Assembly: GCA_031402635.1 (NCBI GenBank)
Contig: JANNSM010000010.1
Span: 1 to 35,683, forward strand
DNA length: 35,683 bases
Source of the DNA: Bacteroidota bacterium
GTDB lineage: Bacteria > Bacteroidota > Bacteroidia > Chitinophagales > BACL12
Direction: 5' to 3'
The notes below the pieces were generated by a model, which saw only the letters and a list, made by a program, of their open reading frames with translations, was not told where the DNA came from and searched no databases. The translations under genes and the position numbers were made by a program. Below are positions 1 through 35,683 of this stretch, piece after piece. The number at the start of each line of letters is the position of its first letter. The stretch's first letter is position 1.

Positions 1-92
1 GCGGCCCGCTTTTTTAGTCTGACCGATATATTTTGGAGGATAAATTCCAGCCTTGTCCAGAAAATCTATTGCTGAAAGCAAGTTAACCCGGT

Positions 93-389
93 TTACAATT
101 TCACAGGAGCGGGAGTTTTCCATTCCACAGGTGCATTGGGATCTTCGTAACCGTCAGGACGAGTCATATCCGTGCCGTCAGGTTCGATTTCCTCAATTCC
201 GTCTTCATCAATATGACCGTTAACCCGCGTCATTGCGGTATGGTCAAGAGAATCTTCTGCCATTTCGGCAAAACCATTCGGCTTCATTTGCAGGGAAATC
301 AGATCTTCCTGAATCGGGTCTTTGCTGCAGGATGTGAAGGCAAAGGTCAGGGTAAGACCGGCAATCAGGGCTAACGTGGCGGGTTTCAT
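93..389 (-). CDS. small secreted lipoprotein, unknown function
   Basis: Track ORF is 93..440. The internal ATG (cat at 387-389) gives MKPATLALIAGLTLTFAFTSC, a signal peptide plus lipobox Cys. The mature part is acidic; no family recognised. Confidence 0.6.
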   Translation of the reverse strand: MKPATLALIAGLTLTFAFTSCSKDPIQEDLISLQMKPNGFAEMAEDSLDHTAMTRVNGHIDEDGIEEIEPDGTDMTRPDGYEDPNAPVEWKTPAPVKL

Positions 390-450
390 GGGTGCGTAGT
401 TTTTGTCGTGTTTTGCGAATACGATGCAAAGACGCACCACATCTGTGGTT

Positions 451-519
451 TGTTACAGCAAACATGTGTTAAGTCCTGTTAAGGCCCTCTGTTAATCCTT
501 GTTAGGAGGTGTTAAGGAC
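451..519. repeat. phased array of TGTTAAG-like heptamers, about 10-bp period
   Basis: TGTTAC 451-456, TGTTAAG 467-473, TGTTAAG 477-483, TGTTAAT 490-496, TGTTAGG 500-506, TGTTAAG 510-516. The last five starts are spaced 10, 13, 10 and 10 bp. Lies between the fumC stop (587) and the lipoprotein start (389). Confidence 0.7.
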
Positions 520-586
520 TTGCCCGCCAAACGCACTGACAATCACCATGGGCCCATATGGGGCGTGGCTTTCAGCGTCTTAAGAT

Positions 587-1978
587 TTAGATTTCCCCGA
601 CCATTTTAGCGGGGTCCACCCAGGCATCAAATTCTTCTGAAGAAAGGTACCCCAAGGCAAGAGCGGCCTCTTTCAAGGTGGTATTTTCCACGTGAGCCTT
701 ATTGGCAATCTCCGCGGATTTGTAATACCCGATATGCGGGTTCAGTGCCGTGACCAGCATCAGCGATCGCTGTACCTTTTCCTCGATCACGGCATAGTTG
801 GGTTCAATACCCACTGCACAGTGCCGGTTAAAACTGTCACAGGCATCACCGATAAGCCGTGCTGAATGCAACAGATTGGCAATCATCATTGGTTTGAAAA
901 CATTCAGTTCGAAATGACCGGTAGCTCCGCCAATGTTGATGGCCACATCATTACCCAGCACTTGCGCACAAACCATCGTCAGTGCTTCCGCCTGCGTCGG
1001 GTTGACCTTGCCCGGCATAATAGAAGAGCCGGGTTCATTGGCGGGAATAGAAAGCTCTCCGATGCCACTTCGTGGTCCTGAAGCCAGCATCCGAATATCA
1101 TTGGCAATCTTCATCAGACTGCAAGCGGCCGTTTTTAACGCACCCGACATCTCCACAATAGCGTCGTGCGCGGCAAGCGCTTCAAACTTGTTGGGCGCCG
1201 TAACAAAAGGCAGTCCGCTCAGCGCAGCAATTCGGCCTGCAACATGCGTGGAGTAGCCTTTCGGCGTATTGATCCCGGTACCCACCGCTGTTCCGCCCAG
1301 CGCCAGTTCTGACAAATGAGGAAGCGCATTTCGAATGGCCTTCATCGCGTAATCAACCTGGGCGGCATAACCACTAAATTCCTGGCCCAGGGTAAGCGGA
1401 GTGGCATCCATCAGGTGGGTCCGTCCAATTTTCACGATGTGCATAAAAGCCAGCGACTTTTCGCGAAGGGTATTGCGAAGGGCTTCCATTCCGGGAAGTG
1501 TGATCTCAGCAACCATCTGGTAACCGGCAATGTGCATAGCCGTCGGGAAGGTATCATTAGACGACTGGCTCATGTTGACATGATCATTCGGATGAACCGC
1601 TTTTTTTTCATCCGTCAGTTTACCGCCCTGAAGCACATGGGCGCGGTAAGCCAGCACTTCGTTGACATTCATATTGCTCTGGGTACCTGAACCCGTTTGC
1701 CAGATCACCAACGGGAACTGGTCATCAAACTGCCCGGCCAGGACTTCATCGGCAGCCTGCTGAATTAAAGCAGAACGCGAAGTGTCCAAAACTCCGAGCG
1801 CTTCATTGGTTTGCGCGGCAGCCTTTTTCAGGATGGCAAACGCCCGGATGATTTCCCGGGGCATAAGCTGACCCCCGATGGTGAAATTCTCCAGCGAACG
1901 CTGCGTCTGTGCTCCCCAATATTTGTCAGCGGGCACCTGAACAGGCCCAAGGGTATCTTTCTCAATTCTGAATTCCAT
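587..1978 (-). CDS. fumC: class II fumarate hydratase
   Basis: N-terminus [28 protein letters not shown] matches the FumC N-terminus. Fumarate-lyase signature [13 protein letters not shown] is present. 463 aa from the ATG at 1976-1978. The track ORF extends to 2026, adding 16 residues atypical for FumC. Confidence 0.93.
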
Positions 1979-2034
1979 GTAAATTGGATTTGGTGGAAAC
2001 GGCTCAATGGCTTCCTGCTCGAACATAGTTTTTA

Positions 2035-2823
2035 TTACTCGCCGGTGAAACGGGCTTTGCGCTTTTCCAGAAAAGCAGCGGTTCCCTCCCGGAAATCTGC
2101 GGTGCCCGTCAATTCACCGAAATACGACGATTCCAGCGCATAGCCTGCACCGATAGTCTTTTCGGTCCGGTATTTTGCATTGACCAGATCAATGCAGCGG
2201 GCTACAGCCAAAGGTCCTTTTGATGCAATAGTTCGGAGGATTTTTTCAGCGGTACTGTGCAATTCCGATTGCGGAACCACCTGGTTGACCAAGCCTATAC
2301 GGTAGGCTTCCGTTGCATCAACCATGTTGCCGGTTAGCAGAAGTTCCATCGCGCGGCCTTTTCCGACAAGTTCCGCGAGACGTTGGGTACCGCCATATCC
2401 GGGCACAGTACCCAGGTTGACTTCCGGCTGTCCAAATTTTGCGTTTTCTGAAGCGATCCGGATATGGCAGGCCATCGCTAATTCGCAACCGCCTCCCAAG
2501 GCAAATCCGTTCACTGCAGCGATGACCGGCTTGGGTCCGGCTTCAATCCGGTTCAATATCCGGTGGCCTTCAGCAGAGAGCTGAGCGCCCTGTTCGGGGC
2601 TGAAGTCAGCGAATTCGGAGATGTCAGCACCGGCGGCGAATGCCTTTTCGCCAGAACCGGTAAGGATAATACCTGCGATGTCACGGCGTTCTGAAACCCG
2701 GATGACCGCCTGTTCCAGGAGAGCCAGTAATTCACGGTTGAGGGCGTTCAGGCTCTGGGGACGGTTGATCGTCAGCCATACTATGCCTTCGCGTTCTTCA
2801 GCAATCAGAATAGACGTTTCCAT
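2035..2823 (-). CDS. enoyl-CoA hydratase/isomerase (crotonase) family protein
   Basis: 262 aa from the ATG at 2821-2823 ([22 protein letters not shown]). Crotonase motifs FAAGADI and [16 protein letters not shown]. The track ORF start at 2862 is probably too long. Confidence 0.88.
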
Positions 2824-2919
2824 GTAAAAATTTTCGGCGGAACCGATGCTGCGGGTTACCAAACCCCATGCGTAAAATCAGCCCGTTATGGCCTTTGTAG
2901 CAGGGGCCAAAGATAGCCC

Positions 2920-2967
2920 GGGAGGGCGGAATTGCCGTAACTTAGCGCCAATTCCAACAGCCCTCCC
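2920..2967. other. interrupted 15-bp hairpin in the divergent crotonase/mutA intergenic region
   Basis: GGGAGGGC (2920-2927) plus GGAATTG (2928-2934) pair with CAATTCC (2949-2955) and GCCCTCCC (2960-2967). Loop is 14 nt with a 4-nt bulge (AACA). Sits 30 nt upstream of the mutA ATG. Confidence 0.5.
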
Positions 2968-2996
2968 GCTGTCCCTGGAACATCTCAGGATTTTCT

Positions 2997-4355
2997 ATGG
3001 AACAAGACCTGTTTCGCGAATTCCCCCCCACCCCCGATGCCGACTGGGAAAAGCAACTTGCCCGCGAACTCCGGGGTGCCGATTACGGGGAAAAATTGAA
3101 CTGGCACGCTCCGGATGGAGCGGCAGATAGTCCCACTGTCCGGCCCTATTACCGGCGCAAAGATTCTCCCCCAGTGGAGATTCCGGGGTTGAGCCAAAAC
3201 CCCGGTCTGGTTCACCGGGCTGTTTGGGAAACGGACGATCCGGACGGCCTGTTACACGCCGCCTTGCAAGCACAAAACCGGGATGCTGCCGGGATGGATA
3301 TTTATTTGCCGGTTGAGGCCATAGCCCGTTTACAGACTTATGTTTCAGGGGCCACAAGCCTTCCGCTGCGCTGGTTTGCCACAGACTTTCCCGAAAGTGA
3401 AAAGGCCCTTCCACCGGGACCGTGCCTGTTGGATCTGCCAGGCTTTTATGCGCGATCGGGCGGAGGATTATATGGCACTATTTCAGAAGCATGGGACCTT
3501 TTGGTGAAGCATGTATCCAAAACCACCCCGGGGAACCCTTCCCTCTTTTTAAATGCCACACTTTTTGCGGATTCGGGAGCGGATATTCCAACGGAGCTGG
3601 GCGCAACCTGGTCAGCCCTGTTTGAGGTTTTTACCGAACTTGACAACCGCGGAATTGCCCCTGAAAAAACGGCTAAAGCCCTTGTTTTAAGGGTAGCCGC
3701 CGGCCCTAATTTCTTTTTTGAACTGGCAAAATTCCGGGCACTGCGCAATGGCTGGGCTCTGCTGACCCAGACGATAAACAAAACGGGATCACCGCTTCCC
3801 CAACCGGAAATTCTGGCGACTACAACCACGTGGAACCTGGCCGTCAGCGATGCGCACAACAACCTCCTGCGGCTGACCGTGCAGGCTGCTTCGGCCATGC
3901 TGGGGGGTGCGGATGTTTTGTCGTTGCCCCGCTATGACCAGCATACTACCCCTGATACCGATTTTGCCCGACGGCTTTCTGAAAACCTGACGCTCTTGTT
4001 AGACCGGGAAGCACATCTGCTGCGGGTTTCCGATCCGGCTGCCGGTTCCTGGTATATTGAACAACTCACGGATGAACTGGGCGAAATGGCCTGGACACGT
4101 TTTCAAAAACTGGAGGCGGACGGTGGATTTGGAAATGCATTGAAAAACGGACAAATAAGGCGTTGGATCGGCGAGTCACGGGATCGAAAAACGGAGGCTT
4201 TAAAGCGCGCCGGAAGCGGCTGGATCGGCGTGACAAAATTCCGGCCGGTCGGTCCGGCAGTGGCCCTCAAAAAGGCGTCCCCTGCCGCAACGTTGTTTGA
4301 ACCTATCCTTATCTGGGATGCAGAAGCGGACCTCACAGTTGCCACCACACCCTAA
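2997..4355 (+). CDS. mutA: methylmalonyl-CoA mutase small (beta) subunit-like protein
   Basis: 452 aa, immediately 5' of the large subunit. Resembles the mutase substrate-barrel domain by eye (e.g. DPAAGSWYIEQLTDEL). Has no C-terminal DxHxxG cobalamin domain. Confidence 0.8.
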   Translation: MEQDLFREFPPTPDADWEKQLARELRGADYGEKLNWHAPDGAADSPTVRPYYRRKDSPPVEIPGLSQNPGLVHRAVWETDDPDGLLHAALQAQNRDAAGMDIYLPVEAIARLQTYVSGATSLPLRWFATDFPESEKALPPGPCLLDLPGFYARSGGGLYGTISEAWDLLVKHVSKTTPGNPSLFLNATLFADSGADIPTELGATWSALFEVFTELDNRGIAPEKTAKALVLRVAAGPNFFFELAKFRALRNGWALLTQTINKTGSPLPQPEILATTTTWNLAVSDAHNNLLRLTVQAASAMLGGADVLSLPRYDQHTTPDTDFARRLSENLTLLLDREAHLLRVSDPAAGSWYIEQLTDELGEMAWTRFQKLEADGGFGNALKNGQIRRWIGESRDRKTEALKRAGSGWIGVTKFRPVGPAVALKKASPAATLFEPILIWDAEADLTVATTP

Positions 4356-4397
4356 AACCCGATTTCGTCAAAAACATGAAATCAACGGAAGTCTACC

Positions 4398-6572
4398 ATG
4401 AGCACTGACGTTCAACGAGTGCCTTACCGCCGGGTCACCGTTTTGCCGCAGACGGCTGCCGGTGAGTCGGACAATGGCCAGAACATAAACCGCAGGGATC
4501 AACCTGCAGAAACCTTAACCCCTGAAGGCATTGTCATTCCCCGGCGATTCGGACCAGAAATCCTCAACGAACTGGAACATTTGGATTTTGGCGCCGGCGT
4601 CTCCCCTTTCCTTCGCGGGCCCTATGGTTCGATGTACATTTTACGTCCCTGGACCATCCGACAGTATGCGGGTTTCAGCACTGCGGAAGCCTCCAATGCA
4701 TTCTATAAGCGCAACCTGGCAGCGGGGCAAAAAGGGTTATCCGTTGCCTTTGATTTGGCCACTCACCGCGGTTACGACTCCGACCATGAACGCGTTACCG
4801 GAGATGTCGGCATGGCGGGTGTGGCCATTGATTCGGTCGAAGACATGAAGGTGCTTTTTGACGGCATTCCGTTGGGCGAAATGTCCGTATCCATGACCAT
4901 GAACGGAGCCGTGATTCCCATCATGGCTTTTTATATCGTTGCTGCAGAAGAGCAAGGCGTAATTCCTGACCAACTTCGGGGCACCATCCAGAACGATATT
5001 CTCAAGGAGTTCATGGTGCGCAATACCTATATCTATCCGCCCGGCCCTTCGATGCGCATCATCGCTGATATTTTCCGGTACACAGCCGCGCAAATGCCGC
5101 TGTTCAATTCCATCAGCGTTTCCGGTTACCACATGCAGGAAGCCGGCGCCACCGCTGACCTGGAGCTGGCCTATACCCTGGCCGATGGTCTGGAATATGT
5201 AAGAACCGGACTCGCTGCAGGGCTGGCCATTGATGAATTCGCACCGCGGATTTCTTTTTTCTGGGGCGTGGGCATGGACCACTTCATGGAGATTGCCAAG
5301 CTGCGGGCCGGACGACTGCTCTGGTCTAAGTTGCTTCGCAACTTCGACCCGAAAGATGAAAAATCCATGGCTCTGCGAACCCATTGCCAGACTTCAGGCT
5401 GGAGCCTTGCCGGTCAGGATCCATACAACAATGTCGGCAGAACGGCGATTGAGGCGTTGGCCGCCGCGATGGGCCACACACAAAGTCTTCACACCAATGC
5501 CCTGGATGAAGCCATTGCACTGCCCACGGATTTTTCAGCGAGAATAGCCCGTAACACCCAACTTGTTTTACAGGAGGAAACCGGAATTACCCGTGTGGTG
5601 GATCCCTGGGGTGGTTCATACTACGTAGAATATCTTACGGATCAGCTCGCCCGAAAAGCCTGGTCCCATATTCAGGAAGTTGAAAGACTCGGGGGTATGG
5701 CCAAAGCGATAGAAACCGGTCTGCCCAAAATGCGGATTGAAGAAGCAGCAGCCCGCAAACAAGCCCGGCTGGATGCCGGAAAAGATATTCTGGTCGGGGT
5801 CAATGCCTACCAAATTCAGGATTCCGATCCGATGGAAATCCTGTCCATAGACAACGAAGCCGTTCGCCGTTCACAGGTCGCGCGGCTTGAACAACTTCGC
5901 CGGGAGCGCGACAGTCATGCGGTGCAGGCGGCACTGGATGCACTGGAAGCCGGCGCTAAAGATCCACAGGCCAATTTGCTTGAACTGGCTGTAGAATGTG
6001 CCAGAAAACGGGCAACACTGGGGGAAATCTCCTCCGCCCTGGAAAACGTATTTGGCCGTTACCAGGCGGTGATTCGCTCCATCCACGGGGTTTATGCAAA
6101 AGAAATTGCCATGGACGAACGATTCCACACTGCGCTGGAGCGCTCCGATCGTTTTGCCGAATTGGAAGGGCGCCGTCCGCGCATTCTGGTAGCCAAACTC
6201 GGACAGGACGGTCACGACCGGGGAGCCAAAGTCATTGCCACCTCTTTTGCCGATCTCGGTTTTGACGTGGATATCGGCCCCCTGTTTCAAACACCTGCCG
6301 AAGTTGCCCGCCAGGCGCTGGAAAACGATGTACACGTGGTCGGGGTTTCCAGTCTTGCCGGTGGACACAAAACCCTGGTTCCCCAAGTCATCGAAGAACT
6401 CACCAGACTTGGCCGTCCGGATATTATGGTCATCTGTGGCGGGGTAATCCCGGAGCAAGACCACGAAGCGCTTTATCAGGCCGGAGCTGTTGGCATCTTC
6501 GGACCCGGCACCGTGATTGCGGAAGCGGCAATCAATATTCTGGATTTGCTGATTAAAAGCCGTATGGCTTGA
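4398..6572 (+). CDS. mutB: methylmalonyl-CoA mutase large (alpha) subunit
   Basis: 724 aa. Mutase barrel motifs ([21 protein letters not shown]). C-terminal B12-binding domain [18 protein letters not shown] contains DxHxxG. Confidence 0.95.
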
Positions 6573-7642
6573 GTATCTCCCGCAAAGAGGCCGGCGAGAA
6601 ATTTCTGAGCCGCCAACAGGAGTCTTTCCAACCCGCTACCCTGATTGCCGGGCTGCGCTCCGGCGACCGCAATGCCCTTGCCCGGGCGCTGACGCTGGTG
6701 GAAAGCGAAAGGCCGGAGCACCGTAAGCTGGCCCGGGAGGTCGTTGAATCCTGTCTGCGAGAAAAAGCCGCAGAAAAAAGTGGCCGGCACTCGCTGCGCA
6801 TCGGCATCACCGGAGTTCCGGGTGTAGGCAAAAGCACTTTTATTGAAGGCCTGGGCATGAAAATGGTCAGAGAAGGGTACCGGGTTGCCGTTTTGGCTGT
6901 GGATCCTTCCAGTGAAAAAAGCGGTGGAAGCATCCTTGGTGACAAGACCCGGATGGAAAAACTTGCAAGCCAGGAATCGGCCTTCATCCGGCCTTCGCCG
7001 GCAAGGGGCACACTGGGAGGTGTTGTTGACCGCACCCGGGAGCATATCCTGCTTTTTGAAGCCGCCGGCTACGACATGGTGTTGGTTGAAACCGTTGGGG
7101 TTGGGCAAAGCGAAACGGCGGTACACGGCATGGTGGACTGTTTTCTGCTGCTGCTGCTCCCCGGGGCCGGCGACGAGCTCCAGGGGATAAAACGCGGCAT
7201 TGTGGAAATGGCCGATCAGCTCGTAGTCAACAAAAGCGATGGCGACAACGAAGCACGTGCCCGCGAAACCCAACAGGATTATCAACGGGCGCTGCACCTT
7301 TTTCCCCCGGCAGAAAACGGCTGGATACCACCGGTTTTGCGGTGTTCGTCACTAACCGGGGAAAGCTTACAGGAGATTTATTCAAAGTTGTTCCAATTCC
7401 GCGACGCCATGAATGAGAGTGGAGCATTTTCAGAGCGCCGCCGCCGTCAGGCCGGCGACTGGTTGCACGAGGCCATCCATGACGCGCTGACTTCCGGATT
7501 TTACAATCACCCGGATATACGGCGTGAACTCAGCGAAGAAGAAACCAGCGTTCTCGCCGGTGAAGTACATCCGCTGCAGGCCGCAGAAAGGTTGATCAGG
7601 CTGTTTGAGCAGCGGCAGGACCGCAGCCAGTCAGGCATATAA
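6569..7642 (+). CDS. meaB: methylmalonyl-CoA mutase-associated GTPase (MeaB/ArgK)
   Basis: P-loop [12 protein letters not shown] and G4 motif NKSD. No in-frame ATG precedes the P-loop, so the TTG at 6569-6571 is the likely start. It overlaps the mutB stop as TTGA, consistent with translational coupling. Confidence 0.9.
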
Positions 7643-7665
7643 CCTGAGTTGACTTTGGCGCTGTT

Positions 7666-8745
7666 TTATAACTGCGCAATCAGGGTCTGGAAAAACTCAG
7701 ACCAGGCGGCGTGCAGATGAAGGTTTTCTTTAGCAAACCGCACGATGAGGATGTTCTTGGGCGGGTAAACATACAGGTACTGCCCGTACAACCCTGCGGC
7801 AAGGTAGATCCCTGCACTTTCCCCTTCAAGCCACATGTGATTCTTGTACCGGATAAATTGCCCGGCCAGGGTATCGCCATGCGTGCCTTCTTCAAAAAAT
7901 TCGCGGGGAATAAGTTGCTCCCCATCCCAGTCTCCTTTGCGCATCATCAGCCGGCCAAAGCGGGCAAAGTCAAGCGCTGTGGCGTTCAGGCAACAAAAAG
8001 CCTTTGGTGTTCCTTCAGCATCAGTGCTCCAGTTCACCGGATTTTCGGTGCCGATTTTTGCCCAGATGCGCTCATGAAGATACTCCTCAACCGGCTTTCC
8101 GGTGGCTGCTTCCAGCACCATCGAGAGCACTTGTGTATTCCCGTTTTCGTAACGAAAAGTTTTGCCCGGCGGATGCCTTCTGCCAAGATCCTGTTGGTAA
8201 ATCCGGTCTAAATGATTGCTGTAATACAACCAGCCTTCTGCCGGATACCGGATTCCCGAGGTGTGATTCAACAGATGATTGATGGTTACATCCGCAAAGG
8301 GAAAATCCGGCAGATAGCGCTGAACCGGATCGTGTAGAGACCCGATTTTTGCTTCACGGAAAGCGATGCTGACCAGACTGCCCACGAAGGTTTTGGCAAC
8401 AGAAAAACTGGTCATCGGATCGCCTGCATTCATTCCCCGGAAATAGCGTTCATACAAAACCGTATCATTTCTTATGACAAGAAATGCCAGGGTGGAGGAT
8501 CGGGTCAGATAATCATCCATGCTCTCTGTACCCAGGCCCAACACCGTTGGAACCATTTGCAAACGACCTCCAAGGTTTAAATCGGGCTCAGGACGTTTCC
8601 AGACAAAAGGAATATTGGCCGGTTGTAATTCCACGCTGGAAAAGCGAAACTGGTCCGTATAGTTTGGGGAGTTAAGAATCACGCGGCGGCTGAAAGTACA
8701 ACCGGTTAATATCAGCGCGATTAGCGCCAGCCCGATAAGTCGCAT
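7666..8745 (-). CDS. serine hydrolase, beta-lactamase (class C-like) family lipoprotein
   Basis: Signal plus lipobox MRLIGLALIALILTGC. S-x-x-K motif (FSVAKTF) and Y-x-N motif (YYSNH). Confidence 0.8.
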   Translation of the reverse strand: MRLIGLALIALILTGCTFSRRVILNSPNYTDQFRFSSVELQPANIPFVWKRPEPDLNLGGRLQMVPTVLGLGTESMDDYLTRSSTLAFLVIRNDTVLYERYFRGMNAGDPMTSFSVAKTFVGSLVSIAFREAKIGSLHDPVQRYLPDFPFADVTINHLLNHTSGIRYPAEGWLYYSNHLDRIYQQDLGRRHPPGKTFRYENGNTQVLSMVLEAATGKPVEEYLHERIWAKIGTENPVNWSTDAEGTPKAFCCLNATALDFARFGRLMMRKGDWDGEQLIPREFFEEGTHGDTLAGQFIRYKNHMWLEGESAGIYLAAGLYGQYLYVYPPKNILIVRFAKENLHLHAAWSEFFQTLIAQL

Positions 8746-8802
8746 AAGAGATGGGAATTGCCCGGTAAAAATACACTATCCTGAACCGCCCGTTCTGAGA
8801 AA

Positions 8803-9078
8803 TTATTTTCCCGATCCGGTTTTATCCTTAGCGGACTTTACCGGTTTGACGGAATCATCGCGCTCCTTACCGCCCTCGCTGTTATCATCCTGCAATTTTT
8901 TATCATGGGTGTGCCGGTTCAGAAATTCGTTAATACGCTCCACGGGAAAATTGGAGGAAATTTCGCCGAAGGAGTTGATTTCGATTTCAAAACCTTCCAA
9001 TTCTTTATTGACGGCAGGCTTTTGGTCTTTGGACTTTGGGGCTTTTGGCTTTGGGGCTTTTGACTTTTTTGCGGGCAT
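8803..9078 (-). CDS. hypothetical Lys-rich small protein
   Basis: 91-aa ORF with lysine-rich termini (KAPKPKAPKSK). Co-oriented between gltX and the hydrolase. No family recognised. Confidence 0.5.
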   Translation of the reverse strand: MPAKKSKAPKPKAPKSKDQKPAVNKELEGFEIEINSFGEISSNFPVERINEFLNRHTHDKKLQDDNSEGGKERDDSVKPVKSAKDKTGSGK

Positions 9079-9140
9079 GATCTGGGAAGTGTGCTGATAA
9101 GATACTCAACTATCTGATAATCATTGATCGGCCTGCCGCG

Positions 9141-10673
9141 TTATGCCGTCGCGAGCATTTGGTCAAAGCGGATCAGGTTATCCCCAAGGCGCTGCAAACT
9201 TGCTTTTTTACCCAAGGCAGACATCATGTCAAAGGCCGGTGGACCCTGTACCGTTCCGGCAAGAGCCAGGCGAAGAACGGGAAGCACAGCACCCAGTCCG
9301 AGTTGTTCTGCCGCAGCAAATCGTTTCACCTCCGCTTCGAGCGATGCGGGGTCAAAATCATCGAGTTGTTGCAAAGCCGCGATCAATCGTTCAAAAACGG
9401 GCCGAAGAGACGGCTTGTATTTCTGGGCCAGCATTTTCTGGTCAAAGCTGCGCGGTTCCCCGAAAAAAAAATGCCCGACTTCCGGCATTTCCCGCAGAAA
9501 AAAAACGCGCTCTTTGAGCATACCGGCAATGGCGGGAAGGCTCTCCGGATTGTGCAAAATTCCTTGTTCGTCGAGCAGACTGGCCAGCCTTATTGCCAGT
9601 GTTTCGTTGTCCAACCGTTTGAGGTACTCCTGGTTAAACCAGCGGGCTTTTTCGTAATCAAAACGGGCGCCCGCTTTGTGAACGCGTTCAAGGCTGAAAG
9701 CTTCCACAAGCTCGTCTATGGTGAAAAGTTCCTGTTCCGTACCCGGATTCCATCCGAGCAATGCCAGGAAATTGATCAGGGCGCCCGGTTCAAAACCGCT
9801 TTCCCGAAAACCCATCCAGGTTTGCCCGGATTCAGTATCCTTCCAATTTAGCGGAAAGACCGGGAAACCGAGTTTGTCTGCGGTGCGTTTGCTGAGTTTG
9901 CCCTGCCCGTTGGGGTTAAGGATCAACGGCAAATGCGCAAAAGCCGGTCTTTCCCAACCGAGAAAACGGTACAGCAACACGTGCAGCGGGCCGGAGCTAA
10001 GCCATTCTTCCCCGCGGATTACGTGGGTAATCTGCATGAGATGATCGTCAACTACATTGGCGAGGTGGTAAGTTGGAAGACCATCTGCCTTAAGCAATAC
10101 CTTGTCATCCAGTTCATCACTGCTGAACGAAACCGTCCCACGGATCAGGTCATCAAAGACGATGGTTTCCGCAAACGGGATTTTCAGTCTGACTACTTTT
10201 TCGGCTCCGGAGGCCAAAAGGTCTGCAGTTTCTTGGGGAGGCAGGGACAAGCTGTTCCGCAATTTTCCACGGGTGTGTGCATCGTACTTAGGCGGAGTGC
10301 CAGTGGCTGCCTCGCCGACGGCCCTCCAGGCTTCCAGTTCTTCTTCGGTGTCGAAAGCGTAATAGGCATGACCGGCATCAATCAAATGGAGGGCATAGCG
10401 AGCGTAAATCCCGCTGCGCTCGGACTGTCGGTAAGGGTGATGGGGTCCCCCCTGTCCGGGGCTTTCATCGGGAACAAGCCCGCACCACCCGAGTGCTTCG
10501 GTAATATATTCTTCGGCCTTTTCGACATAACGCTTCTGATCGGTGTCTTCAATCCGGAGCAGAAAACGGCCGCCGTGTTTGCGGGCAAACAGGTAATTGT
10601 AAAGCGCCGTGCGGATGCCGCCAATGTGGAGCGGACCGGTCGGACTGGGGGCAAAACGTACACGAACATCCAT
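9141..10673 (-). CDS. gltX: glutamate--tRNA ligase
   Basis: 510 aa from the ATG at 10671-10673 (MDVRVRFAPSPTGPLHIGG). HIGH-type motif (HIGG) and KLSKR (KMSKS motif). The track ORF start at 10712 adds 13 non-conserved residues. Confidence 0.93.
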   Translation of the reverse strand: MDVRVRFAPSPTGPLHIGGIRTALYNYLFARKHGGRFLLRIEDTDQKRYVEKAEEYITEALGWCGLVPDESPGQGGPHHPYRQSERSGIYARYALHLIDAGHAYYAFDTEEELEAWRAVGEAATGTPPKYDAHTRGKLRNSLSLPPQETADLLASGAEKVVRLKIPFAETIVFDDLIRGTVSFSSDELDDKVLLKADGLPTYHLANVVDDHLMQITHVIRGEEWLSSGPLHVLLYRFLGWERPAFAHLPLILNPNGQGKLSKRTADKLGFPVFPLNWKDTESGQTWMGFRESGFEPGALINFLALLGWNPGTEQELFTIDELVEAFSLERVHKAGARFDYEKARWFNQEYLKRLDNETLAIRLASLLDEQGILHNPESLPAIAGMLKERVFFLREMPEVGHFFFGEPRSFDQKMLAQKYKPSLRPVFERLIAALQQLDDFDPASLEAEVKRFAAAEQLGLGAVLPVLRLALAGTVQGPPAFDMMSALGKKASLQRLGDNLIRFDQMLATA

Positions 10674-10850
10674 GAAGGTGCTGATCTTTATTTCTAAATG
10701 CCTGGACTGCAATAATTTACAGAGGCGTTAACATAGCCGGCAAGCAATGTAAACAAAGGCATCGCAATCGGTTAAAGTTAGGGTTGAATGGGTAACTTTG
10801 ACGTGAACACCCCGCTTATGGACGCCTTACCTCAAGCAGCGCCAAGATCC

Positions 10851-11483
10851 ATGTATTTTGTCAAGACGCCTTTTTATCTGAAGAAAATCTTCGCCGCGAT
10901 GACCTGGGAGTTACCGGGCGAGGATAAGGAATTGTACCTGACCTTTGACGACGGTCCCACACCCGGCATCACCGAATTTGTTTTAGATACCCTGGCAGCA
11001 GCCGGTGCAAAAGCCACTTTTTTCTGCCTGGGCAGCAAAGCGGAAGCAAACCCGGAGCTGATGGCCCGGATTTCCCGCGAAGGGCACCGGATTGGCAATC
11101 ATACGTTCAGCCATCCCAACGGCTGGAAAACTGATGATGAATCGTATTTCGCCGATATCGAAAAAGCGTCAAAAGTTATCCCTTCAAAACTTTTTCGTCC
11201 TCCGTTTGGGCGAATTAAGATTACTCAGATCGAAACACTTCGGAACCAGTACCATATTGTGATGTGGGATGTGATCAGCGGTGATTTTGACGAGGACATC
11301 AATCCGGAACGCTGTCTTCAAAATGTGGTGGACAATGCCAAGGCCGGCTCGATTGTGGTCATGCATGACAGCCCGAAAGCGGAAGTTAAACTGCGATTCG
11401 CCCTTCCCCTGATTCTGGAACATTTCAAATCCAGAAATTTTCAGTTTATCACGGTACCCGAGCAGGCACCGGTGAAATCCTGA
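10851..11483 (+). CDS. polysaccharide deacetylase (NodB homology) family protein
   Basis: NodB motifs LTFDDGP and HTFSHP. The ATG at 10851 (MYFVKTPFYLKK) gives about 210 aa, typical for this Bacteroidota family as I recall it. The longer alternative start is at 10788. Confidence 0.8.
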   Translation: MYFVKTPFYLKKIFAAMTWELPGEDKELYLTFDDGPTPGITEFVLDTLAAAGAKATFFCLGSKAEANPELMARISREGHRIGNHTFSHPNGWKTDDESYFADIEKASKVIPSKLFRPPFGRIKITQIETLRNQYHIVMWDVISGDFDEDINPERCLQNVVDNAKAGSIVVMHDSPKAEVKLRFALPLILEHFKSRNFQFITVPEQAPVKS

Positions 11484-11502
11484 GCGGAACGCGGCGCCCT
11501 TT

Positions 11503-12285
11503 ATGACCTTGGTTGATACCCACGCTCATCTTTATCATGCCCGTTTTGATGATGACCGCGAAGCGATGTTGTTGCGGGCAGCAAATTCAGGCGTCGAACG
11601 GTTCTACCTTCCGAACATCGATTCCGGGTCTATAGACGGGATGCTCGCCATGCAGCAAAGCCACCCCCGTCATTGTTTTGCCATGATGGGTATCCACCCC
11701 TGTTCGATCAAAGCGGATTTTGAAAGGGAGCTGAGCCTTGCTGAAACCTGGTTATTTAACCCGCCGCAGCCGGCTGCATTTTTTGCCGTCGGGGAAATTG
11801 GACTGGACTACTACTGGGACAAATCTTTTATTACAGAACAAAAAGTTGCCTATATCCGGCAGTTGGAATGGGCATCTGCGCTGAATCTGCCCGTTGCTAT
11901 TCACTCCAGGGACTCCCTGGAAGACACGATCTCCATCGTGGAAAAGCTCAGCGACCCAAATCTTCGCGGGGTGTTTCACTGTTTTACAGGCACGGCGGAA
12001 CAGGCTTCAAGGATTACCGCCCTTGGATTTTTTCTCGGAATTGGCGGCGTGGCCACGTTTAAAAACGGTGGTCTGGATCTTGTTTTGCCCGCCGTTGATC
12101 CCAATTTTCTGGTGCTGGAAACCGATGCTCCTTTCCTTGCCCCGGTGCCCTATCGGGGCAAGCGCAACGAACCCGCCTATCTCCGGGATATTGTACAAGT
12201 GCTGGCGACCTGGTATGGGACCACCGGCGAAGCGATAGCCGGGCAGACTACCGCCAACGCGAACCGCCTCTTTGGCTTTCGTTGA
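11503..12285 (+). CDS. TatD family metal-dependent hydrolase
   Basis: 260 aa with LVDTHAHL, IGLDYY, HCFTG and LETDAPFL motifs characteristic of TatD/YchF-type deoxyribonucleases. Confidence 0.88.
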   Translation: MTLVDTHAHLYHARFDDDREAMLLRAANSGVERFYLPNIDSGSIDGMLAMQQSHPRHCFAMMGIHPCSIKADFERELSLAETWLFNPPQPAAFFAVGEIGLDYYWDKSFITEQKVAYIRQLEWASALNLPVAIHSRDSLEDTISIVEKLSDPNLRGVFHCFTGTAEQASRITALGFFLGIGGVATFKNGGLDLVLPAVDPNFLVLETDAPFLAPVPYRGKRNEPAYLRDIVQVLATWYGTTGEAIAGQTTANANRLFGFR

Positions 12286-12445
12286 ACACGGCGGGTTTGC
12301 CGGTTCTCCCAGATTTGCCAAATTTGCCATTTTCCTTGGATTAACCTTCCGGCAGGAGGGCTTTGCATCCCGGATTTCATGAATGTTGCTTTATTGGGCA
12401 GGTATGCGGAACTTTAACCATTCGCATTAGACCATTCTTTGGATT

Positions 12446-12533
12446 GGAGAGATGACCGAGTGGACGAAGGTGCTCGCCTGGAAAGCGGGTGTGCCCCAAA
12501 AGGGTACCTAGGGTTCGAATCCCTATCTCTCCG
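12446..12533 (+). tRNA. tRNA-Ser (anticodon GGA)
   Basis: Folded by hand. Acceptor GGAGAGA/TCTCTCC, anticodon stem CTCGC/GCGGG with loop CTGGAAA, long variable arm, T-arm TAGGG-TTCGAAT-CCCTA, discriminator G. CCA is not encoded. Confidence 0.9.
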
Positions 12534-12552
12534 CAGTGTTCTTTTTATAGAT

Positions 12553-12572
12553 TCCGGTTTTATACCGGATTT
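12553..12572 (+). terminator. weak hairpin after tRNA-Ser
   Basis: TCCGGT (12553-12558) pairs with ACCGGA (12564-12569), loop TTTAT, followed by only TTT. Confidence 0.3.
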
Positions 12573-12660
12573 GGCTCAATTGCTTCAACAGGGCGCGAAA
12601 CTTTGTGCTAATCAGGTGCTCTTATCTTTGAGGGCGTAGTTTGTTTGAATTTTTTCTGCT

Positions 12661-13923
12661 ATGATCGCTGCCGCACTCAGCCTTGCTTTCTGGTTAGGTC
12701 TTGAAGGTTATGTCTATTTCAGCCTCCGGGCGGTTTACGGCCGGCAGCAATCAAGACCTAGTCTTTGGCCCTGGCTCCGAGCTATGGCCATACTCGGATT
12801 TCTTCTGGTATTGGCTACCATTGTTTATTTTCTCATCACGGGAAGACCTATTCGTGCCAACGTGGCCGGCAACCTACTCCTCGGTCTTGCTTTCACTTTT
12901 TTGACCACCAAATTTGTATTTGCCTGCGTACTGCTGGTTGAAGATGTTTATCGCGTTGCACATTGGATATTCCGTCATTTTGTAGGAGCTCTGGGCTACG
13001 GAGAAGGACATCCTGTCAGCCTGGTTTCCCGCAGAAAATTCCTCACCCGGATGGGACTGATCCTGGCCGCGCTGCCTTTTAGTACGTTCCTTTATGGGAT
13101 CACCAAAGGAAAATATGCTTTTCATCTTCACAAGATCACCATTGCCTATCCGGACCTTCCCCCGGCCTTTGACGGCATCAGAATTCTGCAGTTATCCGAC
13201 ATCCATTCCGGCAGCTTTGACGATGTAGACGCCGTGCGAAACGGCCTGGAACTCGCCGCCGGCCAGGGCGCAGATTTATTGCTCTTCACCGGCGATCTGG
13301 TCAACGATTTTGCGGAGGAAGTTTTGCCTTACAAACAAATGCTGAGCGAATTGAGTGCGCCGCTCGGCAAGTTTTCCATTTTGGGAAACCACGACTATGG
13401 CGACTACCCGGGATGGGACAGCCCGGAAGCCAAACAGGAAAATTTCGAAACCCTTCAACGTCACCATGCGGATATGGGTTTTGATTTGCTGAAAAACCGG
13501 CATGTACGCATTACCCGTGGCGCTGAATCACTGGTATTGGCCGGGGTGGAAAACTGGGGCAAACCGCCATTCCCCCAATTTGGCGATCTGGATCTGGCAC
13601 TAAGTGGGACACAACAAGAAGATTTTGTGATTCTGATGTCACACGACCCAACCCATTGGGACGCGAAAGTGCTGCAAAACGAAAAGTTGGTTCACCTCAC
13701 GTTAAGTGGTCATACCCACGGTGCGCAGATGGGCGTTGAAATTCCAGGATTCCTCCGCTGGAGCCCATCCAGTTTTATTTATCCCCGTTGGGCCGGATTG
13801 TACCGCGAAGACCGTAAGTATTTGTACGTCAACCGCGGATTTGGTTTTATCGGATTCCCTGGTCGTGCGGGAATCTGGCCTGAAATTACAATATTGGAGC
13901 TAAAGCGTGGGAATCAGGTCTGA
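12661..13923 (+). CDS. membrane-anchored metallophosphoesterase (calcineurin-like)
   Basis: Hydrophobic N-terminal third with several predicted TM helices. Phosphoesterase motifs then follow: LSDIHSG, GDLVND, GNHD, GHTHG. Confidence 0.85.
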   Translation: MIAAALSLAFWLGLEGYVYFSLRAVYGRQQSRPSLWPWLRAMAILGFLLVLATIVYFLITGRPIRANVAGNLLLGLAFTFLTTKFVFACVLLVEDVYRVAHWIFRHFVGALGYGEGHPVSLVSRRKFLTRMGLILAALPFSTFLYGITKGKYAFHLHKITIAYPDLPPAFDGIRILQLSDIHSGSFDDVDAVRNGLELAAGQGADLLLFTGDLVNDFAEEVLPYKQMLSELSAPLGKFSILGNHDYGDYPGWDSPEAKQENFETLQRHHADMGFDLLKNRHVRITRGAESLVLAGVENWGKPPFPQFGDLDLALSGTQQEDFVILMSHDPTHWDAKVLQNEKLVHLTLSGHTHGAQMGVEIPGFLRWSPSSFIYPRWAGLYREDRKYLYVNRGFGFIGFPGRAGIWPEITILELKRGNQV

Positions 13924-14158
13924 CGCGCTTAAAGTCATAACATTATAACAGCTTCCTGAGAGCGTAATTGTCGTTTCTCAGCACTGGCTCAGTTCTCTAT
14001 ATTTATACCTTGTAACCGGCAAGTACACCGATTAACCAGGTAGATAACCGAAATCCGGGACAAAACCGACATTACGTTTTTACCGGCAATCGTAGAATTC
14101 AGAGCGAATATAAATTTCAATTTTTAAGACACTCCATGAATATAAATTCATATTTTTT

Positions 14159-15256
14159 ATGTTTAAATTAATAAATTACCTGCTATTGATTTTCTGTGCT
14201 TCTCTTGCCGCTGGTCAGCCTATGCCAGATAGTCTGATGACGAAATATCGATTAGCTAAAACTGATGAAGAAAAACACCACTTTATTTATCAATATTTTC
14301 AAAGTTCAGCTTCTGAAGAAGATTATAAAAATCGAGTATTGCAGTTATCAGCATGGTATAAAAAGCAAAATGATGCACTCGGCGCCGATTATGCCGATGC
14401 ACACCTGGCAGATATACTAAACAACAAAGGGGATTATGCAGCATCATTAAATTTGTGTTTTTCTATACTCCCCCGTATTGAAAATCGCACCGACAAGAAC
14501 CAAATTAATTCTTTGTATACCACTATTGGAAACGCTTATTTTTTTTCCAAAAACTTTGAGCAGGGTGCTTTTTACTATAAAAAAATAATTCCACTAACAT
14601 CGGCTACTGATCAAAAGGAATATTTATCGCAATTGTATAATGCAATCGGTTGTATCTATGGTGAAGGAGGGATGCCGGATTCAGGAATGATTTATGCGCA
14701 AAGGGCAGTCAACATTGATACAGAAATGAAGAATTTTCAGCAACTGGCTTTATCCACGAGCACATTAGGTGAAAACTACATTGCCGCAAAAGAATATGAT
14801 ATTGCCCTACCTTACTTGCGGCGATCTATGGGATACTACCTGAGCAAGAAAGCCGAACCAGACAGTTTTTTACTTGCTTATCTAAAAAATGATTTCGCTC
14901 AGGTATTTCTCGCAAACCAGCAATTTGACAGTACAAATTTTTATGCAAATCAGTCTCTTCAGCTATCAATACCTTTCGGGGCGAAAGATCAAAGCATGCG
15001 TTCCTATGAATACCTCCATAAATCTTATGAGCAAACTAATAACCAGGATAGCATAAATAAATATTTTCGCCTGGCAATGACATTAAAGGATTCACTGGTT
15101 GATCTGGAGAAAGTTAAAAACATTCAGGCTTTAAGTTTTCGTGAAGAATTACGTCAACAGGAATTAGAAACAGAAAAAGTAAAAATTGAAGTAGAACGTA
15201 AAACTAATATTCAATTATTTTTACTGAAATTAAAACTAATATTCAATTATTTTTAA
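14159..15256 (+). CDS. TPR-repeat protein, N-terminal fragment as currently encoded
   Basis: Signal peptide MFKLINYLLLIFCASLAAG, TPR-like repeats, then a coiled-coil (REELRQQELETEKVKIEVERK). Ends in out-of-frame residues after the duplication. Confidence 0.6.
   Translation: MFKLINYLLLIFCASLAAGQPMPDSLMTKYRLAKTDEEKHHFIYQYFQSSASEEDYKNRVLQLSAWYKKQNDALGADYADAHLADILNNKGDYAASLNLCFSILPRIENRTDKNQINSLYTTIGNAYFFSKNFEQGAFYYKKIIPLTSATDQKEYLSQLYNAIGCIYGEGGMPDSGMIYAQRAVNIDTEMKNFQQLALSTSTLGENYIAAKEYDIALPYLRRSMGYYLSKKAEPDSFLLAYLKNDFAQVFLANQQFDSTNFYANQSLQLSIPFGAKDQSMRSYEYLHKSYEQTNNQDSINKYFRLAMTLKDSLVDLEKVKNIQALSFREELRQQELETEKVKIEVERKTNIQLFLLKLKLIFNYF
15199..15255 (+). repeat. 25-bp direct repeat pair (32-bp period) with inverted 7-mer junctions
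   Basis: TAAAACTAATATTCAATTATTTTTA occurs at 15199-15223 and 15231-15255. The spacer CTGAAAT (15224-15230) is the reverse complement of ATTTCAG (15256-15262). Confidence 0.95.
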
Positions 15257-15291
15257 TTTCAGTAGGCATTGTCACTCTTATTATTTTATTC

Positions 15292-15594
15292 TTGCTACTC
15301 AGTAGGAGTTTCATTACCAACGTTAAGCTAATTAACTTTTTGGGAGTGATTGCATTGCTTCTCGTTTTTGAATTTATTAACTTACTATTACATCCTTTTT
15401 TAGAAGGTATAACACATCACAAACCTGTGCTAATGCTGCTTTCATTAGTAAGCATAGCAGTAGTTTTAGTGCCCTTGCACCACAGATTAGAAAAATTTAC
15501 GACAACAAAACTAATAGATAAAAACAAAGCTACCCGATTGGCAAATGCAAAAAAGATTATTGAGGAATTGGAAAACAAGACAATCAATACATAG
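15292..15594 (+). CDS. C-terminal membrane fragment of the same TPR protein (TTG-initiated ORF)
   Basis: Two hydrophobic helices (FLGVIALLLVFEFINLLLHPF, VLMLLSLVSIAVVLVPL) and a charged tail. The frame is open back to 15256. Confidence 0.4.
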   Translation: MLLSRSFITNVKLINFLGVIALLLVFEFINLLLHPFLEGITHHKPVLMLLSLVSIAVVLVPLHHRLEKFTTTKLIDKNKATRLANAKKIIEELENKTINT

Positions 15595-15985
15595 TAACTT
15601 AATAAATAGTAAATTATTTAAGAACCCGTTAGTTATTCAGAAGGGCAGACCGCATTTTTTCTAAGAAATGTTCCCCATCGCTTCTGGAATGAAGAGGAAG
15701 AAGACCTTTTAGTAAGCGGTTGGATAAAACCTGCAAACAGAATTGTTTTCTATTTGTCTTTCTTGTATGCAGCTCAAAAAATGTCCGGTAGCGGGCGGCC
15801 GAAAGCGTTTGACGGCGCTTACCTGATCACCAGATACAAGTATGAGTTCGGCTTGCAAGAGATGCCTGGTTTTGTTATAAAAGTATTTATGCATTTGACC
15901 TATTTCATAGGAAGATATATGGGTAAGTATAAAAAATTGGACGACGCACCTGAACCTTTAAATTAATCTCATGCCTGGGTATTGG

Positions 15986-16021
15986 AATTAAAAGAGGTGA
16001 CCTGTTGCCAGGCCACCTCTT
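15986..16021 (-). terminator. rho-independent terminator downstream of katG
   Basis: AAGAGGTGACCTG (15992-16004) pairs with CAGGCCACCTCTT (16009-16021): 13 bp, one mismatch, loop TTGC. On the minus strand it is followed by TTTTAATT. Confidence 0.6.
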
Positions 16022-16163
16022 AACAATACTTACTAAAGCAAACACTACTGCTTTTCGATGAACTCATTGAATGCACCTTGCATCGTGAGAGCTTTGTTTT
16101 TCTACATTTCTCTTTTTATCTGACTTTCAGCCTTTGTTTATGTTTCTAGCGAAAGCGCCGACA

Positions 16164-18404
<2,241 letters not shown>

Positions 18405-18427
18405 TTAAAAAATTTAGTCTTTGGTTG

Positions 18428-18435
18428 CAAATTTA
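18428..18435 (-). promoter_or_regulatory. candidate Bacteroidota-type -7 box (TAAATTTG) for katG
   Basis: The minus strand reads TAAATTTG, a perfect match to TAnnTTTG, 26 nt upstream of the GTG start. Confidence 0.4.
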
Positions 18436-18901
18436 CCTCAGGTTTCCCTTAAATATTACGGCAAATTTCAACATCTATTCTTATCGCCGACTGAACTCTT
18501 AGTAGATATCCGCGGAGTGATTTTAGACGGATACTATCCGCTTGTATACTTTAAAAATAGCAAACTGGTATGAGGATCCGTGATGTTTAGTTACGCTTAT
18601 CAAGAGCCAGATTATTGATTCGGTAAAACATCCTACCGCATCGTCATTTAGGAGAATCTGGAAAGGTTCCTGCCTCAATGCCAATTATATTTAGTCAACG
18701 CGCTGCTGAGCAAAGAACTCAAGCCGCTTAATCCCAGGCCTGGTAACAGGGGTTTTCAAATTTATGAGTTCAGTCCTCCCGTGACAATCAGTTTACTAAA
18801 TTCTCCAAAGAAGAAACTGAAATTCTCTGGTACTTCCACACGATGTAGACAATACCAAAATCACACTAAAATTGATTTCAACCCGCTCTAATAGGCTCAA
18901 G

Positions 18902-19057
18902 TCAAATCGGCTTTCGCCCACTAATGACTCGAAAAATTAAAGCAATAAAAGCAATAACTAATAATATATGAATAATACCACCTTCATTATACCCAATAAA
19001 ACCAATTGCCCAGCCTATTACAAGTAATACTGCGATTACATAGAGTAAATTTCCCAT
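18902..19057 (-). CDS. small membrane protein, lmo0937-like family (51 aa)
   Basis: Below the track cutoff. Hand translation: MGNLLYVIAVLLVIGWAIGFIGYNEGGIIHILLVIAFIALIFRVISGRKPI. Two TM helices, and resembles the lmo0937-type small stress proteins as I recall them. ATG at 19055-19057, TGA at 18902-18904. Confidence 0.7.
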   Translation of the reverse strand: MGNLLYVIAVLLVIGWAIGFIGYNEGGIIHILLVIAFIALIFRVISGRKPI

Positions 19058-19091
19058 GATGTTAATGTTTATACCGACAGAATTAATAGGC

Positions 19092-19153
19092 CAAAAATGC
19101 AGGTTATTGTTAATGGCCTCCTTACATAATTCACAAATAAAATTGCATTATTC
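19092..19153 (-). promoter_or_regulatory. 62-bp promoter module for the lmo0937-like gene
   Basis: Minus strand: GAATAATGCAAT (19153-19142), GAATTATGTAAG (19132-19121), 20 nt, GCATTTTTG (19100-19092). The box ends 35 nt before the ATG. Confidence 0.55.
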
Positions 19154-19386
19154 ACATTACGATGACCTGTGTAGGTCCAAATATCAAGGAAGAACCGTTG
19201 TAAAGCTGATCACATCTTTAATCACGCTTAACTGAATAAACGGAAACTTTTACGATCAAGATTAGCGCTTTATAGGAAATAGATTCGTTTCGACTGTTGT
19301 AGAATTATTGCAAAGGTTGCTGTGACTCTTTAACCATCTTTATGTTTATCTTACCACATAATTGGAATATTAGCCTAGCAAGGTGT

Positions 19387-19448
19387 AAATTATGTAACTA
19401 TTTTTGATTGTTATGTAAGAAAAATGGAGGATACTGGTGTAACCTTTA
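19387..19448 (+). promoter_or_regulatory. 62-bp promoter module for the araC-HK-REC operon
   Basis: AAATTATGTAAC (19387-19398), TTGTTATGTAAG (19408-19419), 20 nt, TAACCTTTA (19440-19448). The box ends 28 nt before the TTG start at 19476. Confidence 0.5.
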
Positions 19449-19475
19449 CGAGTAATAAACTTCTAAGAAGCCTAT

Positions 19476-20036
19476 TTGACACTTCATATTAAATACATGG
19501 TAAGTGCCCGCTGCAAAACAGCAGTTAAACAAGTGCTAAAAAGCATGGGGCTCCATTTCATTGTTGTTGATTTAGGAGAAGTAGATATACTCGAAAATCT
19601 CTCCAGTCAGCAGTTAGAGGAATTAAGAGCTTTACTATCTGACGTTGGGTTTGAACTGATGGACGATAAACGCGCAATATTAATTCAACAGATCAAAAAT
19701 ATAGTTATAGAAATGGTTCATCATTCTGATGTATTAATAAAGACAAATTTTTCAGATTACTTGAGCAGCAAACTAAATCATGACTATACCTATATGGCAA
19801 ACTTATTTTCTGAAGTTCAGGGAACTACTATTGAGCATTTTATAATACTACATAAAATTGAACGTATTAAAGAATTAATTATGTATAACGAATTAAATAT
19901 AACTGAAATTTCCTATAAGATGAATTATAGTAGTGTTGCCCACTTGTCAAATCAGTTTAAAAAAGTTACTGGATTATCACCAACACACTTTAAACAATTA
20001 AAGGTTAAAAAACGCAAACCTATAGAAGAGATTTAA
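19476..20036 (+). CDS. AraC family transcriptional regulator with a small non-REC N-terminal domain
   Basis: C-terminal AraC HTH (HFIILHKIERIKELI...ITEISYKMNYSSVAHLSNQFKKVTGLSPTHFK). The TTG start keeps TLHIKYMVSARC, which resembles the conserved N-terminal strand of this family. The alternative ATG is at 19497. Confidence 0.85.
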   Translation: MTLHIKYMVSARCKTAVKQVLKSMGLHFIVVDLGEVDILENLSSQQLEELRALLSDVGFELMDDKRAILIQQIKNIVIEMVHHSDVLIKTNFSDYLSSKLNHDYTYMANLFSEVQGTTIEHFIILHKIERIKELIMYNELNITEISYKMNYSSVAHLSNQFKKVTGLSPTHFKQLKVKKRKPIEEI

Positions 20037-20046
20037 TTACTGTATC

Positions 20047-22146
20047 ATGAATAAAAAAGTAAATCTTAATATTAATAATGATACTAATTATCAAGATATT
20101 GATTCTGTAAAAGACGTTAAAGAAGTAGAAGAAAATGAGCAAAGAAGGCTGGGATCCTATGCCAGAAGTTTAATTGAAGCGAGTTTAGACCCGCTGGTTA
20201 CGATAAGCAAAGAAGGTATAATAACAGATGTAAATAACGCATCCGTAGTGGTAACTGGTACTCCACGTAACCAATTAATAGGCACAGATTTCTCTATATA
20301 CTTTACTGAACCTTTAAAAGCACAAGAAGGATATAAATTAGTATTTAAAAATGGATTTGTTGCAGATTATCCTCTAACAATAAAAAGTAAAGACGGCAAT
20401 TTAACAGACGTTCTATACAATGCGTCAGTATATAAAAATGAAAATGGTATTGTTTTAGGAGTATTTGCGTCTGCCCGGGATATTACAGAACAGAAAAGAA
20501 TATCGAATGAATTAATTGAAGCCAAAATTTTTGCCGAACTGGCAACATCATTAGCTGAGGAAGCCCAAAATAAAGCAGAAAAAGCAGAATCTGTTGCTAA
20601 AAACGCCTTACATACTAAACAACTTTTTCTCTCTAATATGAGTCATGAGATTCGTACTCCCATGAATGCCATATTAGGATTTACAAAAGTGCTGTTAAAA
20701 ACTGATCTGACAGAAAAACAACACGAATACTTAAGTGCTATAAAAATAAGCGGTGACGCATTAATAGTACTTATTAATGACATTCTTGATCTAGCTAAAG
20801 TTGATGCGGGTAAAATGAGCTTCGAACAAGTTCCATTTAAAATGTATGCCTCGGTATCTGCTATGCTACAGTTATTAGAGACCAAGATTCAGGAAAAAAA
20901 CTTAAAAATAATAAGTGAATATGATCCCCGTATTCCACAAGTTCTTATTGGAGATCCACTTCGCCTCCATCAAATTATTCTCAATTTGTTAAGTAATGCA
21001 GTAAAGTTTACCTTATCAGGAAAGATTACTGTTAGTGTTTCTTTAGAAAGTGAAGATGATATAAATGCCACTATTAAATTTTCTGTTACAGATACCGGTA
21101 TTGGAATACCGGCTAATAAAATAGATAAAATTTTTGATATTTTTCAACAGGCTACAACTGAAACTGCACGACTATATGGGGGCACAGGGCTAGGACTAGC
21201 TATTGTCAAACAATTAGTAGAACTCCAGGGAGGGGCTATAGAAGTGAAAAGTCAAATAAATAAAGGTTCTACATTCAATTTCACAATGAGTTTTAGAAAA
21301 ACACCAATAGTAGTTTATGAAATTGAAAGTAGAATATCTAATACCCATAAACATGCAATAAAAGTATTAGTTGTGGAAGATATTCTGCTTAATCAACTCT
21401 TAATCAAAACATTGCTTGAGGACTTCGGATTTCAATGTGACATTGCCGATAATGGAAAAATTGCAATAGATAAAATGCAAGCAGATTTTTATGATGTTAT
21501 TTTAATGGACCTTCAAATGCCAGTAATGAACGGCTTTGAAACTACGGCATATATACGTAAGAATTTAAATTCTACAATTCCAATACTAGCCCTTTCTGCC
21601 GATGTAACTAGTGCTAACCTTACAAAATGTAAGCTTGCCGGGATGAATGATTATATAGCCAAACCTATAGATGAACGCCTACTATACAATAAATTAATAA
21701 ATTTAATTGAGAAATCCAATATTGAAAGTTACACGAGTAATTCCGAAAAAACCAAAATAGCACCATTGACTGAAGCTATTAGGTCCACAAATCTTACTTA
21801 CCTCTATCAGCGAACAAAATCGAATCCAAAACTGATGCTAGAAATGATATCAGCATACTTAGAACAAACCCCGACATTAATAAACGCTATGATGTCGAGT
21901 TATAATAATAAGAATTATAATCTTCTACAGGCTACCATGCACAAAATTGCACCCTCTTTCTCAATTATGGGAATAAAGGCTGAATATGAGATTATGGCAA
22001 AGAAAATTCTCCAATATGCGACCGCCAAACAGGACAACGGTGATATACGACAAATGGTTTTAGAAATTGAAAATATCTGCAAGATGGCGTGTACGGAACT
22101 CCAGGAAGAACTTAAATTAATTAAAATTCAAATCAATGCAGAATAA
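20047..22146 (+). CDS. soluble hybrid sensor histidine kinase (PAS-HisKA-HATPase-REC-Hpt)
   Basis: No TM segment. PAS-like region (LDPLVTISKEGIITDVN). H-box SHEIRTPMNAI. G-boxes DTGIGI and GGTGLGLAIV. REC domain (VLVVEDILLN...ILMDLQMP). C-terminal Hpt-like MHKIAPSFSIMG. Confidence 0.9.
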   Translation: MNKKVNLNINNDTNYQDIDSVKDVKEVEENEQRRLGSYARSLIEASLDPLVTISKEGIITDVNNASVVVTGTPRNQLIGTDFSIYFTEPLKAQEGYKLVFKNGFVADYPLTIKSKDGNLTDVLYNASVYKNENGIVLGVFASARDITEQKRISNELIEAKIFAELATSLAEEAQNKAEKAESVAKNALHTKQLFLSNMSHEIRTPMNAILGFTKVLLKTDLTEKQHEYLSAIKISGDALIVLINDILDLAKVDAGKMSFEQVPFKMYASVSAMLQLLETKIQEKNLKIISEYDPRIPQVLIGDPLRLHQIILNLLSNAVKFTLSGKITVSVSLESEDDINATIKFSVTDTGIGIPANKIDKIFDIFQQATTETARLYGGTGLGLAIVKQLVELQGGAIEVKSQINKGSTFNFTMSFRKTPIVVYEIESRISNTHKHAIKVLVVEDILLNQLLIKTLLEDFGFQCDIADNGKIAIDKMQADFYDVILMDLQMPVMNGFETTAYIRKNLNSTIPILALSADVTSANLTKCKLAGMNDYIAKPIDERLLYNKLINLIEKSNIESYTSNSEKTKIAPLTEAIRSTNLTYLYQRTKSNPKLMLEMISAYLEQTPTLINAMMSSYNNKNYNLLQATMHKIAPSFSIMGIKAEYEIMAKKILQYATAKQDNGDIRQMVLEIENICKMACTELQEELKLIKIQINAE

Positions 22147-22564
22147 AGTAAAACTTTTTCTTGTAGATGATGATGCAGTATTTTTAGTATCATTAAAAAT
22201 AGAGTTTATGCAAAATGCTGACTTTATAATTGAAACGTATGCAACTGGAGAGCTTTGCATTAATAATTTGTCGCTGAATCCGGACGTCATCATATTAGAC
22301 TATAAATTAGACGGTATAGATAAAAATGCAATGGACGGGATAAATACACTTGACAATATAAAAGCATTTAATTCAAACATCCCTGTTATTATCCTTAGTG
22401 CGCAGGATAGTATCGACGTGGCTATTAATTGCATGCATCACCATGCTTTTGATTATGTTATAAAAAACGAAACCACATTTATAAGACTTCGCAAAATTAT
22501 TGAAACGATATTTACTTACAAAAAAATAGAAAAGGAACTTAAGTGGTACATGGATAGACACTAG
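22136..22564 (+). CDS. single-domain response regulator (REC only)
   Basis: 142 aa. KLFLVDDD, acceptor Asp in IILDYKLDG, DYVIKNE. No output domain. Overlaps the kinase stop by 11 nt. Confidence 0.88.
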   Translation: MQNKVKLFLVDDDAVFLVSLKIEFMQNADFIIETYATGELCINNLSLNPDVIILDYKLDGIDKNAMDGINTLDNIKAFNSNIPVIILSAQDSIDVAINCMHHHAFDYVIKNETTFIRLRKIIETIFTYKKIEKELKWYMDRH

Positions 22565-22631
22565 TGTACTTATTTTATTAATTATAAAATTAATTTTTTT
22601 AGTTTATTATTTTTCAGCAACCAAATGGTGT

Positions 22632-22693
22632 GAATAATACAAGGTATTAAAATAATAGTGTAACATAGTTATGTCAGTGGGTAGGTAGTTTTA
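22632..22693 (+). promoter_or_regulatory. 62-bp promoter module for the OM beta-barrel gene
   Basis: GAATAATACAAG (22632-22643), TAATAGTGTAAC (22653-22664), 20 nt, GTAGTTTTA (22685-22693). The box ends 31 nt before the ATG at 22724. Confidence 0.5.
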
Positions 22694-22723
22694 CACTATT
22701 ATTAAAACTAATAAAAAACTAAG

Positions 22724-23434
22724 ATGAAAAATCTACAAAGTAAAATTATAGTATGCGCCTCTTTCGCTGCTATTCTTTTGGTATCGGCCCAAATTGCAAA
22801 TTCTCAAACAAGTTCAAGTTATGATGCAGATAGCAAGCATTTTGAATTTGGGGTAAATTTTATGCCCACTATTGCAACTTTTGACACTAAAGCTTCTGAT
22901 GGATCAATCATAAATGGCAAAGGAAAATTGGGCTATGGCGGCGGAGTCAATCTAGGATACAACTTTTCCCAACATGTCGGAGTTCAGGCGGAGTTACTAT
23001 ACTTTGCTATTTCACAAAAAAATGAAGAGCAAAATATCACACACCAGGTAAATCTACACTATGTCAATATTCCTTTGTTGCTCTCTCTTAATACAGGAAT
23101 AATGAAACCGGTCAACTTAAATTTAGTATTTGGTCCACAGTTAGGTGTAAGTGTAGGTGGTAATGTAAAAACCAGCAACGGCGACGGAACAAACACTACA
23201 GAAGCCATTTTAGACATAAAAGGCGGGGACTTAGGTCTTGCTTACGGGGCAGGATTAGATTTTGCAATAAATGAAGCACATACCTTACGCTTAGGTTTAG
23301 GCTTTAGGGGTGTTTACGGTCTAATCGACGTTAGCGATAACAACAAAACAACGAATAGCAATTCCTTCTTAATTCTTGACAAGAGTCATATAAAAACATA
23401 CTCTGCCTACCTCGGTATGTCCGTTCTATTCTGA
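22724..23434 (+). CDS. outer-membrane beta-barrel (porin-family) protein
   Basis: Signal peptide MKNLQSKIIVCASFAAILLVSAQ. Alternating Gly/aromatic beta-strand pattern. C-terminal ...YLGMSVLF ends in Phe. Confidence 0.75.
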   Translation: MKNLQSKIIVCASFAAILLVSAQIANSQTSSSYDADSKHFEFGVNFMPTIATFDTKASDGSIINGKGKLGYGGGVNLGYNFSQHVGVQAELLYFAISQKNEEQNITHQVNLHYVNIPLLLSLNTGIMKPVNLNLVFGPQLGVSVGGNVKTSNGDGTNTTEAILDIKGGDLGLAYGAGLDFAINEAHTLRLGLGFRGVYGLIDVSDNNKTTNSNSFLILDKSHIKTYSAYLGMSVLF

Positions 23435-23467
23435 AGACAAAGGCTTAAGAGCCAATATTAAAGCAAG

Positions 23468-23497
23468 AGCTCTGCAAAAAAGCAGGGCTTTTGTTTT
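23468..23497 (+). terminator. rho-independent terminator after the OMP gene
   Basis: AGCTCTGC (23468-23475) pairs with GCAGGGCT (23482-23489), including one G-U pair. Loop AAAAAA, followed by TTTTGTTTT. Confidence 0.65.
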
Positions 23498-23521
23498 ATT
23501 TCTGATACAGAGCATAAGTGT

Positions 23522-23583
23522 GAATGCTACAATTTTTTAAGCAAATTATGTAACATATCATGGATTCTAAAAGTTCATCTTTA
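23522..23583 (+). promoter_or_regulatory. 62-bp promoter module for the ytxH operon
   Basis: GAATGCTACAAT (23522-23533), AAATTATGTAAC (23543-23554), 20 nt, TCATCTTTA (23575-23583). The box ends 36 nt before the ATG at 23619. Confidence 0.55.
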
Positions 23584-23618
23584 CTTAAATCAATTAGTCA
23601 CAATAAAAGATAAATATC

Positions 23619-23903
23619 ATGAGTAACAATGAAAAGGTATTGCTGGGTGTATTGGCAGGAGTTGCTGTAGGTGCGACTTTGGGAATTTTGTTTGCACCTG
23701 ATAAAGGTCTGAATACCAGGAATAAAATTTCAGCCAAAGGAAATGACTATGCAGAAGGGCTAGAAGATCAGTTCAATACTTTTATTGAAAGTATAACTCA
23801 CAAATTTGAGCAATTAAAAACTGAGGCTGAAATGACTGCAAAACGAGTTAAGGATAAAACGAATGAGGTTATAGCAAGATCGAATGCGGTTACTACAATA
23901 TAA
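23619..23903 (+). CDS. YtxH domain-containing protein
   Basis: N-terminus LLGVLAGVAVGATLGILFAPDKG is the characteristic YtxH TM/glycine-zipper segment. An amphipathic charged helix follows. Confidence 0.85.
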   Translation: MSNNEKVLLGVLAGVAVGATLGILFAPDKGLNTRNKISAKGNDYAEGLEDQFNTFIESITHKFEQLKTEAEMTAKRVKDKTNEVIARSNAVTTI

Positions 23904-23909
23904 AGACAC

Positions 23910-24251
23910 ATGAAAACGAGTGCAAGCATGTTTGAGAACATGTATGAACAGATTGAGGCTTACAGCAAAACCCGGCTTGAACTTTCAAAACTAAAAGCAG
24001 TTGAAACTACAGCCGGTTTAGCTTCAACAGTAATCTCAAAAGGTGGTGTTTCTATCATGCTTGCACTTTTTTTTATTGTCTTCAATATTGGAATTGCACT
24101 GTGGCTGGGTGAATTATTTGGGAAAAATTACTACGGCTTTTTTACTATTGCTGCATTCTACCTGGTTGCAGGAGTTCTACTTCATTTTTTCTTACCAAAT
24201 TTTATTAGAAAACCGGTCAGCGAGTTAATCATTTCACAGACATTGCACTAA
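23910..24251 (+). CDS. two-TM membrane protein, holin-X/DUF1469-like
   Basis: 113 aa. Two hydrophobic helices (VSIMLALFFIVFNIGIALWLG, FFTIAAFYLVAGVLLHFF). Starts 7 nt after ytxH. Confidence 0.6.
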   Translation: MKTSASMFENMYEQIEAYSKTRLELSKLKAVETTAGLASTVISKGGVSIMLALFFIVFNIGIALWLGELFGKNYYGFFTIAAFYLVAGVLLHFFLPNFIRKPVSELIISQTLH

Positions 24252-24253
24252 GC

Positions 24254-24688
24254 ATGGAAAAAATACTTACTGAAACAGATTTAAAAGCCGCCATTATGCT
24301 TTTAGAGCTTAGGCAGGAAAAGGAAAGAGTCCAGCTAATAAGTGAGCTATATCAAGTTTATGAAAGCATTAGGCCTATCAACATGATTAAAAGTACAATT
24401 AACGAAATCGTTTATTCGCAGGAAATAAGGAACAATTTATTAAACACAAGTATTGTTGTAGCAACCAGCTGTATCTCAAAGACTTTATTTAAAGGTGTTT
24501 CACACAGTCCTATTAGAAAACTACTTGGTACAGCACTAATGTTTGGAGTAACCAATTTTATTACAAAAAATCCAGAGGCCATACAATCATTAACTGATGG
24601 GATATTTAGGGAAATCAAAAATAAAATGAGCAATAAAAGTAGTGAAACCGGGAATACAGAAATTCCTTCAATTATTACAAATGTATGA
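24254..24688 (+). CDS. hypothetical protein, third gene of the ytxH operon
   Basis: 144-aa ORF starting 3 nt after the previous stop. No motif recognised. Confidence 0.6.
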   Translation: MEKILTETDLKAAIMLLELRQEKERVQLISELYQVYESIRPINMIKSTINEIVYSQEIRNNLLNTSIVVATSCISKTLFKGVSHSPIRKLLGTALMFGVTNFITKNPEAIQSLTDGIFREIKNKMSNKSSETGNTEIPSIITNV

Positions 24689-24811
24689 CTAACAACTAAA
24701 ATATTATTTATTCAATCATAGTTTTAATAATAATTTATTTTTTATTGTTTAGTGCAACTATTTTTTTCTACTTAAGTAATATACTAAATATATCTATTAA
24801 TAACAAGATTA

Positions 24812-24873
24812 GAATGATGTAAGTCTTTAGAGAAATTGTGTAAAACTTTATACCACCAATAAGCTCATCTTTA
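24812..24873 (+). promoter_or_regulatory. 62-bp promoter module for the csbD operon
   Basis: GAATGATGTAAG (24812-24823), AAATTGTGTAAA (24833-24844), 20 nt, TCATCTTTA (24865-24873). The box ends 39 nt before the ATG at 24912. Confidence 0.55.
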
Positions 24874-24911
24874 AGCTGTGGAAATTAATCCACATCTATA
24901 ATCTGGATATC

Positions 24912-25097
24912 ATGAATACTACAGAAGGTAAAGGAAACTGGAACGAACAAAAAGGTAAACTGAAACAAAAATTCGCAATCTTAACCGATAACGATTTGAT
25001 GTTTGCTGAAGGTAAAAAGGAGGAAATGTTAGGCCGGCTTCAAATTACTCTCGGCAAAACAAAAGAAGAATTAATGGAGATTATTGCAAAATTGTAG
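24912..25097 (+). CDS. CsbD family general-stress protein
   Basis: 61 aa. GNWNEQKGKLKQKFAILTDNDLMFAEGKKEEMLGRLQ matches the CsbD pattern. Confidence 0.88.
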   Translation: MNTTEGKGNWNEQKGKLKQKFAILTDNDLMFAEGKKEEMLGRLQITLGKTKEELMEIIAKL

Positions 25098-25121
25098 TAA
25101 TCACTTAAATTAAAGTATTAA

Positions 25122-25583
25122 ATGAAAAAGAAAATATTACTTGCTTTATCTTTGGTGACGGGAAGTTTAGCTTTTTTCGGTTGTCAGTCTACGGAACAGA
25201 AGCAAAAAACGGCTGAGGCAACGGTTCAAGAAACGCAAAAAGACCTGATAGAGGCTCGCAACGACGTCAATGAAGAGGCGAAAAAAAGTGCAACAAACGA
25301 GGAATGGAGTGCTTATCGCAATCAAATGCTGGTTAAAATCCAGGCAAATGAAAAACAAATCGCAGTGTTAAAAGCAAAAATGGATAAGTCCGGAAAATTG
25401 CTTGATGCCGCATATGCCAAAAAGATTGAGTCGTTAGAAGACAAAAACAACGAACTGAAGCAAAGAATGGATGAATACGAAAAGAGTCAAAGTGATTGGG
25501 AATCATTCAAGCGCGAGTTTAATCACGACATTAACGAACTTGAGAACGCTTTGAAGGATATAATGGTTGACAATAATGATTGA
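25122..25583 (+). CDS. coiled-coil lipoprotein, unknown function
   Basis: Signal plus lipobox MKKKILLALSLVTGSLAFFGC. Lys/Glu-rich helical remainder. Starts 24 nt after csbD. Confidence 0.7.
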   Translation: MKKKILLALSLVTGSLAFFGCQSTEQKQKTAEATVQETQKDLIEARNDVNEEAKKSATNEEWSAYRNQMLVKIQANEKQIAVLKAKMDKSGKLLDAAYAKKIESLEDKNNELKQRMDEYEKSQSDWESFKREFNHDINELENALKDIMVDNND

Positions 25584-25648
25584 AAGTATACATGATCAAT
25601 TATAAGGATCACTAATTTTTTAGCACGTCTCCCTTTTCAGTAAAAAGT

Positions 25649-25681
25649 AAAGCAAGTTAGTAAATCTACTAACTTGCTTTT
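25649..25681 (+). terminator. AT-rich 14-bp hairpin terminator ending the island
   Basis: AAAGCAAGTTAGTA (25649-25662) pairs perfectly with TACTAACTTGCTTT (25667-25680). Loop AATC, ending in a TTTT run. Confidence 0.65.
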
Positions 25682-25698
25682 GTCGGGGTGACTGGATT
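25682..25698 (-). repeat. 17-bp direct copy of the tRNA-Pro 3' end (att-like scar)
   Basis: GTCGGGGTGACTGGATT at 25682-25698 is identical to 25877-25893 inside tRNA-Pro (discriminator, acceptor 3' strand, half of the T-arm). It sits exactly at the GC switch. Confidence 0.85.
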
Positions 25699-25737
25699 GG
25701 CGGTTGACCGCCCTTTGGCCGGCCAACCGCCATCCAG
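25692..25737. other. pseudo-T-arm hairpin with a 33-nt GC-rich insert
   Basis: CTGGATTGGCGGTTG (25692-25706) pairs with CAACCGCCATCCAG (25724-25737), with one bulged T. The 17-nt loop contains the palindrome TTGGCCGGCCAA. Confidence 0.6.
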
Positions 25738-25759
25738 CAGATGGGGGGCCCCAACCCCC

Positions 25760-25843
25760 AAAAACCCCCGCTGCGCGGGTTTTTGTTTGCCCCGCACAGG
25801 GCTTACAAGCCTGCGGCTTGACGCCCTGCGGGGCAAACAAAAA
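25760..25843. other. two GC-rich hairpins flanked by A5/T5 tracts
   Basis: Hairpin 1 pairs AAAAACCC (25760-25767) with GGGTTTTT (25777-25784). Hairpin 2 has a perfect 17-bp outer stem, TTTTTGTTTGCCCCGCA (25780-25796) with TGCGGGGCAAACAAAAA (25827-25843). Its inner stems are GGGC/GCCC and CAAGCC/GGCTTG. Confidence 0.7.
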
Positions 25844-25868
25844 GGACCACCTGATGGCGGTCCTTTTT
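25839..25868 (-). terminator. rho-independent terminator of tRNA-Pro
   Basis: AAAAAGGACC (25839-25848) pairs with GGTCCTTTTT (25859-25868); 10-nt loop. On the minus strand it lies 6 nt past the tRNA 3' end and ends in a T5 run. Confidence 0.7.
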
Positions 25869-25874
25869 CGGGAT

Positions 25875-25951
25875 TGGTCGGGGTGACTGGATTCGAACCA
25901 GCGGCCTCCTCGTCCCGAACGAGGCGCGCTACCGAACTGCGCTACACCCCG
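25875..25951 (-). tRNA. tRNA-Pro (anticodon CGG), CCA encoded
   Basis: Minus strand: CGGGGTG TA GCGC AGTTCGGTA GCGC G CCTCG TTCGGGA CGAGG AGGCC GCTGG TTCGAAT CCAGT CACCCCG A CCA. 77 nt, clean cloverleaf. Confidence 0.92.
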
Positions 25952-26038
25952 GTGCAGTACTTCATTAAAGCCAGAAGCAATTAAATGAAGAGAGCCCTAA
26001 AAGTAGCCAACTTTGTCCGCAGCGCCTAACTTGGAGGA

Positions 26039-27004
26039 GTGCAACCTGTTGAGAATATTCCCGCCCTTGGTCTGCGGACGCGTTGGGCGCCAACGCCCAG
26101 CGGATTCTTGCATGCCGGCAATGCCTGCAATGCCATTCTGACTTTTGCATTGGCACGGGCTTTCCGTGGCTCGGTCAGGCTGCGGGTTGACGATCTCGAT
26201 GCCCCGCGGACCCGTCCGGAGTATATTGAAGACATCTTTCAAACCCTGGAATGGCTGGACCTGGAGCCCGATTCAGGTCCTTCCGGACCTTCCGAGTGTA
26301 CCACATGGTCACAGCATCAGCGAATCGCGCGGTATGGCTTACTTCTGGAGAACCTCTTTGAAACCGGCCGGATTTACGCTTGCACTTGTTCCCGGGCTGA
26401 AATACTGGCGGCATCCATAGATCGAAGGTACCCTGGAACCTGCCGTGAGAAGGCGCTGGATCCGGAAACCCCAAATGCTTCCTGGCGATTAGATACCCGG
26501 GGACTGACGGCAGCAATTTGGCAGGACGTCGGGGCAGGCCCTCAATTCAGGCATCCGGTGGACTTCGGAGGGGATATTGTGGTCAAAAGGAGAGACGGAC
26601 TTCCAGCTTACCATATTGCTTCACTTGCCGATGACCTCGATTGCCGAATAAACCTGATCGTACGGGGAATGGATTTGCTCGATTCCACCGCCATCCAGCT
26701 TGCCCTGGCAAACCTTGCCGGCAGGCCGGAGTTTGCCAGATCTGCTTTCTATCACCATCCGCTGATTAAAAACGAAAAAGGTGAAAAGCTTAGCAAATCT
26801 GCCGGGGCAAATTCAATCGCTATCTGGCGCGCTGCCGGTAAAAAACCTGATACACTCTTTCAAACCTGTGCTCAATGGCTGGGAATTGCACCCAACCTGA
26901 TTGTTGATATACGCAATGCAAAAGATTTGCAGCCGTTCATGAACTGGAATTTACTCCGCTATCCGGATGCTTTGCGCGATGTAGCGTATTTTGACCCTGA
27001 ATAA
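26039..27004 (+). CDS. gluQ: glutamyl-Q tRNA(Asp) synthetase-like truncated GluRS paralogue
   Basis: 321 aa, catalytic domain only. RTRWAPTPSGFLHAGN (HIGH-like motif) and KLSKS. GTG start at 26039 after GGAGGA. Confidence 0.8.
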   Translation: MQPVENIPALGLRTRWAPTPSGFLHAGNACNAILTFALARAFRGSVRLRVDDLDAPRTRPEYIEDIFQTLEWLDLEPDSGPSGPSECTTWSQHQRIARYGLLLENLFETGRIYACTCSRAEILAASIDRRYPGTCREKALDPETPNASWRLDTRGLTAAIWQDVGAGPQFRHPVDFGGDIVVKRRDGLPAYHIASLADDLDCRINLIVRGMDLLDSTAIQLALANLAGRPEFARSAFYHHPLIKNEKGEKLSKSAGANSIAIWRAAGKKPDTLFQTCAQWLGIAPNLIVDIRNAKDLQPFMNWNLLRYPDALRDVAYFDPE

Positions 27005-27017
27005 ATTCCATCCTGTC

Positions 27018-27887
27018 ATGGCGCAGAAACCCGTGGTCATTACCGCCGCGCTAACCGGCGTACTGGCCAATCGAAGCCAGTGTCCCTATATCCCCTATAC
27101 TCCCGAAGAAATTGCGGAGGAAGGGCGACGTGCCGTTGAGGCTGGTGCCAGCATTCTTCACATTCATGCGCGGAACAGCGACGGTACGCCTGCCTATGAC
27201 ATAGAGACCTACGCAAGGATCCACGAGGAAGTACGCAAACTCGTGCCGGATGCCATCATCAATTACAGCACCGGGGCAATCAGCATTTCCAATGATCAGC
27301 GGATCCACCACGTAACCGCGCTGAAGCCGGAAATGGCCGCACTGAACATGGGTTCAATGAATTATGCCATTTATTCGGCCAAGCAAAAGCAGTTTTACCA
27401 CGATTTTGTTTTCGCCAACCCCTTCAAAGACATCGCATTTTTTCTGGGTAAAATGCGGGAAGCGGGCTCGGTACCGGAAATGGAAGTTTTTGATACCGGT
27501 CATATTAACAATGCCATGCCCTTCATCGATCAGGGGCTGATCCCCAAGCCCTATGTGTTCAGTTTTGTAATGGGTGTACTCGGGGGAATTCCCGCCACTA
27601 CCGATAACCTGATCCACCAGAGCCGCCAGGTTCCGTCGGGAAGTCATTGGCAGGTTATTGTAATCGGGCGCAAACAATGGGCACTTGCCGCAGTAGCACT
27701 GACGCTGGGTGGCAATTTCCGGGTAGGGCTCGAAGATAATTTCTACCTTCCAGAAGGCGAAATGGCCAAAAGCAACGGAGAATTGGTGGAAAGGGCTGCG
27801 GCGCTGGCCAGAACCCTCGGCCGGGAACCGGCAAGTATAGCAGAGACCAGGGCAATGCTGGAACTTCCCGCAGTTGCAGCCCGTTAA
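27018..27887 (+). CDS. 3-keto-5-aminohexanoate cleavage enzyme family (BKACE/DUF849)
   Basis: MAQKPVVITAALTGV...PYIPYTPEEIAEE...GASILHIHAR is the typical BKACE N-terminus. ATG at 27018. The track ORF starts at a TTG at 26991 that overlaps gluQ. Confidence 0.82.
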   Translation: MAQKPVVITAALTGVLANRSQCPYIPYTPEEIAEEGRRAVEAGASILHIHARNSDGTPAYDIETYARIHEEVRKLVPDAIINYSTGAISISNDQRIHHVTALKPEMAALNMGSMNYAIYSAKQKQFYHDFVFANPFKDIAFFLGKMREAGSVPEMEVFDTGHINNAMPFIDQGLIPKPYVFSFVMGVLGGIPATTDNLIHQSRQVPSGSHWQVIVIGRKQWALAAVALTLGGNFRVGLEDNFYLPEGEMAKSNGELVERAAALARTLGREPASIAETRAMLELPAVAAR

Positions 27888-28051
27888 TGAAGTAGAAGTG
27901 TTTCCTTCAGGCGTCCTAAATTAATCTATAGCCTCAATGGAAGACCGTATCGCTCAGGACAATGCTCCTGCCACGGCCGAAAGGCTCTATTTTTTCTACA
28001 TGACAAGTGTGGATGGCAAGTGGTATTGATATAGGATAAAATTTATAATAA

Positions 28052-29038
28052 ATGGCCAAGCCATCCCGGTCAACTAAATCAGCAACTGGTTCCACAGCGA
28101 GGGAACGCGGCCGGAAAATTTTGACCGATGGGGAAAGAGGTAGCAATGAGTCTTTTAGCAGTCTGATTGCAAAACAAACCCTCCGGGCTAGTTTATGGCC
28201 TTACCGCATGGTGGCTTTTGGCCGGTCAACCATAAACTTATCGCTGCTTCGATTTTTCCCCAATGCTTCCGGAGTAAATATTACCCAGGAAAAAGTGGGA
28301 GGGGTTCCAGGTGAGCGTCATCAACCTGAGCATGCGTTGCAAAACCGGCGCTTGCTATACCTTCACGGCGGTGGTTATAACGGGGGAAGTCCGGCTACGC
28401 ACCGGGCGATGGTTTCCCGAATCGCGAAAGCTTGCAGGACCGAAGTATTTGTGCCGGACTATAGCCTCGCTCCCAGATATCCATTTCCGGCTGCACTGGA
28501 TGATGTTCATTCGGTCTGGAGGGCATGGACTGCTGAACATCCTGATGCCGCCCATTTTCTGGCTGGTGATTCCGCCGGCGGCGGCTTGAGCATTGCACTC
28601 ATGTATCAACTCCGGGATATGGAATTGAGACTTCCGTTGGGAACTATCCTGCTTTCCCCATGGCTTGACGTTCGGATGGAACACCCCGATATTGCGAGCT
28701 ATCAGCCCCGCGACCCCATGTTGCGTGCAGAAGAACTCCGGCATTACGGGGAACAGTACGCCGCAGGTCATGATTTGGACGACCCCCTGATTTCGCCGGT
28801 TGAAGGTGATCCGCACGGATTGCCGCCCATGCTCATTCATATCGGCACTTCAGACATTCTTTATCCTGACACAGAACGGTTTGCTCGCAAAGCCGCAGCC
28901 GCAGGCAACCGGCTGGATCTGGAAACCTGGCCTTCGATGATGCATGTCTGGCACGCGGCCAATATATTGCCAGAGGCCCGCAAAGCCATCCGCCGGATCG
29001 GGAAATGGATGGATCAGAAAATCGATGCTGAAGACTGA
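28052..29038 (+). CDS. alpha/beta hydrolase, HSL-type esterase/lipase
   Basis: HGGGY oxyanion motif and GDSAGG nucleophile elbow. The start is uncertain: ATG 28052 lies in an A-rich context, with alternatives TTG 28121 and ATG 28208. Confidence 0.8.
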   Translation: MAKPSRSTKSATGSTARERGRKILTDGERGSNESFSSLIAKQTLRASLWPYRMVAFGRSTINLSLLRFFPNASGVNITQEKVGGVPGERHQPEHALQNRRLLYLHGGGYNGGSPATHRAMVSRIAKACRTEVFVPDYSLAPRYPFPAALDDVHSVWRAWTAEHPDAAHFLAGDSAGGGLSIALMYQLRDMELRLPLGTILLSPWLDVRMEHPDIASYQPRDPMLRAEELRHYGEQYAAGHDLDDPLISPVEGDPHGLPPMLIHIGTSDILYPDTERFARKAAAAGNRLDLETWPSMMHVWHAANILPEARKAIRRIGKWMDQKIDAED

Positions 29039-29371
29039 ACGTATTTGTTCAGCTATATTTTACCGGATTGTCTTCCAATGCTGTGCTCACTGCAACCTGC
29101 CTGGCAGAGGGACGTATGCCTTAGGGTCAGTCCTATTCCATATCTCCATGTTTTGCTACGAATACTTTATCAGTATAGCGCTGGAACATCTCCCGGCTGA
29201 ACCCAACAGTGTGGTAAAAACCGGGTTTCAGGAAATCTATGCGGCATTTTTATTTGTGCCAGAGTCTGTCTGGCCAGGTAAAATGGGCACCCCGGGAGCG
29301 CTAAATCAAACCGGTACCGGCCTTCAGATTGATGGGGAAATATCCAACCGGGATACCAATCCGGAGACGCT

Positions 29372-32056
29372 CTAAAAGGTCAAGCCCAATCCTGCATTGA
29401 CCTGACGAAATCCGCCAGGAAATATTCCGGAAGCCACTCTGTTCAAGCGGGAGGCGCGATAAATAACATTACTTATATTTTTTCCAGCAATAAAAAATTC
29501 CCAGGAAAGCTTCTCCCTGTTTAACTGGTAGTTGACTTGTGCGTCAACGGTTCCATAACCCGGCAATTTTCCGATAGACCCGTCTGCTGATTCTGTTTCG
29601 AAATTGGCATACTCTGCGTATTGAGCTGCCAGGTAATGGTATTCCAGTGCAGCCAAAAATCCGAGATAGCGGTAACTGAGTCGGGAATGAATACTAAACG
29701 GCGGGGTGTAAGGCGCATCGTAACCGGCAATACCATCCGTGCCAAAACGGAAAGCAATGGCGCTGATGTTTTCCAGATCACTCGCACTCACCGGAGCGGA
29801 CAAAGGCACTTCCTGACCGAAACCATCAAGCGTGTAGGCAGTGACTCCATTTTGGGTGTTGATCATGTTGACCAGTTCCTGGGCGGAAGCTGCAGAATGA
29901 GTTACCGCTGTGGCCAGTTCGCGGTCGCGGAGTTCACCGGAGAGAATTCGCGAACGCAAAAAGGTTGCATTAAAACTGAGCCCAATTTGATGCCTTGATT
30001 CACCAGCCAGCCGCGTAAGGTCGAAGTCAAGACCAGCTTCAGCGCCGGAGATCACCACCTGACCAAGCGATTGAAAAATTTCGCCACGGCCCGCCGCGTA
30101 AAAATTGCTGATGCGATTATGAAATCCTGTTAACTGACCGGAAATGGCCTGGTTGGCCAACGATCCCCGGAGGCCGGCCTCCAGATTGAGGCTGGTTTCT
30201 GGCTTCATATTGAGTTCCTGACCGGGTTGAGGCGCACTCACCACCCCGTTTTCCTGAACCAGAAACGCGAACTGATCATTGGGCGCAATGAAACCGCGGT
30301 AAATGCTTGTGAAAAAAGAGCCTTCATTCCGGACCCCTTCCGCAATTTCTAAATGACCAATCCGGATATTCATGGCAAGACCGGGGAGCAAAACATCATA
30401 GCGGTTACGGAATTCCGGTTGGTTGTCAGGGTTCTGCACAGGCTGCCGGGAAGTCGCCAAGAGATCTTTGCGAACCATATTTACGTGTTCAAACCGCAAC
30501 AAAGGCGTGAATTTGAAACGGCCTGTGCTCAGGGAATATTTAGCCCATAGCGCTGCGGCTAAAAGATCGTAGCGAAGGTCTGTCGTGTACTTGCCGCTTC
30601 TCGCCCATCGGGAAGAGTCATTCTGAAGTAATTGATCCAGGTAGATTTCCTGGTGAATGCGGCCTCCTGCAAGAAGTTCAGCATTCCAAATACCGTAATT
30701 CCAGTTTTTCTCCACCTGCTCCTGCATTCCGGCAAACGTATAATTCCACTTGCTGTCTGTGGTTGCTTCCCGGCCATTGATCACTTGCCCAACCCGAACA
30801 TAATCATCGGGACCCGTGGATAATTCGTCCAGATACCGGTAGCGATCCATGTAAATGGATTCTCCCAGGTAAGCCCGCGCCTCATCTACACGGACCAGTG
30901 CGACTTTTTGCTTCCACCAATCGCGGGCAAAGTCAGCACCGTAAACTTTGGTGGTAAAGCTCCAGCCTTCATTCGCGGCATACTTATGGATTACATCCAG
31001 GGAATATCGTCGCGACCGGAACTCATCGGCATCAAAAGGATTCTGCTCCGGGTCCGTTTCAAAGGTAAAAGGGGTCTGCGCCGACAGCGAGGCATTGTTG
31101 ACTTCCTGCTGGTATCCGAGCTTGAAATAGAAGCTCTGTTTTTTATCCAATTCAACATAAAACTTGGTATGGAGGTTGAAAATTTCAACACCGCTGTTAT
31201 CTATAAAACCATCAAAGCGCTTGTACAACACTTGCACATCGGCACCAAGTTGATTCCACGTGCCGCCGTATGCAGCTTGCGCCGTCGCGTACCCGCGTTG
31301 TCCGCCGCTGAGTTTCAGCATGACTTCCGGCTCGGCAGGCGGTCTGCGGCTGATATAGTTCACCACACCATACATATTATTAGGACCGTAGAGCAGTGTT
31401 TCAGCGCCCTTGATTACCCGGATGGCTTCAATTCGTTCAATGGGTGGGTTGTAGTAAGCACCCGGACCCAAATACGGTGCCGGAGCAATGTATGAACCGT
31501 CTTCCAGAAGCAGCACTTTGTACGATCGCCTTCCCCAAGAGCCGCGGATGGAAAGGTTTGGCCGGTTCGAAAGGCCCATATCCCCGATTACGTTTAGTCC
31601 CGGCACCTGTCTTAGGAGTTCTTCTGTACCCATGGATCGCGATTCGCGAACCAGGCGAGGAGAAAGGTAGGTGTTGGAACCCGCGTAGTTAGCCGTGTAG
31701 GACGCTGTTGCGGAACTCACCCTGATTTCATCCAGTTGATTTGCTGCCGGATTCATCGGGATATCACCTAAATCAAAAGACTGTCCGGGTTGAAGAACTC
31801 CATTGATTTGCCGCTCATCAAACCCCATGAAACGAAATCGCAGAGTATAAGTGCCTGCTTCCAGATTGTTGATCGCGAATCTTCCATCCGCATCCGTCAG
31901 TGCCCCTTTTCCATCGCCGAAGATTACGGCGACATCCATCAGAGGGTGTTGATCAGAACCATCCACAACCCTGCCGGAAACAGAACTGATCTGGCCGGAA
32001 ACAACACTGGCTAATCCCAACAAATAGGCGACGAGTGGAAATAATATACAACGCAT
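29372..32056 (-). CDS. TonB-dependent receptor with N-terminal carboxypeptidase-regulatory-like domain
   Basis: 894 aa. Signal peptide, then GRVVDGSDQHPLMDVAVIF...TYTLRFRFMGF (CarboxypepD_reg-like). Plug region follows. Beta-barrel ends ...NAGLGLTF with a terminal Phe. Confidence 0.88.
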   Translation of the reverse strand: MRCILFPLVAYLLGLASVVSGQISSVSGRVVDGSDQHPLMDVAVIFGDGKGALTDADGRFAINNLEAGTYTLRFRFMGFDERQINGVLQPGQSFDLGDIPMNPAANQLDEIRVSSATASYTANYAGSNTYLSPRLVRESRSMGTEELLRQVPGLNVIGDMGLSNRPNLSIRGSWGRRSYKVLLLEDGSYIAPAPYLGPGAYYNPPIERIEAIRVIKGAETLLYGPNNMYGVVNYISRRPPAEPEVMLKLSGGQRGYATAQAAYGGTWNQLGADVQVLYKRFDGFIDNSGVEIFNLHTKFYVELDKKQSFYFKLGYQQEVNNASLSAQTPFTFETDPEQNPFDADEFRSRRYSLDVIHKYAANEGWSFTTKVYGADFARDWWKQKVALVRVDEARAYLGESIYMDRYRYLDELSTGPDDYVRVGQVINGREATTDSKWNYTFAGMQEQVEKNWNYGIWNAELLAGGRIHQEIYLDQLLQNDSSRWARSGKYTTDLRYDLLAAALWAKYSLSTGRFKFTPLLRFEHVNMVRKDLLATSRQPVQNPDNQPEFRNRYDVLLPGLAMNIRIGHLEIAEGVRNEGSFFTSIYRGFIAPNDQFAFLVQENGVVSAPQPGQELNMKPETSLNLEAGLRGSLANQAISGQLTGFHNRISNFYAAGRGEIFQSLGQVVISGAEAGLDFDLTRLAGESRHQIGLSFNATFLRSRILSGELRDRELATAVTHSAASAQELVNMINTQNGVTAYTLDGFGQEVPLSAPVSASDLENISAIAFRFGTDGIAGYDAPYTPPFSIHSRLSYRYLGFLAALEYHYLAAQYAEYANFETESADGSIGKLPGYGTVDAQVNYQLNREKLSWEFFIAGKNISNVIYRASRLNRVASGIFPGGFRQVNAGLGLTF

Positions 32057-32112
32057 ATCAACTACAGCAAAATAACAAACATTCTTACCACAATCAAGTC
32101 TTTTGACAAAGA

Positions 32113-33654
32113 TCAGCGGCGGGGCTGCTTTACCGGAGTGAGTTTGCCGAGCAGCCAGGGACGCAGGTTCAGCAATTGGCGAAGGCGGTGGATGTGTTGT
32201 TCATCAGGCGAATTTGCTAACCCTGGTTCGGGTAGCGCAAAGGCCTCTGCCAGTTCAGCCAGCATATCGGGATTCCGGGGTCTCGGATACTGGTGAAGGG
32301 CTCCCCGGATGTGCTGCAATAACGTGTTGACCGGTTCCCATTGGAGCTTCCGGATCCGCATCCACTGGCGCACTTTTGGGAGGTAACTTTCAACGTATCG
32401 GTCATTTCGCATTTCGAAATGGGTCAACGTATAGAAAATCCTGGCCGACCATTGCAATTCCGGACTCAATCGGTCATCGCTCTGATGAACTACAGGGCTG
32501 AGCCATTCCAGGGCTTCGCTCCAGGAACGCTGAAAGAAGTAATGCCGGCCAATGCCATGCCGGATGATGATTTGCCACACTTCCGCGGTTTCATGACCAT
32601 TTTCCCGGAACTTTCGCTCCAACCGGTTAATCAGATCTGTTTGTTGTGCTGGAAGTAAAAACGGGTAGGCCTCAAGTTCCAAAGCTCTGGATCGCAACAG
32701 GGCAATGGGCTCGAGTGTTGACCGGTTTTTTATTTTTTCGCGCTCCAGAAAAACACGCATTTCTTCCGTGCAGACAAACAGCGCGCTGTAATCCCCTTTC
32801 TGCCCTTCAGAACTTGCCACGTTGCCGAGAGCAATTATATAATTCACGGGCCAGCGCTGAATGTATTCGGGGTTGTTTCGGTAGGTATTGAGGTAAGCCA
32901 GCCTGTTTCGATAATCCTCTGCCGGATTTCCGAGAAGCCCGTGGATTAGCCCGTTGAGGTTGTAGTGATAAAGGGTAAACTCCGTATCGTCAGGATACTT
33001 TAGTTCTTTAAGCAACGGGTGTTTGGCCAATTCCGCCAGCCATTCACGGCGCAGGGCGTTTGTATCATCGGCGCATCGCAACAACCAGGTAGCCTTGGAC
33101 TTGATCATATAGAGGTCCAGAAAATCGCCCGTTCGCTGCAATAAACCTGATTTGATTTCAGCATAATCCACCAACCTGGCTTGCAGCTCATCCAGGTTTT
33201 CTTCTCGCGTCAGCCTGTCGAGTTGCAGCGTCAGCACGATGAGCGAATAGGTGCCATTTCCTTTTTCAGCAGCTATTTTTTCTGCTTTGGCGAGTTGCCG
33301 TGAAGCCTGCGAAAAAAGCCGCTTGCCAAGCAGGATTTGCGCCCGGTTAATCAGGTGGAAAAACTGGGCATCGCCGTTTGCTTCGCGGTAATAATCCTCA
33401 AGGCTTTCCAGCAGTGATTTATAGAGATAATTCTTGATTCGCGAATACCGGTTTCGGTCTTTCAACTTTAGCCGCTTCATGGCAACGTCATCATCGGGTT
33501 GATCCTGGTTTTCCAACACACCAAATAGCAGCAGGAATTGGTTCTCCGGGCTTTTGGCCTTACCGGTATTCACGATCCGGAAATGCCGCTTTTCTGATGG
33601 CGTCATGGCCAAAATCAACTTGTGCAAATCAGAAGAGGGCTTGGTGGGACTCAT
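32113..33654 (-). CDS. hypothetical all-helical (TPR-like) protein, 513 aa
   Basis: ATG at 33652-33654 (MSPTKPSSDLHKLILAMTPSEKRHF). No catalytic or TM motif seen. 56 nt upstream of the receptor gene on the same strand. Confidence 0.65.
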   Translation of the reverse strand: MSPTKPSSDLHKLILAMTPSEKRHFRIVNTGKAKSPENQFLLLFGVLENQDQPDDDVAMKRLKLKDRNRYSRIKNYLYKSLLESLEDYYREANGDAQFFHLINRAQILLGKRLFSQASRQLAKAEKIAAEKGNGTYSLIVLTLQLDRLTREENLDELQARLVDYAEIKSGLLQRTGDFLDLYMIKSKATWLLRCADDTNALRREWLAELAKHPLLKELKYPDDTEFTLYHYNLNGLIHGLLGNPAEDYRNRLAYLNTYRNNPEYIQRWPVNYIIALGNVASSEGQKGDYSALFVCTEEMRVFLEREKIKNRSTLEPIALLRSRALELEAYPFLLPAQQTDLINRLERKFRENGHETAEVWQIIIRHGIGRHYFFQRSWSEALEWLSPVVHQSDDRLSPELQWSARIFYTLTHFEMRNDRYVESYLPKVRQWMRIRKLQWEPVNTLLQHIRGALHQYPRPRNPDMLAELAEAFALPEPGLANSPDEQHIHRLRQLLNLRPWLLGKLTPVKQPRR

Positions 33655-33800
33655 CAGTGAAATCAGACGGGTGTTTAATATCAGGTTAAATTCTATGAAA
33701 ACCAAGCTTTTAAGGGTAAAAACTGCCTGCTGGAAAGGTTTGATCCCGCAATATCACGGTCAGTCATGCAAGTCGGGTTCAAGAGGCTTAAAACGTGCAT

Positions 33801-33840
33801 TTATAAAAAGCCCCCGATCCTGGAAAACAGAACCGGGGGC
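33801..33840 (-). terminator. strong rho-independent terminator after the choice-of-anchor-I gene
   Basis: Minus strand: GCCCCCGGTTCTG TTTTC CAGGATCGGGGGC. 13-bp stem with two G-U pairs, followed by TTTTTAT. Confidence 0.75.
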
Positions 33841-33861
33841 GTAAGAGATAAAGCGGGCGAT

Positions 33862-35683
33862 TTATTGCCGGATCAGAGGAATTGACCGGACTTCATCCGG
33901 GGTTTGCACCTGCAGGAGATACGCTCCGGCTGGCAGAGCGCTGATATCCCAGCCGCCAACCAGCTCGGTGCTGTTCACCGGACCTCCAACCAGGCGGCCA
34001 TCCACGGAGAACAAACTGGCGGTAGTAGCCGTGGAAAGGTCACCCATCAGATAAATCCTGTCAGAAACGGGGTTCGGTGAAACCACTAAATCCTGCATCA
34101 GGCTTCCGGAAACCCTGGGAGCCGGATATACGAAGGTACCGAGTGCTGAGTACGCAGACGTGTCCTGCGCACAAGCTGCCCGGACTGACCAAGAGTAAGA
34201 TTCACCGGCAACAAACCCAAAGGCGGTCTTTTGGCTTATTGCAGAACCCAGCACTTTAGAGCCAGGAGCGCCGTCACGGGCAACCCGCAAACGATAACCG
34301 AACGCTCCGTTTACGTCAGACCAATCAAAGGCAACACCGCCGGGTGCCGGGAAAGTTACTTGCAAGTCTTTAGGAAGACCGCAGGAGCTGCCAAAACGAA
34401 ACACGCCAACCGTTCCGCTAACTTCATTGGAAACCGCCAGGAGTGCTTCGCCGGTAGGGCTTTCTTCGGCGCTGATATAAACCAACCCTTCAGGACCTAA
34501 ATCACCGGCGGTACCGGCTTCTGCATCACCGCTGAAATCACGGGAATTGGTGTATTGAACAAACACCGGTGCCGCGGGATCGGTTACATCGTAAACCATA
34601 ACGCCACCAATTCGCTCCAGGCCAATAAATGCGTAATTCCGATTGTTGTAAAGTCCGGTGGTAATACCTTCGGGCTCGGGGCCTTTGTTGTCTGACCTGT
34701 TTTCGAGCGAACCGTTTGCGTCGTTATTGGAGTTGAAGTCATCGGGAAAGGCATCTGCCGTGATTCGCTCAAAATCCTCACCGGAATCCCAGACAAGGCC
34801 ACCCTGAGCGTTATACACGCTGAAAGAGCGTGTTCCGAAGGAATACAGGGCATCGTAATCATTGTCGTTATCGGTATCCCCCAGCGTAGTGGTGATGTTT
34901 AGCCTGCCCAGATTGGTATTATCCCGGAGCGTTGCGCCATCAGGAAATGCGGTAGCATCCAGCGTTACATCGCGAACCCGCGCTTCTTCGCCAAAGGTGT
35001 CGTAATCACGTGCATCACCTTCGTTCGCCGTCAGGATAAATCCTTGACCGGATATACCGCGAGCAAAGGCAATTCCGTCGGGAAGAGGCATCCCCAGAAC
35101 CGGCCAATTGGCAATTTTGATGGAGTCATCTCGGTCACTGGCATCAATACCCTGCCCGGGCAGGTTGTGGTCAATAAAACCGAGGCCGCGAACACCTAAA
35201 AGTTGGGCATTCAGGATATCAATCAGGGCAAGGGCATTGTTTTCCTGGCAGACCACATAAGCAAAGCGACTGTTGTCAGCCACAGCGATGTATTCCGGTT
35301 CGAAATCCTGCGCCGTTGTGGCACCAGGTCCAAACAAACGCACCGAGGCGTCCAACGTTGCGGGGTTTACCGAACCGAAGCCAACGGTGGCAACCGTGGC
35401 AGAAGCCAATCCGGCGCGCAGATCTAAAATGGTAACACTGCCATCGGGGTCAATGGAATAATCGTCATTGGGCTCACCTTCATTGGCCACCAGCAGAAAA
35501 TTTCCATCTGGCGTAAAGGTCAGCATGTCCGGGAGAGCACCTGTCGAAACATGTCCCAGAAAGTTTCCGATTGCATCGGTAAATATCACCGAGCCGGCAT
35601 TGGTTTTTACGGTGTCTTCAACCGCAATGGCAACCAAACCATCTTTTATCGCCACACTATTGGGGTTGCCTGTGACCGGAATA
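33862..35683 (-). CDS. choice-of-anchor I family protein with T9SS C-terminal sorting domain (5'-truncated by window edge)
   Basis: Motifs NEGEPNDDY, ANEGDARDY, DNKGPEPEG and SNEVSGTVGVFRF fit the choice-of-anchor I / atypical phosphatase-like beta-propeller family as I recall it. An Ig/FN3-like segment and a T9SS CTD follow (VSPNPVSDRIYL...AGAYLLQVQT). The frame stays open to 35683, so the track GTG at 35655 is not the start. Confidence 0.8.
   Translation of the reverse strand, partial: IPVTGNPNSVAIKDGLVAIAVEDTVKTNAGSVIFTDAIGNFLGHVSTGALPDMLTFTPDGNFLLVANEGEPNDDYSIDPDGSVTILDLRAGLASATVATVGFGSVNPATLDASVRLFGPGATTAQDFEPEYIAVADNSRFAYVVCQENNALALIDILNAQLLGVRGLGFIDHNLPGQGIDASDRDDSIKIANWPVLGMPLPDGIAFARGISGQGFILTANEGDARDYDTFGEEARVRDVTLDATAFPDGATLRDNTNLGRLNITTTLGDTDNDNDYDALYSFGTRSFSVYNAQGGLVWDSGEDFERITADAFPDDFNSNNDANGSLENRSDNKGPEPEGITTGLYNNRNYAFIGLERIGGVMVYDVTDPAAPVFVQYTNSRDFSGDAEAGTAGDLGPEGLVYISAEESPTGEALLAVSNEVSGTVGVFRFGSSCGLPKDLQVTFPAPGGVAFDWSDVNGAFGYRLRVARDGAPGSKVLGSAISQKTAFGFVAGESYSWSVRAACAQDTSAYSALGTFVYPAPRVSGSLMQDLVVSPNPVSDRIYLMGDLSTATTASLFSVDGRLVGGPVNSTELVGGWDISALPAGAYLLQVQTPDEVRSIPLIRQ

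Follow-up and report, generated by a model that had tools for sequence, protein, structure and literature searches.

Five copies of one promoter module stand in the 35,683-nucleotide window, the whole stretch of Bacteroidota DNA analysed here, and they belong to a single promoter design that is conserved throughout the phylum Bacteroidota. We consider it likely (probability about 0.7) that two protomers of an AraC-type regulator bind these modules, one near -63 and one near -42, and bring the housekeeping RNA polymerase to promoters without a -33 element, serving a general-stress-type regulon. To our knowledge, no general stress response of Bacteroidota has been identified so far, and we found no earlier description of the module. 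Its position upstream of stress-protection genes, together with conserved AraC and kinase partners, makes this system a candidate for such a response.

The modules lie in an AT-rich block at 18.9-25.6 kb, where one stands upstream of each of the five transcription units (5/5), oriented toward its gene. Each comprises two direct-repeat half-sites 21 bp apart, followed after 20 nt by a -7-like box. The ten 12-mers and five 9-mers quoted in an earlier note on this DNA were all located where it had put them, with distal 12-mers starting at 19153 (minus strand), 19387, 22632, 23522 and 24812. The identical geometry that it had claimed was found in every copy: the proximal 12-mer starts exactly 21 nt after the distal one (5/5) and ends exactly 20 nt before the 9-mer (5/5), and the box ends 28-39 nt before the start codon, given that araC starts at TTG 19476. 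The description of the half-sites as 12-mers required revision: they measure about 17 bp, and the distal one reaches 5 nt further upstream, with (T)GTGT ahead of GAAT in 4/5 window copies.

Using a weight matrix of 38 columns, trained exclusively on loci from other genomes, five sites in the window scored 25-31 bits and no other position reached 18 bits. These sites carry the exact strings and precede the lmo0937/DUF5670 gene (19092..19158, minus strand, 29.9 bits, box GCATTTTTG), the araC-kinase-receiver operon (19382..19448, plus strand, 30.6 bits; a putatively autoregulatory copy), an outer-membrane beta-barrel (OMP) gene (22627..22693, plus strand, 29.9 bits), the ytxH operon (23517..23583, plus strand, 30.4 bits) and the csbD operon (24807..24873, plus strand, 25.4 bits). 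The OMP module has the weakest box of the five (GTAGTTTTA, 2.0 bits). None of the five lies inside a coding region of the window.

The likeness between the five modules is real, and chance is excluded. The loose pattern T..TRYAA-N13-T..TRYAA matched six times in the window, compared with 0.14 matches expected from whole-window shuffles; for the AT-rich block alone, 2,000 dinucleotide shuffles gave an expectation of 0.12 and a maximum of 3. When half-site spacings of 8-40 nt were compared, 21 alone was enriched, with six pairs against 0-1 at each other spacing. The sixth pair lies within the receiver gene (22458-22486, minus strand) and fails the weight matrix. At 32-34% GC, the block is rich in short A/T words, and the likeness could in principle reflect this composition, a dispersed mobile repeat or a structured RNA leader; we give these readings practically no weight. 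Across the 2,000 shuffles of the block the matrix found no match, with no score above 16 bits. Position-specific conservation, variable spacers and placement upstream of orthologous genes across several orders also speak against these readings. An RNA leader finds no match to any Rfam family and no common fold, as the folding z-scores (0.7, -0.3, -2.0, 1.2 and -1.6) accompany a different structure in each copy. All three readings are thus refuted by the shuffles, the conservation pattern, and the Rfam and folding tests.

About 470 further copies of the module were found across 196 genome and metagenome loci of Bacteroidota, with the consensus tGTGTGAATnATGTAAc-N12-TTnTGTAAc-N22-AnCTTTG. A set of genome loci selected through AraC yielded 233 further copies in 76/80 loci, and a set of metagenome loci selected through the motif yielded 237 in 120 loci. 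Outside the half-sites and the box no column is conserved, and the box offset is fixed in 204/238 copies of the genome set and 215/237 of the metagenome set. An ATG open reading frame begins on the same strand within 300 nt in 230/236 and 220/237 copies, respectively. The recurrence of the module, with a median of 39-40 nt from box to downstream ORF start, supports the reading of all these modules as promoters built to a single design. Ranked against copies elsewhere, those in the window match the consensus weakly and fall at the 5th-15th percentile.

In this genome, the regulator and four target units form a cassette within a low-GC insert adjoining a tRNA-Pro gene. The earlier term "island-encoded stress regulon" is therefore apt for this genome only; elsewhere the araC cluster and its flanks agree in GC content, and the regulon is spread across the phylum at dispersed sites. 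As the window modules are weak copies within an insert of foreign GC content, we regard them as no more than candidate promoters in the present host.

The box was earlier read as a Bacteroidota -7 element without its -33 TTTG partner, and the phylum-wide alignment agrees: its conserved columns spell A-n-C-T-T-T-G with constant spacing, and AAC(A) of the proximal half-site fills the -33 position. We take the 67-bp module to be a promoter that depends on an activator and serves the housekeeping (sigma-A type) RNA polymerase; it keeps the -7 element (AnCTTTG/A), and in place of the -33 TTTG it has a pair of asymmetric half-sites, each about 17 bp long. Mapped promoters of Bacteroides and Flavobacterium start transcription a few nt past the box; assuming the same here, the half-site centres would fall near -63 and -42. 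The module might instead be an alternative (ECF-type) sigma promoter with TGTAAC as its -35 element, since GTAAC- or GGAAC-like -35 elements are typical of ECF promoters. This has very little probability, because no conserved element follows TGTAAC at 16-17 nt, and the sole conserved downstream element, at 22 nt, fits the housekeeping -7 consensus. Furthermore, the second copy of the element exactly 21 bp upstream would be superfluous for a sigma factor, and no sigma or anti-sigma gene is conserved across the loci.

The target genes were described earlier as general-stress-type, and the same kinds of family follow modules in other genomes. The lmo0937-family/DUF5670 gene (18902..19057, minus strand) encodes a small membrane protein of 51 aa (Pfam PF18919, E=6e-13; NCBIfam NF033488), whose orthologues stand downstream of a module 26 times elsewhere. 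The outer-membrane beta-barrel gene (22724..23434, plus strand; Pfam OMP_b-brl_2) has seven such homologues, and its unit is closed by a terminator-like hairpin (23459..23498, plus strand). The ytxH operon (23619..24688, plus strand) encodes YtxH (23619-23903; Pfam E=3e-19), found 13 times downstream of modules elsewhere, a holin-X-like membrane protein (23910-24251; Phage_holin_3_6, sub-threshold in Pfam) and a 144-aa protein without family assignment (24254-24688). The csbD operon (24912..25583, plus strand) encodes CsbD (24912-25097; Pfam), the commonest non-regulator target elsewhere (44 times), and an sll1863-family stress lipoprotein (25122-25583; NCBIfam NF052504). Recurrent genes after the module are araC itself and those for CsbD, ice-binding-like, lmo0937/DUF5670 and YtxH proteins, and further recurrent families include OmpA, MlaE, cupin, sll1863-like, YceI, bacterioferritin and DUF6600. 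The output would be a regulon of small, dispersed genes that protect the envelope and guard against osmotic stress, desiccation and cold, and that are presumably stress-induced; it would act as a general-stress-type response that relies on an activator, with no alternative sigma factor involved.

The candidate regulator (19476..20036, plus strand; Pfam HTH_18 and HTH_AraC) comprises 186 aa from TTG, a start consistent with the MKLYIKYMVS N-terminus of its homologues and with PGAP-annotated relatives of 186 aa. It has an HMA-like N-terminal domain with an SxxC motif, a long linker helix and an AraC/XylS two-HTH DNA-binding domain. The HMA assignment is below the Pfam threshold (E=0.035); the AF2 model (pLDDT 83) matches AraC DNA-binding domains (AraT, YesN, MarA, SoxS and AraC) and Atx1, GolB and CopZ in fold. 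Homologues number more than 8,000, of which the best 120 are 74-82% identical; across orders, identity is 72-82%. Both recognition helices are invariant among 37 aligned homologues, in parallel with the invariance of the DNA motif. The resident araC carries the module, as had been noted, and the same position is occupied directly before araC in 56/79 orthologous loci; in several others, the module lies one small ORF further upstream. The only ORF clusters common to most loci are araC (81/81), kinase (65/81) and receiver (58/81), leaving no other linked DNA-binding candidate. Some genomes contain a second paralogue, about 60% identical and with unchanged recognition helices, and there either protein could be the binder.

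It is also conceivable, if rather unlikely, that this conserved promoter is bound by an unlinked factor, for example of CRP/FNR type, and that the araC operon is merely a member of the regulon. The distal site opens with TGTGA, a CRP half-site, and the likeness between half-sites is limited to their 3' two-thirds, the CRP-like TGTG extension being distal only. Among the motif-selected loci, an AraC homologue was found in 21/120, and in 8/37 of those of 8 kb or more, which points to a dispersed regulon; this set is unable to tell whether genomes without the regulator also lack the motif. In the genome set, the co-location of module and AraC is partly built in, as these loci were picked via AraC. 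However, the units are asymmetric direct repeats with no palindrome, the second half, TAAC(T), fits TCACA poorly, and TGTGA is wholly missing from the proximal unit. Moreover, other DNA-binding genes are not conserved in the loci, most genomes have the module ahead of araC, and invariant recognition helices go together with an invariant motif. We therefore favour the AraC-type protein: most likely, one protomer sits on each half-site through both of its helix-turn-helix units, and the two may be joined through their HMA-like domains. Activation rather than repression is suggested by the layout: the sites of AraC (I1-I2), RhaS and XylS consist of direct repeats at a 21-bp spacing, of which the proximal one overlaps the -35 region, and the promoter-proximal protomer would likewise touch RNA polymerase as a class II activator. 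The protein would also activate its own operon.

The second gene of the operon encodes a cytoplasmic PAS hybrid histidine kinase (20047..22146, plus strand; Pfam PAS, HisKA, HATPase, receiver and probable Hpt). Its Hpt domain is sub-threshold in Pfam (E=0.012), and the protein aligns to ArcB through the Hpt region; the translation has the H-box SHEIRTPMN and no hydrophobic N-terminus. Overlapping the kinase stop codon is the gene for a stand-alone receiver of 142 aa with no output domain (22136..22564, plus strand; Pfam Response_reg), in which inspection by eye picked out an acidic pocket (DDD), the Asp of an ILDY stretch, and both Ser and Lys at receiver-like positions. The kinase follows araC in 73/80 loci (about 60-65% identity) and the receiver follows the kinase in 61/80 (62-77% identity). 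Kinase and receiver would probably set the activity of the regulator. As the regulator has no receiver domain, this link is drawn from synteny, and the likeliest route is contact between the phosphorylated receiver and the regulator, protein to protein.

Alternatively, the inducing signal may be sensed by the regulator itself instead of arriving through kinase and receiver: the HMA-like domain could detect metal or thiol redox state through its single invariant Cys, in which case the regulon would answer to metal or oxidative conditions and would not be a general stress response. The N-terminal fold of the regulator matches copper chaperones, Cys13 is invariant, family members with an intact CxxC adjoin P-type ATPase, cupredoxin and DUF305 genes on Hymenobacter plasmids, katG is adjacent in the window and bacterioferritin is among the targets. 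We nevertheless hold this to be improbable, given that Ser replaces the first Cys of the metal-binding pair in 37/37 aligned homologues, that the recurrent targets include no metal-efflux gene, that in nearly all loci the regulator shares its transcript with kinase and receiver, and that katG was not found in the other loci.

Several known systems resemble the proposed AraC-type stress regulon in part. LytTR response regulators (AgrA, ComE, PlnC) use direct repeats of 21-bp period just upstream of the -35 element, alike in period and position, but their repeat sequence is unrelated to the module, and no LytTR-domain gene is present in the window or conserved across the loci. Hymenobacter-plasmid HMA-AraC proteins, annotated only as AraC family, share two-domain architecture and length (identity 42-44% across 93% of the protein), but have MVCPQC in place of the MVSARC of the window protein and different recognition helices; a 44%-identical relative of this kind has no stress module nearby, which fits the proposed pairing of the module with the AraC protein found here. 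In Bacteroides HTCS and YesN/AraT-type regulators, histidine-kinase phosphotransfer is coupled to an AraC-type DNA-binding domain, and AraT (6swi) and the YesN C-terminal domain are the best structural matches of the domain found here. In contrast to these, the operon in the window encodes kinase, receiver and AraC protein as three distinct chains, the last without a receiver domain; the sensor is a cytoplasmic PAS rather than a periplasmic glycan sensor, and the targets are not polysaccharide utilisation loci.

The class II activators AraC (at araBAD I1-I2), RhaS, RhaR, XylS and MelR share the two-HTH domain, the asymmetric half-sites (about 17 bp, directly repeated, with centres 21 bp apart) and the proximal site over the -35 region; by analogy, the promoter here may be weak without its activator and the regulator autoregulating. 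Here, however, an HMA-like ferredoxin fold forms the N-terminal domain in place of a cupin sugar-binding domain, the promoter has Bacteroidota -33/-7 architecture, and the transcript of the regulator also encodes a hybrid kinase and a receiver, with dozens of dispersed stress genes as putative targets in place of a sugar operon. Finally, sigma-B of Firmicutes, RpoS of Gammaproteobacteria and PhyR-NepR-sigma-EcfG of Alphaproteobacteria differ in using alternative sigma factors, whereas selectivity here would come from an activator on the housekeeping polymerase, and anti-sigma and partner-switching genes are absent. Their regulons overlap with this one in CsbD, YtxH, lmo0937-type, OmpA-like and Dps/ferritin-like proteins, and these responses combine, as is proposed here, an autoregulated regulator operon and histidine-kinase or receiver (PhyR) input with a dispersed regulon that carries a single promoter signature.

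Each of the five transcription units in AT-rich block B (~18.9-25.6 kb of the window) has one module aimed at it, composed of a distal half-site, a proximal half-site and a -7-like box. The units are the minus-strand lmo0937/DUF5670 gene; araC with the kinase and receiver genes; an outer-membrane beta-barrel gene (OMP); ytxH with two small genes; and csbD with the gene for an sll1863-family lipoprotein. The ten 12-mers and five 9-mers that the earlier note had reported were all located where it placed them, exact to the base. In all five copies the proximal 12-mer starts 21 nt after the distal 12-mer, and its end is separated from the 9-mer by 20 nt, as had been claimed. None of the block B copies lies within coding sequence. 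Alignment further revealed GTGT directly before the distal GAAT in four of the five copies, a feature that the first reading had overlooked.

Chance occurrence in AT-rich DNA is ruled out by shuffles restricted to the block and by an independently trained matrix. A loose pattern, T..TRYAA-N13-T..TRYAA, matches six times in the window versus 0.14 expected; when the AT-rich block alone was shuffled 2,000 times, the expectation was 0.12 and the maximum 3. The real pairs are far above those in shuffled AT-rich DNA, a comparison put forward at the outset as a possible refutation. Among half-site spacings from 8 to 40 nt, enrichment is seen at 21 only. A non-circular matrix, built solely from loci of other genomes, recovers the five window modules, scored at 25-31 bits, with no other site of at least 18 bits on either strand of the 35.7 kb and no shuffled sequence scoring above 16 bits. 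These results confirm the original observation, and make it far stronger than could be seen from the sequence alone. In the OMP promoter (22653-22701) the proximal half-site recurs in inverted orientation, as TAATAGTGTAAA on the minus strand at 22701-22690, just past the -7-like box, and together with the proximal site makes up a 13-bp inverted repeat. This copy could be an extra, possibly repressive, site, or else be due to chance. The same promoter has the poorest -7-like box of the five.

The module is not restricted to this genome. Eighty orthologous araC loci were fetched from genomes of Bacteroidales, Prolixibacteraceae, Paludibacter, Odoribacter, Chitinophagaceae, Saprospiraceae, Flavobacteriaceae, Cytophagales, Pedobacter and Mucilaginibacter, and 76 of these loci yielded 233 further modules with the consensus tGTGTGAATnATGTAAc-N12-TTnTGTAAc-N22-AnCTTTG, of which the window modules are weak versions. 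Module scores in these loci are sharply bimodal. Only the two half-sites and the box carry information; between the half-sites a T-rich stretch gives way to an A-rich one, and the 21-22 nt ahead of the box are free. In 204 of 238 copies the box keeps the same offset, in 28 it is one nucleotide closer, and an ATG-initiated ORF follows on the same strand in 230 of 236 cases, at a median distance of 40 nt past the box. A metagenome scan by the DNA motif alone recovered 120 more loci with 237 modules of like properties, and the half-site register is fixed in ~470 copies outside the window. An AraC homologue is present in only 21 of the 120 motif-selected loci (8 of 37 among those of at least 8 kb), and the regulon therefore reaches well past the neighbourhood of its regulator. 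A mobile repeat is ruled out as the source of this conservation, which is position-specific, gene-oriented and found upstream of orthologues across orders. A structured RNA or riboswitch is likewise ruled out: no module matches Rfam, the predicted RNA folds differ between modules without a common fold, and folding energies are ordinary.

The term "island-encoded", under which the module system was originally described, can apply to this genome alone, since the low GC content of the cluster is peculiar to the window (0.32-0.34 in the araC block versus 0.52 in the rest), whereas in 30 full-length loci from other genomes the GC content of the cluster equals that of its flanks; the system itself is phylum-wide. 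The closest relative, locus L001 (78%), has the same divergent order of lmo0937 and araC-kinase-receiver as the window. A tRNA-Pro(CGG) gene (25875-25951, minus strand) lies just outside the block, 290 nt to the right of the last block gene. The 3' end of this gene has a 19/20-nt copy at 25679-25698, which abuts the block right after a terminator-like hairpin (25649-25680) and may be a remnant attachment site. This copy lies 195 nt from the tRNA gene, and the 176 nt that separate it from the original 3' end are GC-rich and palindromic. No integrase ORF was found in the window, nor any flanking repeat at the left end of the block. Apart from the five block B copies, no module was found in the window, neither in AT-rich block A (13.5-16 kb) nor ahead of katG. 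Block A, the second AT-rich block (13500-16100, GC 0.34), encodes a TPR protein (14159-15256) weakly similar to the N-terminal region of FimS, and two small family-less ORFs; between blocks A and B stands katG (16164-18401, minus strand), with a host-like GC content.

The conserved columns of the box match the Bacteroidota -7 element TAnnTTTG, in agreement with the resemblance first noted, with frequencies of A 0.90, n, C 0.74, T 0.98, T 0.99, T 0.83 and G 0.72; the leading T is not conserved, and C is found there at 0.47. The boxes in the window read GCATTTTTG, TAACCTTTA, GTAGTTTTA and TCATCTTTA, the last of these twice. The -33 TTTG is absent from its place ~19 nt upstream of the -7 element, and no TTG is conserved at those columns. 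They read A-A-C-A instead, the end of the proximal half-site, which bears out the proposal that this site replaces the -33 element. The distance from the end of TGTAAC to the conserved A of the box is 22 nt, and fits a proximal half-site over the predicted -35/-33 region. AraC/XylS protomers with two helix-turn-helix motifs occupy ~17-bp asymmetric units in direct repeat at 21 bp, as at araI1-I2, rhaBAD and Pm; the module has the I1-I2-like layout anticipated in the earlier note, with asymmetric half-sites of ~17 bp in direct repeat and 21 bp centre to centre in all five window copies. A 21-bp repeat period is also shared with LytTR regulators, which are ruled out here, with no LytTR gene in the window or the fetched loci. 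An ECF sigma promoter, in which the AAC of the proximal half-site would belong to the -35 element, is ruled out as well: no -10 element is present 16-17 nt further on, where columns 54-58 are without information, and the loci contain no sigma gene. A scan for E. coli-type -35/-10 elements gave fewer matches than in shuffled sequence, and is uninformative for Bacteroidota.

The 186-aa AraC protein has at least 8,000 homologues in the protein collection, the best 120 listed being 74-82% identical over their full length. The GluRS of the host, an uncultured member of the Bacteroidota, has lower identities (75% to a Bacteroidota MAG, ~57% to Saprospiraceae/Lewinella), and across the phylum this housekeeping enzyme is therefore less conserved than the AraC protein. 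The araC gene itself carries the module, as had been observed for the window: a module lies no more than 200 nt upstream of 56 of 79 orthologues, and several others stand behind a 66-72-aa ORF that bears it. This conserved ORF, which has no Pfam family, occurs between module and araC in the genome loci L009, L027, L031 and L055 with the pattern …YKEGD.V.AKENP…L.VRRY.D.IYYCKV…ELVYFEREL, and the regulator operon of those genomes apparently starts with it. When the ORFs of 81 loci were clustered all against all, AraC (81), the hybrid kinase (65) and the receiver (58) were the only families found in most loci, and no second linked DNA-binding protein was among the conserved families. Both recognition helices (DYTY.ANLFSEVQG and YSSVAHLSNQFKKVTG) are, like the DNA motif, invariant or nearly so in 37 homologues, and a 44%-identical relative with different recognition helices has no module nearby. 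The resident AraC protein is the candidate reader of the module because of its autoregulatory module, the lack of a linked alternative, the shape of the site and the conservation of the helices; the case is one of guilt by association plus geometric fit.

Additional copies of the regulator were also noted. A second HMA-like AraC paralogue, 59-64% identical and with near-identical recognition helices, lies beside the main copy in 11 of the 80 genome loci (L015, L020, L024, L034, L037, L039, L048, L051, L057, L059 and L069); another genome locus, L062, has two more distant copies (about 48%), and motif-selected metagenome loci also hold HMA-like AraC paralogues (57-71%). A Runella rosea plasmid (NZ_CP030852.1; L203, 7025-9561) encodes a 52%-identical SxxC paralogue in divergent orientation to a gene annotated as ice-binding family, and the shared intergenic region contains a 30-bit module directed towards the latter, ~300 nt from its annotated start. 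Typical Bacteroidota araC cassettes in two MAGs labelled Bifidobacteriaceae and Hyphomicrobiales (L030 and L079) probably reflect binning errors rather than a wider taxonomic range.

By its DNA-binding domain, the AraC protein is a member of the AraC/XylS family. Pfam HTH_18 scores 53 bits (cut-off 33.6) and HTH_AraC 28.2 bits (cut-off 26.6), and an AF2 model (pLDDT 83) comprises an N-terminal domain, a 20-residue helix and a seven-helix AraC domain at residues 92-176, which aligns at TM 0.7-0.77 with AraT, YesN, MarA, SoxS and the AraC DNA-binding domain. The start codon is probably the TTG at 19476. In the model, DSSP assigns the N-terminal domain a ferredoxin-like beta-alpha-beta-beta-alpha-beta fold (E2-6, H11-23, E28-32, E35-38, H44-56 and a short strand), similar to the copper chaperones Atx1, GolB and CopZ and to HAH1 (TM ~0.7, rmsd 2.3-2.9 Å). 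Pfam HMA is the best match for the N-terminal 83 residues, yet scores 15 bits against a cut-off of 24.8. The GMxCxxC metal-binding loop is absent; the loop reads YMVSARC, and in its MVSxRC form the first Cys is replaced by Ser10 and the second is Cys13, both invariant in 37 homologues. An intact CxxC was seen only in distant Hymenobacter relatives. One of them, a 44%-identical family member whose metal loop, MVCPQC, is intact, is encoded on a plasmid of Hymenobacter sp. DG25B (NZ_CP010057.1; L202, 8947-9570), where it closes a P-type ATPase, cupredoxin and AraC cluster flanked by DUF305, heavy-metal-binding and TolC genes; 15 Hymenobacter plasmids carry an HMA-AraC gene of the MVCPQC type. These genes point to an uncharacterised HMA-AraC family that senses metals as the origin of the putative stress regulator; metal sensing was probably the original role of the family, with the SxxC subfamily as a derivative. 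NCBIfam provides no curated name for the regulator, giving only sub-threshold matches to generic AraC members, and no description of motif, regulator or regulon was found in Rfam, in NCBIfam or by full-text searches of the openly available literature.

The kinase combines HisKA, HATPase_c and receiver domains on one chain, all above their Pfam cut-offs, with the H-box SHEIRTPMN, one PAS domain and no hydrophobic N-terminus. It probably also carries an Hpt domain: the Hpt profile scores 16.3 bits (cut-off 24.6; E=0.012) over profile positions 1-47, including the His (MHKIAPSFSIMG), and the alignment with ArcB extends through the ArcB Hpt region. The receiver gene overlaps the kinase stop codon and encodes a product of 142 aa that lacks an output domain; by eye, its translation shows an acidic pocket, with Asp, Ser and Lys in receiver-like positions. 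Many genomes have extra PAS modules between araC and the kinase.

To characterise the putative regulon, 450 ORFs downstream of modules were clustered and representatives were scanned against Pfam and NCBIfam. The largest families are the AraC gene itself (64), CsbD (44), ice-binding-like (DUF3494) secreted proteins (32) and lmo0937/DUF5670 (26), followed by a small C-terminally anchored protein and an OmpA-family lipoprotein (20 each), a small cupin (17), MlaE (14), YtxH (13), histidine kinases and DUF6600 (11 each), an sll1863-like lipoprotein (8) and a beta-barrel OMP (7); YceI, bacterioferritin, an AI-2E-family transporter and DUF6629 are among the smaller groups. The presence of CsbD, YtxH, lmo0937/DUF5670, sll1863-family, OmpA, bacterioferritin and YceI proteins agrees with the general-stress character first ascribed to the targets, and the annotation of the module-associated families suggests roles in protection of the envelope and against osmotic stress, desiccation and cold.

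In Bacteroides and Flavobacterium promoters that have been mapped, the start site lies a few nucleotides past the -7 box. If the same is assumed here, the half-site centres would fall near -63 and -42. The promoters retain the -7 element without a -33; two AraC protomers would bind, with the proximal one substituting for the missing -33 contact, and the araC operon would activate its own transcription in a positive loop. The regulator itself lacks a receiver, and its activity may be set by the PAS kinase, the Hpt and the stand-alone receiver, for which direct contact would be the simplest route; such control is suggested by synteny only. A live alternative is that a thiol or metal input is sensed directly through the invariant Cys of the AraC protein.

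A further-reaching reading, less likely than not with a probability of about 0.35, is that the cassette is a general-stress master switch of Bacteroidota. An HMA-derived AraC activator, and no alternative sigma factor, would then provide promoter selectivity. The activator would be controlled by a cytoplasmic PAS hybrid-kinase phosphorelay ending on the stand-alone receiver, which would act on the regulator by protein contact, and the cassette with a starter target set would move between lineages as a unit, as in the window. In all computable respects, the interpretation offered in the earlier note is supported.

Bacteroidota include highly important gut, soil, marine and cryosphere organisms. 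To our knowledge, they lack RpoS, sigma-B and PhyR/EcfG, and we know of no general stress regulator established for the phylum. The present finding offers a concrete, testable candidate for such a response, with a precise cis-element and usable weight matrix, a named three-gene regulator cassette and a first regulon list, and it allows regulon prediction for any Bacteroidota genome. If true, it would exemplify a stress regulon run by an activator on the housekeeping polymerase, and a new domain pairing, between a metal-chaperone fold without its former metal site and an AraC DNA-binding domain. It would also explain why ice-binding-like proteins are co-regulated with osmotic and envelope protectants, and the tightly defined activator-dependent promoter could serve as a regulated expression tool for Bacteroidota.

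Among known systems, the module system would work like those of class II AraC/XylS activators. The AraC protein differs from the fused HTCS and YesN types, to which it does not belong because it has no receiver of its own, and is set apart from metal-binding HMA proteins because its CxxC has been lost. It also belongs to none of the sigma-based stress systems.
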